A stretch of 64,000 bases of DNA from assembly GCA_963823335.1 (NCBI GenBank), contig CAWGLD010000008.1, forward strand, positions 32,001 through 96,000, read 5' to 3'. The DNA is from an uncultured delta proteobacterium (lineage in GTDB: Bacteria > Desulfobacterota > Desulfobacteria > Desulfobacterales > B30-G6). A program made the translations under genes and the position numbers. How positions within the stretch are numbered: position 1 is the stretch's first letter; each line of letters starts with the position of its first letter. The notes under the pieces are model-generated. The model saw only the letters and a program-made list of their open reading frames with translations, was not told where the DNA came from and did no database searches. This document shows positions 1-64,000 of the stretch, piece by piece.

Positions 1-1
1 G

Positions 2-871
2 CCGATAGATGAAGCGGAGCTGAAAAACGCTCTTCTGGAGCTTAAAAAACGGATAAAGCTGGGATCCCCGGTCATGGAACATAAACAGCAACGTATGGGC
101 CGGGTCATCAATGTGATGGGCGCCAAAGGAGGCGTGGGGACCACCACCCTGGCAGTCAACCTGGCCATGACACTGGCGGGAAAAAAGGAGGCCGGTTCTG
201 TAGCTCTCCTGGACCTGAACATGGTGTTCGGTGAGATTCCCCTTTTTTTGTCCATTACACCCGCGTATCACTGGGGTCAGATCGTGGAAAATATAAACCG
301 GCTGGACAATACCTTTCTTTTGAGTGTGATGACCCGTCACAACTCCGGTGTGCACATACTGCCATCGACGAGCCATCTGAACGGTTATCCACCGTTGACG
401 CCCCAAATCATGGACCGCATCTTAGCTACCATGAAAAAAACCTTTGATTTCATCGTCGTAGACGCCGGCCAATCCCTGGACGGCCCGACACTGAAGACGA
501 TCGAAATGGCAGAAATGAATTTTCTGGTTACACTTTTAAATCTGCCCTGCCTGCACAACACAAACAACCTGCTCAAATCTCTATCCAGTCTAGGCCTGGC
601 CCAGAAAGACCGGGTAAAACTGGTGGCCAACCGGTATTTGAAAAATAACGATATTGCGGTCGCAGAAGCGGAGGAAAGTGTGCAAAGCGAAATTTTCTGG
701 ACCATCCCCAACGATTACAAGACCACCATGTCGGCCATCAACAGGGGCAAACCCCTGTTCGAGATTGCCCCCAAAGCAAAAATAACCAAAAAGATCGATG
801 GACTGGTGGAAACCCTCCTGCAGGGGGACCGGGAGATAAAGAAAAAAGGGTGGTTCTTCAGTAAAAGATGA
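2..871 (+). CDS. cpaE: Flp/Tad pilus assembly ATPase-like protein CpaE/TadZ (5'-partial)
   Basis: Deviant Walker A GAKGGVGTTT and a MinD/ParA-like body; directly precedes CpaF. The frame is open from position 2 (PIDEAELKNALLELKKR...), so the true start lies upstream of the window. Confidence 0.85.
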   Translation, partial: PIDEAELKNALLELKKRIKLGSPVMEHKQQRMGRVINVMGAKGGVGTTTLAVNLAMTLAGKKEAGSVALLDLNMVFGEIPLFLSITPAYHWGQIVENINRLDNTFLLSVMTRHNSGVHILPSTSHLNGYPPLTPQIMDRILATMKKTFDFIVVDAGQSLDGPTLKTIEMAEMNFLVTLLNLPCLHNTNNLLKSLSSLGLAQKDRVKLVANRYLKNNDIAVAEAEESVQSEIFWTIPNDYKTTMSAINRGKPLFEIAPKAKITKKIDGLVETLLQGDREIKKKGWFFSKR

Positions 872-932
872 GTGGCTCAAGCATGCCATACACACGTCAT
901 AAACCTTTAGGAACGACGGAGAAAAGAAAACA

Positions 933-2276
933 ATGATGGCTTCCGAAATACAACACGATGGATTGTCGCACGAAGATAATACCGGATTTTTATCCGATGA
1001 GTATTTTGATTTAAAAAGCCGCATTCACGACCGCCTGGTAGACGTGCTGGATTTGAGCAAAATGGAACGTGTGGATCCTGTCTTACTCAAACCCGAGTTG
1101 CGCAAGGTCGTGGACAAGATACTCCGGGAAGATTTCCAGTCGCTTCCTCTAAATGCCTTTGAAAGAGAGCGGCTGTACACCGAAATCATGGATGAAGTTC
1201 TGGGTTTTGGCCCTCTGGAACCATTACTCCAGGACCCAACGGTTTCGGATATCCTGGTCAACACGTACAAGCGAATTTATGTTGAACGCTTCGGCAAACT
1301 GGAAAACACCATTGCACGCTTCAAGGACGACGCCCACCTGAGAAGAATCATCGACAAGATCGTGACCGCCGTGGGTCGACGTATCGACGAATCCTCTCCC
1401 ATGGTGGACGCCAGGCTGATGGACGGCTCGCGGGTCAACGCCATCATCCCGCCCCTGGCCCTGGATGGACCCATCCTTTCCATTCGGCGATTTTCCGTAG
1501 ACCCCCTGGAAATGGAAGATTTGATTCAATTCAGAACACTGATTCCCCAGATCGGTGAATTGCTGCAGGGTATCGTCAAATCACGGCTCAACATTCTGAT
1601 CTCCGGCGGCACGGGCAGCGGAAAAACCACGGTCCTGAATGTACTTTCGCGATTTATTCCCGCCGGGGAGCGTATCGTCACCATCGAAGACTCGGCGGAA
1701 CTGCAGCTCAAGCAACGGCACGTGGTGCGGCTCGAGACCCGGCCCGCGAACATAGAAGGCAAGGGAATGGTTACCCAACGGGACCTGGTCATCAACAGCC
1801 TGAGAATGCGGCCCGACCGGATCATCGTGGGTGAGGTGCGCGGCCAGGAAGCCTTTGATATGCTCCAGGCCATGAACACCGGTCACGATGGCTCCTTGAC
1901 CACCATCCATGCCAATTCGCCCCGGGACGCGCTCATGCGTCTGGAGACCATGGTGGCCATGGCCAACTTCGATATTCCCAGTGAATTTTTAAGACGCTTC
2001 ATCAGTTCGGCCATTGACGTGGTCCTTCATCTGGCCCGGTTGACGGACGGCTCGCGCAAGGTGATGAGTCTCCAGGAGATCACAGGCATGGAGGGTAACA
2101 CCATCACCACCCAGGAAATTTTCTCCTTCCAGCAAAAGGGTATCGATCAGGAAGGCAAGGTCAGGGGCCGCTTCATTTTTGGCGGCGTGCGGCCGAAGTT
2201 CATGGAACGTTTCAGGGCGGCGGGTATCAGGTTGTCGCCGGACCTGTTCGATCCATCCAATTCAATTGAGGTTTGA
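933..2276 (+). CDS. cpaF: Flp/Tad pilus assembly ATPase CpaF/TadA
   Basis: [32 protein letters not shown] and MNTGHDGS motifs typical of CpaF/TadA. Confidence 0.95.
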
Positions 2277-2294
2277 TTCAAAAAGGAGCATGAA

Positions 2295-3265
2295 ATGTTC
2301 ATCTGGCTGTTGGGAACGGTAATATTTATTCAGATTCTCCTGATCATTGAACTTCTTTTATACGCCATTCGCATGTTCAGATACCCGGACCGTGCAGAAG
2401 TGCGCAAAAGACTGAAGAACAGCCTAATTACGGCGCCCGATGCTGAAGACGTTGATATTACAAAGAATAAAGTTTTCAGCGACATTCCTTTCTTAAATCA
2501 ATTCATCGTTGCCGTTCCAGGTGTTGCACGTCTGGATTTGCTGATGCGTCAGGCCAATGTGAAATACACCATGGGCTTTTTCATTCTGCTCAGCACGACT
2601 CTGGGATTCACGGGATACCTGGTGATCTTTATTCTGATCGGAAATCCGCTCATATCGCTATATCCCTGGCTTTGGTCGCGGCAACCATTCCATACCTGTC
2701 CCTCAGGATGAAAAAAAATAAAAGGACAGACCGTTTTGAAAAACAGCTTCCCGAAGGATTAGAACTGATCGCCAGGGCTCTGCGGGCCGGTCATGCCTTT
2801 ACAAGCGGTATGAAGTTGGCTGCCGAGGAATTTCCGGATCCGCTTGGACCTGAATTCGATGAAACCCTTGATGAAATCAATTTCGGTGTAAACGTCTCGG
2901 ACGCCTTGAAGCACCTTGCCCGACGTGTGGACTGCCCTGACCTGAGTTTCTTTGTGGTCGCCGTGATCCTGCAACGCGAAACCGGAGGCAACCTGTCCGA
3001 GATCATTGAAAACCTGGCCCATCTTATGCGGGAGCGATTCAGATTCCGGGGGAAAATTAGAATTCTATCCGCTGAAGGACGCTTAACAGGGAAAATTCTA
3101 GTCGCTATTCCGGTACTTCTCTTTATAGCAATGTATTCACTAAATCGGGATTATGCTGCAATTCTAATACACGACCCCGCCGGACGGATGACCGTTGGTA
3201 TTTCGGTATTGTTGATCTTGGCCGGGTTGGTTTGGATGAAACGGGTTCTAAAACTGGATGTTTAA
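2295..3265 (+). pseudogene. tadB: TadB (T2SS F-family) split by a frameshift near 2652-2667
   Basis: N-terminal part 2295-~2660 and C-terminal T2SSF part (QLPEGLELIARALRAGH, QRETGGNLSE, SAEGR) are in different frames. An imperfect 8-nt duplication (atatcgct/atatccct) lies at the junction. Confidence 0.8.
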
Positions 3266-3283
3266 TTGGCTTGGGTGATCGAT

Positions 3284-4254
3284 ATGCTTTTTACAAATGA
3301 GTATTTTCCGATAATATTTGCCTCTCTATCATTTGTGGTATTTTGTTTACTTTTCCTGGGCATTGCCCTGTCGCTGAACAGTGCGCGCCACCGACGCGAA
3401 ATACGCAATAAAATACGTTCTGAGGATCCGGATTGGACGGAAGGTGGCAAGGAATCATCGTCCATAGAAATGGACGACGGGTCTGGCAATGCTTTCACGC
3501 AGTTCCTCAGCGTTGTCGGCTCGAAGATCAATACTCGGCCGGTCAGGAGACGACGGGGAGATAAAGCTCAAGTTCCTTCGGGCCGGCCTGCGCGGAAGCA
3601 ATATTCCTGCCATATTCTGGGGGACAAAGGTGCTTCTGGCAGTCACCCTGACCATGGCCTTTGTTATAATCGTAGTTATTTTTTTCCCGGCCATAAAATC
3701 AAGCCATCTGCTAATGGGTATCATATCTTTCACCTTGATGGGGTTAATGTTGCCGGATATCTGGCTGCGCTCGAAAACAACCCGAAGGAAAGAAAAAATC
3801 AGTAGAGCCTTTCCCGACGCCCTTGATTTACTGGTGGTCTGCGTGGAAGCCGGCATGGGCATGGACGCGGCCATCAGCCGTGTCGGCAAGGAGTTGGAAC
3901 TGAACCATCCCGTGTTGAGCCGTGAACTGCATTTGCTGAACCTGGAGTTGAGAGCCGGAAAACCCCGGCCGATTGCTTTGAGAAATCTGGCGTATAGAAC
4001 CGACATCGATGATGTGAACAGCCTGGTGACCCTGCTGATTCAAACCGACCGGTTTGGCACCAGCGTGGCACAGGCACTGAGGGTGTATGCGGACACTTTC
4101 AGGACAGCCCGTTTCCAAAAGGCGGAAGAATTGGCCGCGAAATTATCCACCAAGCTGATATTCCCCCTGGCTGTCTGTATTTTTCCTTCATTTTTTGTCG
4201 TTGCGCTCGGACCTGCGTTAATACAGGCTGTATCGAATGCTTAATCAGGGATAA
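3284..4254 (+). pseudogene. tadC: TadC (T2SS F-family), frameshifted near 3530 and probably near 4230
   Basis: Likely ATG at 3284. The C-terminal frame has FPDALDLLVVCVEAGMG, QTDRFGTS and KLIFPL. Removing one base near 3530 joins the halves; removing G4230 gives the ending QAYRMLNQG-stop at 4254. Confidence 0.75.
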
Positions 4255-4282
4255 CGCTTAACCAAAAGGAGTTATACTTTCC

Positions 4283-5260
4283 ATGAAAACACGACATAAT
4301 ACAATTTCTACAATGACCTGCGCTGTCCTTTTATCGCTGTTGATTGGCGGCATGGTAACCGGCTGCGCAACAACCGGCAACATGAAACAAGACAACCCAG
4401 GCTTCGATGGCATGAAACAGCTGAACGATCAGAAGCAAAAGGAACTTGCCGAAGACCCGGCCCTGAATCTTAAGCTTCCGGATATGACCGCAGAAGAACA
4501 CGAGGCCCTGGGGGACCGTTACCAGAACAAAAAAGACCATGCCATGGCCTTTGTGCAGTATGAAAAGTCCCTGGCTCTCGATCCGGACAATCAGCGCGTT
4601 CAATACAAGCAGGGCATGCTTTTTATAGAAACCGGTAAGTACACGGAGGCGGCAGCATCCTTTCAAACGGTTTTGAAAAAAGAACCGCGTCAGGCAGACG
4701 CCCGTGAGGGGTTGGGCATCGCCTTTTTAAAATTGAAAGAATATGACAAGGCCGAAAAGCAATTCCTCACGGCCGTCGCCTGGGAACCGGGGCGTTGGAA
4801 ATCCCGCAACTATCTAGGATCTATCTACGATCATGAAAAAAAATACGACAAGGCCATCGAACAGTACCAAAAAGCCATTCGTTTCAGACCGACTGATGGT
4901 GTATTGTACAACAATCTGGGGGTTTCGCTATCACTGGCAGGCCGCTATGATGAGTCTGTCAAGGCTTTGATGCAGGCCCTTGAGAATGATGGGCCCAAAG
5001 AAAAGATTTATAACAATTTAGGCATTGTATTGGCCAAAAGTGGTCGCTATCCCGCCGCACTGGATGCCTTTACGAAAGCATCCGACAGCGCAAAAGCTTA
5101 CAATAATTTAGGCTGCATGTACATGGCAGACGGCAGGTACCAAAAAGCGAGCGAAGCTTTAGAAAAGGCCATTGCGCTGAGCCCGAAATTTTACACCCTG
5201 GCGAATGAAAACCTGAAAAAGGTTCAGTTGAAAGACGCTGTTCAGCAAGCGGAAAAATAA
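4283..5260 (+). CDS. TPR lipoprotein, TadD-like pilus assembly protein
   Basis: Signal peptide with lipobox VTG-C; multiple TPRs (YNNLG repeats); follows tadC. Confidence 0.8.
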   Translation: MKTRHNTISTMTCAVLLSLLIGGMVTGCATTGNMKQDNPGFDGMKQLNDQKQKELAEDPALNLKLPDMTAEEHEALGDRYQNKKDHAMAFVQYEKSLALDPDNQRVQYKQGMLFIETGKYTEAAASFQTVLKKEPRQADAREGLGIAFLKLKEYDKAEKQFLTAVAWEPGRWKSRNYLGSIYDHEKKYDKAIEQYQKAIRFRPTDGVLYNNLGVSLSLAGRYDESVKALMQALENDGPKEKIYNNLGIVLAKSGRYPAALDAFTKASDSAKAYNNLGCMYMADGRYQKASEALEKAIALSPKFYTLANENLKKVQLKDAVQQAEK

Positions 5261-5320
5261 CGAGACGACTACACTATTTTACAACACTGAGCGGACAAAC
5301 CGTTCGGTAAAAAAGGATTC

Positions 5321-6595
5321 ATGGTGGTCAATATGTCTTATCCCACAGAGAAATTAAAAAGAACGCCTCAAGCGGAGAATTCAAATGATGCGACTGCCGA
5401 CGTCCAGACAGCGCCGGACCTGTCACCCCGCGCAACCACCCAGGTACTTCAACTATCTGCCGCCATCCTCAAACGGTCTGACAGGCTTGCGTTGGTGTCG
5501 ACGCTGGGTTTGCTTGCGGTCTGGCTGATCGGCCGTGTAATGGAGACCCTGCATGGCAAAATGGTATTCGACATGACCTTGACATATTGGCTGGGCCTGG
5601 TCATTTACATCCTCATTGCAATTTGGGCCATCGGTTTCGTCATTTCGGCCTCTGATGATCTACGCACGGCACGCCAAAAGAAACTTGCCATCCTGTGCTG
5701 GCTTTTTCTTATGTCCCTGGTCGCCACATTACTTGTGAGTTTCAAAGGATATCGGATCTCATCCGGGGGCCTGCTCGCCACAATTGCCGGCTCGCAGGAA
5801 CCGTCGGAAATGGCGATCTTTCTGCTGTTTAAATATCATTACATGAACCCCCTTCTGGCATTGAACCTGGTAGCTGCAAAAATCACGGGGCTGTCATGGG
5901 GTGTGGCGTCCTTCGCGCCCTTTGTATGGAGTTGGAATGTCCTGCTGGGCTTTTTTATCTGGAGCGTTGCTTATGGGATCTTGCTTTTATTGCGCAAAGG
6001 CAGGCAGGGCATGAAAAATATCTACCTTGTGTTTTCAGCCTTTGGCCTGATTGGGCTGATGATTCTCAAATCGGCGTCCTCTCCGACCATAGAACAAATG
6101 ATCATGATCCAGGCTGCTGCAACTATTCTCATAGTGGCTCAAGTGCTTTTGGCTTATACGACCCTGCGGGAGATCGCCGCGGGCCCTTCCGACCCTGACC
6201 AAAAAACCGTCGACACATTAAATGATTGGCCGCCGAAAAAAGACCAGGCCCCTGACAAGCGATTCGCCGGTCTTCCTCCATCAGCGGTAAAATTGGTCCT
6301 GGTGCTGTTTTTCGCGATACCCTTGATTGCCGATATGAGCAATCAGTTTCTTACGGCTTCATCCTCCAAGCGGATTTATCACCAGATAACCATGGATGCG
6401 GACAGTCCGGAAACCGGTTTTACAGCGGTTACGGCCATGAGTATCCGCAGTGGCCCAACCCATGGAGATGAGTTAATCGGCATTTTACCCAAGGGTTCTC
6501 ATATACAGGTAGGGGATAAGCGAAACGGCTGGGTAGAAATAGGTGAAAACAAATGGATCCAGGAGAAATTTATAAGACCGCCACAGGGCAAATAA
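5321..6595 (+). CDS. Polytopic membrane protein with a C-terminal SH3b-like domain
   Basis: About 8 hydrophobic segments; C-terminus (MSIRSGP...IGILPKG...NGWVEIG..KWI) matches the bacterial SH3 pattern. Confidence 0.6.
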   Translation: MVVNMSYPTEKLKRTPQAENSNDATADVQTAPDLSPRATTQVLQLSAAILKRSDRLALVSTLGLLAVWLIGRVMETLHGKMVFDMTLTYWLGLVIYILIAIWAIGFVISASDDLRTARQKKLAILCWLFLMSLVATLLVSFKGYRISSGGLLATIAGSQEPSEMAIFLLFKYHYMNPLLALNLVAAKITGLSWGVASFAPFVWSWNVLLGFFIWSVAYGILLLLRKGRQGMKNIYLVFSAFGLIGLMILKSASSPTIEQMIMIQAAATILIVAQVLLAYTTLREIAAGPSDPDQKTVDTLNDWPPKKDQAPDKRFAGLPPSAVKLVLVLFFAIPLIADMSNQFLTASSSKRIYHQITMDADSPETGFTAVTAMSIRSGPTHGDELIGILPKGSHIQVGDKRNGWVEIGENKWIQEKFIRPPQGK

Positions 6596-6635
6596 CAAAA
6601 GCGGGACCAAGGATAACGTATCATTCTCATATGGT

Positions 6636-7589
6636 ATGCATCGCATAAACAGGATGTCTATATTTAGATGGTTTCTTTTCATATATTTGTTTTTATCGCC
6701 TTTATTTTGGGTGTGCGCCCATGGCGAACAGCTTTTGCTAACTGCAGAAATGAAAAAGGCGTATGACCCTGAAATCGGCCAAGAGAGCCTTGTTCCAAGC
6801 AACTACATCAAGCTTTATGATCCTGAAAAAGGAATCCTGGTTCTAACACCTGCCTATCTTGTCTCCCGTTACGATCCTGAAACCAATTCTATGAAGCTGG
6901 TCCCTAAAGATTATGTAAGGGTGTTTGATCCCGAGCTGGAGATCGAACGCTGGGTATCGCCCGAAATGGGCCGTAGATATGATCCGGAAACAGGTGCTAC
7001 AGGGCTTCGCAGGAAAGACAGCCGAAAAATGGTTGACCCGGAAACCGGTACTGAAAAGCTGGTGGCTAAAAGTTCAACCGTGGTGGTTGATTCTCTCGGA
7101 AACAAGGTGGGAGAAATCAACGTCATGGGTTACCAGAACACCTATGACCCTGAAAAAGGATATCAGGTGCTTTCTCTAGAAAATCAGAAAAGGATGTATG
7201 ATCCGGAATTCGGTGGTTACCGTCTAACCCCTGATAATTATGTCCAGATATATGATCCGGAGTCAGGAACCTTCGTGTTGAGACCCGAAAATTACAGGCC
7301 CGTGTATGACCCTGAATCGGGTTCCAATAAACTCATGCCTAAAAATTACGTTAAACGCTACGACTCCCAAACGGGAAAGGAAACGCTCGTTCCTGATTTC
7401 TATGAACGCAAATATGATCCTGAACTCGGTGCTTACCGGCTTGTGCCAAAGGATTATAAACGGATTTATGATCCCCAAAAGGGCTACGAAGTTTTGTTGG
7501 GTGGTGCCTATACGACCATTGTTGATGAACTGGGAAATGAAATCAAGCGTGTGAAAAACAGCGATCTCTTGAAAGACGGCACGCAATAG
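6636..7589 (+). CDS. Exported hypothetical protein made of 18-aa YDPE tandem repeats
   Basis: Hydrophobic N-terminus (start may be 6654); 13 [YFV]D[PS][EQ]xG units at an 18-residue period. Confidence 0.75.
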   Translation: MHRINRMSIFRWFLFIYLFLSPLFWVCAHGEQLLLTAEMKKAYDPEIGQESLVPSNYIKLYDPEKGILVLTPAYLVSRYDPETNSMKLVPKDYVRVFDPELEIERWVSPEMGRRYDPETGATGLRRKDSRKMVDPETGTEKLVAKSSTVVVDSLGNKVGEINVMGYQNTYDPEKGYQVLSLENQKRMYDPEFGGYRLTPDNYVQIYDPESGTFVLRPENYRPVYDPESGSNKLMPKNYVKRYDSQTGKETLVPDFYERKYDPELGAYRLVPKDYKRIYDPQKGYEVLLGGAYTTIVDELGNEIKRVKNSDLLKDGTQ

Positions 7590-7614
7590 GTTTTCCAATT
7601 GAAAAGCGCTTTTT

Positions 7615-8127
7615 TTATGGTGAGATTGAAGACGCCTCGTCTACACATTCTTTAACTTTCTCAAGCGCTTTGTTAGAGCCTCTAAGACTGAATAATAATT
7701 TTTCATGTTCACCTTCAACAACCAAGCTGTTGCCAAGACGTAATTTATTAAAGACATCCTCTCGATTCCCAAGATCAATTTGCAGAGAGGTTTCATCGGT
7801 TGTTGTGGCAAAAAAACGCCCCAGGTCATTACCATCGATTAAGAGGCTGACTTCATGGTTGCGATCTGAGGATAATTCCCAAGATTCTTTTACAAGTAAT
7901 AAACTTATTTCATTTGCATCTGTCAATGCAATCGCTAATACAACCCCGCTTTCATAAGCTGTTGCCATATGGCAATGTGAAAATGAACCATCCGCCAATC
8001 GATATGCACCGCCTGCCCAGTCGCCATATGAAAAAGTATAGAGCTCTTCAAGATCATCAGAAATCGATTGTCCAGCAAAAGCGAACAGTATGGCAAACAA
8101 GTATATCAGGGTTCTCTTGCATTTCAT
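7615..8127 (-). CDS. Exported hypothetical protein
   Basis: ATG at 8127 (MKCKRTLIYLFAILFAFAGQS is signal-like); no family recognised with confidence. Confidence 0.55.
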   Translation of the reverse strand: MKCKRTLIYLFAILFAFAGQSISDDLEELYTFSYGDWAGGAYRLADGSFSHCHMATAYESGVVLAIALTDANEISLLLVKESWELSSDRNHEVSLLIDGNDLGRFFATTTDETSLQIDLGNREDVFNKLRLGNSLVVEGEHEKLLFSLRGSNKALEKVKECVDEASSISP

Positions 8128-8170
8128 GGTAAACACCCCTTGGCGTAAGTGGTTTGTAGAAGGACTTTTA

Positions 8171-8403
8171 GGATCTTCTCCCAATTATTTGGGAGAAAGG
8201 GTTCAAGGAGTCCAGGATTCAAGGGTTCAAGTGTTTGTTTTCCAGGGATTTGATCATCGCTTTTAGCATTCTCTCTACATCCCCACCTTTAACTCTTTAT
8301 AATTCTTAAGCATTTAGCTGATGCCTCACTTCATCTCACTCGAAACCTGGACCCCTGGAATCCTTGAATCCTTAATTTGGATCAACTCTTTGGGAGATGA
8401 TCC
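8171..8403. mobile_element. Non-autonomous TIR element, copy 1, with a four-helix-bundle gene remnant
   Basis: Ends GGATCTTCTCCCAA / TTGGGAGATGATCC; flanks gactttta / tattttta (6/8 match). Minus strand 8313-8219 encodes MLKNYKELKV fused out of frame to GDVERMLKAMIKSLENKHLNP*. Homologous to 28911-29269. Confidence 0.75.
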
Positions 8404-8512
8404 TATTTTTATTATACCCCAAGAATTAAAAAGATGTCAAAAGAAACCAATTTTTTTCCTTCTACGCTACAGCTTTGACAGATAAATTTTAAGCATCAAA
8501 ATTTATTTTGGC

Positions 8513-8542
8513 TTGACAATAATGTCTTTAACCCCATATATA
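8513..8542 (+). promoter_or_regulatory. Putative sigma70 promoter of the rpsF operon
   Basis: TTGACA at 8513-8518 and TATATA at 8537-8542. Confidence 0.55.
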
Positions 8543-8577
8543 TAGCGTTTTGATTCCGGAAGGAATCAAAACGGACA

Positions 8578-8655
8578 TAATCCTTGCTCCGGCGTGTCTC
8601 TCTCAGGATGCGCATAGCCAAATCGGCCGGGGCTTTAAACCCACAAGGAGGTACT
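8578..8655 (+). promoter_or_regulatory. rpsF leader, probable S6:S18-binding autoregulatory RNA
   Basis: TCCTTG (8581-86) can pair with CAAGGA in the SD (8644-49); inner stem GCTCCGGC/GCCGGGGC; unpaired AAACCC just before the SD. This matches the known S6:S18 leader architecture. Confidence 0.6.
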
Positions 8656-9258
8656 ATGAGAAGGTACGAACAGATCGTTATCCTCGATTCCGACCTGCCG
8701 GAAGACGAGCGCTCACCTGTATTTGACAGACTCAAAGAACTCATTCCGCAGTACAAGGGTTTCCTGATCGACATCGATGAATGGGGCACCAAAAAACTGG
8801 CCTATGACATCAAGAAAAAACCACGCGGGTTTTACGCCCAGGTCAATTTCTGTGGTTTTGGCGACCTTGTCGATGAAATGGAGCGGTTTTTCCGCATCGA
8901 CGACCGGATACTCAAGTACATGACGGTTCTGCTGGACAAAGAGGCGGATGTGGAGGCCATCAAGGCTGAAATGGCTGAAAAGAAAGCCCAGAAAGCCGAA
9001 GCAGCGGCCAAGGCTGCGGAAGAAGCGGCAGCGGCAACCGCTGCAGCAGCCGCTGCCGAAGCAGCGGCGGAAGCTGAAGCGGCGGCAACCCCCGAAGCTG
9101 AACCGGAGGCCAAAACAGCCCCGGCAGTCGAAGTGGTAGTGGAAGAGGCAGCGACCCAGGCGGCAGAGATAGAAACCGTCGAAGCTGCACCGGAGCCCGA
9201 GGAAACCCCGGCCCCTGAAAAAAAACCCACTGAATCAGCAGAAACCCCTAAGGAGTAG
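8656..9258 (+). CDS. rpsF: 30S ribosomal protein S6 with a long Ala/Glu/Pro-rich tail
   Basis: MRRYE start after AAGGAGG; DEWGTKKLAYDIKK motif. Confidence 0.95.
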   Translation: MRRYEQIVILDSDLPEDERSPVFDRLKELIPQYKGFLIDIDEWGTKKLAYDIKKKPRGFYAQVNFCGFGDLVDEMERFFRIDDRILKYMTVLLDKEADVEAIKAEMAEKKAQKAEAAAKAAEEAAAATAAAAAAEAAAEAEAAATPEAEPEAKTAPAVEVVVEEAATQAAEIETVEAAPEPEETPAPEKKPTESAETPKE

Positions 9259-9262
9259 ATAA

Positions 9263-9541
9263 ATGGCAGCCTATCACAGACAGACGCGGGACGGTAACAA
9301 CGTAAAGAAAAAAAGACGAGTTTTCCATCGCAGAAAAGTATGTCGTTTCTGCGCCGACAGCAAGATCAATATCGATTACAAGGATCAGAAGCTGTTAAAA
9401 TATTTTATTACCGAGCGGGGCAAAATTATTCCCAGAAGAATTTCCGGAACCTGTTCCAAACATCAGCGCGTATTGACCCATGCCATCAAACGGGCCCGGA
9501 CGATTGCGCTATTACCCTATGTCGGTACATTGGATTTGTAG
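9263..9541 (+). CDS. rpsR: 30S ribosomal protein S18 (Zn-binding C+ form)
   Basis: [33 protein letters not shown] motifs. Confidence 0.97.
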
Positions 9542-9685
9542 AAGTTATCTCAAAAAGGTCTTTTGGCCCAATCTCTGTGTTGGCTTCGCGTTTCAACTCC
9601 TCAAAATACTTAAAGTATTCCTGCGGGTTTAAACACGAAGCCGCCTTGACCTTGAGCCAAAATCCTATTTTTGAGACAACTTCTA
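9539..9685. mobile_element. MITE-like hairpin element with TA ends, at the rpsR stop codon
   Basis: Terminal IRs TAGAAGTTATCTCAAAAA / TTTTTGAGACAACTTCTA (17/18) with nested internal IRs; a solo end occurs at 43176-43192. Confidence 0.7.
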
Positions 9686-9734
9686 AACTGATGTTGTCGT
9701 CTTTAGATAAAAAGAAAGCAGGAGCCACAATAGA

Positions 9735-9775
9735 GCGACATCGTCGCGACAGATAAAATCGTAGCACGATTTTAT
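9735..9775. repeat. Double-hairpin REP-like repeat (family A), representative copy
   Basis: GCGAC-atc-GTCGC plus ATAAAATCGT-agc-ACGATTTTAT. Relatives at ~10713, 11361, 15904, 16157, 21761, 23296, 29308, 29701, 43141 and 55294. Confidence 0.7.
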
Positions 9776-9784
9776 GGAGAGAAC

Positions 9785-10729
9785 GTGCCGCAAACCTTTA
9801 CCAGGGAGATATCCAGAGATGTACTGACCGGTGTGCTGATAACAATGGCCATCATCACCGTGTCCGTGTATATGCCGATCATCGGTTTTTTCTGTTCCCT
9901 GCTTCTCCCGCTCCCGGTTCTGTTCTATCGCTCCAAGCTGGGCCGCAAGACCGGCCTCATTATACCGGGAGCTGCCATGACCATACTGGTGGTTATGGCG
10001 GGGGGTATTTCCATCGATGTGGTTTTCTTTCTGGAAATGCTTTTGCTGGGCTTTTTGCTGAGTGAACTTTTTGAAATGAACCTTTCGGTTGAAAAGACCG
10101 TTCTGTACTCATGCGGGGGGGTCCTGCTGACAGGTGTTGTGGGGCTGGTGCTATACAGCAACATGTCGGCCACCAGTATTTACAGTCTTGTTTCGGCGTA
10201 TATTGCCCAGAATCTTGAAATGACGGTGGCGCTCTACCGCAGCATGGGAGCCTCGGAAGAGTTTATCCGCAAGTTTTCGGTCTCGCTGGACCAGATACAA
10301 TATGGCCTGATTCGTATTATCCCGGCCATGGTGACAGCATCGTTCTTGATGGTAACATGGTCCAACCTGCTCATGGCCCGACCGCTATTAAAACGATGGG
10401 GCCTGTTTTTCCCGGCATTTGGTGCGCTGAACCTGTGGAAAGCCCCTGATTATCTTGTGTGGGTCTTGATCGGCTGTGGTGGGTCTCTCATGCTGCCGGG
10501 CAGCACGCTCAAAATCATCGGCATCAATGTCCTGCTGGTGCTGTTGATGATCTATTTTTTTCAAGGGATTGCCATTGTATCTTTTTTCTTTGAAAAAAAG
10601 CATTTTCCCAGGTTGCTGCGGATTTTTTTCTACAGCCTGATCGCCATTCAGCAGATCATTCTGCTGGTTGTCATCGGCCTGGGTGTTTTCGATATGTGGC
10701 TCAATTTCAGAAAGATAAAATCGCAGTAG
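9785..10729 (+). CDS. DUF2232 (YybS-family) membrane protein
   Basis: Polytopic; YFFQG..V and GLGVFDMWLNFRK motifs; conserved position between rpsR and rplI. Confidence 0.85.
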   Translation: MPQTFTREISRDVLTGVLITMAIITVSVYMPIIGFFCSLLLPLPVLFYRSKLGRKTGLIIPGAAMTILVVMAGGISIDVVFFLEMLLLGFLLSELFEMNLSVEKTVLYSCGGVLLTGVVGLVLYSNMSATSIYSLVSAYIAQNLEMTVALYRSMGASEEFIRKFSVSLDQIQYGLIRIIPAMVTASFLMVTWSNLLMARPLLKRWGLFFPAFGALNLWKAPDYLVWVLIGCGGSLMLPGSTLKIIGINVLLVLLMIYFFQGIAIVSFFFEKKHFPRLLRIFFYSLIAIQQIILLVVIGLGVFDMWLNFRKIKSQ

Positions 10730-10916
10730 CGATTTTATCTTAGGCGACGTTGTCGCTTTTGATGCGCAGTAATTTTGTTCTTATAAAGAAATGTAATCAA
10801 TTTTAGTTTGTTCCACGCTATTTTGATCAACGGGTGGTTTTCCTGATAAACAGCCTGGAATAATCAAACATAAAAATAAAAATTGAAAATCAATTTTTAT
10901 TTTTGGAGGTTAGCAC

Positions 10917-11360
10917 ATGAAAGTTATTTTAAAAGAAACCATTGATTCTCTGGGCATTATCGGAAGCGAAGTGAAGGTTGCCAAGGGTTTTGCGCGTAAC
11001 TACCTGCTTCCACAAGAAAAAGCAGTTCTATCCACGCCCCAGAACCGGCGTATGCTGGAACAGCAAAAAGCCAAATTCGATCTGCAGATCGCCAAGGAAA
11101 AGAAGATCGCAGAGGAAATGGCGGCCAGCCTGGAGGGTGTAACCTGTAAAATCGTCGCCAAGGTCAGCGAAGAGGACCGTCTTTACGGCTCTATCACGGT
11201 GCGAGACGTGGTCAAGGCGCTTGCAGATGTGGGCGTTACGGTGGAAAAACGCATGGTTCTCCTGAGCGAACCCATCAAGACCACCGGGACGCACCTGATT
11301 CCCATCCGGGTGTATAAAGAAGTGGAACCGGAAATTACGCTGGAAGTCGTGCCCGAATAG
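10917..11360 (+). CDS. rplI: 50S ribosomal protein L9
   Basis: MKVIL...VAKGFARNYLLP; LYGSIT; PIKTTG. Confidence 0.97.
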   Translation: MKVILKETIDSLGIIGSEVKVAKGFARNYLLPQEKAVLSTPQNRRMLEQQKAKFDLQIAKEKKIAEEMAASLEGVTCKIVAKVSEEDRLYGSITVRDVVKALADVGVTVEKRMVLLSEPIKTTGTHLIPIRVYKEVEPEITLEVVPE

Positions 11361-11421
11361 ATATTTCAGGACGCGCCTGACATATCTATTTGACGCGACT
11401 TCGTCGCTTATTTAGCTAGAG

Positions 11422-11522
11422 GTAATAAGCGGTAAGCTTAAGCTATGTATGGCCTTTTGGCATTATAGCCTTTGGCCGGTAAGCAGATAATCGCTTATAG
11501 CTTAAAGCTTACCGCTTATTGC
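11422..11522. repeat. Inverted pair of TAAGC-heptamer arrays
   Basis: GTAATAAGCGGTAAGCTTAAGCTAT ... ATAGCTTAAAGCTTACCGCTTATTGC; similar tracts at ~13021, 44224, 49172, 52082, 53057 and 61765. Confidence 0.65.
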
Positions 11523-11667
11523 GTTTTGATTTCTTGATTTCACCTGAACAGGTGTGTTATCTTTCGATCTGAAAACGTCACATAGCGGATCTATCCGGCT
11601 TGTCAACTACCATGGAAGATTCATGATAAAATCGTAAACCGATTTTAGAACGGCACCCAGACCCAGT

Positions 11668-13023
11668 ATGGCCAATAACGCATCCATCCACACCATTCCA
11701 CCCCAGAATCTGGAGGCGGAAGAGTCCCTTCTCAGTGCCGTTATGCTGGACAACAGCACCCTGTACGATGTCCTTGAACGCTTGATTCCGGAAGACTTCT
11801 ATCGCTCGGCGCATCAGAAGATATTTGCGGGCATCATCGATCTCTTTCAAAAAAATGAACCCATCGACCTGGTGACCCTTACCAACCTTCTCAAGGAAAA
11901 GGGGGATCTCGAGGCCATCGGTGGTGCCACCTATCTGGCAAAGCTCGTGGACACGGCACCTGTGGCCGTGAACGCCCAGCACTATGCCAAAATAATCCAC
12001 GACAAATCCTCACTGAGGCAACTGATACAAAAGGCCAACGCCATCTCCAAGCGCTGCTACGAAGACCGGGGCGATGTGGAAGACATGATCGACTTTGCCG
12101 AGAAGGCTGTTTTTGAAATATCCGGCAACGAAAACCGGCAGTCTTTCTACTCCCTGTCATCCCTGGTCCAGAAAAATATCGACGCCCTCGAGGAACGGCA
12201 AGGCAACAAATCACTCATTACCGGTGTACCCACCGGCTACAGCCGTCTCGACAACCTCACATCCGGGCTCCAGAATTCGGATCTTGTCATTCTGGCCGGG
12301 CGGCCCAGCATGGGAAAAACCGCCCTGGCCCTTAACATCGCCAGGAATGTTGCCGTGGACGCCAATATACCCGTGGCGGTATTCTCCATCGAAATGTCAC
12401 GGGAACAGCTGTCCATGCGTCTGCTGTGCTCGGAGGCGCGTATCGACTCATCCCGCCTGCGCAGCGGCTTCTTCAGCAGGGAGGACTGGGTCAACCTGAC
12501 CAGCGCTGCCGAAGTTCTTTCCGAAGCCCCCGTTTATATCGATGATTCGCCCGACATATCCGCCATGGGCATACGCGCCAAAGCCCGGCGGCTCAAAATG
12601 GACAAGAACATCGGCCTCATTATCATTGATTACCTGCAACTCATGAAGTCGAGCTCATCGTCTGAAAGAAGAGACCTCGAAATATCGGAAATGTCCAGAA
12701 GCCTGAAGGCGCTTGCCAAGGAACTGAACATCCCGGTCATGGCCCTGTCCCAGTTAAACCGGAAACTCGAGGAGCGCCAGGACAAAAGGCCCCAACTGTC
12801 AGATCTCAGGGAGTCCGGAGCCCTGGAACAGGATGCCGATGTGGTGGCATTCATCTACCGGGACGAAGTCTACAACCGGGATGAAAACAACCCCAGCAAA
12901 GGGACGGCAGAGTTATTGCTCAAAAAACAGCGCAACGGCCCCACCGGCGAGATCAAACTGGCATTTTTGAACACCTACACGCGCTTTGAAAACCTGGCGG
13001 AGGATAAGTACATCAAGCAGTAA
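11668..13023 (+). CDS. dnaB: Replicative DNA helicase
   Basis: PPQNLEAE, AGRPSMGKT, IIDYLQLM, SQLNR, SDLRESGALEQDAD, KQRNGPTG; no intein. Confidence 0.98.
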   Translation: MANNASIHTIPPQNLEAEESLLSAVMLDNSTLYDVLERLIPEDFYRSAHQKIFAGIIDLFQKNEPIDLVTLTNLLKEKGDLEAIGGATYLAKLVDTAPVAVNAQHYAKIIHDKSSLRQLIQKANAISKRCYEDRGDVEDMIDFAEKAVFEISGNENRQSFYSLSSLVQKNIDALEERQGNKSLITGVPTGYSRLDNLTSGLQNSDLVILAGRPSMGKTALALNIARNVAVDANIPVAVFSIEMSREQLSMRLLCSEARIDSSRLRSGFFSREDWVNLTSAAEVLSEAPVYIDDSPDISAMGIRAKARRLKMDKNIGLIIIDYLQLMKSSSSSERRDLEISEMSRSLKALAKELNIPVMALSQLNRKLEERQDKRPQLSDLRESGALEQDADVVAFIYRDEVYNRDENNPSKGTAELLLKKQRNGPTGEIKLAFLNTYTRFENLAEDKYIKQ

Positions 13024-13127
13024 GCGATAAGCTGTAAGCTGCTTATGGCTCACAGCTTACAGCTAAAGAGTAACCACATGTCTCCCATTCCCCAACAAAT
13101 TTTGAAAACCATCCCATCGTATGCCAT

Positions 13128-14750
13128 ATGAAAAAGATAATTGGTAACACCAAAGGGCTCAAGACCAGCCAGATACACATGATAGAAAACCTCTATCGCC
13201 GAAAAATTCCACCGGAATTCATTATCACGCCGGAACTGGCCCGGGACATCAGCCGCCTGTCCCTCGACATCAATCGACAGATCGGGCTTCTCATCGATCG
13301 CAAGGGCAGAATTCCCTACGTGATTGTGGGCAATCACAATGAAATCGTGATTCCCGACACGCCTGAATACCGATCCGCACCCGGACGCCTGCGGGGTATC
13401 CGCTGCGTTCACACGCATCTGGATAGCGAACCATTGACCACCGACGACATAACAGACCTTGCCCTGCTGCGTCTTGATCTTATGGCAGTGATACAAGTCG
13501 GTAGAGACGGTCTCCCAAAACAGGTTCTCATGAGCCACATCCTGCCTGAAAATGCAGGTGAACCCACCACAATTCCTGTACCCTTGGCTCCCGGAAAGAC
13601 GGATATCGGATGTGTGCAGCTGATTCAGTCTATCGAGGAAGAGCTTTCCGGCATCACCCCCCTGCGCGCAGGGGGCAAGCATGCAGATCGGGCCCTTCTC
13701 ATCAGCGTCTCCACAGCGTCCAAACAGGATGCCAGCGATTCTCTGGACGAACTTTTGGAACTGGTGTCCTCGAGCGGTATCCAGACCGTTGGCAGTATCC
13801 TGCAGCATCGTCGGAAAATAGACAGTCGCTTTTTGATAGGATCGGGAAAACTGAAAAGTCTTGTTATTACGGCCCTCCAGAAAGGCGCCACACTGCTTGT
13901 TTTCGATCAGGAGCTCAATCCGTCTCAAATCCGCTCCATTACCGACCAGGTTGATATCAAAGTCATCGATCGAACCCAGCTGATCCTCGACATTTTTGCA
14001 CAGAGAGCCCAGACCCGTGAGGGCAAGCTCCAGGTGGAGCTGGCCCAGCTCAAATACCTGCTGCCGAGACTGATTACCAAAAATACAGCCATGTCACGCC
14101 TGACCGGTGGTATCGGCGGGAGAGGTCCCGGCGAAACAAAACTGGAAATCAACCGCAGACGCACACGGGACAAAATCGTTCAGTTGGAAAACTCCCTGCT
14201 GAAAGTCAGAAAACAACGGCAGCAGCAAAAAGCCAAACGCGCCAAGAAGGCCCTGCCGATCATTTCCATCATCGGCTACACCAACGCCGGGAAATCTACC
14301 CTTCTCAATACCCTCACGCACAGTCATGTCCTGGCGGAGAAACGACTTTTTGCCACCCTGGACCCATCCAGCCGGCGTCTCAGATTTCCCCGGGACACCG
14401 AGGTTATCATCACCGACACGGTGGGATTCATCAAAAACCTGCCTGAAGACCTGCTGGTCGCTTTCAGAGCCACCCTGGAAGAGCTCGAGAGTGCCGACAT
14501 CCTGCTGCACGTAATCGACATGAGCAACCCCCGGCACCCGGAACAGATTGAATCCGTGGAAAATCTCCTGGCAGACCTGACGTTGCAGCAGATCCCCATG
14601 ATACGGGTGCTGAACAAACAGGACCTGGTGCCTGTGCAGGAACGGAATCGATTATGCCGGATATACGACGGTCTTTCTGTTTCTGCCCGGGAAGCCGCCA
14701 GCCTGAGACCATTGATCGACAAGCTCGAGGGGATGATGGAAAGGGCTTGA
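13128..14750 (+). CDS. hflX: GTPase HflX (long form)
   Basis: GYTNAGKST, LFATLDP, DTVGF, NKQD and GRGPGET motifs; ~190-aa N-terminal extension. Confidence 0.95.
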   Translation: MKKIIGNTKGLKTSQIHMIENLYRRKIPPEFIITPELARDISRLSLDINRQIGLLIDRKGRIPYVIVGNHNEIVIPDTPEYRSAPGRLRGIRCVHTHLDSEPLTTDDITDLALLRLDLMAVIQVGRDGLPKQVLMSHILPENAGEPTTIPVPLAPGKTDIGCVQLIQSIEEELSGITPLRAGGKHADRALLISVSTASKQDASDSLDELLELVSSSGIQTVGSILQHRRKIDSRFLIGSGKLKSLVITALQKGATLLVFDQELNPSQIRSITDQVDIKVIDRTQLILDIFAQRAQTREGKLQVELAQLKYLLPRLITKNTAMSRLTGGIGGRGPGETKLEINRRRTRDKIVQLENSLLKVRKQRQQQKAKRAKKALPIISIIGYTNAGKSTLLNTLTHSHVLAEKRLFATLDPSSRRLRFPRDTEVIITDTVGFIKNLPEDLLVAFRATLEELESADILLHVIDMSNPRHPEQIESVENLLADLTLQQIPMIRVLNKQDLVPVQERNRLCRIYDGLSVSAREAASLRPLIDKLEGMMERA

Positions 14751-14863
14751 GGGTTGAGAGGGTGGAGGGTGGAGGGGTGGAGGGTTGAAGGGTTGGAGGG
14801 GTGAAGGGGTGGAGGGTTGGAGGGTTGAAGGGGTGGAGGGGGAAGGGGTGAAGGGTGAGGGGG
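14748..14863 (+). repeat. G-rich 7-8-nt tandem array, about 15 GGG tracts
   Basis: (GAGGGTTG / GAGGGGTG / GAAGGGTTG)n starting at the hflX stop; a complementary C-rich array follows at 14978-15050. Confidence 0.85.
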
Positions 14864-15093
14864 TCTTTTAGCTTATGACCCATGGCAAGCGACAGGATAG
14901 CTAACATGCGCTGACAGAAAAAAATGCAGTTCACGAGTATTTCCAGCATATGGCCGAAGACTCTGAACTAAGGGCTTACCCTCCGACCCTCCAACCCTCC
15001 AACCCTTGTATCACCCTCCAACCCTCCGACCCTCTCTCCAACCCTCCTTCCCAAAAGCCCCCATGAAATATTTCCACCCAAGAAAAAATGTGG

Positions 15094-15121
15094 TTGACAT
15101 CCTCCTCAGATCACCTATAAC
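15094..15121 (+). promoter_or_regulatory. Putative sigma70 promoter of suhB
   Basis: TTGACA at 15094-99, 16-nt spacer, TATAAC at 15116-21, about 10 nt before ATG 15132. Confidence 0.5.
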
Positions 15122-15131
15122 GGTCTCACCT

Positions 15132-15905
15132 ATGGAAATGGACTACATCAAACGCATCGGTATCAAGGCGGCCTTTGAAAGCGGCAAGATCTTGAAATCT
15201 TATTTCGGCAACATTTCCGATGTCCGCAAAAAAGGTCTCGTGGATCTTGTCACCGAGGCCGATACCGCATCGGAAAAGATCATCATCGAAATTATACGTA
15301 AAACCTTTCCCGAACACTCGATCCTGGCAGAGGAAAGCGGTCTGAATCAGAAAGACGTGGATCACCAGTGGATCATAGACCCCCTGGACGGTACAGTCAA
15401 TTTTGCCCACCAGCTGCCGATTTTTTCGATTTCAATTGCCTATGCATTCAAGGGAACACCGGTCATGGGGATCGTCCTCAATCCGGTCACAGGAGAACTT
15501 TTCTCGGCCGTTGCCGGTGAAGGAGCCTTCCTGAATAACCGTCGCATACAGGTTTCCAGCACCCGGGTCATGCAAGAAAGCCTGCTTGCCACGGGTTTCC
15601 CCTATGATCTCTTGTCGATATTCGATACCATCACAGGCCGGCTGGAAAAATGTCTGAGAGCTGCTCAGGGTATCCGCAGACTGGGATCCGCTGCTATCGA
15701 TATCTGCGCCTTGGCATGTGGTCGTTTCGATGGTTTTTGGGAACAGAATCTCCACCCGTGGGATACGGCTGCAGCCGTGCTGATCGCGTCAGAAGCGGGA
15801 GCGGTCGTGACCGATTTCGCCAACAATCCATTTACCATCGACAAAAAGGAAATCCTGGCCACCAACGGAAAGATACATGCTGAGATGTTGTCATTACTCA
15901 ACTAA
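15132..15905 (+). CDS. suhB: Inositol monophosphatase family protein
   Basis: DLVTEAD, WIIDPLDGT.NF, RRLGSAA and WDTAA motifs; the longer ORF start runs through repeat and promoter DNA. Confidence 0.9.
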   Translation: MEMDYIKRIGIKAAFESGKILKSYFGNISDVRKKGLVDLVTEADTASEKIIIEIIRKTFPEHSILAEESGLNQKDVDHQWIIDPLDGTVNFAHQLPIFSISIAYAFKGTPVMGIVLNPVTGELFSAVAGEGAFLNNRRIQVSSTRVMQESLLATGFPYDLLSIFDTITGRLEKCLRAAQGIRRLGSAAIDICALACGRFDGFWEQNLHPWDTAAAVLIASEAGAVVTDFANNPFTIDKKEILATNGKIHAEMLSLLN

Positions 15906-15962
15906 ATTCGTTCACGAATTTCGTTGATGCGACAATGCCGCTTACAAGAACGAAAGGTTAAA

Positions 15963-16157
15963 ATGGAAAAAATAATTACGGAAACAGAGTTGCTGGACGA
16001 TCAGGTGGGATGTATTGGTGATTACGATGCCGCCGATGATGTTTGTGCTAAATGTGCACTGAAGCTGCGCTGTCTGATCGAATACCACCAGAATGTACGT
16101 ATGGAATTCATCGAGGACATCGTTGCATCCAACAGCACGTTCATCAAGATCCAATAA
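15963..16157 (+). CDS. Small four-cysteine hypothetical protein (64 aa)
   Basis: ATG after GAAAGG; C-x10-CxxC-x5-C; followed by a terminator. Confidence 0.6.
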   Translation: MEKIITETELLDDQVGCIGDYDAADDVCAKCALKLRCLIEYHQNVRMEFIEDIVASNSTFIKIQ

Positions 16158-16214
16158 TAAAAGTGCGACGCACTTTTATCTGACGCGGCGTTGCCGCTTT
16201 TGACATATAAAAAC

Positions 16215-16248
16215 CAAAACCCCGACGGAATCCGTTGGGGTTTTTTTT
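16215..16248 (+). terminator. Rho-independent terminator
   Basis: AAAACCCCGACGGA-a-TCCGTTGGGGTTTTTTTT. Confidence 0.75.
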
Positions 16249-16277
16249 ACTAACATATCGCTCAGCAATATTAATTA

Positions 16278-16426
16278 CCCCACGTTTCTCATCGGTTTGA
16301 TGCGTTCATTTGGAAGGCATCCGAGGTGAAGCCGTATAAGCATACTGCGATGCTCGGATAACACACCAAATGGGCGCATCAAACTGACCCGAAGGGTGAA
16401 AATACATTTTCATGAGAAATGTGGGT
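16278..16426. mobile_element. TA-flanked MITE-like hairpin at the stop codon of the dnaA-like gene
   Basis: TA|CCCCACGTTTCTCAT ... ATGAGAAATGTGGGT|TA; inner IR GTTTGATGCGTTCATTTGG / CCAAATGGGCGCATCAAAC. Confidence 0.7.
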
Positions 16427-17769
16427 TAGAAGTCGCCCGACTCGAGCTTCTTGCTGAGAATCTTCACATGCTGCTTGAGGGGGGCGTTCTGCTTTAACTC
16501 GCGTTCAACACATCCGATGGCGTGCAGCGCGGTGGCGTGATAACGGTTGAAACTCTTTCCGATGGCCTGCAAGGGCTGGTCCGTGTAGCGTCTGGCAAGA
16601 TAAATGGCCACCTGCCTCGGTTTGAGAACACGCTGTTTTCGCGACCGGGACACCAGATCATTCTGGTCCACCTTATACTGTTCACAAACGAGTTTTTTGA
16701 TGACCGCCACGGTAATGGTTTTGCGCTGTCGAACAATATTCTTGACCACACTCTCTGCCAGGTTCAAATCGATACCCATGCCCAGCAACGATGATTTAGC
16801 CACCACACCGATGAGACCGCTTTCCAGCTGCCGGACGTTCTCGGCCAGCACATCTGCCAGATAGTGCAAAACTTCCAGGGGTATTTTACAGCCGTTTGCT
16901 GCCGATTTTTTCTTGAGAATCTTCACCCGTGTCTTGTATTCCGGGGTTTCTATATTAGAAATGAGGCCGTAACCAAGCCGGGAGCGCAATTTTTCATCCA
17001 GCTTCGGTATGTCACCCGGCAGGTAACAGCTCGAAAATATAATTTTTTTATCCGCTTCAAACAGCGTGTCCAAAACCAGCGCCAGCTCCTGTTGGGTCCT
17101 GCCCTTGCCGCTCAGGTAGTGAACGTCCTCCATTAGTAAAACATCACACTGATTCTGGTACTTCTCTTTGAATTTTCCAATGGAGTTGTTTTGAAATGAG
17201 TAGGTCATCTCATTGGTGAAATCCTCGGCAGTGATATAAAACACCCTCTCCTTGGGAAATTGTGACAGGATATGATGCCCCACAGCCTGGGAAAGATGGC
17301 TTTTCCCATTGCCGGTCTTGGACAGAAGAAACACGGAGTTCTGTTGGCTCGATTTCTTGGATGCCAGAGAAAGCGCTGCTGAATAGGCCAAACCATTATT
17401 CTTTCCAACGACAAACTGGTCAAAGGTAAAGTTCTCCCGCAGCATTCGGCCACTGTATGTTTTCGAATGGATGCTTGGAAGCAGCATCTGGTGTTGCGCC
17501 GGCAATGCGCCTGCCAAGGCTCTTTTGGCCTGTTTGTGCACATCCAGAAAGACTTTGCACGACTTTCCCAGTACGCGGTTCATTTCGGTTTCCATCAAAC
17601 CCACATAGTTAGTGAGAATCCGTTTTCGATAAAACTGGTTAGGGCAGGACAGAAACAGGCCCTCTTCGGTAGATTTGTCGAATTCGATGGGTTCGATCCA
17701 CATGTTATAACAATGATCGGGAATTTGTTCCTTGATGGCAGATTTTATCTCGTTCCAGACAGCTTCCAT
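16426..17769 (-). CDS. dnaA: DnaA-family protein, divergent (probable paralog)
   Basis: Full four-domain layout (FTFDQFVVGKNN, TGNGKSHL, RLGYGL, NVRQLE, PRQVAIYLAR) but non-canonical motifs and no dnaN next to it. Confidence 0.85.
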   Translation of the reverse strand: MEAVWNEIKSAIKEQIPDHCYNMWIEPIEFDKSTEEGLFLSCPNQFYRKRILTNYVGLMETEMNRVLGKSCKVFLDVHKQAKRALAGALPAQHQMLLPSIHSKTYSGRMLRENFTFDQFVVGKNNGLAYSAALSLASKKSSQQNSVFLLSKTGNGKSHLSQAVGHHILSQFPKERVFYITAEDFTNEMTYSFQNNSIGKFKEKYQNQCDVLLMEDVHYLSGKGRTQQELALVLDTLFEADKKIIFSSCYLPGDIPKLDEKLRSRLGYGLISNIETPEYKTRVKILKKKSAANGCKIPLEVLHYLADVLAENVRQLESGLIGVVAKSSLLGMGIDLNLAESVVKNIVRQRKTITVAVIKKLVCEQYKVDQNDLVSRSRKQRVLKPRQVAIYLARRYTDQPLQAIGKSFNRYHATALHAIGCVERELKQNAPLKQHVKILSKKLESGDF

Positions 17770-18436
17770 AAATACCAGTTTTCCAGCAGATTCGCTTGTG
17801 TAATATATTGATTTGTTCAGGGATTAATAAAAAAGATAAATCAACGAAATTAATCTTATTTTTGAATTAATACCGAATAAGATCGATATCATCAATCGTT
17901 GAATGTTTTTTAAGGTACCGCGCAGCGATTGTCAAACCGAATGAAGGCGAATCGCATAATAGCCTTACCAGAAAATTTTTTTAGATTATATCTATTTGAT
18001 ATTAAAATATATTATGATATAGAGCCTGTCAGTTCCCTGATCTATGGCGCTTTGTATTTGCAATATTTCTTTAAGTATTTTAGGCATATCCGGAGTTATG
18101 AACAATTCTTCAACAATCCTGATTACTCCTATTTACATTTAATATCTTCTATTTTCTCTTATTTTTAAATTAATTTTCGCCCGAATTTCAGCACCGGAAA
18201 ACCGTTTGACACCTACCGGACAAAAGCTCAATCATTTCATGGCGCTATCAAAATATATGCATTTTAGGAAATTATAAGGTGTAACTTCGTCACTTTTTTG
18301 GGCCTCATTTTTTCATTATTTTGATGGCCAAGCAATCTGTTTCCGCCTGTTTTCAGGCCTATGATTTTGTCGGCGAATCTAGTATAGATAAATTCGTTTT
18401 ACAAATTTATATGAAAACACAATTTCAAAACAGCTT

Positions 18437-21241
18437 ATGGATATTATCATTCAGGGGGCAAGACAGCACAATCTCAAAAATATAGATCTGGTGCTGCCGG
18501 GAAACAAGCTCATTGTCATCACCGGTCTTTCCGGCTCCGGGAAATCCTCCCTGGCTTTTGACACGCTCTATGCTGAAGGCCAGCGGCGCTATGTGGAATC
18601 CCTTTCCACATATGCCCGGCAGTTTCTCGAGAGAATGGAAAAGCCAGCCATTGACTCCATTGAAGGACTCTCACCAGCCATCGCCATCGAACAAAAGACC
18701 GGCAGCCACAACCCCAGGTCAACCGTGGGCACCATTACCGAAATCTATGACTATTTCCGACTGCTTTTTGCCCGTGTGGGAACACCCCACTGCCATGAAT
18801 GCGATCAACCGATCTCTTCCCAGACCCTCGACCAGATCGTCGACCAGGTCATGGAACTGCCGGAAAATTCCCGGACCATGATTCTTTCACCGGTGGTGTC
18901 AAAACAGACGGGAACCCATGAAAAATTGCTGAAACAGCTGCGCAAAGAAGGTTTCGCCCGTGTGCGCGTGAACAACGACACGCTCGATATCGAACAGGTG
19001 GAAAGATTAGAACCGTCCCGGCAACACACCATCGACGTGGTTGTGGACCGTCTGGTGATCAAGGAAACTATTCGAAACCGTCTGGCAGATTCTCTGGAGC
19101 TTGCCGCATCCCTGTCCGGTGGACGGGTAACCATCGACATTGCAGACGGTCCGCCGATTTATTACAGTGAAACACCTGTCTGTCTGAACTGTGGCATTCA
19201 TTACCCTGGTTTTTCACCGGCCAGTTTTTCCTTCAATTCGCCCCAGGGCGCCTGCCCCAAATGCGATGGACTGGGTGTGACAAGTGAATTTGACCCTGAT
19301 CTGATTGTCCCCAATCCGTCCCTGTCACTGCGCCAGGGAGCCGTCGCTCTGTGGGCCAATCGTAACTCGGTCCATTTCGCCGAATTTCTGGACGCCCTGA
19401 CCGCTTACTACAGGACAGATATCTACACCCCCTTTGTCGATCTTCCCGACCATTTCAAGCAGATACTGCTATTCGGTTCCGGCGATGAGCAGATTCCCTT
19501 CTATTTTGAGAGAAACAGCCGCAGATTCTCCTACCACAAGGCCTATGAAGGAATCATACCCAATCTCGAAAGACGTTATAAAGAAACCGACTCCAGTGGA
19601 TCACGAGAGGACATCAAACTATACATGAACTTCCGCCCGTGCTCCGAGTGCAAGGGTGCTAAATTGAACCGCGCCAGCCGCTCGGTTAAGATTGGTGCTA
19701 AATCCATTTCCGACATCACGTCTCTTGCGGTTGGAAATGCCCTGGCTTTTTTTGAGACCCTGGCGCTCACCGGAAAAAGAGCAATTATTGCAGACCGCAT
19801 TCTGAGGGAAATCAAGGAAAGACTCGGATTTCTGGCCAATGTCGGTCTCTCCTATCTCACCCTCGACAGGGCCGCCACCACCCTCTCGGGCGGTGAAAGC
19901 CAGCGGATACGGCTCGCCACACAGATTGGATCGAAATTGACCGGTGTTCTGTATGTGCTGGACGAACCGAGCATCGGTCTCCATCAGAGAGACAATCAAC
20001 AACTGTTGTCCGCCTTGTCAAGAATGCGCGATCTCGGCAACACGGTCGTTGTCGTCGAGCATGACGAGGAAACCATACGGCAGGCCGATCACGTGGTGGA
20101 TATGGGGCCCGGTGCCGGTGTCGAAGGTGGAAAGGTCGTATTTACCGGAACGCCCGAAGATCTCGTCTTGTCGGAGACCTCCTTGACCGGACGCTATCTG
20201 TCGGGCAAGAAAACAATTGATGTACCTAAGCGCAGACGCCCAGGCCATGGGACCTGTCTTGTCATCAAGGGGGCTACCCAGAACAATCTTAAAAATATTG
20301 ATGTGACCTTCCCACTGGGACGATTGATCTGTGTCACCGGTGTCTCCGGGTCTGGAAAGTCCTCTCTGGTTCTGGAAACACTCTTTCGCGCACTCTCCCA
20401 AAGACTTTACCACAAAAAAATCAGGGCCGGCAGATTCAGTCAACTCACGGGTCTGGAGCATATCGACAAAGTGATCCATATCGACCAGTCGGCCATCGGC
20501 AGGACACCACGGTCGAATCCGGCCACCTACACGGGTCTGTTTACTTTCATCCGTGAACTTTTCTCCAAGACACCGGAATCCCGGATGAGAGGTTACAAAT
20601 CAGGACGATTCAGTTTCAATGTCAAAGGAGGAAGGTGCGAAGCCTGCAGCGGGGACGGCATCATCAAGATTGAAATGCACTTTCTGCCGGACCTGCACGT
20701 GAAGTGCGATGCCTGCCAGGGGAAGCGCTACAACCGTGAGACCCTCGAGGTTCGTTACAGGGGACAGAACATTGTGGATGTCCTCAATATGACGGTTACC
20801 CAGGCCCTTGGCTTTTTTGACAAAATCGGCAATATCCGCTCAAAACTTCAAACCCTTGCCGATGTGGGTCTGGGATACATCCGGATTGGCCAGCCCGCCA
20901 CGACACTGTCTGGTGGAGAAGCACAACGGGTAAAGCTGGCCAAGGAACTCAGCAAAAAAGGAACCGGCCGCACCCTGTATATTCTGGACGAACCCACCAC
21001 CGGCCTGCATAGCGAAGACATCCGCCATCTGCTGAAAGTGCTGGACCGCTTTGTGGATACCGGAAACACGGTCGTCGTGATCGAGCACAATCTGGATGTC
21101 ATCAAAACAGCCGACACCATCATCGATCTTGGACCGGAAGGCGGGGATGACGGAGGCGAAATCGTTGGTTACGGAACCCCCGAAGAACTGGCCAGAATCG
21201 AAGGCTCCTATACAGGGCGATATCTCAAGGGGAAGCTGTAA
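18437..21241 (+). CDS. uvrA: Excinuclease ABC subunit A
   Basis: Two ABC modules ([25 protein letters not shown] twice) and Zn fingers. Confidence 0.98.
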
Positions 21242-21376
21242 TTTAAGGGTTGGGGGGTGATACAAGGGTTGGGGGGTGATACAAGGGGTGGAGGGTGATA
21301 CAAGGGGTGGCTGAAAGCGGATAGCCAATGGCGGCGTCATAGCCTCCCAGCTTCCCAGCACTCCCTAACAGCCTAC

Positions 21377-21418
21377 AAAAAAAAGGCCGCGCTTTAATAA
21401 AGCGCGGCCTTTTTTTTT
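21377..21418. terminator. Bidirectional terminator between uvrA and atpE
   Basis: A-run, GGCCGCGCTTTA-a-TAAAGCGCGGCC, T-run, between convergent genes. Confidence 0.85.
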
Positions 21419-21425
21419 GTGCTTT

Positions 21426-21707
21426 TTATTGACCCAACAGACCTGCGATGGCTCCTGCTTGGGGATGCGCATAAATAAGGATCAAGGCAACGACCAGCGC
21501 GTAAATACAGAGCGATTCGATCATGGCCAGACCGATCAGCAGGGTAACCGTAACCTTACCGGAAGATTCGGGATTTCTGGCAATACCCTCCACGGCGGAT
21601 TTCAATCCAATGCCCTGTCCGATACCACAGCCAAAGGCTGCAATGGCGATTCCGAATCCGGCTGCCGTTACACAGGCGATAAAAAAACTTAATGCAGTTG
21701 CTTCCAT
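21426..21707 (-). CDS. atpE: F0 ATP synthase subunit c
   Basis: GIGQG, ARNPE and IESLCIY motifs. Confidence 0.97.
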
Positions 21708-21878
21708 ACTTGCTCTACCTCCTTGTTAATGATTAATGATTCGCTTCTTCCATTATCCAAATAAACTCGCTACGCGATTTTATCATGCGCGACCTTGTCG
21801 CTTAAATTATGCTGATGTCTGCCTCTTTTCAAACTGCCCGAACACGTTTTGTACCCGATTTATTCGATATGCACCTGC

Positions 21879-22568
21879 TTAATGGGCATGCTCCATGGCG
21901 GCTGTGAAGTACATCACCGAGAGCAGGAAAAACACAAATGCCTGTACCAGGGCCACGAAGATGCCAAGCGCCATGATGGGCAGAGGCGCGAAATACAGCC
22001 CTGCCAGAGCAAAGAGTATACCCAGCACCAGCTCATGCCCCATCATGTTGCCAAAGAGCCGGAAAGAAAGCGACAGCACCCTGGCAATGTGGCCGATGAG
22101 CTCGATGGGTAAAATAATGGGAACCATCCACCATACAGGGCCCAAAAAATGTTTGATGTAACTGGCGCCATGATATTTGATGCCGATGACATGGGTAAAA
22201 ACCACCACCGTCAAAGCACAGGACACGGTCGTATTGATACTGGCTGTGGGCGGAAAAAATCCCGGTATCAGACCGATCAGGTTGCATGTGGCAATATAGA
22301 TAAAAATCGTGGCGATGATGGGCAGAAGCCAACGCCCTTCATCTCCTGTAATCGTGACGGCAAATTCCTCGAGACCGGAAATGAGGATTTCGAAAAAGTT
22401 CTGGCCTTTGGATGGAATCAAGGTCACGGCCTTTACCCCCAGAAAACCAAAACCGATCAGTATGGCCATGACGATCCAGGTATAGATGACATGGGGATAG
22501 GCGTGTGCAAAGTGACCCAAACCGATAAGCTCAAACAATTTGACGAAAAAAAGATAGGGATGCTCCAT
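21879..22568 (-). CDS. atpB: F0 ATP synthase subunit a
   Basis: PPTASIN, SLSFRLFGNM and VQAFVF motifs. Confidence 0.97.
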   Translation of the reverse strand: MEHPYLFFVKLFELIGLGHFAHAYPHVIYTWIVMAILIGFGFLGVKAVTLIPSKGQNFFEILISGLEEFAVTITGDEGRWLLPIIATIFIYIATCNLIGLIPGFFPPTASINTTVSCALTVVVFTHVIGIKYHGASYIKHFLGPVWWMVPIILPIELIGHIARVLSLSFRLFGNMMGHELVLGILFALAGLYFAPLPIMALGIFVALVQAFVFFLLSVMYFTAAMEHAH

Positions 22569-22570
22569 CC

Positions 22571-22957
22571 TTAGAATGCCTCCTTCATTATTAGTTTGCC
22601 TACTTCAAGAATCGTAGCCATGAAAATGCTCGCAACCACAACGGAAAGCCCGACAAAAAGACCCAGCGGCGCAACATAGTGCCCCTGGATGAGAAACAAC
22701 AGAATGATACCGCTCACAAAAAATCGAAAATAGTATTTTGCCAGAACAACATTGTGGGAAGAGAGATGGGGTGGCGTCAAGGCCTTTTTCAGCGTCCGGG
22801 ACAGCAGGTGAAAATTGATGGTCACGATCAGGCCACCGTAAAGGATACCCTTGGCAAAATCAATGGGCAGAAACGCCAGACCGAGTGAGCTCGCCACTAC
22901 CAGCAGCACCCAGTTCGTTCGCGTCACAAACTTGAGTATTCTTTCCTGAATTTTCAC
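22571..22957 (-). CDS. atpI: ATP synthase subunit I-like membrane protein
   Basis: Four TM segments, directly upstream of atpB; GTG start at 22957 inferred. Confidence 0.75.
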   Translation of the reverse strand: MKIQERILKFVTRTNWVLLVVASSLGLAFLPIDFAKGILYGGLIVTINFHLLSRTLKKALTPPHLSSHNVVLAKYYFRFFVSGIILLFLIQGHYVAPLGLFVGLSVVVASIFMATILEVGKLIMKEAF

Positions 22958-22979
22958 AATAAAAAAACCGTAAAACCGT

Positions 22980-23198
22980 TTACAAATTTCGACTTTTTTT
23001 AATGGCAAGACCAATATTCCGATACGCCGCTGCAATACCGGCAGCCAGAAAAATAAGTGTCAACCAGGGTGATGTATCAAACTTTCCATCCAGCCAGACA
23101 CCGATGCCGAGACCAATGAAAATGGAAAGCGCCACAGAGAGCCCCAGACTACTGTAGTAGGCCATTTCCCGTATGGACCGGTATGTCTCCTTTTTCAT
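22980..23198 (-). CDS. AtpZ/AtpI-family protein
   Basis: G.G.WLD..F.TSPW motif; first gene of the F0 block. Confidence 0.85.
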   Translation of the reverse strand: MKKETYRSIREMAYYSSLGLSVALSIFIGLGIGVWLDGKFDTSPWLTLIFLAAGIAAAYRNIGLAIKKSRNL

Positions 23199-23417
23199 GA
23201 AAAAGAACGCTTTCCCTGATGGTCAGAAGTCTTGTCTGCTCACAAAATTCGACTTAAACGACCTAACATAGGCACCGGGGCAAGTCAAACCAAAAATAAA
23301 TTCGCACGGCGAATTTATCTGGTGCCGCTTTGCGGCACAGGCACTCCCTATTTCAATACCACAAGGTCTTTTGTTCGTCATGGACATTTTGTACGAAATT
23401 TGTCCTTTGAATGACAC

Positions 23418-23501
23418 TCGCCCTACGGGCTGTCATTAGCACTTCGTGCGAAATTCGTCCTTTGGACGTCATTAGCGCTTGCGCGCGTCATTTATTGTCG
23501 C
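23418..23501. repeat. Mini-hairpin array repeat (family B), copy 1
   Basis: GCCC-tac-GGGC, GCAC-ttc-GTGC, GTCC-ttt-GGAC and a GCGC/GCGC stem with 7-8-nt linkers; other copies at 61660-61757 and 62184-62265. Confidence 0.75.
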
Positions 23502-23580
23502 CGATAGCTGATAGCTACCTTCCACCCTTCCAAACCTCCACCCCTTTCACCCTTGGGTTTTCCCCTGAAACCCTCCAACC

Positions 23581-24393
23581 CTAAATTTGTATTTGCCCTG
23601 CCTCAAACACCGGCCCATCCATACAGGCATGCAGGTATTGTTCCTTGGAATCGCGTTTCTCAACGGCACAACCCAGGCAGGCACCCATACCACAGGCCAT
23701 CATGGTTTCGACAGAAACCTGGCACGGGATGCCGTCCTTTCTGGAGATGGCCATCACTTCCCGCAACATAGGCATGGGCCCGCATGCAAACAATATTTCC
23801 GGCTTCTGCTGTCTCAGGCTTTCTCTCAGCGGCTGCGTAACCAGACACTGACTGCCGGCGCTGCCATCATCGGTGGTCACCATCAACTGTATGCCCAGAT
23901 GTTCGAATATCTCAAGGCATAACAGATCCCCGCAGGACCTGCCACCGATAAACAGGTTGATCTGTGAACCGGAATAACCCTGCCGCATCAAGTGCTTGGC
24001 TAAAAAAACAAGTGGCGCAATACCAATGCCCCCGGCCACCATGTGAACACGACGGAACTCCCCTCTGGTGGAAAATCCCCGCCCCAGAGGCCCGAGAACA
24101 TCCATCATATCACCGCTGCCGCTCATGGAAAGCGCCTGCGTGCCCTTGCCGATGATTTTATACAGGATATCAAACCCGGTGACACGCGTCCCTTCCATGA
24201 TCAAATCATGGATCGAAAACGGTCTTCGGAGCATGGGAGAGGTCTGCCCTGCCAGACGAACCATAACAAACTGCCCGGGCAAGGCATCCTGATACACCTG
24301 GTCACAGGCAATACGCATCCGAAAGTATCCCGGGCAAATTTCCCGGTTCGATAAAATCCGCGACATTGACAACCGTGTTTCCGTGCGGGTCAT
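23581..24393 (-). CDS. pyrK: Dihydroorotate dehydrogenase electron transfer subunit
   Basis: PGQFVM, LRRPFSI, AGGIGIAP, CGP.PM and MACGMGACLGC...C.DGPVF motifs. Confidence 0.9.
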   Translation of the reverse strand: MTRTETRLSMSRILSNREICPGYFRMRIACDQVYQDALPGQFVMVRLAGQTSPMLRRPFSIHDLIMEGTRVTGFDILYKIIGKGTQALSMSGSGDMMDVLGPLGRGFSTRGEFRRVHMVAGGIGIAPLVFLAKHLMRQGYSGSQINLFIGGRSCGDLLCLEIFEHLGIQLMVTTDDGSAGSQCLVTQPLRESLRQQKPEILFACGPMPMLREVMAISRKDGIPCQVSVETMMACGMGACLGCAVEKRDSKEQYLHACMDGPVFEAGQIQI

Positions 24394-24528
24394 CGTCAGG
24401 GTCCTCCTATATGCTTTTCCCGGTGGTTTGGCATAAACGTTTCAAGAACCTCGCAGCATGCGAAGCACTGCCGAACGGCAGAACCTGCGGGGAATGCGCT
24501 CGCTGTTGCGCTTCAAGAAGTCCTGCAT

Positions 24529-25317
24529 TTATCCCATCTGTAATTCATCTTTTCGGCGCTCCCTCAACTGGATAGCGGCTGCAAAACGGCCGGTAATCTT
24601 ATTTGCCCGATAAGAATAATAATGGTCTGCCCTGCATCGGGTACAGATGCCGCTGACATGGATGTTTCCCGGCAAAACGCCTTCCAGTAGCAGTTGTTCT
24701 TTGCTGAGGGCCCATAAATCGAACCGATTCCGCCGGTCTTTGTGATGCCAGTACATCTCGGGTATCTCCTGGGCGAAATTGACGAATTCCGCGCAGCATG
24801 GTCCCAGGGAAGGACTGATACCGACCCGCAGATCCTCAGGAGCACAACCGAACCGGCGCTGCATTTCCGTGATGGTATGGCAAAGGATATGGTTGACGTT
24901 CCCCCGCCATCCTACGTGTACGTTGGCAATAACGCTCTTAACCGGGTCCACCATCATTACGGCCTGGCAATCGGCGACCAGAACCACCAGGGCCACACCC
25001 GGAATGTTCGTTATCATGGCATCACCGGTGCCGACATGCAATGTTTCCGGCAGCCCCCCGGAAAAGCTTTGTCGGCCTACAGTCAAGACCTGTGTGCCAT
25101 GAACCTGATTTAAAAAAGCCAGACATGGGGCCTGCATGTGTTTCAGGAGAATACGCCGGTTTTTTTGAACCGCGCCGTTATCGTCACCTACGCCCATACT
25201 GAGGTTCAGACTCGCGAAGTCACCCCGGCTGCAGCCACCGTGCCGGGGAAAAATATCATGCTGAATACCCTCAATTGCCGAGAGATTTGTAAGTTTCAAG
25301 GTCTCCATGGTTCTCAC
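24529..25317 (-). CDS. pgeF: PgeF/YfiH laccase-domain protein
   Basis: SLNL, QVHG, ADC, HVGWRG, GPCC and YYSYR motifs. Confidence 0.9.
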   Translation of the reverse strand: MRTMETLKLTNLSAIEGIQHDIFPRHGGCSRGDFASLNLSMGVGDDNGAVQKNRRILLKHMQAPCLAFLNQVHGTQVLTVGRQSFSGGLPETLHVGTGDAMITNIPGVALVVLVADCQAVMMVDPVKSVIANVHVGWRGNVNHILCHTITEMQRRFGCAPEDLRVGISPSLGPCCAEFVNFAQEIPEMYWHHKDRRNRFDLWALSKEQLLLEGVLPGNIHVSGICTRCRADHYYSYRANKITGRFAAAIQLRERRKDELQMG

Positions 25318-26180
25318 ATGGCCCGGGCGAGTGTCAGGATATCCACTGCTTCAGCCCCTTCCTTTAAAAGTATTTTTGCACATTCATCGACCGTGGCACC
25401 CGTGGTATATACGTCATCCACGAGCAGAATCCTTTTCTTTAGAATTGAGTGCGGTGCGACTATTTCGAATGCGCCTTTCACGTTTCTCAGACGGTCCCTG
25501 CGACCCAGACCTGTCTGGGGCAGTGTGGATCTTCTGCGTCGCAGCACCCCTCTTTCCACCACGGGAAACATCGGCAGGGCTCCTTGCCATCTGCGATTCC
25601 TCCAATGCTTGATGGCCAGATAAACCTGATTGAATCCCCTTTTTCGAAGCCGTTGCCCATACAACGGTACCGGCACAACCACATCCATGGGTCTGTCATG
25701 CCAGAAGTGATGGTAAGTGTTCAACAACAAAATGGACAGCGGTGCGGCCATACCCACTTTTTCACCATACTTGAAGTGGTGAATAACTGCCATTAACGCC
25801 TGGTCGTAAACACCCACGGCTCTTGCCATACCAAAAGATCGTCTGGCGTCGAGACATTCCCCACAAACATGGTCCGTCCCTTCCCGGCTTTTGAACATAA
25901 TGCCGCAGCAGGTACAACACGGTGAGTGGACAGGGGTAAACTGTTGTGAACAGGCAGGGCAGACATAGGACGCCATCAGTCTGCCGAAAAGAGCGGCCGA
26001 TGGCGGCGCCTGGATCGTTTCATTGAAGGAAACACCGATTTTAAGGGAATCGTTCCAGCCGGACCGCGGTGGATAAAATTGTCCGCACACCAGACAGGTC
26101 AAGGGAAACAGGGCTTCCTTGAAAGCAATCCATACACGCACGAGCGCCCTGCGATATGCGTCGGTGATATCCAGACTCAT
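25314..26180 (-). CDS. comF: ComF-family phosphoribosyltransferase with double zinc ribbon
   Basis: CxxC pairs, PVPL, RGFNQ and LLVDDVYTTGAT motifs. Confidence 0.9.
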   Translation of the reverse strand: MSLDITDAYRRALVRVWIAFKEALFPLTCLVCGQFYPPRSGWNDSLKIGVSFNETIQAPPSAALFGRLMASYVCPACSQQFTPVHSPCCTCCGIMFKSREGTDHVCGECLDARRSFGMARAVGVYDQALMAVIHHFKYGEKVGMAAPLSILLLNTYHHFWHDRPMDVVVPVPLYGQRLRKRGFNQVYLAIKHWRNRRWQGALPMFPVVERGVLRRRRSTLPQTGLGRRDRLRNVKGAFEIVAPHSILKKRILLVDDVYTTGATVDECAKILLKEGAEAVDILTLARAM

Positions 26181-26197
26181 AAAATCGATCTGATGAA

Positions 26198-27403
26198 CTA
26201 CAGCGATTGAATGATCGCATTGGCAAATTCAGAGCAGGCCACTTTCCTGGCACCGGATATCTGCCGAGCCAGGTCATAGGTGACAATTCTCTGCTGTATT
26301 GTCAAGCGCAGCGCCGTTCTGATGGCAGTGGCGGCCTCGTTCCACCCCAGATAATCGAGCATCATGGCACCGGATAGAATCAGGGAACTCGGATTGACCT
26401 TGTCCTGTCCTGCATATTTGGGCGCGGTACCATGGGTTGCCTCAAATACAGCGCACAAGTCCCCGATGTTGGCACCCGGTGCCATCCCCAGGCCACCCAC
26501 CTGCGCTGCCAGAGCATCGGAAATGTAGTCCCCGTTCAGGTTGGGCGTTGCAATGACATCAAACTCATCCGGGCGAAGCAGTACCTGCTGAAACAGCATA
26601 TCTGCAATCCGGTCTTTGATGATAACCTTGCCCTCCGGTCGCCGGCCGTCATAGTTATCGTAGAGGTCCTTTTCGGTGATGACGGTATCTCCAAATCTTT
26701 CTCTGGCAACCTCGTAACCCCATTTCATGAAGGCGCCTTCTGTAAATTTCATGATGTTGCCCTTATGCATGAGGGTAACGGATGCCAGTTGATGGTCTAT
26801 GGCATGGGCAATGGCCCGGGCAACCAGGCGCTTGGTGTTTTCTTCGCTGATGGGTTTGATACCGATCCCGGTGTGGCCTTTTAGGGTCACACCCATTTCC
26901 TGTGATAAAAACGCCATCACCCGTTCGGTGTCCTTGCTTCCGGCCTCCCATTCGATTCCCGCGTAAAGATCTTCGGTGTTCTCTCTGAAAACCACCATGT
27001 CGATTTTTTCAGGATGTTTCATGGGGCTCGGAACCGTATCGATGTAAACAACCGGTCGAACACAGGCGTACAGGTCCAGCATCTGACGGATAGCGACGTT
27101 CACACTTCGAATGCCTTCCCCGACAGGCGTCGTCAAGGGTCCCTTGATGGCTACCACATGATCCTTGATGGTATCGAGTGTCTCCTGCGGCAGCCATTCA
27201 CCTGTCTTGTGGAACCCTTTTTCACCCGCATAGACTTCCTTCCATACAATCTTTCGACTGGATTTGTACGCTTTTGCCACGGCCATGTCCATGACGTCTT
27301 TTGCCGCCCGCCATATATCCGGCCCGATGCCGTCACCTTCGATAAACGGAATCACAGGCGTATCAGGTACATTCAGTTTGTTGTCTGTCAATGTGATTTT
27401 CAT
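26198..27403 (-). CDS. icd: Isocitrate dehydrogenase (E. coli type)
   Basis: [35 protein letters not shown] and [12 protein letters not shown] motifs. Confidence 0.96.
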
Positions 27404-27438
27404 GCTCTCCCCGATCTCAATAGGTGTTGTTATCGTAG

Positions 27439-28173
27439 CTATCCGAATTCTCTCTGCCGATAGGTCTCATACATCACCACGCCGCCGGCTACCGAAGCGT
27501 TCAGCGAATCGACGTCGCCAACCTGGGGGATGGCGATCATCAGATCACAGTGTTTTTTTACCAGCGGACGGATCCCCTTTTCTTCACTGCCGATGACCAG
27601 CGCCATCGGGCCGGTCAGATCGCTGCTATAAATGCTTTGACCCGTATGCTTGTCGAGCCCTGCAACCCAGAGCCCTGATTCTTTGAGGGTCTTTATGGTT
27701 GATACCATATTTGTAACGCGGGTCAAGGAAATATGCTCCATGGTGCCGGCCGATGCCTTGGAAACAGCAGGCGTGGGCTGCGCGGAGCGGTCCTTGGTTA
27801 TGATCACACCGTCCAGTCCTGCACAAAATGCCGTTCGGAGCAAGGCACCGAGGTTGTGGGGGTCGACAATATGATCCAGCAGCAATAAAAAGGGCTTGCC
27901 GCCCTGGGCTGTCTTGGTGAGCCGGAAAAGGTCGCTCCAGACATAGGGGCCGGCCGATGCACAAATACCCTGGTGAGCGTCGGTAGCGGACATGGATTCG
28001 ATTCTTCCCATGGGAACCCGCTTGATGGGAACATGGGCGGCCTCAGCCAGAAAGACCACCTCCTCAGCCCTGGAAGATGATTTGCCCGTCGGCAGATATA
28101 TCTCAAGCAATTCTCGTTTGCCTGCGCGGAGCGCTTCTCTCACCGGATGATATCCGTATAGAATTTCCACCAT
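27439..28173 (-). CDS. rlmB: 23S rRNA (G2251) 2'-O-methyltransferase
   Basis: HQG, DPHNLGA..R, KASAG, GSE..G and SLNASVA motifs. Confidence 0.9.
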
Positions 28174-28198
28174 TATAACTCCCTAGTGCCGGAGCCGA

Positions 28199-28801
28199 TC
28201 AGATCAGGGCTTTGCTGTTGCGATATTTTTCGACAAGACGGATGAGTTTTTCGATAGCTGTAGAGAGATCGTCATTGACGATCACATGACGGTAAATCGA
28301 TATTCTGGCGATCTCTTTTTTGGCATTTCTCAGACGCTTTTCAATGGTCTGGGGATCTTCTGTCCCCCGATTTATCAGTCGTTGTTTTAAAATTTCCAGC
28401 GAGGGTGCCATGATGAAAATGGTAACGGCATCAGGGTATCGTTCCAGAATCTGCAGTGTTCCCTGGACATCGATGTCGAGTAGAATATCATGACCGCCTG
28501 CAAGCGCCTTTTCCAGATTTTTTGCGGAGGTACCGTAATAATGACCGTGAACCTCCGCCCACTCCGCCCAGCAACCTTTGTCGCGCATGTCGAGGAATTC
28601 ATTCTCGTCTGTGAAATGATAGTCGATACCGTCTTTTTCACCCTGACGTGGTTTTCGTGTGGTGTGAGAAACAGAGTACTGAATGTCGGCATGGGCACCC
28701 TGCAGCGCCCTGCAGAGCGTGCTTTTCCCAGCCCCGGACGGTGCAGAAACCACAAATAGATGTCCCTTGCGATAACCCGTCCCAGTCCTTTCTGATACCA
28801 T
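28199..28801 (-). CDS. gmk: Guanylate kinase
   Basis: SAPSGAGKST, SHTTR.PR.GE, YYGT and DIDVQG motifs; start 28801 inferred. Confidence 0.95.
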   Translation of the reverse strand: MVSERTGTGYRKGHLFVVSAPSGAGKSTLCRALQGAHADIQYSVSHTTRKPRQGEKDGIDYHFTDENEFLDMRDKGCWAEWAEVHGHYYGTSAKNLEKALAGGHDILLDIDVQGTLQILERYPDAVTIFIMAPSLEILKQRLINRGTEDPQTIEKRLRNAKKEIARISIYRHVIVNDDLSTAIEKLIRLVEKYRNSKALI

Positions 28802-28910
28802 GTTTTCCACCTGATACCCACTCCTCCAGCAACTACCCGGACCCAAAGGACCCAGCCCAGATTAACCCTAAAAGGGTTCACTTTTGGAAATATTCGGTCC
28901 TTAAAAATAC

Positions 28911-29269
28911 GGCTCTTCTCCCAATTAGTTGGGAGAAAGGGTTCTAGGAGTCGAGGATTCAAGGATCCAAGTGTTTGTTTTCCAGGGATTTGATTAACGC
29001 TTTCAGCATTCTATCTCTATGGTCGTTTTTCTCCCGTATCCCTCGGCGATATTCGATGGTATGGAAACAGCAGATCTTCTGATTTGGGAGGTCAAACCAT
29101 ATATTTCATCCTTTGGAAAACCTTTCGTGATTTTATAAATATGCAAACAAAGGGCGTACGATTTCTGCCAAACGTTTAACTCTTTATAATTTTTAAGCAT
29201 ATCACTTGAATCCTGGAATCCTGGACTCCTTGAATCCTTCTTTTAGATCAACTCTTTTGGAGATGATCC
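28911..29269. mobile_element. Non-autonomous TIR element, copy 2, with 8-bp target duplication AAAAATAC
   Basis: AAAAATAC|GGCTCTTCTCCCAA ... TTTGGAGATGATCC|AAAAATAC; inserted between remA and gmk. Confidence 0.85.
28959..29200 (-). pseudogene. Four-helix-bundle protein (23S rRNA IVP / S23 / Avd-like family), internally deleted
   Basis: MLKNYKELNVWQKS...FPKDEIYGLTSQIRRSAVSIPSNIAEGYGRKTT is the family signature. It then jumps out of frame to the C-terminal helix RMLKALIKSLENKHLDP*. Confidence 0.85.
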
Positions 29270-29344
29270 AAAAATACTAAATTGAAATATCGAAATGCGA
29301 AATAAAAGCGGCAACGCCGCGTCAGATAAATTCGTGCAACGAAT

Positions 29345-29596
29345 TTATTCTTCTTTTAGCGTCGCATAGCGCTGGGAGATCGTTTCCGCCTGTATGGCGG
29401 ACAGGACAATGTGATTGCTGTCCATGATAATAACTGCCCGGGTTCTGCGACCATGAGTCGCATCGATCAGTCGCCGGTCTTCCTTGGCCTCGTCTTTGAG
29501 TCGCTTCATGGGAGCTGAATTGGGCGCCACAATACTCACAACCCTTTCCGCCACTACCGTGTTGCCAAATCCGATGTTCAATAAAGCTTTTTCCAT
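29345..29596 (-). CDS. remA: DUF370 / RemA-family protein
   Basis: [25 protein letters not shown] and LSAIQ.ET motifs. Confidence 0.92.
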
Positions 29597-29740
29597 ACCC
29601 CTCCTAAACCCGGATTGACCGGAAGAAAAGATCTATTAACACGAAAACACGAAAGGTCGAAATCACAAAAAAAACAAATAAATTCCGAGATACCAAATAA
29701 GTGGCGAAGCCACGTCAGATAATATCGCGCAACGATATTA

Positions 29741-30622
29741 TTATTCCACGTTCTGGACCTGCTCCCGTATCTTTTCCAGTTCAGACTTTACGTTAACGAC
29801 CATGTGAGAAATATCTGTTTTCGCTGATTTGGACCCGATGGTATTGAATTCCCGATTGATTTCCTGCATCAAAAAATTGAGTTTATGTCCTGATGGGTCC
29901 CCTGCCGTGATAATTGCTTCAAATTGCGCCAGATGGCTGCGAACCCTGACAATCTCTTCTGAAATGTCACTTTTGTCTGTCAAAAACGCCGCCTCCTGCT
30001 CGACACGCCCATCATCCAGATCAACCCGCTGTTCGGTTAGAATCGATATGCGTTCCATCAAGCGCTGCTTGTAGTGCTCCAGGAGTCCGGAACTGTCTGC
30101 TTCGATCTGATCGATGCACTCCTTAAGAAACCGCAGTCGTTGCCTGAAATCGTTGGCGATAAAGGCACCTTCCTTTGACCGCATGGCATCCACATCCGCC
30201 AGTACTTTCTGCATGCAATCTGCCAGGCAGGCCCAGGTTTTGTCGACATCCGACGCAACCTCCTTTGGCTTGATAAGATCATTTCTTGTGGTAACCCACT
30301 CCATGGGTACCGGCCCTTCCAGATCCAGGAGCTTTTTTAGGGTTTTCAGCGCCTGATGAAAGGCCCTGGCTTTGGCTTCGTCCACTTCGAATGCCACCGC
30401 AGTCTCAGACAGGTCATCGATGTGAAGCTTCACATCGACCCGTCCCCTTGCCACGCACCCGCTGATCAGCGTTTTAATTCTTTCTTCGAGGACCTGGTAT
30501 CCCGGGGTCATTCGCAGCTGAATATCAAGATACCTGCTGTTGTAGGTTCTGATTTCAACCTTTATGGAAATATCGTCCATGGTTTGTTCAATATTTGCAA
30601 ACGCCGTCATGCTTTTGATCAT
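29741..30622 (-). CDS. yicC: YicC/YloC-family endoribonuclease
   Basis: MIKSMTAF, RGRVD, DISEEIVR, QEINREFNTIGSK and EKIREQVQNVE motifs. Confidence 0.93.
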   Translation of the reverse strand: MIKSMTAFANIEQTMDDISIKVEIRTYNSRYLDIQLRMTPGYQVLEERIKTLISGCVARGRVDVKLHIDDLSETAVAFEVDEAKARAFHQALKTLKKLLDLEGPVPMEWVTTRNDLIKPKEVASDVDKTWACLADCMQKVLADVDAMRSKEGAFIANDFRQRLRFLKECIDQIEADSSGLLEHYKQRLMERISILTEQRVDLDDGRVEQEAAFLTDKSDISEEIVRVRSHLAQFEAIITAGDPSGHKLNFLMQEINREFNTIGSKSAKTDISHMVVNVKSELEKIREQVQNVE

Positions 30623-30680
30623 TGAAGGTTGGTTCCTTTCTCAGGTGGATAGCAATCGTATTCGACTATTTTCTTTCATG

Positions 30681-30850
30681 GGTGCCTTTCGCTCACTGCC
30701 GTCAGCTACCCTTGAACCCTCTTATCACCCTTGTATCACCCTCGAACCCTGGTTAGCCTTTTAGTGGTTTAGACTCATAGGTGCCTTTCGCTCACTGCCG
30801 TCAGCTACCCTTGAACCCTCTTATCACCCTTGTATCACCCTCGAACCCTG
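30681..30850. repeat. 71-bp exact direct repeat, period 99
   Basis: 30681-30751 equals 30780-30850 (GGTGCCTTTCGCTCACTG...ACCCTTGTATCACCCTCGAACCCTG). Confidence 0.85.
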
Positions 30851-31372
30851 TCTTTTCAAATCCATCGCATACTTTCCCCGAACACGCATTAAAAATGTCT
30901 GAACCCGATCTCCGGCATAGTCGGGAAAACTCCAGGGAAGCGATTCAAACCGGCCCTTGCGAAAAACAAGGGTCAGGTCTGCGTAAATCCCATTGCCTAT
31001 ATATATCCGATGGGCAAAATTTTTCCCGGTGGCAAGAACAAACCGTTCAAGGAGCAGATAACCCGGGTCGATATTGACAACCCGTTTCCCTTTGTCCGCA
31101 TAGTGTTTTTCGATTTCGTTGGTAAAAAGCTTGACCTGTGCAAGCTCGCTTTGTTGGACCAGCATTTCAAAAGCCATCATCCTCCGGTGAAGAGGCGCGC
31201 CCATTTCCGGTTCATAATAGCTTGTATGATCAAAGGGCATCCATTCGCTGACGATGTCCACATCGCCAAATCTTTCGATGAGATTTTCGACAACAGGTGT
31301 ACACAGGCTCTTTTCGTATAAAAAAAAACCGATGACGAGCTTGGCTGGTTTGGGGGGTCTTGGGTGGCTCAT
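30824..31372 (-). CDS. DUF4416 family protein
   Basis: YYEPEMG, R.VNIDPGY, LATGKNFAHRIY and W.FPDY motifs. Confidence 0.85.
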   Translation of the reverse strand: MSHPRPPKPAKLVIGFFLYEKSLCTPVVENLIERFGDVDIVSEWMPFDHTSYYEPEMGAPLHRRMMAFEMLVQQSELAQVKLFTNEIEKHYADKGKRVVNIDPGYLLLERFVLATGKNFAHRIYIGNGIYADLTLVFRKGRFESLPWSFPDYAGDRVQTFLMRVRGKYAMDLKRQGSRVIQG

Positions 31373-31413
31373 GGGTTCAGCTGCGGTTCAATCATTGGGC
31401 CATATGATACATT

Positions 31414-31584
31414 TCAGGCGATCGGTTTTGCCTCATCGATCAGCATAATGGGAATATCGTCCCTGATTTCATATCGTAGAAGGCAATGATCGCAGATGAG
31501 TCCGTTACCCGACTCGTCGAGATAAATGTCACCCTTACATTTCGGGCACGCCAGAATATCCAGAAGTTCCTGTTTGATCGCCAT
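31414..31584 (-). CDS. Trm112/YcaR-family protein
   Basis: LLDILACPKCKG...CDHC...Y.IRDDIPIMLIDEA; start 31584 after GGAGG. Confidence 0.92.
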   Translation of the reverse strand: MAIKQELLDILACPKCKGDIYLDESGNGLICDHCLLRYEIRDDIPIMLIDEAKPIA

Positions 31585-31631
31585 GCTTTCCTCCAATACC
31601 AACATCGCCGGGCATTGTTGTGAAATACGGT

Positions 31632-32081
31632 TCAATTATCATATTTTTCTCCAATTACGGCCATAAATTCCGCCTCGGCGACTTTCTTCCCATCCACCTT
31701 GGCAATACCGGTCATACGAACCGCTTTTGAGCGTATGTTGAGGATTTTTGATTCCAGTATCAATTGGTCCCCCGGCACCACCGGTTTTCTGAACCGGGCC
31801 TTGTCAATACCGGTAAAATAGACAAGCCGCCCTTTCAGTGTTTCCGGCAACGAGACATATGCCAGCACACCCCCGGCTTGTCCCATGGCCTCCAGGATCA
31901 GGACGCCGGGCATCACCGGCACCCCCGGGAAATGGCCCTGGAAAAAAGGTTCATTCATGCTGACATTTTTCAATGCCAGCACGCTTTTTCCCGGGTCGAG
32001 ATCCAGGATCCTGTCGATCAGCAGAAACGGGTACCGGTGGGGCAGATAGGTCATGATTTCTCTGATATCGTAAGTTTGCAT
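31632..32081 (-). CDS. fabZ: 3-hydroxyacyl-ACP dehydratase
   Basis: LPHRYPFLLIDR, FQGHFP...PGVLILEAM.Q and FRKPVVPGD motifs. Confidence 0.96.
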   Translation of the reverse strand: MQTYDIREIMTYLPHRYPFLLIDRILDLDPGKSVLALKNVSMNEPFFQGHFPGVPVMPGVLILEAMGQAGGVLAYVSLPETLKGRLVYFTGIDKARFRKPVVPGDQLILESKILNIRSKAVRMTGIAKVDGKKVAEAEFMAVIGEKYDN

Positions 32082-32128
32082 GGCGTTACCTCCGGTCTAT
32101 TTTTCCTGCTGAGCAATGCTACCAACTT

Positions 32129-32704
32129 CTAGTCTAACGCCTCGATATTGAAGTCGCCGCCCTTTTCAGCCAGAACATTGTTGTAGGCCTGAATCAACTC
32201 ATCCGTTATGTCGATGGATGACGGTGAATAAAGGACAACAGGGTTGGAGATTATCAGAAGATACCCTCCTTTTTTACCTAACTCCTGAATAATGACGTCC
32301 ACGTCCTGTTGAATCCGTTTGACCACACTGGCTTCAATTTTCTTGAGATCGTTTTCATACTTATTCTTGAGTGACTTGATATCGTTGATCTTGATACGGA
32401 TATCACGTTCGCGTTCATCGCGGGTTTCCTTGCTCATCACAAGGGCTTCCCGCTCAAAATCCTCCTTCAATTTCTCGATCTCTTCCTTCTTCACGGTCAG
32501 GCCGTTCTCCATCTCTCGCGCTTTCTTATTGATCTGCGCCTTGGCCAGTTTACCGGCCGATGATGTCAGCAATATTTTTTGAATATCGACCACACCGATT
32601 TTTGCAACATCCGCACCCAGACAAGGGCCGGCCAGCCACAGAGAAACCAGAAAAAAAGCGAGCATCGTTGTTTTACATTTAAACATTTTCCACCTCACAA
32701 TCAT
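32129..32704 (-). CDS. skp: OmpH/Skp periplasmic chaperone
   Basis: Signal peptide, KIGVVD, coiled coil, DITDELI; downstream of bamA. Confidence 0.88.
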   Translation of the reverse strand: MIVRWKMFKCKTTMLAFFLVSLWLAGPCLGADVAKIGVVDIQKILLTSSAGKLAKAQINKKAREMENGLTVKKEEIEKLKEDFEREALVMSKETRDERERDIRIKINDIKSLKNKYENDLKKIEASVVKRIQQDVDVIIQELGKKGGYLLIISNPVVLYSPSSIDITDELIQAYNNVLAEKGGDFNIEALD

Positions 32705-35337
32705 TAAAATAATGTCCCAACAGAAAATTCCCAGCGCCCTCCGGCATCTTCATTTCCCTTGGGATCCAGTATCCATCCGTACTCCAGGCGTATGGGACCC
32801 ATCGGCGAATACCATCGAACACCGAGACCATAACCCTCACGGGTATCCGTCAGATCGAACGATCTATCACCCCCATACACGTTACCCACGTCAAAAAATA
32901 AAACCCCCATCAATCCAGCATCCTTGACCAGCGGGAGGATCCACTCGATATTCAATTGAACAAAGCTGCTCCCCCCGATTTCATCACCATTCTTGTCTTC
33001 TGCAGAGATGTCCTGATAGCCAAAGCCACGTATCGAAGTCATACCTCCCAGATAAAACCGTTCATAGTCAGGCAGGAAACCACTGGGGTTCTCACGCACG
33101 TACCCCCCTTTCCCATACACCATGCCGACAGTGTCAAAAAACAAGGGATAGTACCATCCTGAGCTGGCAAGATATTTTGTGAAGCCGACATCGCCACCCA
33201 AACCCGCGTATTCAATCGAAACAGTGTCGTACGACCCTTCGGTGGGGTTGAACACACGATCCCTTGAATCATATTTCAAGCTGATCGTGGTGGCACTGGT
33301 GGTATTCTCTCCCTCACTGTCCTTGACCAGGTCGGAAACATCATTATCCAAGTTTGAAATATCGCTGACGTCATAGGAATAGGACCAGAATAGCCTGGTA
33401 TATTCAGCCACTACGGTTCCCAAACGAAGACGCCCGCCCAAACTCGATTTTTCATAATCGCTATATTCTCTCTTCTGGTTATAGACATCGAATCCGGCTG
33501 AAATGGACTTGTCAAAAAGATACGGCTCCGTAAAACTTAATGAGTAGGTGCTTGATTTTGAACTGACGGTCGTTTTTAATTCCAGAACCTGACCACGCCC
33601 GAACAGGTTGTTCTGGGAGATTGCTGCCGTCAGATATCCCAGGTCGACACTGCTGTATCCGCCTCCGAACATAAAGTTGCCGGTTGGTTTTTCAATGACA
33701 TCGATTTTCAAGAGAATCTGATCATCGCTACTCCCTTCGAGGGTTTCGACCTTTACGTCTTCAAAAAATTCCAGCCGGTACAGGTTTCGAATACCTCTTT
33801 TGAGTCTTGTTCCGCTGAAAAGCTCCTGCTCGTAAACCCTGAGTTCCCGCCGGATAACCTTGTCCCGGGTCTTGTTGTTACCTGTGATGGTGATGGATTC
33901 AAAAGAGACCTTTTTGCCGCGCTTGATCACAAAGTCGATGTTGACTTCCAGCTTCTCGAAATCCTTGTCGATACGGGGATAAATATCTGCATAGGCATAC
34001 CCTTCGTCCGAATAGACATCCGAAATCGTCGTGACATCGTTTCTGACCACTTCGCGGCTGTAAAATTCCTGGGAAGTGATCTTCAGTTTTTCCATCAGTT
34101 CGATTTCGGGGAAAATAAGGTCCCCCTCAACGCGCACCTTGCCAACCTTGAACTTTGGTCCTTCATCTATTTTAATCTTGATATATATCATATCGTCTCG
34201 ATATTCAATGACGGGTTCCGCAACCTTTGCCTCTATAAAACCGCTATTCTGATAAAAACTGCGCAGTTTGATGATATCCTGGTTCAACACTTCCTTTTCC
34301 AGTTCACCCGAGGATGTCAGCCAGCTCCAGAAACCTTTCTCCTTGGTTTTGATGACTTTCATGAGTTCTTTTTTCGTATAGACAGTATTCCCTTCGTAGG
34401 TAATTTTCTCTATTTTGACTTTTTTCCCTTCTGTGATCAGAAACAGCAGATCTCCCTGATTGTTTTCCAGTTCCTTGACCTCATAGCTCACCTTTACATT
34501 ATGATAATTCTTTTCCTTGTAGAGATCTTCTATACGAATGAGGTTCTTTTGTATGGCAAAGATATTGAGTATGGATCCCGATTTGATGTTGAGGGCCTCC
34601 ATAATTTTCTTGCTGTCGAAAACAATATTGCCCTTGAATTCAACGCGACGGATGGTTGGCTTTTCCTGAACATGAAACGTGATGACCTTACCTGAGGGGA
34701 TGTCTTTGGATTCAATGCGGATGTCCTCGAAATAGCCCATGGAATAGATGGACTTCAAATCACTCGAGAGCTGGCTGGGGACATAAGCATCGCCCGGTTT
34801 TGTCTTGATGTAGCGCTCGATGGCGTCAATCTCGATGCGCTTATTACCGGCAATGACAATTTCAGCGATCTTGGAGCGTTCAAACAGTTTGAAACCAATC
34901 TCCCGGGAAACCTTCTGCACGCTCACAAGCAGATTCTCGATACCTTCGACAGTCAAAAAGAACGTACTGGTCCCAGTCACCGCAAAGGGTTCGATGACCT
35001 TCACATCCAGACTGAGATTCTGCCCGATACGGGTCAAACTGCCCCAGACAACAAAATCGAGCCCTTGTTTCAAACCGATCCGCTTGGCATCCGGTTCCCC
35101 CGACGGCGTATCCCTCCAGGCTATAATATCAGCGGGCTCGGGTTCAACGATCTCCGCCCCCTCACGTTTCAGGTCATCTTTGATCAGTTTGGAAATTTCG
35201 GTTGAGAGGTAGGACAAATCCTCCTGAGCATTGATTCGAAAGGGCAAAACAGCCACCTTTTTGGCATTCTGCGAATATACACAGGGTGGAAACAGGCAAA
35301 TGAGTGCAATACAAATCAACCAACCTCTTTTTAACAT
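32704..35337 (-). CDS. bamA: Outer membrane protein assembly factor BamA with an extra N-terminal domain
   Basis: Five POTRA-like repeats; NLFGRGQ, IRGF, SPMGPIRL; terminal F; start 35337 inferred. Confidence 0.95.
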   Translation of the reverse strand: MLKRGWLICIALICLFPPCVYSQNAKKVAVLPFRINAQEDLSYLSTEISKLIKDDLKREGAEIVEPEPADIIAWRDTPSGEPDAKRIGLKQGLDFVVWGSLTRIGQNLSLDVKVIEPFAVTGTSTFFLTVEGIENLLVSVQKVSREIGFKLFERSKIAEIVIAGNKRIEIDAIERYIKTKPGDAYVPSQLSSDLKSIYSMGYFEDIRIESKDIPSGKVITFHVQEKPTIRRVEFKGNIVFDSKKIMEALNIKSGSILNIFAIQKNLIRIEDLYKEKNYHNVKVSYEVKELENNQGDLLFLITEGKKVKIEKITYEGNTVYTKKELMKVIKTKEKGFWSWLTSSGELEKEVLNQDIIKLRSFYQNSGFIEAKVAEPVIEYRDDMIYIKIKIDEGPKFKVGKVRVEGDLIFPEIELMEKLKITSQEFYSREVVRNDVTTISDVYSDEGYAYADIYPRIDKDFEKLEVNIDFVIKRGKKVSFESITITGNNKTRDKVIRRELRVYEQELFSGTRLKRGIRNLYRLEFFEDVKVETLEGSSDDQILLKIDVIEKPTGNFMFGGGYSSVDLGYLTAAISQNNLFGRGQVLELKTTVSSKSSTYSLSFTEPYLFDKSISAGFDVYNQKREYSDYEKSSLGGRLRLGTVVAEYTRLFWSYSYDVSDISNLDNDVSDLVKDSEGENTTSATTISLKYDSRDRVFNPTEGSYDTVSIEYAGLGGDVGFTKYLASSGWYYPLFFDTVGMVYGKGGYVRENPSGFLPDYERFYLGGMTSIRGFGYQDISAEDKNGDEIGGSSFVQLNIEWILPLVKDAGLMGVLFFDVGNVYGGDRSFDLTDTREGYGLGVRWYSPMGPIRLEYGWILDPKGNEDAGGRWEFSVGTLF

Positions 35338-35347
35338 AAAGGAAACC

Positions 35348-36094
35348 TCAGCACTTTTCCACAAATTGCCCGTTGGCAATCGTAACACATCGGGACATGA
35401 AAGCAGCCAGTTGCATGTTGTGCGTCACTACAACCATTGTCATTGAAAATTCCTGATTTAACTCTAAAAGCAGCTCGTGAACCTGATCGCTGTTCCGGGT
35501 GTCAAGATTCCCGGTCGGTTCGTCCGCCAGCAGAATCCGGGGTCTCATGACCAAAGCCCGTGCCAGGGCAACCCGTTGTTGTTCTCCACCGGATAGCTTT
35601 CCAACCCGGTGATGGAGCCTGTTCTTGAGCCCTGTACGTACCAGTATGGTCTCGGCCGCCTGCATGGCCTTCTCCTTGGAATACCCATGGATCAAAGCCG
35701 GCATCGATGCATTCTCCAATGCGCTGAATTCCGGGAGTAGATGGTGGAACTGGAACATGAAGCCCACGGATTTGTTTCGGAATCGTGCCAGTTTGCTGTT
35801 GTCGAACAGCAGGACGTCTTCTCCCTGAAAATATAGTTTTCCACTGTTTGGACGATCCAAGGTACCAAGGATATGCAGGAAGGTGGATTTCCCGATCCCG
35901 GAAGCGCCCACAATGGCCAACGTATCACCTTCGTCCAGTGACAAATTCACATCTCTCAGGATTTCGATGGGTGCGCCGGTATTCTGGAAAACCCTGGAAA
36001 GGTTTTGGACCTCTATAAACCGCTTCTCGAAAAGAACAGGTGTACCAGTGTTCCCTTCTGCCCTCCGCATGTTTTTGCGTCCCTCATCAACCAT
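35348..36094 (-). CDS. lolD: Lipoprotein-releasing ABC transporter ATPase
   Basis: [27 protein letters not shown] and ADEPTGNLD motifs. Confidence 0.92.
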
Positions 36095-37322
36095 AACGAA
36101 TCGCCTCGACAGGATCGAGTTTGGATGCCTGACTGGCCGGATAAAGGGTGGCCAGAAAACAGATCACCAGCGCGGAAAAGGCAATGATGACGACATCCAT
36201 GATATCCAGCTTGACCGGCAGGGTCGTCAGATAATAGACATCCCCCGGAAGTTCGATGAATTTGTATTTTTCCAAAAGCCCGCACAGGATAAACCCGATG
36301 CCGGTTCCTAAAAAGGTACCGATGGCACCGATGATCATGCCGTTGAAAACAAATATTTTTCGAATAGATTTATTCGTGGCCCCCATTGCCTTCAAGATAG
36401 CGATATCTTTTGTTTTTTCCATCACCATCATTATCAGGGTACTGGCGATATTAAAGGCTGCCACCATGATTATCAGGGCCAGAATTATGAACATCACTGT
36501 TTTTTCCAGCTTCAGGGCCGAAAACAGATTGTGGTTCATCTGCATCCAGTCCCGGACCCAAAAAGGATATCCGAGTTTTTCGACAATCTTTTTTGAAATT
36601 TCCCTGGCCTTGTAAATATTGAATACCCGTGCCTCGATACCGCTTATGGCATCCCCCATCCGGAGCATCTTCTGTGCTTCCTCGATGCGGACATAGGCCA
36701 TGGAACCATCGTATTCATACATGCCGGTTTCAAAATAGCCCAGAACCTTGAAGCGACGCATGGCCGGTACATGCCCGATGGGAGAAATCATTCCCCGGGG
36801 CGTTATGATATAGACACTGTCCCCTTTCAGAACATGCAGGCTCCGAGCCAGTTCTTTTCCGAGAATGATTCCCGGACTGACGGCATCACTGTCGGTGGCT
36901 GTCTTCGGTTCCGGGGTCGATTTCAAGGCTTCCGGGCTGACCCCTTTGATGACCGAACCTGCCGTTTCAGGATCAATTCCTCTCAAAACAGCCCCGGACA
37001 CGCCATTAGCCGAGCGCAGCATCACCTGGGAAAAGATGAACGGTGTCACCGCCTCAATACCCTCTGTATCCTGAATCGTATCCAGAACCTCCCGGTAATT
37101 GTTGAAGGATCCCGCTTGATGCATGAGCACGATATGAGATTCGATACCCAGGATGCGGGATTTCAGATCATCTTCGAATCCAGACATCACCGCAATCACG
37201 ACGATCAGAGCCATGACGCCGATCGTGACGCCCGCTATGGAAAGAATCGTAATCATCGATATAAAAGACTGTTTTTGCTTGGCTTTTAAATACCGACGAC
37301 CTATAAAATACTCAAAAGACAT
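36087..37322 (-). CDS. Lipoprotein-releasing ABC transporter permease LolC/E
   Basis: RYL...GVMALIVVIAVMSGF, VAAFNI, DIAILKAMGA and YPA..A motifs. Confidence 0.92.
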   Translation of the reverse strand: MSFEYFIGRRYLKAKQKQSFISMITILSIAGVTIGVMALIVVIAVMSGFEDDLKSRILGIESHIVLMHQAGSFNNYREVLDTIQDTEGIEAVTPFIFSQVMLRSANGVSGAVLRGIDPETAGSVIKGVSPEALKSTPEPKTATDSDAVSPGIILGKELARSLHVLKGDSVYIITPRGMISPIGHVPAMRRFKVLGYFETGMYEYDGSMAYVRIEEAQKMLRMGDAISGIEARVFNIYKAREISKKIVEKLGYPFWVRDWMQMNHNLFSALKLEKTVMFIILALIIMVAAFNIASTLIMMVMEKTKDIAILKAMGATNKSIRKIFVFNGMIIGAIGTFLGTGIGFILCGLLEKYKFIELPGDVYYLTTLPVKLDIMDVVIIAFSALVICFLATLYPASQASKLDPVEAIRYG

Positions 37323-37465
37323 ATTCTTGTTTCTCGCCCTTGATCAATTGAAGAACCGCGTGCCAAGCACGCGGTTTGTAAAATAATCAACGTCCCATCA
37401 GGAAATATTGACCGGGATGGAACCGATTGCTGAACAGGTTGAGCTACCCCATTTCATATGAGGTG

Positions 37466-38782
37466 TCAAGCTCTATGCCGAATCTCATGCTCGGCAAGCA
37501 TTTTCAGCCTGAAATGAACCGATGTTCCCTGATTCTTGATACTCTCGACATCCAGCCGGCTGCCATAGTACTCCAGTATACGGTAGACGATGGACAGTCC
37601 CAGACCGGTCCCGCTGTGCTTGGTGGTATAAAAAGGATCGAAGATGGCATCGACGTTCTCCGGCGGAATCCCTTCGCCATTGTCGGTAAGAACGATTTGT
37701 ACCCACCTGTTTTTTTGACTGACCATCTGGACGGTAATCTGACCTTCGCCTTTTATGGCTTCCGCGGCATTGAGAAGCAGGTTCCACAAAATCTGACGCA
37801 GATGAATCGGATCCACCTCCACAAATATGTCAGGAATCAGCTTGCGCTGGATAGTGAGGTTCCCCTGGATAGCACTGTTTTTCTGGAACAGTTCCAGAAT
37901 TTCGGAAATGGCCTCATCCAGCCGGATACTTTCCCGCTTGCCTGCCGGTGGTTTGGCGAACAAAAGAAAATCACTCACAAGCGATGTCAGGCGATCGGTC
38001 TCCCGCAAAACAATGCGCATGAGGTTATCGCGTTCAGGATCGTAGCGAGTATCTTCCCGCAGCACCTGGATAGATCCGGATAGAGATGCCAGGGGATTTT
38101 TAATTTCATGTGCCAGACCCGCCGCCATTTCACCCAAAGAGGCCATTTTTTCCATGCGCTTTACATGCTCCGACATGCGTTGAAGCTCGTTTCTGGAGCG
38201 CCGGGTCTGTTCCGAAAGAAAACCGCTTAAAAAAGCAACGGCATAGCATGCCACCGCTGTGATCATCACCTTGTAGAGAACCCGTAGCCAGCCGAATTCA
38301 TGTATCAGGGGACTGATATCCATGCCATAGGGCTGAATAAAGCCGTAGTATTCGAGACTGATCAGGATGGCGTACTGAAGACTGCACAGGCCGGCCATGA
38401 CCATACTTCCCTTTAAAAAAAGCAGGACACTCGAATAGATGATAACCACCAGATAGAGAAATGAAAAAAAACTGAGGAAGCATCCGGTTACGAGAACAAT
38501 CAATGTCACCACAAGGGTATCGATACCGATCTGAAAATACGTGAATACCACCTTGTGCTGAATTCTGGATATCGCTACCAAGTAGAAGAAAGATAAGATG
38601 AAAATAGAGCCTATCAGTCCATATAGAAACAGGAGGGGCGGTGCCAGCAGAGAAACGTTCTCATTGAGTTGTAGAACGATGGTAGAGCCCAGTAAAATGG
38701 ACGTAAAAACAAGCCGAAAGAACATCAGTAGCTTGAGCTTTTGTTCGAGATCTCTTTCGGTTGACATGGAGATGTTTTTCAT
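37466..38782 (-). CDS. PilS-like membrane sensor histidine kinase
   Basis: About 6 TM segments; AHEIKNPL, NLLLNA, DNGEG, FYTTK and GTGLGL; downstream of pilC; start 38782 or 38767. Confidence 0.8.
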   Translation of the reverse strand: MKNISMSTERDLEQKLKLLMFFRLVFTSILLGSTIVLQLNENVSLLAPPLLFLYGLIGSIFILSFFYLVAISRIQHKVVFTYFQIGIDTLVVTLIVLVTGCFLSFFSFLYLVVIIYSSVLLFLKGSMVMAGLCSLQYAILISLEYYGFIQPYGMDISPLIHEFGWLRVLYKVMITAVACYAVAFLSGFLSEQTRRSRNELQRMSEHVKRMEKMASLGEMAAGLAHEIKNPLASLSGSIQVLREDTRYDPERDNLMRIVLRETDRLTSLVSDFLLFAKPPAGKRESIRLDEAISEILELFQKNSAIQGNLTIQRKLIPDIFVEVDPIHLRQILWNLLLNAAEAIKGEGQITVQMVSQKNRWVQIVLTDNGEGIPPENVDAIFDPFYTTKHSGTGLGLSIVYRILEYYGSRLDVESIKNQGTSVHFRLKMLAEHEIRHRA

Positions 38783-38873
38783 GAAAGTTGAACCACAACA
38801 GCGAGCACCAACCCAGTGGCTTGCCACAGAGTCAGCGAGCAAATCTGAATCGGATGGAATTCCTTACGGTCGC

Positions 38874-38936
38874 TGCGAAGTACTACCACACGGCTGAACA
38901 TTCCCCATGGGTTCTGCCGTGTGGTAGTGCTTCGCA
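38874..38936. repeat. Inverted repeat with 26-bp arms between pilC and pilS
   Basis: TGCGAAGTACTACCACACGGCTGAAC / GTTCTGCCGTGTGGTAGTGCTTCGCA; one arm recurs at 24459-24496. Confidence 0.65.
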
Positions 38937-38949
38937 TCCTGTATGGTGT

Positions 38950-40161
38950 TTATCCTGAAATAGCCCCGGCCATTTTAAATACCGGGAGATACATGGCGAC
39001 CACCAGACCGCCGATCACCGTTCCTAGAAACACCATCATAAAAGGTTCTATCATGGCGGTCAGATTTTCTACGGCCTGATCAACCTCATCATCGTAAAAA
39101 TCCGCGATCTTGACCAGCATGGCATCCAGAGCACCGGTGGACTCACCCACCGCAATCATCGAACAGACCATGGAAGGGAAAACGCCACTATCCGCGAGCG
39201 GATCCGCCATGGTACGGCCTTCTGCAATCCCTGATCGAACACTGTATATCGCCCGCTCAATGATTTTATTGCCTGCAGTCTTGGCAACAATATCGAGGGC
39301 TTCTAAAATAGCAACACCGCTGGACAACATGGTGCCCATGGTCCGGGTGAATTTTGCCACCGCAACCTTTCGCAACAGAGTACCGATGACGGGCATTTTT
39401 AACGCTGCCGCATCCACCGTCAATCGCCCCTTGGCGGTTTTTTTATAACGGCTAAAGGCATAAGAAAAGATCACCGCTCCAATGATAAGGTACAGAACAT
39501 TATCCTTCGCGAAATCACTCATGGCAACGACAATCTTCGTGGGTACCGGAAGCTCACCACCCAACCCTTCGAACATTTCCTGAAATACCGGAATAACGAA
39601 AACAAGGATAACGCCGACGACCAGGATCGCGACGATGATCGTAATAATGGGATATGTCATGGCGCCCTTGACCTGGGCCTTCAGTTTGGCAGTCTTTTCC
39701 ATATAAGCGGAAAGACGTCGCAGAATCGTGTCTAGGATACCGCCCGCTTCCCCAGCGGCCACCATGTTGACAAAGAGATCATCGAACTGCTTGGGATATT
39801 TTCGCAGCGCCTCGGCAAGCGTCTGGCCGCCTTCCACCGACTCCTTGATGTCCTTGAGCATATTCTTGAACGTTTTGTTTTCCTGCTGGGAATAAAGAAT
39901 GTCGATACACTGGATGATGGGAAGCCCGGCATCGATCATGGTGGAAAACTGCCGGCTGAAGATAATGATGTCCTGTTCTTTTACCGGTGGTTGAAGAAAC
40001 GCCACATTTTCGAACAAGTCTTTTGGTTTTTTCTTGATTTTTGTGGGTGTTATCCTTAGTTTTGCCAGATGCTTTCTAACAGCATCCTCACCGGCAAGGT
40101 CGATTTCCCCTTTTTGCACTTCATTGCTTCTATTTTTACCTACCCACTGATAAACAGGCAT
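38950..40161 (-). CDS. pilC: Type IV pilus platform protein
   Basis: Two T2SSF repeats: FSRQFSTMIDAGLP, AGEAGG.L, AMTYP, VGESTGALD, IEP, AMYLP. Confidence 0.93.
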   Translation of the reverse strand: MPVYQWVGKNRSNEVQKGEIDLAGEDAVRKHLAKLRITPTKIKKKPKDLFENVAFLQPPVKEQDIIIFSRQFSTMIDAGLPIIQCIDILYSQQENKTFKNMLKDIKESVEGGQTLAEALRKYPKQFDDLFVNMVAAGEAGGILDTILRRLSAYMEKTAKLKAQVKGAMTYPIITIIVAILVVGVILVFVIPVFQEMFEGLGGELPVPTKIVVAMSDFAKDNVLYLIIGAVIFSYAFSRYKKTAKGRLTVDAAALKMPVIGTLLRKVAVAKFTRTMGTMLSSGVAILEALDIVAKTAGNKIIERAIYSVRSGIAEGRTMADPLADSGVFPSMVCSMIAVGESTGALDAMLVKIADFYDDEVDQAVENLTAMIEPFMMVFLGTVIGGLVVAMYLPVFKMAGAISG

Positions 40162-40492
40162 AATCCTTCTCCCTTGTCAGGAACCCGCTGGTAAAACCAC
40201 ACCACAGGGCTTAGGCCGAATGTAATGGTGATATCATCCCGTTTGTGTCATTTTTTAAGCCTTTATTACTATCACACTATCACTGAAACAACAATAGTTT
40301 TCGGAATTCATGACAAATACCATTGTGACCTTTCCCGTATTCAGGCACGGCCAGTTTCACAGGCCGGAACGGCACGGTTTAAAAAAGTCGGCCACCGATC
40401 TTTATCTTGATTATCACAGGCGCTTGTGTGTATGTTTCACGCATATCATCATATCTACAGTTATTAAGAAGCGTTATAATGAGGCTAACGGC

Positions 40493-43144
40493 ATGACCGA
40501 CCCAAAAAGAACAACGGTTATCACTTCCCACATCAATGCCGATTTCGATGCCCTGGCCTCCATGCTGGCTGCCCAAAAGCTTTATCCGGACTCCCTGGTT
40601 GTCTTTCCAGGTTCCCAGGAAAAAAACCTGAGAAATTTCTTTATCCAATCGATGGTCTATCTTCTGAATATCATCAATGTCAAAGAAATCGATGTTTCCA
40701 AAATCGGGCGTCTCGTCCTCGTCGATACCAGGCAGCCCCATCGGATCGGCAAGTTTGAATCCATTTTGAACAACCCCGACCTGGAGATTCATATTTACGA
40801 CCACCACCCTCCCATGGAAAACGACATCGAGGGGCAGGTAATGGTCCAGGAACCTGTCGGTGCCACCGTGACCCTGCTGACAGAAATTCTGAACAGCAAA
40901 AACATTGACATTACCCCCGATGAGGCCACGATCATGTGCCTCGGCATCTACGAAGACACGGGCTCCTTCACATTTCCATCCACCACTGAAAAAGATTTCA
41001 GGGCCGCTGCTTTTCTCTTGTCCAAGGGCGCCAACCTCAACATGATTTCCAACCTCATATCGCGAGAAATCAGCCCTGAGCAGGTGGCCATCCTGAACGA
41101 TATGATCCAGGCATCCAATAGCTATCATGTCAACGGTATCGAGGTCGTATTTACCAGCATAACAACCGATCAGTATGTACCCGACTTTGCTTTTCTGGTT
41201 CATAAAATGGTCAAAATGGAAGATATCGACGCTATCTTTGCCATCGCACAAATGGAAAACAAGGTCTATATCGTGGCTCGAAGCAGAATACCGGAAATCG
41301 ATGTGGGGGATATTGTCACCAGTCTGGGAGGGGGGGGGCACACATATGCTGCGTCGGCATCCATCAAAGGCAAAACCACTACTCAGGTTGAGCAGACCCT
41401 GTTGGAATTGTTGTATGACAAGATCAAATCCAGGCGTCTGGCCAAGCATCTCATGTCTTCACCACCCATCATGATCGATGAAGAAGTCTCCTGCCGGGAG
41501 GCTGCTGAACTGCTGACACGTTACAATATCAACGCCCTGCTCGTCACGCAAAATGAAAACCGCGTCTTATCAGGAATCATATCGCGCCAGGTCATCGAAA
41601 AAGCACTTTTTCATAAACTGCACGACGTACCTGTGCGCGAATACATGACCACGGAGATGGTGTCTGTACCACCGACGGCCGATATTCTGGAAATTCAGGA
41701 AAATATTATCGAGAGCAAACAGCGGATCCTGCCGGTCATCGACCAGGGAATTGTCGTCGGTGTTGTAACCCGAACCGACCTCCTGAACGTCCTGGTCAGC
41801 CAGCAGAAGGTTGACGACAGGTCCACCATGCGACAAAGCCAGAAACAGATCCGTGCCAGGAAACGGAACATCCTGAATTTCATGAAGGAGCGCCTCTCTA
41901 ATAAACTTCTGGATATATTGAAGAACATCGGCCAGGTGGCGGATAAAATCGATTGTGCCGCATATGTTGTCGGGGGGTTTGTCCGTGACCTCTTCCTGTA
42001 CCGTCCCAATGAAGATATCGACATCGTTATCGAAGGCGACGGCATCGCCTTCGCCAAAAAATATGCGGCCGGAGTCGGGGCACGAATTCACGCTTATGCA
42101 AAATTCGGTACCGCCGTTATCATCTTCCCGGACGGATTCAAGATCGATGTCGCCTCTGCAAGACTGGAATACTACAAGTTTCCGGCGGCCTTGCCCATCG
42201 TGGAAATGAGTTCCATTCGGCTGGACCTGTTCCGCAGGGATTTTACCATGAACACACTGGCGATTCAGCTGAACAAAGATAAATTCAGCACTCTCATCGA
42301 CTTTTTCTCTGCCCAAAGAGATATCAAGGAAAAGGTTATCCGGGTGCTCCACAATCTCAGTTTTGTCGAAGATCCCACGCGGGTATTCCGTGCGCTCCGC
42401 TTTGAACAACGCTTCGGATTTACCATTGGCAAGCTCACCGCGGGGCTGATCGAAAACGCAGTCAAAATGGACTTTTTCGAGCGGCTCAGCGGCCGGCGGA
42501 TCTTTACGGAAATACGACTGCTCCTGCAAGAAGAAAACCCGACCCCCGCCATTGTACGACTCCAAGACTATCAACTCCTGCAGGTGATCCACCCCTCTGT
42601 TGAGTTAGACAATAACTTGATTTCATTGCTAAATTCAACAAGGGAAGTCCTGGCATGGCATGATTTGCTTTTTCTGGAGGAATCCTATATTAAGTGGGCC
42701 ATTTATTTTATGGTACTTGTCCGGCACTGTGATCTGCAAACGACCCTGGAAATATGCGATCGGCTGGAACTGGCACCCCGTTACAGAAAAATTTTGCTCA
42801 AAGACCGTTTCACGGCTGAGTCCATCCTGAACCGGATGGAAAGAAATCTGCCGCAAGACGATAGTTCGCTGAATAAACAATTGGTCGGTATGAGCATTGA
42901 AATGATCCTCTACATGATGGTCTGCGCCCGAAGCCGCCGCGTAAAACGGGCTATTTCGCATTATGTAACAAAACTGAGACATGTCACCATATCGGTGACC
43001 GGAAAAGACCTCATGGAGCGAGACCTGAAGCCGGGACCCGTGTACCGGGATATAATGCAGGCGGTCTTGGAAGCAAAGCTCAATGGGTTACTTCAGACGC
43101 GGGAAGACGAACTTGCGTTTGTCGAACAATATATATCAAAATAA
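40493..43144 (+). CDS. tRNA nucleotidyltransferase with DHH/DHHA1 and CBS domains (probably A-adding type)
   Basis: HINADFD, DHH, GGGGH, two CBS repeats, then VGGFVRD, DID, RRDFTMN and EDPTR; start 40493 inferred. Confidence 0.85.
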   Translation: MTDPKRTTVITSHINADFDALASMLAAQKLYPDSLVVFPGSQEKNLRNFFIQSMVYLLNIINVKEIDVSKIGRLVLVDTRQPHRIGKFESILNNPDLEIHIYDHHPPMENDIEGQVMVQEPVGATVTLLTEILNSKNIDITPDEATIMCLGIYEDTGSFTFPSTTEKDFRAAAFLLSKGANLNMISNLISREISPEQVAILNDMIQASNSYHVNGIEVVFTSITTDQYVPDFAFLVHKMVKMEDIDAIFAIAQMENKVYIVARSRIPEIDVGDIVTSLGGGGHTYAASASIKGKTTTQVEQTLLELLYDKIKSRRLAKHLMSSPPIMIDEEVSCREAAELLTRYNINALLVTQNENRVLSGIISRQVIEKALFHKLHDVPVREYMTTEMVSVPPTADILEIQENIIESKQRILPVIDQGIVVGVVTRTDLLNVLVSQQKVDDRSTMRQSQKQIRARKRNILNFMKERLSNKLLDILKNIGQVADKIDCAAYVVGGFVRDLFLYRPNEDIDIVIEGDGIAFAKKYAAGVGARIHAYAKFGTAVIIFPDGFKIDVASARLEYYKFPAALPIVEMSSIRLDLFRRDFTMNTLAIQLNKDKFSTLIDFFSAQRDIKEKVIRVLHNLSFVEDPTRVFRALRFEQRFGFTIGKLTAGLIENAVKMDFFERLSGRRIFTEIRLLLQEENPTPAIVRLQDYQLLQVIHPSVELDNNLISLLNSTREVLAWHDLLFLEESYIKWAIYFMVLVRHCDLQTTLEICDRLELAPRYRKILLKDRFTAESILNRMERNLPQDDSSLNKQLVGMSIEMILYMMVCARSRRVKRAISHYVTKLRHVTISVTGKDLMERDLKPGPVYRDIMQAVLEAKLNGLLQTREDELAFVEQYISK

Positions 43145-43213
43145 AATCGTGTGACGATTTTATTTGAACTTTCAATTTTGAGATGACTTCTATATAGGGA
43201 GGAGAAAGGTTAT

Positions 43214-44203
43214 ATGACCATCAAGAAAAAACGCGTTTTGAGCGGTATGCGCCCCACAGGCCCGCTTCATCTGGGAAATCTTCATGGCGCATTGTTGAAC
43301 TGGGTAAATATGCAGGAAACGTATGACTGCTTTTTCTTTATTGCTGATTGGCACGCACTGACGAGCGACTACGAAGACCCCGGCCAGATATCCGGCTATT
43401 CCCGGGAAATCATCAAGGATTGGTTGAGTGTCGGGCTGTCACCGGAAAAAAGCACCCTTTTCGTTCAATCGGATATCAAGGAACATGCCGAGCTATTCCT
43501 GATTTTCAGCATGATTACACCCGTGCCATGGTTGGAGCGGAACCCGACCTACAAGGACCAGATGGTACAGCTGAACAACAAAGATCTGTCCACTTTCGGG
43601 TTCCTTGGCTATCCCGTCCTCCAGGCGGCCGATATTATCATGTATAAAGCCGATGGCGTTCCTGTGGGTGTGGATCAGGTGCCGCATGTGGAAATCACGC
43701 GCGAGATTGCCCGCAGGTTTAACTATCTTTACGGCAACGTTTTCCCCGAACCCGAAGCCATACTGACCCAAACACCGAAAATTCTCGGTCTGGATCGGCG
43801 AAAAATGAGTAAGAGCTACCAGAATGCCATCTATCTCTCGGACAGCCTCGAAAAAGTGACCACCAAGGTGTCGCAGATGATAACAGATCCACAACGGGCC
43901 AGAAAATCAGACCCGGGTAATCCGGACGTGTGCAATGTGTTCGAATTTCACAAATTGTATACAGACCCTGAAACCACCACCACCATCGCCAGGGAATGTC
44001 GCAGTGCTGAAATCGGATGTGTGGACTGCAAGAAAATCATGACCCGCAATCTGCTGGCCGCCCTGGCACCGGTTCACGAAAAAAGGGACTATTACGACAA
44101 CCATCCGGAGCTGGTGGAGGATATCATCAAACAAGGCTGTACCAAAGCCGGCAAGGTAGCCCGCCAGACCATGGCCGAGGTACGAAATGTAATCGGGTTA
44201 TAG
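43214..44203 (+). CDS. trpS: Tryptophanyl-tRNA synthetase
   Basis: SGMRPTG.LHLGN, YPVLQAADI, VPVG.DQ and KMSKS motifs. Confidence 0.97.
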   Translation: MTIKKKRVLSGMRPTGPLHLGNLHGALLNWVNMQETYDCFFFIADWHALTSDYEDPGQISGYSREIIKDWLSVGLSPEKSTLFVQSDIKEHAELFLIFSMITPVPWLERNPTYKDQMVQLNNKDLSTFGFLGYPVLQAADIIMYKADGVPVGVDQVPHVEITREIARRFNYLYGNVFPEPEAILTQTPKILGLDRRKMSKSYQNAIYLSDSLEKVTTKVSQMITDPQRARKSDPGNPDVCNVFEFHKLYTDPETTTTIARECRSAEIGCVDCKKIMTRNLLAALAPVHEKRDYYDNHPELVEDIIKQGCTKAGKVARQTMAEVRNVIGL

Positions 44204-44257
44204 GCACTTTCTTCGAAAGAGCACTAAGCTGAAAGCTGTAAGGTCATTAGCCAAAAT

Positions 44258-44977
44258 ATGGCACACACAGAGATCCCATACGAAATAAAGCTCGATCAGA
44301 TTTTTGAAGGGCCCATGGCACTCCTGGTTCACTTGATCAAAAAGAATGAAGTGGACATCTATGACATTCCCATTGCCATGATTACCCAGCAGTACCTCGA
44401 ATATCTCGAATGGATCAAGCTCATGAACATCGACTTTGCCGGGGACTTCCTGGTGATGGCATCCACACTGGCACAGATCAAGTCCAGAATGCTGCTACCG
44501 ACCCACGGCATCGAAGACGAGGAGGACCCCCGCCTGGAACTGGCCAAACCCCTCAGGGAGTACCTCGAAATGCAGTCCATCGCAGAGCAGTTGGCAAGTC
44601 GAAATCTTCTTGGAGAGCAAACATTTGTCCGATCCTTTACAGAAGAAGGATTCGAAGACCTCCAGGAAGAAGAGCCTTACATACAGGTGGGTCTTTTCGA
44701 ACTGATCGATGCGTTTCAAAAAATCCTGGCCAATATTCCGGAAGAGCACCGCTTAGAACTGTCCACTGACCGGATATCGGTCAAGGAACGAATTTCGGAA
44801 ATTGTCGACATCCTCGAGAAAAAGGAGTCCTTGACATTTTACGAGCTCTTTTCTAAAGACGCGGTCAAAGGTGACATTATTGTGACCTTTCTGGCTCTGC
44901 TGGAAATGGTCAAACTCAACCTGGTCCAGATTGTACAACATATCGAATCCGGTATTATCAGAATATTTTATATATAA
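44258..44977 (+). CDS. scpA: Segregation/condensation protein A
   Basis: FEGP..LL..LI, DIYDIPI, IKSRMLLP and VTFLALLE motifs. Confidence 0.93.
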   Translation: MAHTEIPYEIKLDQIFEGPMALLVHLIKKNEVDIYDIPIAMITQQYLEYLEWIKLMNIDFAGDFLVMASTLAQIKSRMLLPTHGIEDEEDPRLELAKPLREYLEMQSIAEQLASRNLLGEQTFVRSFTEEGFEDLQEEEPYIQVGLFELIDAFQKILANIPEEHRLELSTDRISVKERISEIVDILEKKESLTFYELFSKDAVKGDIIVTFLALLEMVKLNLVQIVQHIESGIIRIFYI

Positions 44978-45636
44978 TGGATGATTTAAAAAATATTATC
45001 GAAAGCCTTCTTTTTGTGGCTGAAGAACCCCTGGGTATCGAGCAGATCAAACAAGTTCTTTCTCTGCCCGATACAAAAATGATCCGGCAGACCCTCACTG
45101 AACTCATCACGGACTACGAGGGACGCCAGGGCGCCTTTACCCTGCATGAAGTTGCCGGCGGGTATCAGTTTCGTTCCCGGCCTGAATATGTCCCCTGGAT
45201 CAAACGCCTTCTTCAGCCAAAGCCTTCCCGGCTCAGCAAAGCCGCCTTAGAGACACTGGCCATTATCGCCTACAAACAGCCCATGATCCGTAGCGATATT
45301 GAGCACTTAAGGGGTGTCGATTGTGGCGGTGTCCTGAGGATGCTGCTTGAACGAAAACTGATCCGCGTACTGGGGCGCAAAGAAATTCCCGGCCGGCCTC
45401 TGATCTATGCCACCACCAAGCAGTTCCTTCAGGTGTTCGACCTGAAAAACCTGAAAGACCTGCCCTCACCCAAGGAAATCGAAGCCCTGGGAATCGAAGC
45501 CCTGGATATGGAAAATTCAGAGGATGAAACCATCGATGCAGCCGAGGCGCAAGATGAAGACCGCAACACCCCCCTGGAGACAGAAAGTGATTCAGAGCAA
45601 AAAGAACTTGACGAAGAACCCTCCGACTCAATATAG
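44977..45636 (+). CDS. scpB: Segregation/condensation protein B
   Basis: IESLLF, LSKAALETLAIIAYKQP, RGV and GRP..Y.TT..FL..F motifs. Confidence 0.95.
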   Translation: MDDLKNIIESLLFVAEEPLGIEQIKQVLSLPDTKMIRQTLTELITDYEGRQGAFTLHEVAGGYQFRSRPEYVPWIKRLLQPKPSRLSKAALETLAIIAYKQPMIRSDIEHLRGVDCGGVLRMLLERKLIRVLGRKEIPGRPLIYATTKQFLQVFDLKNLKDLPSPKEIEALGIEALDMENSEDETIDAAEAQDEDRNTPLETESDSEQKELDEEPSDSI

Positions 45637-45651
45637 TTGCAGAAAGAATAA

Positions 45652-45726
45652 GGGCGGTTAACTCAGCGGGAGAGTGCTACCTTCACACGGTAGAAGTCAC
45701 TGGTTCAAATCCAGTACCGCCTACCA
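45652..45726 (+). tRNA. tRNA-Val(CAC)
   Basis: Acceptor GGGCGGT/ACCGCCT; anticodon arm CTACC-TT(CAC)AC-GGTAG; T arm ACTGG-TTCAAAT-CCAGT; encoded CCA. Confidence 0.95.
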
Positions 45727-45771
45727 TTTAAAAAATAACAGGGAATTGGTTCATAATAAGGAGGGACACAA

Positions 45772-46533
45772 ATGAAAATGGTAAAACGACTTTTAATGCT
45801 TCTGGCGACCTTATGCTTAATGGTGCCTGCTGTACAGGCTGCCGATGTATCTCTCGGTGGTGGTGTCGGATTGGCCCCTGATTATGAAGGTTCAAAAGAT
45901 TACAAAGTGGTTCCGGTCCCCACCGGAAATGTCAAATACAGCAACGGGATGTTTGTGAAATTATTGGGATTGAATATCAGAGCCAACCTGCTTCCCGGCA
46001 GCATGTGGCAATTGGGTCCGGTGTACAATTATCGTATGGGGCGCAAAGATGTGGAAAACAACGCTGTCGATGACATGAAAAGTGTGGACGCTACCGGTGA
46101 ACTGGGTGTTTTTGGGGGTCTTGTGTACAATAAATGGTATGCTTCTCTGGAACTCTTGTCCGACATGGGCGATGGACATGATGGGTGGTATTCCACGCTG
46201 AAAGGTGGCTACAATTGGGTTATCAATGAAAGCTGGATCCTATCAATGGGGGCCTCCGCTACTTATGCCGACGATGACTATATGCAGACCTATTTTGGCG
46301 TCAGTAACAAGGATTCGCGGCGCAGCGGGCTGGATCGCTATGATGCGGAAGCAAGTATCAAGGATATCGGTATTAATCTGGCCGCAAACTGGATACTCAC
46401 CCAAAACTGGAGCGCCATGGGTATCGTCAGTTTTACCCAATTGCTTGGCGATGCGAGTGATGACAGTCCTGTGGTGGATGAAGGCAGTGAAGGCCAGTTT
46501 TTTGGTGCAGCCATGGTCGTATACCGTTTTTAA
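45772..46533 (+). CDS. MipA/OmpV-family outer membrane protein
   Basis: Signal peptide; P.YEGS, DDYMQTYFGV and DSPVV; terminal YRF. Confidence 0.88.
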   Translation: MKMVKRLLMLLATLCLMVPAVQAADVSLGGGVGLAPDYEGSKDYKVVPVPTGNVKYSNGMFVKLLGLNIRANLLPGSMWQLGPVYNYRMGRKDVENNAVDDMKSVDATGELGVFGGLVYNKWYASLELLSDMGDGHDGWYSTLKGGYNWVINESWILSMGASATYADDDYMQTYFGVSNKDSRRSGLDRYDAEASIKDIGINLAANWILTQNWSAMGIVSFTQLLGDASDDSPVVDEGSEGQFFGAAMVVYRF

Positions 46534-46591
46534 CACGTACGCGCCATCGTAAGGGCATCATTTTTGTCTTTCTCGATGCAGGAGGACGGTC

Positions 46592-49108
46592 ATGAGCGTT
46601 TCCCTTGCTGAAAAAACCGAATACAAAATCAAGGAACCTCAAAAACTTTCCCCCCGTATCTCCTGGCTTCGAAATTATTATTTTCAGGGCTGCAAAAGAA
46701 ACTGGAACAACGAATACACCGCCTGGTCCACCGGCACCCCCTGGGATCTGCTGTATCAGGAGATGACCTACTATATCGTCCCCGAAGTCTATATGCTCAT
46801 AGACACGCTGGGGGGCGGCTATCATCAGGCTGCAAGAAATGTGGATTTGCATGATGATTTCTGGACCTGGCGACTGCCCGAAAGAAAGGCCTGGTTCCTC
46901 AAAGAGGTCATGCTGAACCATGTGCCGCAGGAAATCCTCCCCGGAGATCTCATAGCCGGTGCCAGGTTCAATGTGATCACCTCCACCTGTTTCACAAAGA
47001 AAGAACGCGCGGCATATGACCGGAGGGTCGTGGGCAAAAAAGGCGCCCGCGCCAGAATGAAATGGTTTCACGACCATGGCTACGGCAATGCCGGCGCCAC
47101 CAGCGGCCACCTCATACCCGGTTATGAACACGCACTTAAAATCGGTTGGAAAGGTATTTACGACTCCCTGAAAAACTCCTTTGCACAATTGGTTCCCGAG
47201 GATCAAAACGGCCCCAAGGGTTCCCAGCTCAGGGCCATGATCACTGCGGCAACGCTTCCCAGGGACCTGGCAAATCAGTATGCCTCTCTTTGCAGCCGCC
47301 TCGCTGCGGAGGAAACCGACCCTGAGCGTAAAGCGGAACTGGCCCAGATGGCTCGAAACCTAACAAGGGTTCCCTGGGAGCCTGCCAGGACTTTCTGGGA
47401 AGCCGTGCAGTCCCTCTGGCTGACGCACATGCTTGTCATGAGTGATGAAAACTACCCCGGCCCTGGTGTTTCCTTCGGACGTATCGACCAGTTCCTTCTG
47501 CCATACTGGGAATATTCAAGAGATCAGGGCATGGACTGGGAGTTTGCCAAGGAGATTCTCAAGTGTTTCTGGTTCCACTGCAATACTGCCTACGATGCCA
47601 TGATCCGTAATGGCAACCAGGGTATCACCGCAGGTTTTGGTCAGCTGTTGACCCTTTCCGGTATGGGAAAAGACGGTCAGGACATGACCAATGAACTGAC
47701 CTACATGTTCCTGGAAGTCATCGATGAAATGACACCCATTCTGGAACCGAAGCCCAACGTGCGGCTGCACCGGAACACACCGGACGAACTCCTGGACAAG
47801 GTCATCGATATGATATCCGCAAGTCAGGGGTCCCCCTTTCTGATCAACTTCGACGAAAGGTCCATGGCCGGCATGATGCTGGAGGCAAAGAAAGCCAATA
47901 TCACCCACCTGATCAACGCGTCGAACGTGCATGACTACGCACCGGTGGGCTGTCTGGAAAACACCATGGTGGGCAATGACCGCTCCGGTACCGTGGACAT
48001 CAACCTGAACCTTCTCAAGGCCGTCGAACTCACCCTGACCGGGGGCAAAGACCTGATCCCCTTTGTTGACCCCATGACAGGCAAAGCCGAAAAAATCCGC
48101 CAGGACGGCCCGAAAACCGGCGAGGCAGCTGAGTTCGAGACATTTGAGGCCTTCTTCAAGGCTTATGAAGAACATACCGCCTATATCATCCAAAAGAGTG
48201 CAGATACCTATGAAGCCTCTGAAGCGGTTCGGGCCGATTTTCTTTTCACCCCCTATCTTTCCTGCCTGGTTAAAGGGTGCGAGGAAAAAAGACTCGATGT
48301 CACCCAGGGCGGTGCTGAAATCAATTTTACCACCCTGGAAGCGGTTACGTATGCCACCACTGTCGATTCCCTGCTGGCCATTAAATATCTTGTTTTCGAC
48401 AAACAGCTCTGCAGTATGTCCGAACTCATTCAGGCACTCAGGGACAACTGGCAAGATCACGAAAAACTTCAGGCCCTGGCCATCAACAGGGCCCCCAAAT
48501 ATGGCCGGGATGATGACGAAGCCGATGCGCTGGCCAAACAAGTCATGGATCTCTGGTGCCGGAAAACCTGGCAGCACAAAACCGTATCGACCCGTCGCCG
48601 GTTCAGACCCGGCATGCTGAGCTGGAACTACTGGGCCGGAGACGGATATGTCATGGCTGCCAGTGCCAACGGCCGTACAAAGGGGCAGTTTCTCTCCAAC
48701 GCCATCTGTCCTTCCAATGGTGCGGATATCAAAGGTCCCACATCGAACACCAACTCGGTGGGAAAAGTCCTGGGAGGAAAAGCGTTCGATGGCAGAGGCG
48801 ACTGGCTCGACACCATCAACTGCCTCCCCAATGGTGCCAGCCACACCATAACTTTCAACCCTTCCATTATCAAGGACCCGGTGCACAAGCAGAAATTCAA
48901 GGCCTTTTTAAAAGGATATGCGGAAAATGGCGGCACGGCCCTGCAGGTCAATATGCTCGATCCGGAAATGTTGAAGGAAGCCCAGAAAAATCCCACGGAT
49001 TACCGGCATCTCCTGGTACGCATCACCGGATACAATGCCTATTTTACCACCGTGGGCAAAGAACTCCAGGATGAGGTGATAGAGCGAGTCAGCCACTGCC
49101 GGTTTTGA
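46592..49108 (+). CDS. Glycyl radical enzyme (PFL superfamily), substrate unknown
   Basis: Cys loop PVGCLE, Gly loop LLVRITGYNAYF, SFGRIDQFL.PY, PKYG.DD; activase is adjacent. Confidence 0.9.
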   Translation: MSVSLAEKTEYKIKEPQKLSPRISWLRNYYFQGCKRNWNNEYTAWSTGTPWDLLYQEMTYYIVPEVYMLIDTLGGGYHQAARNVDLHDDFWTWRLPERKAWFLKEVMLNHVPQEILPGDLIAGARFNVITSTCFTKKERAAYDRRVVGKKGARARMKWFHDHGYGNAGATSGHLIPGYEHALKIGWKGIYDSLKNSFAQLVPEDQNGPKGSQLRAMITAATLPRDLANQYASLCSRLAAEETDPERKAELAQMARNLTRVPWEPARTFWEAVQSLWLTHMLVMSDENYPGPGVSFGRIDQFLLPYWEYSRDQGMDWEFAKEILKCFWFHCNTAYDAMIRNGNQGITAGFGQLLTLSGMGKDGQDMTNELTYMFLEVIDEMTPILEPKPNVRLHRNTPDELLDKVIDMISASQGSPFLINFDERSMAGMMLEAKKANITHLINASNVHDYAPVGCLENTMVGNDRSGTVDINLNLLKAVELTLTGGKDLIPFVDPMTGKAEKIRQDGPKTGEAAEFETFEAFFKAYEEHTAYIIQKSADTYEASEAVRADFLFTPYLSCLVKGCEEKRLDVTQGGAEINFTTLEAVTYATTVDSLLAIKYLVFDKQLCSMSELIQALRDNWQDHEKLQALAINRAPKYGRDDDEADALAKQVMDLWCRKTWQHKTVSTRRRFRPGMLSWNYWAGDGYVMAASANGRTKGQFLSNAICPSNGADIKGPTSNTNSVGKVLGGKAFDGRGDWLDTINCLPNGASHTITFNPSIIKDPVHKQKFKAFLKGYAENGGTALQVNMLDPEMLKEAQKNPTDYRHLLVRITGYNAYFTTVGKELQDEVIERVSHCRF

Positions 49109-49242
49109 AGACAGGGTTCGAGGATTCGAAGGGTTGAGGGTGATACAAGGGTGGTAAAAGGGTTTGAGGGTAGCCATAAGCATTAAGCGGTTTAGGCTAA
49201 ACACAAAATACAAAACATGAAACACTAAATCCAACAAGCTCC

Positions 49243-50232
49243 ATGAACCCAAGCAACACGAATGGTCTTGTACTCGAAATCCAGCGTATGTCCACCGAAG
49301 ACGGACCGGGCCTGAGAACAACTGTCTTTTTCAAGGGCTGCAGCCTCGCCTGTACCTGGTGTCACAACCCGGAAAGCATTTCTCTGCACCCCCAGATCCA
49401 CTGGATCGATTTGCGCTGTATCGCATGCAAGACCTGTCTCGACATCTGCCCCAAAGGTGCCCTGACCCTGACGCCCGAGGGTATCAACATCGACCGCAGT
49501 CTGTGCGACGGCTGCGGTGTCTGTGTCGATGCCTGCCCCTCCACAGCCCTGGAACGATTGGGTCAACAATGGACTCTGGCAGATCTTGTGCATGAAATTC
49601 TCAAAGACCGGGTCTATTTTGAAAAATCAGGCGGTGGGATAACCGTATCGGGTGGAGAACCCACCCTGCAGGCCGGCTTTGTGGCCGGTCTTTTGAAACA
49701 ATTTCGTGCCCAGGGGATCCATACCGCGCTGGATACATGTGGTTTTTGCAGCCGCAAAGCCCTGGATGAGCTCCTTCCCCATACGGCGCTGGTTCTTTTT
49801 GATATCAAGGAAATCGATACTGAGAAGCACCACGCCTTTACCGGAAGTGACAACCGGATTATTTTGGAAAACCTGATGCATGTCTCCCGATACATCGAAA
49901 CCCATCTATATCCTGAGGGTCTCTGGATCCGGACACCGCTTATACCCGGCACAACGGCAACCATTGAAAATATCACCGGTATCGGAAACTGGCTCGCCGG
50001 ACGCCTGAATGGTCAGATCAAGCGATGGGAACTTTGCAGTTTCAACAACCTTTGCAGGGATAAATACACACGGCTCGGTTTGACCTGGCAGTTCCGGGAT
50101 GTCGCCCTTTTAGAAGAGGACCATATCAAGAGCTTGTTGGCAGCGGCAAGAGCATCCGGTGTCGATCCGAACATTGTTCATTGGAGCGGTGCAGCCAGGT
50201 TAAGTGAACAACCTGAAGCCATTAGCGGCTAA
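49243..50232 (+). CDS. Glycyl radical enzyme activating enzyme (radical SAM with 2x[4Fe-4S] insert)
   Basis: DGPG.RT.VF.KGC.L.C.WCHNPES; two CxxCxxCxxxCP motifs; GG.T.SGGEP. Confidence 0.95.
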   Translation: MNPSNTNGLVLEIQRMSTEDGPGLRTTVFFKGCSLACTWCHNPESISLHPQIHWIDLRCIACKTCLDICPKGALTLTPEGINIDRSLCDGCGVCVDACPSTALERLGQQWTLADLVHEILKDRVYFEKSGGGITVSGGEPTLQAGFVAGLLKQFRAQGIHTALDTCGFCSRKALDELLPHTALVLFDIKEIDTEKHHAFTGSDNRIILENLMHVSRYIETHLYPEGLWIRTPLIPGTTATIENITGIGNWLAGRLNGQIKRWELCSFNNLCRDKYTRLGLTWQFRDVALLEEDHIKSLLAAARASGVDPNIVHWSGAARLSEQPEAISG

Positions 50233-50262
50233 GAGCCAACACCTAACAGTCAAGAGCTTATT

Positions 50263-51108
50263 ATGAACCCACGCAAAACGTTCACCCAAAATGAAATCAG
50301 GGCCTTTGCGCCGGCAGAAAAAATCGGTCTGGTTGCCTGCATCAATCCCGAAGGTGGCATCCACGTGACGCTCATCACCAGCATCATGGCCGCAGGCCCC
50401 GGGCAGCTGACCCTCGGTCAATTCAGCACAGGCCTCAGCAAATACTATATGCAGTTAAATCCGAAGATAGGGTTTCTGGTTATGTCCATGGACAGGCGGC
50501 TCTGGCGAGGCAAAGCCCGTTGGACGCACAAGCGGTCAGAAGGTCCTGAATACGAAATCTACAACAACCAGCCCATGTTCCGCTACAATGCATATTTCGG
50601 CATCAATACGGTGCATTATCTGGATCTCGTGGAAATCTGCAGTGAAGGAAAACTTCCCATGGGAAAAATCATACCGGCGGCCATCATCACCCGGGTTGCC
50701 AAGGGAGCCGCCGCTACTGGGAACCATAAGGCGATCCTCAAACCTTTTGCCGAAAACCTGTTCAACCAACTCGACGCACTCAAGTTCCTGGCCTATCTCG
50801 GTCAAAACGGTTTCCCCAGAATCATCCCTGTCATTCAATGTCAGGCCTCCGACAGTCGACGCCTGGTTTTCTCTACCCTGGCTTTTCACGACGATCTGCA
50901 AACCCTTGCAGCCGACACCACTGTAGGTATTTTCGGACTCAATCTGAAAATGCAGTCTGTTTTTGTTCGAGGTATTTTCCGTGGATTCAAGCGCTATCGC
51001 GGTGCCACCCTGGGTGTTCTTGACATCGACTGGGTATACAATTCCATGCCTCCGAGCCATGGGCAGATTTATCCTGAATCGAAACTTGAACCTGTGACGG
51101 TTTTTTAA
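50263..51108 (+). CDS. Tandem pyridoxamine-5'-phosphate-oxidase-like (split-barrel) protein
   Basis: Two similar halves (KIGLVACINPEGGIHVT / KFLAYLGQNGFPRII) resembling PNPOx-like first strands. Confidence 0.6.
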   Translation: MNPRKTFTQNEIRAFAPAEKIGLVACINPEGGIHVTLITSIMAAGPGQLTLGQFSTGLSKYYMQLNPKIGFLVMSMDRRLWRGKARWTHKRSEGPEYEIYNNQPMFRYNAYFGINTVHYLDLVEICSEGKLPMGKIIPAAIITRVAKGAAATGNHKAILKPFAENLFNQLDALKFLAYLGQNGFPRIIPVIQCQASDSRRLVFSTLAFHDDLQTLAADTTVGIFGLNLKMQSVFVRGIFRGFKRYRGATLGVLDIDWVYNSMPPSHGQIYPESKLEPVTVF

Positions 51109-51171
51109 ATATGAAGCCCATCATTCCAATCCTCCATAATTTCCTTGCATGAGGAGCATGGCATGTCCGGA

Positions 51172-52059
51172 CTAACGCGTGGCGCTGTCGAGATCGGCCA
51201 TCTCACGGAGGGTGCGGGCTATGGCTGACATGTCCTCGTCGCCATACCCCCTGCCGATGATGCCGTTTTCGATCTGATCCACCAAAGCGCCGATGGGCAG
51301 GGCTACCCCCAGATCCCGGGCCGCCTCGAGGGCGATACGCAGATCCTTGTGGTGCAGTCTGGCACGGAACCCCAGCGGATAGGTGTTGTTGACCATGTTC
51401 ATGGCCCGATTTGACAACACCCAGGATCCTGCCGCACCACCGGAGATGGCCTTGATGACCTTGTGCATGTCGAGCCCTGCTTTCATCCCCAGAACCATGC
51501 CTTCGGCAACGCCCATAAAAACCCCTGCAAGAATCACCTGGTTGATGGCCTTGGTAATCTGCCCGGATCCGATACCCCCCACATGCGTAATAATTTTCCC
51601 CATGGCTTCCAGCACGGGCATGGCATGTTGAACATCTTCTTTTTCTCCCCCTACCATAATGGCCAGGGTACCATTCTGGGCGCCTTCGGAGCCACCTGAA
51701 ACCGGTGCATCGATCATGCGGATTTCTTTCTCGGCAAGGGCTGCGGCCATTTCACGTGTGGCCGTGGGGCTGATGGTGGACATGTCAACCAGCAGGCTTC
51801 CAACCGGGGCACCATGGATGATACCCTCATCCCCCAATACGATCGTTTCCACATCTGGCGTGTCACTGACACAGGTGATGATGATCCCGGCACCTGCGGC
51901 TGCCTCCCGGGGTGTATCGGCCCGTACTGCCCCCGCATCGACCAGGGGCAGCTCTTTTTCCCGGGTCCGGTTGTGAACAACCACCTCATGCCCGGCTTTT
52001 AAAATATTAAGCGCCATGGGAGCTCCCATGGTTCCCATTCCGATAAACGCAACCTTCAT
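51172..52059 (-). CDS. Beta-hydroxyacid dehydrogenase (3-hydroxyisobutyrate DH / GarR family)
   Basis: FIGMGTMGAPMA, DAPVSGG, GSGQITKAINQ and KDL motifs. Confidence 0.9.
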   Translation of the reverse strand: MKVAFIGMGTMGAPMALNILKAGHEVVVHNRTREKELPLVDAGAVRADTPREAAAGAGIIITCVSDTPDVETIVLGDEGIIHGAPVGSLLVDMSTISPTATREMAAALAEKEIRMIDAPVSGGSEGAQNGTLAIMVGGEKEDVQHAMPVLEAMGKIITHVGGIGSGQITKAINQVILAGVFMGVAEGMVLGMKAGLDMHKVIKAISGGAAGSWVLSNRAMNMVNNTYPLGFRARLHHKDLRIALEAARDLGVALPIGALVDQIENGIIGRGYGDEDMSAIARTLREMADLDSATR

Positions 52060-52120
52060 TGCTTTCCTCCTGTTTTGAGCCATAAGCAGTAAGCCTTAAG
52101 CTGCTTAGCGCTTACAGCTT

Positions 52121-52376
52121 ACTGCCTCAACTTTCGGTTTTCGCCACAAATAGAGCGAAATGGGTGATCCAATGGTGATTTGCGCTGTTAGAGCCAATTA
52201 GGGCACCTTACATCAGCGCATGTTAATGAAAATCCAATATGAAAACTCGGTCATTTGGCAGACATGCCTTTTTAACTATATGGCCGGCGCTGATGTTAGG
52301 AGCCCTTGCGGCGAGTTCGCAAAGCGCCAGGGGATGATTCATTTCGCGTTCGCTGAACCCAGAAAGTTGAGTCACT
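52121..52376. other. Long (~255 bp) imperfect fold-back element
   Basis: Nested IRs: CTCAACTTTC/GAAAGTTGAG, GCGAAATG/CATTTCGC, GGGCACCTTACATCAGCGC/GCGCTGATGTTAGGAGCCC. Confidence 0.55.
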
Positions 52377-52378
52377 GC

Positions 52379-53035
52379 TTAGTCAAATATCTCTATCCCT
52401 TCGACAATACCCCCGCCGAACGCGACAACGGTTTCGGCTGCAATGGACAAGCCTTCTTTGAGATATGCACCGTCGATACCGGGAACGGCATAGGCATAAA
52501 AAAGAACATTACCCGTCGTCTCCCTCACCCGCGTCTTTTCGTCTGCCCCCTGGCATAGAACACAGACAATATCCTTGTCATCCCGCAGCACGATCTCATT
52601 TTCTTTCAAGACGAATTCACGATTTCCCATCCCCGCACATATCTCCCCTTCCGTGGCCACATCCAGCGTCAACCCGCCGTCAAACCTGTCGAAATCGGTC
52701 ACGGCCACCAGAATGCCGGCACACATCTCGGCCATGAAGTGGGCATCCACAAGAAGAGCGTACTGGGGAAAGCCACTGTTGACGGTCCGCTTCAGATGCT
52801 GGACCAGTGGACACGAATAGCCAAAGCCCTGGAAAAAGTCTGCATAGGTATCGATACGCCGGGTAATCTGCACCAGGGTCTCCCGCTTGCGCATTTTCCG
52901 CAAACGCTTTTTCTTGTAAGCTTTGAACTCGGGCGGGTTTTGCGCATCCCGACAGCCGCTGATCAGGGTCAAACCGAATGCGACACCTGGATAACGCTGG
53001 GTATATTTCTGCGAAAGGGCAAATACGGGAAACAT
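52379..53035 (-). CDS. Stand-alone B3/B4 (PheRS beta-like) domain protein
   Basis: LVDA, D.D...G.LTL..A.EGE, EIVLRD, D..TRV...T.NVL pattern. Confidence 0.7.
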   Translation of the reverse strand: MFPVFALSQKYTQRYPGVAFGLTLISGCRDAQNPPEFKAYKKKRLRKMRKRETLVQITRRIDTYADFFQGFGYSCPLVQHLKRTVNSGFPQYALLVDAHFMAEMCAGILVAVTDFDRFDGGLTLDVATEGEICAGMGNREFVLKENEIVLRDDKDIVCVLCQGADEKTRVRETTGNVLFYAYAVPGIDGAYLKEGLSIAAETVVAFGGGIVEGIEIFD

Positions 53036-53127
53036 GACATCTCCTTCGGAGATATTAGCTGTAAGCGATAAACTCTAAAGCCGTTCAAAACGTGGAACTG
53101 ACTGCAGCCTCCTGGCCTCCAAGCATC

Positions 53128-53442
53128 CTATGCGGGGCGATCGTCCCCACCGTCCCCACCATCTTCCACTTCATCATCAAGCTTTTGATAGGTTTTTTGA
53201 TTTCGGCGTCTTACGAGCAGATAGCAGCCGGCCAAGGTCAGCAGGATACCCATGGGAAGCAAAAGCTCGGGCAGCATCAGATGACGTTCCTGCTCCATGG
53301 CGCGGGCGGATTCGATCACGGTGGGGCGTGCAGTGTCATGCATTCGGGTTTGAATCGTGAGGAAAACGGCCCCCATGTAGACGAGGACGAACAGAATTGC
53401 GCCGATGCCGAGCCATCTCTGCAGTTTTTTAGTATCGTTCAT
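53128..53442 (-). CDS. Small two-TM hypothetical protein
   Basis: Two hydrophobic segments and an acidic tail; overlaps the upstream ORF by 4 nt (ATGA). Confidence 0.55.
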   Translation of the reverse strand: MNDTKKLQRWLGIGAILFVLVYMGAVFLTIQTRMHDTARPTVIESARAMEQERHLMLPELLLPMGILLTLAGCYLLVRRRNQKTYQKLDDEVEDGGDGGDDRPA

Positions 53443-53621
53443 GTCTGTTTCAGCTTTTCAACGGTCTCGAGGTCGCACACATCAAAAATCTGACCGCAGC
53501 CGCCGCACAGCATTTCGCAAGCGTCAGGATTGCGTGTCCGCCTGCGTGTCAATTCCGCCCGGCAGTCCGGGCAGACCAGATCTTTCAAGTTTTCATCTGT
53601 TGGTTTATGTTCACTGTTCAT
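53439..53621 (-). CDS. Small zinc-ribbon-like protein
   Basis: CPDC...CGGC; GGAGAG upstream; coupled to the downstream ORF. Confidence 0.6.
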   Translation of the reverse strand: MNSEHKPTDENLKDLVCPDCRAELTRRRTRNPDACEMLCGGCGQIFDVCDLETVEKLKQT

Positions 53622-53918
53622 GATGGTCTCTCCATGTTTTTTGTGCTTGGTATTTGGTGTTTTGTGTTTGGCGTTTGGTGTTTGGTATTACGTGTTTCGT
53701 GTGTGACCTTCAGCCACCCTCCAACCCCTGCCAAACGTCAGGAAGCTAGGATGCTGCTATCCGCTTATACCAGTCAACCACCCTCCAACCCTTTTATCAC
53801 CCTCCAACCCTTGTATCACCCTCGGACCCTATCTTAATACACCACCCGTCTCGAAATGTCGATTGTTCATCTCTATCGGGTGTGTTAAAAGTACCCTGAA
53901 ATAACCCAGGAGACAAAA

Positions 53919-55298
53919 TTGAGCGATTATACTCCCCAGGAAAAATCCGCCCTGATCGTAGCATCCATTACATCATTTATGGGGCCATTTGTGATCTCAT
54001 CGGTCAATGTAGCCCTGCCGTCAATCCAGAAGGAATTCAATGCCGATGCCGTTCAGCTCAGTTGGATCGCCACGGCACTTCTCCTGGCCGTGGCCGTAAC
54101 GCTGGTACCGGCCGGCAGAATCGCCGACATTCACGGCCGTAAAAGAATTTTCACCTGGGGCTTGGCATTATACACCTTGGCCTCTCTGGTAGCGGCTTTT
54201 GCCAATTCCATTGAAATGCTTATTTTTTGTCGTGTTTTCCAGGGAATCGGGTCGGCCATGTTCCTCACCACCGGCATGGCGATCATCACCTCCATCTTTC
54301 CGCCAAAAAAAAGGGGCAAGGCCATCGGCATCTATGTGTCCGCCGTATATATCGGGCTCTCGACCGGGCCGTTTGTGGGTGGAATACTCACCCAAAACAT
54401 CGGCTGGAGAAGCCTCTTTATTACGGTTGTGCCACTCGGTATTGCATCCATTCTTATTACCTTCAAATACTTAAAGGGAGAATGGGCCGATGCCAAGGGC
54501 GAACCGCTGGACGTCTTCGGCAGCTTCCTGTATGGAATTGCCATTTTGGCATGGGTGTATGGCGCTTCGCTGTTACTGAGCATGGCGGCGCTTTATTTAA
54601 TGGCTTTCGGGACCGTTTGCATGGGGATTTTTATCTGGCAGGAACTTCGGGTGCGTTATCCCGTGGTCGAGGTCAGACTTTTTACTCAGAACAAACTCTT
54701 CACTTTTTCCAGTCTTGCCGCCATGATCCATTATGCTGCTACCTTCGCCATAACGTTTCTCATCAGTCTGTACCTGCAATATATCAAAGGCCTTTCACCC
54801 CAGGCCGCCGGTATGATTATTGTTGCTCAACCCATCATGATGGCCACGTTCTCCCCGCTGGCCGGCAAATGGTCGGATCATATCGAGCCCAGAAAAATCG
54901 CCTCTTTTGGTATGGCGTTGACCGCCCTGGGGCTGTTTCTGCTGGCGTGGATCGGAAGCGATACCGGCCTGGTCTATATCACATCGGCCCTGCTCCTTTT
55001 GGGGTTTGGGTTTGCCCTGTTTTCTTCGCCCAATATGAACGCCATCATGGGCTCGGTGGAAAAACGCTATCTGGGAATCGCCTCCGGCACGGTGGCCACC
55101 ATGCGCTTGATGGGTCAGATGGCCAGTATGGCCATTGTCATGGTGATGTTTGCCGTGGTTATCGGTCGCGTTGAAATAGCTCCGGAAAATTATCCTCAGT
55201 TTATCAGATGTGTAAACCTGTCCTTTTCTATTTTTGTCTTCCTGTGCATTACAGGAATCTTTTTTTCCCTGTTCCGGGGTGAAGTGAGAGGCAAATAA
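53919..55298 (+). CDS. MFS transporter, DHA2/EmrB-like
   Basis: VNVALPSI, GRIADIHGRKR, RVFQGIG, GP.VGG.L and FSSPN; TTG start after AGGAG. Confidence 0.9.
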   Translation: MSDYTPQEKSALIVASITSFMGPFVISSVNVALPSIQKEFNADAVQLSWIATALLLAVAVTLVPAGRIADIHGRKRIFTWGLALYTLASLVAAFANSIEMLIFCRVFQGIGSAMFLTTGMAIITSIFPPKKRGKAIGIYVSAVYIGLSTGPFVGGILTQNIGWRSLFITVVPLGIASILITFKYLKGEWADAKGEPLDVFGSFLYGIAILAWVYGASLLLSMAALYLMAFGTVCMGIFIWQELRVRYPVVEVRLFTQNKLFTFSSLAAMIHYAATFAITFLISLYLQYIKGLSPQAAGMIIVAQPIMMATFSPLAGKWSDHIEPRKIASFGMALTALGLFLLAWIGSDTGLVYITSALLLLGFGFALFSSPNMNAIMGSVEKRYLGIASGTVATMRLMGQMASMAIVMVMFAVVIGRVEIAPENYPQFIRCVNLSFSIFVFLCITGIFFSLFRGEVRGK

Positions 55299-55438
55299 AA
55301 TCGTGTGCCGATTCTATGGAATGCGGGGATATTGGAACAAAGTTTACCCAATATTCCAGCGATCCACTATTCCATTCTTGAAGAGATTCGCTCAGAATGT
55401 ATCGCTTCTTTATGGGATATAACCTTGAAAATATTCAT

Positions 55439-56845
55439 TTAGTCAAGGTTGTCCCGATAAAGCGTCACACCATAGGGTATCTTGCCAGGCGTGAAATCAT
55501 GCGGTTTGGTAAACAACGCATCGTCGTAAATCTCTTTCAACAAGACATCACGGAAATTTGGATGAGCGATACTCGCAATGGCCAAGGCTTTGTTGCCTAT
55601 GGTCAAACCTCGCAGGTCAGCGATACCATATTCCGTCACCACCACCACACCGTCATAGGCCGAAGCTGTCAAACTGATGCCGGGTGGATGCATGCGCACG
55701 ATTTTGGACTTGCCCTTGTTTGTCAGACTTTTCAGGGCGATGATGGGCGTTCCAATGGAAGCATCATTAACGGCGCGGATAAAATCGGGCTGACCACCAA
55801 CACCGCTGTAATACCGGCGCGGATCAATAAAATCGGCCCACACATTCCCAAACAGGTCCACACCGATGGCGGTATTGATGGAAATAAAAGGCCGGTTGGC
55901 CCGTATGGTATCGCTTGCATTTGTGTAAGATGCCGGACGCATTTGAACACCTGAACGCATGTGAACATAATCGTACAGCTCCCTCGATCCCATGATCAGG
56001 CAGGTGGTGCTGTACCCCATGTTGGCCTTTTTTCTGCGGTTTGTGACGATCCCGTCCTTTTGGAGAAGCATCAAGCCGTCACCATAAAGCTCTGTCTGCA
56101 CACCCAGGTTTTTCAGACCCGCCTCCCGGATGGTCCCGACGACGGCATCCGGTATCTTGCCGATACCGACCTGCAGTGTCACACCATCAGCGATAAAATA
56201 GGTGGTAATCAGTTCACCGATCCGACGCTCTTCGGGTGAGAGATCATCAAAGTCCGGCGGATCGAAATCATATACCGCCTGCACCCCTTCTTCTATCAGA
56301 TAATCGATGGATCCGGCATCCACCAGACTCTGGCCTTGGGTAAACGGCATGCTGGCATCCAATTCGGCAATAACGATCCGGGCATGGTCGATGGCAGTGT
56401 GAAGTGCCTCAACTGAGAGGCCCAGGCTGTACTCCCCGGTATGGGGATGTCGACTGACTTTCATGATCACTATTTCAGGTTCGTACTTTTGTCCCTTGCC
56501 GATCAATCCACCTATATTGGCCAGTGTGCAGGGCAGGTAGAAAGCGCGCCCTTCGTTGGCAGCCTCACGGACGGATCCTCCGGAAAAAATCGAATAGGTC
56601 ATAATCCGATCCTGCAATCCTTCCGCGACATAGGGTACGGGCCCCTGAGTCAGCAGGTGTACCATGCGTATGAAGGGAAGCCGCGGTGCGCGGGCTTCGA
56701 TGGCTCGGGTCAACGATTCGATCGAGGCGGTCGGAGTGGCTGCATTGGACCCAAGGTAACAGGTGATGGCCTCCCGACCACTGAATCTGTCTGATATAAC
56801 ATCGGCGATTTCATTCAGACGAATCTTTTTGGGTACTGTGGTCAT
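55439..56845 (-). CDS. Acetyl-CoA hydrolase / 4-hydroxybutyrate CoA-transferase family
   Basis: TLQVGIGKIP, SGVGGQPDF, VVTEYGIADL and IAHP.FR motifs. Confidence 0.88.
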   Translation of the reverse strand: MTTVPKKIRLNEIADVISDRFSGREAITCYLGSNAATPTASIESLTRAIEARAPRLPFIRMVHLLTQGPVPYVAEGLQDRIMTYSIFSGGSVREAANEGRAFYLPCTLANIGGLIGKGQKYEPEIVIMKVSRHPHTGEYSLGLSVEALHTAIDHARIVIAELDASMPFTQGQSLVDAGSIDYLIEEGVQAVYDFDPPDFDDLSPEERRIGELITTYFIADGVTLQVGIGKIPDAVVGTIREAGLKNLGVQTELYGDGLMLLQKDGIVTNRRKKANMGYSTTCLIMGSRELYDYVHMRSGVQMRPASYTNASDTIRANRPFISINTAIGVDLFGNVWADFIDPRRYYSGVGGQPDFIRAVNDASIGTPIIALKSLTNKGKSKIVRMHPPGISLTASAYDGVVVVTEYGIADLRGLTIGNKALAIASIAHPNFRDVLLKEIYDDALFTKPHDFTPGKIPYGVTLYRDNLD

Positions 56846-56846
56846 C

Positions 56847-58502
56847 TCAAACGTCTCTTTCTTTCAGTTTCCGGCGCAATACCTTTCCCACCGCTGTCTT
56901 GGGCAGCTCGTCGATAAATTCGACTATTTTGGGAACCTTATATGCCGCAAGATTCTTGCGACAGAACTCGACCACCTCTTCCTGGGTGAGGGTCTCGCCG
57001 GGTTTGACCACCACAAAGGCTTTGACGGTTTCCCCCCGGTACGCGTCTTTGACGCCCACGGTGCACGCTTCCAGAATCTTGGGGTGATCGAACAGGACGC
57101 CATCCACCTCGACCGGATAGATATTATACCCGCCGGCAATGATCATGTCCTTCTTCCTGTCCGTAATTTTCAGGTAACCTTCCTCGTCAAAACAGCCGAT
57201 GTCCCCGGTGTAAAACCAGCCATCCTTCAGAACCTTGGCTGTCTCCTCGGGCTTTTTGTAGTAGCCCATCATGATCTGCGGGCCCTTGATGAGAATCTCC
57301 CCGTGTTCGCCCTGGGGTAGTTCATTTTCACCTGTTTCGATGTCCACAATCCTGACATCGGTGTCGGCCACCGGGATACCGACGGTACCGGCTTTGACCT
57401 GGCCTCCCCAGGGTGTGATCGTCACAAAGGGGCCTGCTTCCGTAGAGCCATATACTTCACACATCATGGCCCCGGTAAGGTCATTGAGATCCTTGATGGT
57501 GTCTGCCGCCAGAGGCGCAGCTCCTGAAAAAAAACCCTTGATGGAAGAGAGATCGAGATTACGAAACGCGGGCTCCGCCAGGAGTCCCACAAAAATAGTC
57601 GGAACACCCGGTAAAAAGGTGGGTTTGTATTTTTTAATGATATCAATATTGATCTGGGGTTCCGGCCGTGGAACCATGATGTCTTCCCAGGCCTGCCAGA
57701 TGGTAAAATTCTGGATGGCGGCAAATCCAGCCGTGTGAAAAACAGGAAAATTCCCCACCAGTCGCTCTTCGCCCTGCTGGAGGCTGGGAAACCACGCTAC
57801 AGCCTGTTGTGCGTTGGAACTTAAATGGGAATGACTCTGCATGACACCTTTGCTGACACCGGTGGTACCGCCGGTATACAATATGGCACCCACTGAATCC
57901 CAGTCACTTTTATCCTCAACAGGCTCCGGAGAATATTTGGATATAATATCTGAAAAGACCAGCACATCCGCCGTGGGTACAATCTTTCGAACCATATCCT
58001 TTTTCACGAAGGGAAATAGTTGTTTTTTCGGGAAAGGCAGATATGAATGAATATGACAGCCAATTATCTTTTGTAACTGGGTCTTTGGCTTGATCTTCTC
58101 CATCCTGGGAACCAGAAGCGTTAAGGTAATGACCAACTTGGAATCCGAGTCATTGAGCTGATAGGCAAGTTCCCTTTCGGTATAAAGCGGGTTGTTTTGG
58201 ACCACAACGGCACCCACACGAAATATGGCAAGATCCGAGACAATCACTTGTGGAATATTGGGCAGACACACACCGACCTTGTCTCCCGGTTCTATCCCCA
58301 TGTCTATGAGGGCTTTTGAAAATCGGTTCACAAGTTCATTTAGTTCCCGGTATGAAATTCGTTTGCCCATGTAATTGAGGGCTGTTTTATCGGGAAAATT
58401 TTTTGCTGATCTGGTCAGGGCCTCTGAAATAGTTACTTTTTCATAGTCGATTGTCTTTTTGACGCCTTCCGCATATGACTTGTGCCATAATTTTTCTTCC
58501 AT
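56847..58502 (-). CDS. Long-chain acyl-CoA ligase (FadD-like)
   Basis: YTGGTTGVSKG, YGSTE, TGD, DRKKDMI and PKTAVGK; start 58502. Confidence 0.92.
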   Translation of the reverse strand: MEEKLWHKSYAEGVKKTIDYEKVTISEALTRSAKNFPDKTALNYMGKRISYRELNELVNRFSKALIDMGIEPGDKVGVCLPNIPQVIVSDLAIFRVGAVVVQNNPLYTERELAYQLNDSDSKLVITLTLLVPRMEKIKPKTQLQKIIGCHIHSYLPFPKKQLFPFVKKDMVRKIVPTADVLVFSDIISKYSPEPVEDKSDWDSVGAILYTGGTTGVSKGVMQSHSHLSSNAQQAVAWFPSLQQGEERLVGNFPVFHTAGFAAIQNFTIWQAWEDIMVPRPEPQINIDIIKKYKPTFLPGVPTIFVGLLAEPAFRNLDLSSIKGFFSGAAPLAADTIKDLNDLTGAMMCEVYGSTEAGPFVTITPWGGQVKAGTVGIPVADTDVRIVDIETGENELPQGEHGEILIKGPQIMMGYYKKPEETAKVLKDGWFYTGDIGCFDEEGYLKITDRKKDMIIAGGYNIYPVEVDGVLFDHPKILEACTVGVKDAYRGETVKAFVVVKPGETLTQEEVVEFCRKNLAAYKVPKIVEFIDELPKTAVGKVLRRKLKERDV

Positions 58503-58590
58503 ACCCACCTCCCCAGTTTCAGAAATAAACGTGGCAACACCACTCCCGATCCGAGATTGGCCTGCAATTGAATTGCAGGCCAATTTCGGA

Positions 58591-59667
58591 TTATTGCATC
58601 AGTTTTTCGAGCTTTCCCCGTTCCGAGGCAATTCTGATATATGTTTCCCCTCCGGATTTGGGTGGGTCATACTGCTGCTCTTCAGGTTTCTTGATCAAAG
58701 AGAGTGCCTCCACGGGACACGTGGTAACACAGAGACCGCACCCGATGCACCGCCCCAGCTCTATCTGGGCGATATCATCGACCATGGTGATGGCATCCAT
58801 CTGACAGCGGTCCAGACATGTCTCACACCCCGTGCATTCATCCGCGTCCACTTCTGCAAAATAGTTGCTCTTGACGGCATCCGCAGGAACGGGCTGGGCT
58901 TTGATGCCTCGCAAAACGCCACAGCAGCACCCGCAGCAGCTGCACATACCACCGGCTTTTTGGGAATTAAACGGCTGCATCACCAGACCGGCCTTTTCAT
59001 TGGCGATCACAATCTCTTTGGCCTCATCGATACCGATGTATCGGCCCATGCCGTTTTCAACATAATAGTCCGCATGAGATCCGAAAGAAAAACAATTTCC
59101 CAAAGGCTTGTCACATCGTTCACCCGTAAGATCCTTTGTGGTTCGGCATACACAGGGCGAGACAGCAATGGTTGTCTGATTTTGGAGAATATCGAGAACA
59201 TCCTCGAAAGGCGCCACCGGATAATCCACCACCAGCTGGCGATCGATGGGAACTGTTCGCAGTACCGGTGTCTGAAAGCCCTGAATACTTTTGCTGAATG
59301 CCGTCTCGAAATATTCTTCATGATCCCGGGCAAACTCCGCGTCCATGTGGTTGAGCTGAAACTCAAAGATGCCGACCACGTATGGAACAGCGGCATATCG
59401 TACATTCTCTCCTTTCCTGACCCTGAAAAGAAGCCCCTTTTTTGCCATCTCCTCCAGCTGGTCTGCCAGTTCATCTGCCTTCAGGCTCAGCCGTTTGGCA
59501 ATATCCCCCGGAGACTCAGGAATCGGTCTCAGTTTGACAAACAAATCCGCCTGGGATTCAGTAAATATTTTTTTCAGAATTCGCATCTCCACGCCACTCT
59601 CGGTGGCGGGAAACCCGACAGCCATGTCATCCAGCCGTTCTCTCAGTCGTTCATATACATTTTCCAT
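58591..59667 (-). CDS. Iron-sulfur protein with N-terminal wHTH-like region and C-terminal 2x[4Fe-4S] domain
   Basis: CVCR, CSCCGCCC, CTGCETCLDRC and CIGCGLCVTTCP motifs. Confidence 0.8.
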   Translation of the reverse strand: MENVYERLRERLDDMAVGFPATESGVEMRILKKIFTESQADLFVKLRPIPESPGDIAKRLSLKADELADQLEEMAKKGLLFRVRKGENVRYAAVPYVVGIFEFQLNHMDAEFARDHEEYFETAFSKSIQGFQTPVLRTVPIDRQLVVDYPVAPFEDVLDILQNQTTIAVSPCVCRTTKDLTGERCDKPLGNCFSFGSHADYYVENGMGRYIGIDEAKEIVIANEKAGLVMQPFNSQKAGGMCSCCGCCCGVLRGIKAQPVPADAVKSNYFAEVDADECTGCETCLDRCQMDAITMVDDIAQIELGRCIGCGLCVTTCPVEALSLIKKPEEQQYDPPKSGGETYIRIASERGKLEKLMQ

Positions 59668-60644
59668 TATACAGCCACCTTCATTTTGTTTAATCGCGAT
59701 AAAAGCGCTTCAGCTTCAGTGATAATTCCTTCGATAACTTCCCTGACGGTTTTGATTCTATCAATGGAGCCCACCACCTGACCGCAGGCGATGGGGCTGA
59801 TCTCCGAATCCCCGGAATCATAGGCCAGCTTGCCCTTGCCACCGGCCACCGTTTCGATAATCTCCTCAAAAGAGGCACTCTGCGCCTCCAGGGCCAGGCA
59901 TTCATCCGCCAGCTTGTTTTTGACACATCGAACCGGGTTACTCAAAGAATTCAGCAGCAGGCAGGTCTCTGTCTCCTTGGTCTGGACCAGTCGCTCCTTG
60001 ATAGCATCATGAGCCGGACATTCCCGGGTGGCAAAAAAAGCCGTTCCCATGAGAACCGCTTCCGCTCCCATAGCCATGGCACCCAAGAAGCCCTTGCCAT
60101 CGCAGATACCGCCACCCGCAATCACTGGTATCTCCAGCTCCGATACGGCTTTGGGGATCATAACGAAATTGGCAACGCTTTCCATACCTATATGCCCACC
60201 TGATCCATATCCTATAAGGGTTACGGCATCAACCCCATGTTTCTGTGCGCTCAGGGCGTGTCGGACAGACGTCAATTTGTGGATGACCTTGATATCGGCC
60301 TCCTTCAACTTTGGCAGCAGGGGAGCCGGGCTTGTTCCGGCAGTTTCTACGACCCTGACACCTTCTTCACAAATTACATCGCAAAACTGCTGGGTTCTCT
60401 CGAGTATACCAAACTCCGGAACCATGGACAGGTTGACACCAAACGGCTTGTCCGTAAGGGTCCTCGTCAACCGTATTTCCTCACGCAGATCCTCCGGTGT
60501 CTCCAGCGATTCGGCGGTAATAAAGGCAATACCGCCGGCATTGCATATTTCGGCTACAAAGGCTGCGCGGCTGAGCCACTGCATACCACCGCACAGAATG
60601 GGATACTTGATGCCGAGCATTTCCGTTATTCGTGTTTTGAACAT
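59667..60644 (-). CDS. Nitronate monooxygenase / FabK-like flavoprotein
   Basis: GIKYPI..GGM, TDKPFGVN, GGH.G, PVIAGGGI.DG and MGT.F; start 60644. Confidence 0.85.
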   Translation of the reverse strand: MFKTRITEMLGIKYPILCGGMQWLSRAAFVAEICNAGGIAFITAESLETPEDLREEIRLTRTLTDKPFGVNLSMVPEFGILERTQQFCDVICEEGVRVVETAGTSPAPLLPKLKEADIKVIHKLTSVRHALSAQKHGVDAVTLIGYGSGGHIGMESVANFVMIPKAVSELEIPVIAGGGICDGKGFLGAMAMGAEAVLMGTAFFATRECPAHDAIKERLVQTKETETCLLLNSLSNPVRCVKNKLADECLALEAQSASFEEIIETVAGGKGKLAYDSGDSEISPIACGQVVGSIDRIKTVREVIEGIITEAEALLSRLNKMKVAV

Positions 60645-60842
60645 GTGTTGTCTCCTGACGTTCTTTGTGTTTTGTGTTTGGTGGTTAGCGTAAGCCAAGG
60701 TCTTGCTCTCCAGACCTCGGGCCCTCCAACCCTTCTCATTCACTCCTGGAACCTTCTATCTGCCATGAGGCTGGGAGGCTGCCATCAGCTGATAGCCTTC
60801 AACTACCCTCGGACCCTTGTATCACCCTCAAACCCTCAGACC

Positions 60843-61634
60843 CTATTTACTAAACGCCATCACTGCCTGGAAAAACTCGGGCGTGGTACAGCCGATGCTC
60901 TGGTTGCGGTTCTCTAACGCTACCGCAGCCTCCAGGGAAGGTGCATCCAGATTCTGGCGAATGGCCTCTTTGGTCATCCTGAGACCGAAGGGCGTTTTCC
61001 CCAACAGCGTACGCGCGGTTTCCAGGGCCTTGTTCATGAGTTCCCCTTCCCCGGCCAGACAACTGGCAAGCCCGATGCGATCAGCCTCTATTGCATTCAC
61101 TGTCCTGCCCGTCATCAATATTTCCGATGCTTTGGCACTTCCCACCATTTTTGGCAGAAAATAGGTCGTCCCCAATTCACCACCGGACAGACCGATATTG
61201 ATAAAAGACGGTATAAATGTAGCAGAAGGCCCGGCAATGATAATATCCGCTGCCAGTGCCAGACACATGCCACCACCGGCGGCAGGTCCGTTGACAGCCG
61301 CAATCACCGGCTGCGGCAGGCGGCGCATGCCGGTAATTACCCCTGAATATCGGTTCTGGATATGTTCCAGGTGCAGGGCAGCCGATGCAAATTTTTTGAG
61401 GTTTTCTTCGCTCATGAGCTGCTTGTCTTTGAGATCTGCCCCGGAGCAGAATCCCCGTCCACTGCCGGTCAGAATCAACACCCGCACCTGCTCATCCTTT
61501 TCCAACACATCATAAAGGGCATACAGATCGTCCAGCATCTGCAGGTTCATGGCATTCAGTCGATTAGATCGGTTCAGGGTAATCACGCCCAGCCCCGGCT
61601 CCGGTGTCTCGAACAACAGGGTTTTATAATCCAT
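60843..61634 (-). CDS. Enoyl-CoA hydratase/isomerase
   Basis: TLNR..RLNA, FCSGADL and PVIAAVNGPAAGGG; start 61634. Confidence 0.92.
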   Translation of the reverse strand: MDYKTLLFETPEPGLGVITLNRSNRLNAMNLQMLDDLYALYDVLEKDEQVRVLILTGSGRGFCSGADLKDKQLMSEENLKKFASAALHLEHIQNRYSGVITGMRRLPQPVIAAVNGPAAGGGMCLALAADIIIAGPSATFIPSFINIGLSGGELGTTYFLPKMVGSAKASEILMTGRTVNAIEADRIGLASCLAGEGELMNKALETARTLLGKTPFGLRMTKEAIRQNLDAPSLEAAVALENRNQSIGCTTPEFFQAVMAFSK

Positions 61635-61846
61635 GGGATACCTCGTAGTTTTGATAGTTGCCCTGCGGGCATTCGCCCTACGGGCTGTTATTTGCACTTC
61701 GTGCGATATTCGCCCTTGCGGGCTGTCATTAGCGCTGCGCGCGTTATTTATTGTCGCTATTCGCTATGAGCTATAAGCCGCTTAAGGCTTACCGCTTATA
61801 GCTTGTAGCTACCCTCGTATCCCCCTCGAACCCTTGGACCCTTTTA

Positions 61847-62104
61847 TCACGCCACCTCGATGATAAACATCAATTCTTCATCCTTGAGAGGCGACTCATT
61901 TTCGGCAACGACTTGCAAAATGGTCCCATTGACAGGAGACTTTACCTTCTGGAAGACCTTCATGGTTTCCAGGAGAGCGAGGACCTGTTTCTTTTTTACC
62001 ACATCGCCCACTTCCACATAGGAAGGTTCTTCCGGCGACGGTCTGTTGTAAAAAATACCCGACATGGGCGCCTTGACCTGCATCAGTTTTTTTGTTTCGG
62101 ACAT
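61847..62104 (-). CDS. Biotin carboxyl carrier protein
   Basis: APMSG.FY..PSP, VEVGD.V and ETMKV (biotinylated Lys); start 62104 after AGGAAG. Confidence 0.88.
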   Translation of the reverse strand: MSETKKLMQVKAPMSGIFYNRPSPEEPSYVEVGDVVKKKQVLALLETMKVFQKVKSPVNGTILQVVAENESPLKDEELMFIIEVA

Positions 62105-62430
62105 GAGATGTCTTCCTTTCCTAACATTTTCGTTTAGAGATACTGTCAAACGCGGCTTGGCCGCTTGTCTGAGAACATACATTTGCCCTATGGTCTGTCA
62201 TTAGCACTTCGTGCGACATTAGTCCTTCGGACGTAATTTGCGCTTCGCGCGTCATTTATTGTTGCTTAGAGCGGATAGCCACGATGTATGACACGAAGTA
62301 AATGACAGCGAAGCGTTATTAGCTTTTTAGCGGTTTAGACTGTAGGCTGTTAGGTGCCTTCCGCTAAATAGCTATTAGCCACCCTCCAACCCTTGTATCA
62401 CCCTCGTATCACCCTCCAACCCTATCTCTT

Positions 62431-63990
62431 TTATGTCGGCCCCGTCCGGGAGTGCAGTTTGGCCCGTCTGGGGTGTTTTTCATGCTTGTTCTTCGTCATG
62501 GCCAGGGCTTCGATTATTTTTTTTCTGGTGTCTTTGGGCTCGATAATTTCATCCACCATCTGGGCGGACCAGCTCCTGGCCGTTTCGAAAACGTCGAGTT
62601 TCTCCCGGGACCGATTCAGATAGCCCTGGTAGGCATCTTCTTCGATACCTTTCCCATAAATCTCCCGGTAATCCAGGTTGCTTGCTTCCACCGCCATTCT
62701 GGCAGTTGGCCAGGCATAGGTCACATCGACCCCGATGCCCTTGACCATACCCATGACCATGCCACCGGTATCACCATAGGCTTCTCGAATGATGACACTG
62801 ATCTTGGGGATGGTGGCCGTAGCATAGGTATCCAGGATTTTTCCAAAGTGCCTCAATAAGCCCCTGCCTTCCTGATCTTCACCCGGAACCACCGGGGGCG
62901 TATCCGTCAGCGTCACCAGAGGGATGCTGTATGCATCCAGGGCTTGTAAAAACCGGTAATACTTATCACAGGCATCGATATCCAGAAGCGTTCCCGCCTG
63001 GGCTGGATTGCTGGCAACAATGCCGGCAACCTCGCCGTTAAATCGGCAGAAACAGGTGATGATCTGCCTGGCATAATTATCCTTGACCTCGTAATAGCTA
63101 CCGTCATCGACGATCTCCTGAATGACTGCGTGCATATCGTAGGCAATGTCGTACTCTTCCGGAACAAGCTGCATCAAGGCAGGGACCTCCCGGTCAACGT
63201 CGTCCCGGGTCACCACCACAGGGGGTTTTTCCCTGAAGTTTGATGGCAGATAGCTTAAAAGCTGCCTTGTTTTTGCTATTGTTTCTTTGTCATCGGCCCC
63301 GACGACATCACAGGTGCCGCTGTATTCCATGTGATAGTCGGCACCCCCCACATTGTCGGCAATCTTTTCCGATGTGGCGGCCTGGGTCATTCTCGGACCG
63401 CCGAGCCACAGATGGGCTGTTTCCCTGCTCATCAACAGAAAATCGCACAGTACCGGACAGTAGGCCTGGCCGGCGATACAGGGTCCCATGAGAACATTGA
63501 TCTGAGGTATCATTCCGGAGTATCGGGATTCAAGGGCAAACCACCAGTCGATACCGGCCATGGGAACATCCCGGTAGCCGAGTCTTCCACCGGAAGAATC
63601 GAGCAGCCATACCATGGGAATCTGCCAGGCTGCAGCCATTTCGAGCAGTTCGATAAATTTCGTGGCATGCTGACATCCCAGAGACCCGCCCAGAACCGTA
63701 AAATCGCTGGCATAAACCGTAATCAGTCTTCCATCGACCTTTCCTGTTCCGATGACGGCACCATCACAGGGCGCATCCGTCTCTCTGCCATCGATCCTGG
63801 CACCCGTAGTATTGACAAACGATCCGAGTTCACTGAATGTCCCCGGATCCAGCAGAAAGTCGATCCGCTCCCGGGCGGTCAATTTTCCTCTTCCATGCTG
63901 TCTGTCAATGTGCTTCTGACCGCCACCCTGCAGATTCTTTTCCCTGATCACCTGCAGCCGCTTGATGGCCGCATCCATTTTTTTGCCCAT
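62431..63990 (-). CDS. Acyl-CoA carboxylase carboxyltransferase (beta) subunit
   Basis: GKLTARERI..LLD, DFTVLGGS, DSSGGR, DTP and DEIIEP..TR motifs. Confidence 0.9.
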   Translation of the reverse strand: MGKKMDAAIKRLQVIREKNLQGGGQKHIDRQHGRGKLTARERIDFLLDPGTFSELGSFVNTTGARIDGRETDAPCDGAVIGTGKVDGRLITVYASDFTVLGGSLGCQHATKFIELLEMAAAWQIPMVWLLDSSGGRLGYRDVPMAGIDWWFALESRYSGMIPQINVLMGPCIAGQAYCPVLCDFLLMSRETAHLWLGGPRMTQAATSEKIADNVGGADYHMEYSGTCDVVGADDKETIAKTRQLLSYLPSNFREKPPVVVTRDDVDREVPALMQLVPEEYDIAYDMHAVIQEIVDDGSYYEVKDNYARQIITCFCRFNGEVAGIVASNPAQAGTLLDIDACDKYYRFLQALDAYSIPLVTLTDTPPVVPGEDQEGRGLLRHFGKILDTYATATIPKISVIIREAYGDTGGMVMGMVKGIGVDVTYAWPTARMAVEASNLDYREIYGKGIEEDAYQGYLNRSREKLDVFETARSWSAQMVDEIIEPKDTRKKIIEALAMTKNKHEKHPRRAKLHSRTGPT

Positions 63991-64000
63991 AGTATGTCCT

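Follow-up and report, generated by a model that had tools for sequence, protein, structure and literature searches.

The window analysed here, a stretch of 64,000 nucleotides, contains on its minus strand a run of genes consisting of yicC, remA, gmk and a SpoU-type methylase, in which remA and gmk are separated by a spacer of 498 bp. The question raised by this locus is what fills the spacer, by which route it arrived and what it carries. The spacer harbours an element of 359 bp, hereafter copy 2, and a shorter relative, copy 1, resides elsewhere in the window (Table 1). Copy 2 very probably belongs to the ISL3 family of transposons, as a non-autonomous and decayed member: a mobile insertion cassette turning into a MITE. 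The vehicle is of a known kind (MITE or mobile insertion cassette) and the cargo, a four-helix-bundle gene enclosed by arrays of short words, is unusual.

Copy 2 is flanked by two identical octamers, and its terminal repeats, GGCTCTTCTCCCAA at the left end and GGATCATCTCCAAA at the right end (reverse complement), match at 11 of 14 positions, the right repeat being degenerate. Between these repeats, two arms of octamer words, 86% complementary over 37 nt, bracket the gene; the left arm contains the stop codon of the full-length gene, and the right arm is situated, read in the sense of the gene, immediately upstream of the ATG. Copy 1 aligns with copy 2 at both ends, the two differing through internal deletions. 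Its terminal repeats, GGATCTTCTCCCAA and GGATCATCTCCCAA, match at 13 of 14 positions, the hairpin TTCTCCCAA-N4-TTGGGAGAA recurs at 8176-8184/8189-8197 with 9/9 complementary bases, and its array arms (8197-8233 and 8337-8373) are 81% complementary. The flanks of copy 1, GACTTTTA and TATTTTTA, match at 6 of 8 positions, and what remains of its gene, approximately ten codons from the N-terminal end and the last helix, is out of frame. The initial annotation had described homologous ends for 28911-29269 and 8171-8403, terminal inverted repeats of about 14 bp, a sub-terminal hairpin, inverted octamer arrays around the gene, a duplication that is perfect in copy 2 and 6/8 in copy 1, and a single gene with different internal deletions; all of these features were recovered, with 62 codons plus the last helix retained in copy 2.

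No Rfam match was found within the copy 2 element, and a sub-threshold one lies outside it (RF03015, 29292-29351, 18.6 bits against a cut-off of 42.7, E = 0.51). Just after remA, at 29304-29344, there is a palindromic unit of approximately 40 bp, consisting of a GCGGCGTTGCCGC hairpin and AATTCGTGCAACGAATT, which occurs at no fewer than 40 places in the genome, carries a terminator-like flag and looks REP-type.

Table 1. Features of the element at remA-gmk, its neighbours and related copies. Positions are those of the window, except where a contig of the genome (G000) is named.
Feature	Position	Strand	Remark
gmk (guanylate kinase, PF00625)	28199-28846	-	downstream neighbour, same strand as cargo gene
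Left target-site duplication AAAAATAC	28903-28910	.	identical to 29270-29277
Left ISL3-type inverted repeat GGCTCTTCTCCCAATTAGTTGGGAGAA	28911-28937	+	inner part is the hairpin 28916-28937
Hairpin, 9-bp stem and 4-nt loop, TTCTCCCAA-N4-TTGGGAGAA	28916-28924/28929-28937		9/9 complementary
Left octamer-array arm AGGGTTCT AGGAGTCG AGGATTCA AGGATCCA AGTG	28937-28973	+	37 nt
Last-helix remnant, out of frame, with stop codon	28959-29012	-	alignment to intact copy G000:C2:127685-128173
Truncated four-helix-bundle ORF, 65 aa	29003-29200	-	PF05635 and TIGR02436 profile matches
Right octamer-array arm	29203-29239	+	complementary to 28937-28973
Right inverted repeat, inward GGATCATCTCCAAAAGAGTTGATC, with its own small hairpin	29246-29269	-	end alignment, fold
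Right target-site duplication AAAAATAC	29270-29277	.	8/8 match to left copy
remA (RemA-like, PF04025)	29345-29596	-	upstream neighbour, same strand as cargo gene
Copy 1, 233 bp, both inverted repeats and both arrays	8171-8403	+	end alignment to copy 2
Family B copies	G000:C2:12833-13524, C4:31203-31895, C4:218226-218917, C4:341847-342538		692/693 bp
Family B derivative	G000:C7:100288-100873		586 bp

The genome (G000; 11 contigs, 93.87% complete) contains many further copies of the family represented by copies 1 and 2 (family A). End matches of at least 60 bits number 38 for the left end and 27 for the right, and 23 end matches pair within 3 kb, giving elements of 140-489 bp. As a chance control, the whole genome was scanned with loose settings for end-like 11-mers lying 50-800 bp apart in inverted orientation, which gave 211 pairs. 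The 8-bp flanks were identical in 13 of these pairs and matched at 7/8 in four, and all 17 are recognisable family members; flanks of 6/8 were found in four more, three of them family members and the fourth an unrelated pair, the best of its kind, while the other 190 did not exceed 5/8. The 13 perfectly duplicated 8-mers, including that of copy 2, are 92% A+T. Additional copies and duplications across the genome, as implied by the initial annotation, are thus present, and the family has the features of MITEs, being short and transposase-free, with inverted repeats, a target duplication and many copies including deletion derivatives. The near-identical copies indicate recent transposition activity.

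The family also extends to other genomes. When one genome of each species was scanned for the exact pattern, at least 118 matched stretches were obtained, of which 80 were analysed. Among the matches listed, these loci belong mostly to MAGs labelled Desulfobacterales, Desulfobacteraceae, Desulfatiglandales or Deltaproteobacteria, with single MAGs labelled Thermodesulfovibrionia, Aminicenantes and Bacteroidetes. Within these 80 of at least 118 stretches, an octamer array immediately follows the repeat in 69 loci, a four-helix-bundle profile match is present in 25, the gene is intact in two, and a transposase within 900 bp was found in none. A simple end-finder could score 68 of the 80 loci and, among the matches listed, detected 8/8 flanks in nine, 7/8 flanks in 13 and none in 46.

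At two insertion sites, congeneric genomes have a precise empty allele. G001 has one TATTTAC where G000:C7:353943-354259 has GTATTTAC on both flanks, the empty allele reading ...CGTGCTTCC TATTTAC TTTTTCAGCC... against GTATTTAC-element-GTATTTAC. Likewise, G004 has one ATAAAAA where an intact copy, G000:C2:127685-128173, has ATAAAAAA on both flanks (...AAAAAATAAAAAGATTTAC... against ATAAAAAA-element-ATAAAAAA). At the site orthologous to this intact copy, G005 holds an end-less fragment of the family-A gene (L237). An unrelated repeat of approximately 172 bp at G000:C2:127494-127667 (L222:895-1068) has its own inverted ends, GCCCTCTCAAAATAG...CTATTCTGAGAAGGC, and many copies in the genus; it is missing from the orthologous G007 site and is probably another MITE family.

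At remA-gmk itself, the element is absent from G004, G006 and G001, in which the two genes are 17-56 bp apart and which are also devoid of approximately 140 bp of spacer around the element. The initial annotation had anticipated an allele of this spacer with a single AAAAATAC in relatives, and this exact empty site was not found in G001, G004, G006 or G007; it is not seen because the remainder of the G000 spacer is likewise missing from G004, G006 and G001. In G007 (L036), the remA-gmk spacer is occupied by approximately 210 bp of other DNA, one piece of which resembles the interior of a 692-bp family described below. Given this other DNA, the spacer seems to be a repeated insertion target. 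Contigs of three DNA runs break at the repeat, with no joint of 28910 to 29278, and the right junction of copy 2 is bridged in these runs by one contig only (X4, 29228-29334).

The truncated ORF of copy 2 matches PF05635 with 84.7 bits (cut-off 33.8) over profile positions 1-55 of 106, and TIGR02436 with 77.4 bits (cut-off 24). Full-length cargo, for which the initial annotation had suggested a search, is present in one copy of 489 bp, the above-mentioned C2:127685-128173, whose 123-aa gene has its stop codon inside the array and whose protein scores 135.3 bits against PF05635 (cut-off 33.8) and 134.3 bits against TIGR02436. Over 359 aligned positions, copy 2 has four differences from this intact copy, and it has lost 130 bp between two CTCTAT repeats, with the junction at approximately 29012-29015; the first 62 of its 65 aa match the intact protein, after which there is a frameshift. 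Contig matches of full-length relatives end loose at 29012 and 29015. The deletion is common to copy 2, C2:43150 (identical junction) and C4:557921 (near-identical junction), and each of the three shows 3-8 differences from the intact copy. As the same deletion is found at three sites, the broken-gene form has itself been copied; the alternative, in which the 130-bp deletion recurs at the microhomology, is less likely. The many copies, the duplications, the empty sites in congeners and the three copies sharing one deletion together bear out the initial proposal of a transposase-free mobile element that survives as a MITE after decay of its ORF.

An intact passenger gene, by which a mobile insertion cassette is recognised, is present in the sister copy C2:127685-128173 (123 aa) and in the 692-bp family (131 aa), and in copy 2 this gene is frameshifted. 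Between the two intact genes from other genomes, dN is 0.074 and dS 0.66, and this pair, the one usable for dN/dS as the others are saturated, indicates that the intact cargo genes are under purifying selection.

For the origin of the ends, ISL3 transposases were surveyed in 121 genomes of the same order, of which 24 have such genes, and 30 loci were examined. In five of the 30 loci, distributed over four genomes (G080, G024, G053 and G118), these ends are found on both sides of an ISL3 transposase gene. The consensus of the ends flanking these PF01610/NF033550 genes is GGTTCTTCTCC(C/A/G)A(A/T)TTAGT.GGAG, the transposase-bearing elements measure 1334-1356 bp, and perfect AT-rich duplications of 8 bp are present at four of the five loci, L053 being without one. 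In ISfinder, ISL3 termini typically begin with GGCTCTT and are accompanied by 8-bp repeats. G080 has three copies of its element, which measures 1334 bp and encodes a protein of 402 aa. This protein matches PF01610 and PF13542, the DDE domain and the helix-turn-helix domain found in ISL3 transposases, as well as NF033550 (320 bits, cut-off 180), and its zinc-ribbon domain PF14690 scores 22.9 bits, just under the cut-off of 25.5 bits. The same element also has an open frame of 413 aa antisense to the transposase gene (L073:1525-2766, +).

The 26-bp inverted repeat of the G080 element is partly palindromic and contains the hairpin that the initial annotation had called sub-terminal, which is therefore the inner half of the ISL3 repeat. 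The left end of copy 2 agrees with this repeat at 18 of the first 19 bases, followed by an extra T and then GGGAG. A transposase-bearing copy with the exact family-A repeat GGTTCTTCTCCCAATTAGTTGGGAGAA was not found among the 30 loci examined, the closest being that of G080, which departs from it by an indel of one base and a single other difference in 27 bp. In the assembly of G000 (93.87% complete, 11 contigs) there are no PF01610 matches, and the element is therefore non-autonomous. Within the same family, four of 15 genomes have ISL3 matches and none of the five loci examined shows these ends. Since no matching transposase was found in the G000 assembly or at the loci examined in its family, we infer the mobilising enzyme from other families of the order; in G000 it may have been lost, left unassembled or be located on another replicon. 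The transposase with the same terminal repeats that the initial annotation had hoped for thus exists as ISL3 in G080, G024, G053 and G118, and none is present in the G000 assembly. A full IS with these ends was not found in G000 either, as the sole inverted hairpin pair at a distance of 1.3 kb (C5:325487-326823) encloses no transposase. The two solo ISL3-repeat hairpins of this pair, at C5:325487-325517 and 326795-326823, enclose exbD-/tonB-like genes.

A second ISL3-framed family (family B) consists of four copies of 692/693 bp and a 586-bp derivative, with 0-2 differences and with perfect 8-bp duplications in all copies. Its left end is identical to the ISL3 inverted repeat of G024 at 24 of 24 bases. 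The arrays of this family are composed of GGGATC hexamers, not octamers, two CCCYGCAGCAAGCTRCGGGG hairpins follow the gene, and the intact 131-aa PF05635 gene has no BLASTP similarity to family A (E = 2.7). In G053, mosaics (L093, L095 and L096) combine an octamer-array family-A cassette, its protein 70% identical to that of family A, with a frame of two family-B-type ends. The four-helix-bundle elements of G053 measure 544, 586 and 525 bp and have 8/8 duplications, and this genome also holds an ISL3 copy with near-identical ends. Further, six additional PF05635 genes in G000 are accompanied by arrays of other words and have no ISL3 ends, and the protein of one of them, at C7:178049, is 62% identical to that of family A. 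The transposase-bearing ISL3 copies are without arrays, which means that the arrays belong to the cassette and not to the transposon. There have been several joinings of cassette and ISL3 frame, at least three in number (A in the A-frame, B in the B-frame and A in a B-type frame).

These joinings are among the observations that would suit a different reading, in which the four-helix-bundle protein is the mobility factor of the element, with the ISL3-like ends as its recognition sites, or else a helper of the transposase. The idea is an old one for ORF-bearing rRNA intervening sequences (Ralph and McClelland 1993, quoted in the discussion of PMC4990558), the purifying selection seen in the one usable pair of intact genes (dN 0.074, dS 0.66) is in keeping with it, and the intact copies in G000 could act in trans. 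Nevertheless, transposase-bearing ISL3 elements with the same ends have no such gene and still generate 8-bp duplications, the broken-gene form is present at three sites, and the gene is intact in only two of the 80 loci analysed from other genomes (out of at least 118 stretches). Moreover, the six other PF05635 genes of G000 have arrays but lack ISL3 ends, and a protein of approximately 120 aa that has neither a DDE motif nor a nuclease motif is no transposase. We consider a mobility role of the protein improbable.

Marginally less probable still is that the ISL3 frame is incidental and that a cassette with its own insertion mechanism repeatedly entered ISL3-derived MITEs. Copies move as whole units between the inverted repeats with the duplication outside, 69 of 80 ends (80 of at least 118 stretches) lead into the same array with the register unchanged, and no cassette-specific junction or target was seen; all this weighs against such independent entry, even though six G000 sites hold cassettes that have other array words and lack ISL3 ends, the 62%-identical protein at C7:178049 being among them and its arrays quite different, and one cassette type is found in two kinds of frame.

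Duplications of 8 bp are generated by IS1595 and IS256 family elements, some of which have GG termini, and G000 has a transposase gene of each family (IS1595, C5:481160-482137, interrupted; IS256, C1:101723-102817). The parentage that the initial annotation had sought in these families is nonetheless contradicted by the ends, since the IS1595-family copy ends in GGACCTAYAAACAA, unlike these ends, no end-like motif flanks the IS256-family copy, and it is with ISL3 elements that the ends agree, over 24-26 bp, so that a MITE derived from either family is highly improbable. The IS1595-family element (C5:481124-482226), the transposase of which is TGA-interrupted, appears inserted in another transposase-like gene.

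The preferred reading, a decayed ISL3-type transposon carrying a foreign cassette, places the element next to several known systems. It shares with ISL3 insertion sequences (PF01610/NF033550) the repeats starting with GG, which match over 24-26 bp, the 8-bp duplications and the AT-rich targets, whereas it has no transposase gene, measures 140-692 bp instead of about 1.33-1.36 kb, contains a foreign cassette and, in family A, has a degenerate right repeat. With MITEs and mobile insertion cassettes (MICs), for example the IS231-derived MIC231 of Bacillus cereus, it has in common the IS ends without transposase, a passenger in full-length copies, multi-copy derivatives with internal deletions and target duplications. 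The passenger, however, is a four-helix-bundle gene in a tandem-word stem and not a metabolic or resistance gene. The initial annotation had regarded the element as a candidate for an undescribed system; as a vehicle, it is an ordinary MITE or mobile insertion cassette, and what was not found in print is the cargo, full-text literature searches having yielded no paper linking PF05635/S23p genes to MITEs or ISL3.

A close parallel to the cassette is provided by ORF-bearing 23S intervening sequences, as in Coxiella burnetii and Leptospira, which share the PF05635 protein family: there too, the gene occupies the loop of a long terminal stem, and short repeats in tandem immediately precede its start codon (PMC4990558). 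In the intervening sequence of Coxiella burnetii 23S helix 45, GACAGAT heptamers precede a decaying S23p ORF and RNase III excision is documented, and the hypotheses still offered for such sequences are a 'remnant of transposition' and a mobile element with a mobility-aiding ORF (PMC4990558). By contrast, the element described here is situated between protein genes and has transposon ends and a target duplication, and the excision documented for Coxiella (PMC4990558) has its counterpart here in a predicted stem. A CPR rRNA-insertion preprint does no more than list the domain. The single 23S rRNA gene of G000 (C5:36999-40034) has no such ends. At 3036 bp against a model of 2925 positions, this gene has approximately 110 extra bases. 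Similarity to Avd, the DGR accessory protein, is confined to the four-helix-bundle fold family and weak profile matches, both of which are below threshold (bAvd, 26.5 bits against a cut-off of 40; NF033474, 23.8 against 80), and there is no reverse transcriptase or template repeat nearby.

On the gene strand, copy 2 has a predicted folding energy of -118 kcal/mol, compared with -79.6 +/- 4.75 kcal/mol for shuffled sequences (z = -8.1, 0 of 100 as good), and the predicted structure consists of an end hairpin, a stem of approximately 37 bp around the ORF and another end hairpin; for copy 1, z is -5.5. Covariation of the arms was not detected in the 35 elements of family A, where the mean self score (33.2) was no better than the non-self score (34.1), and complementarity of the arms is specific only between families using different words. 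Based on crude ORF calls, seven of 35 elements were unscorable, and in 23 of the other 28 the cargo gene has the orientation of the upstream ORF (p = 0.0009); on the same crude calls, this holds for 17 of 22 when transposon-bounded elements are taken alone (p = 0.017). In copy 2, the cargo gene is co-oriented with both remA and gmk. Such orientation fits read-through transcription. A promoter scan found no promoter-like site in the element. The contigs of metatranscriptome X10, which may include DNA and cannot show RNA ends, contain pieces of gmk, remA and the repeat family, and one 609-nt contig of a full-length relative, possibly DNA, runs into a different flank.

The history of the locus can be sketched as follows. 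An ISL3 DDE transposase, presumably acting in trans, would recognise inverted repeats of approximately 27 bp (GGNTCTTCTCCCAATTAGTTGGGAGAA) and insert the element at AT-rich sites by an 8-bp staggered cut, and copy 2 landed in the remA-gmk spacer, duplicating AAAAATAC. The interior is a non-IS cassette of 'IVS type', in which a PF05635 gene is enclosed by two complementary arrays of octamer words. A 130-bp frameshifting deletion has broken the gene of copy 2, and the deleted form has been copied to at least two other sites. When transcribed in the sense of remA and gmk, putatively by read-through from the upstream host gene, the arrays would fold into a stem of approximately 37 bp around the gene, and this stem might be cut by RNase III, by analogy with 23S rRNA intervening sequences.

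A broader possibility, which we put forward tentatively and regard as rather unlikely in its full extent, is that miniature frames of the ISL3 type are a general vehicle spreading IVS-type cassettes in Desulfobacterales-like genomes, that the ORF-bearing intervening sequences of rRNA were delivered in this way or by similar transposons, and that stem and gene form a selected module. The notion of a selected module stems from the persistence of the array words, which are recognisable between lineages with saturated synonymous sites, and from the insertions being mostly in the sense of the upstream gene. If true, stem and gene together might act as an RNA that excises itself and so renders insertions within operons tolerable. 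The spread of ORF-bearing intervening sequences and their four-helix-bundle genes is a long-standing question, and this element family represents direct sequence evidence for one route by which such genes spread, namely as a cassette between ISL3 ends, with 8-bp duplications, empty sites in sister species and decay into MITEs. For annotation, the family accounts for many of the short fragments labelled 'four helix bundle protein' and of the structured operon spacers in genomes of the sulfate-reducer type.
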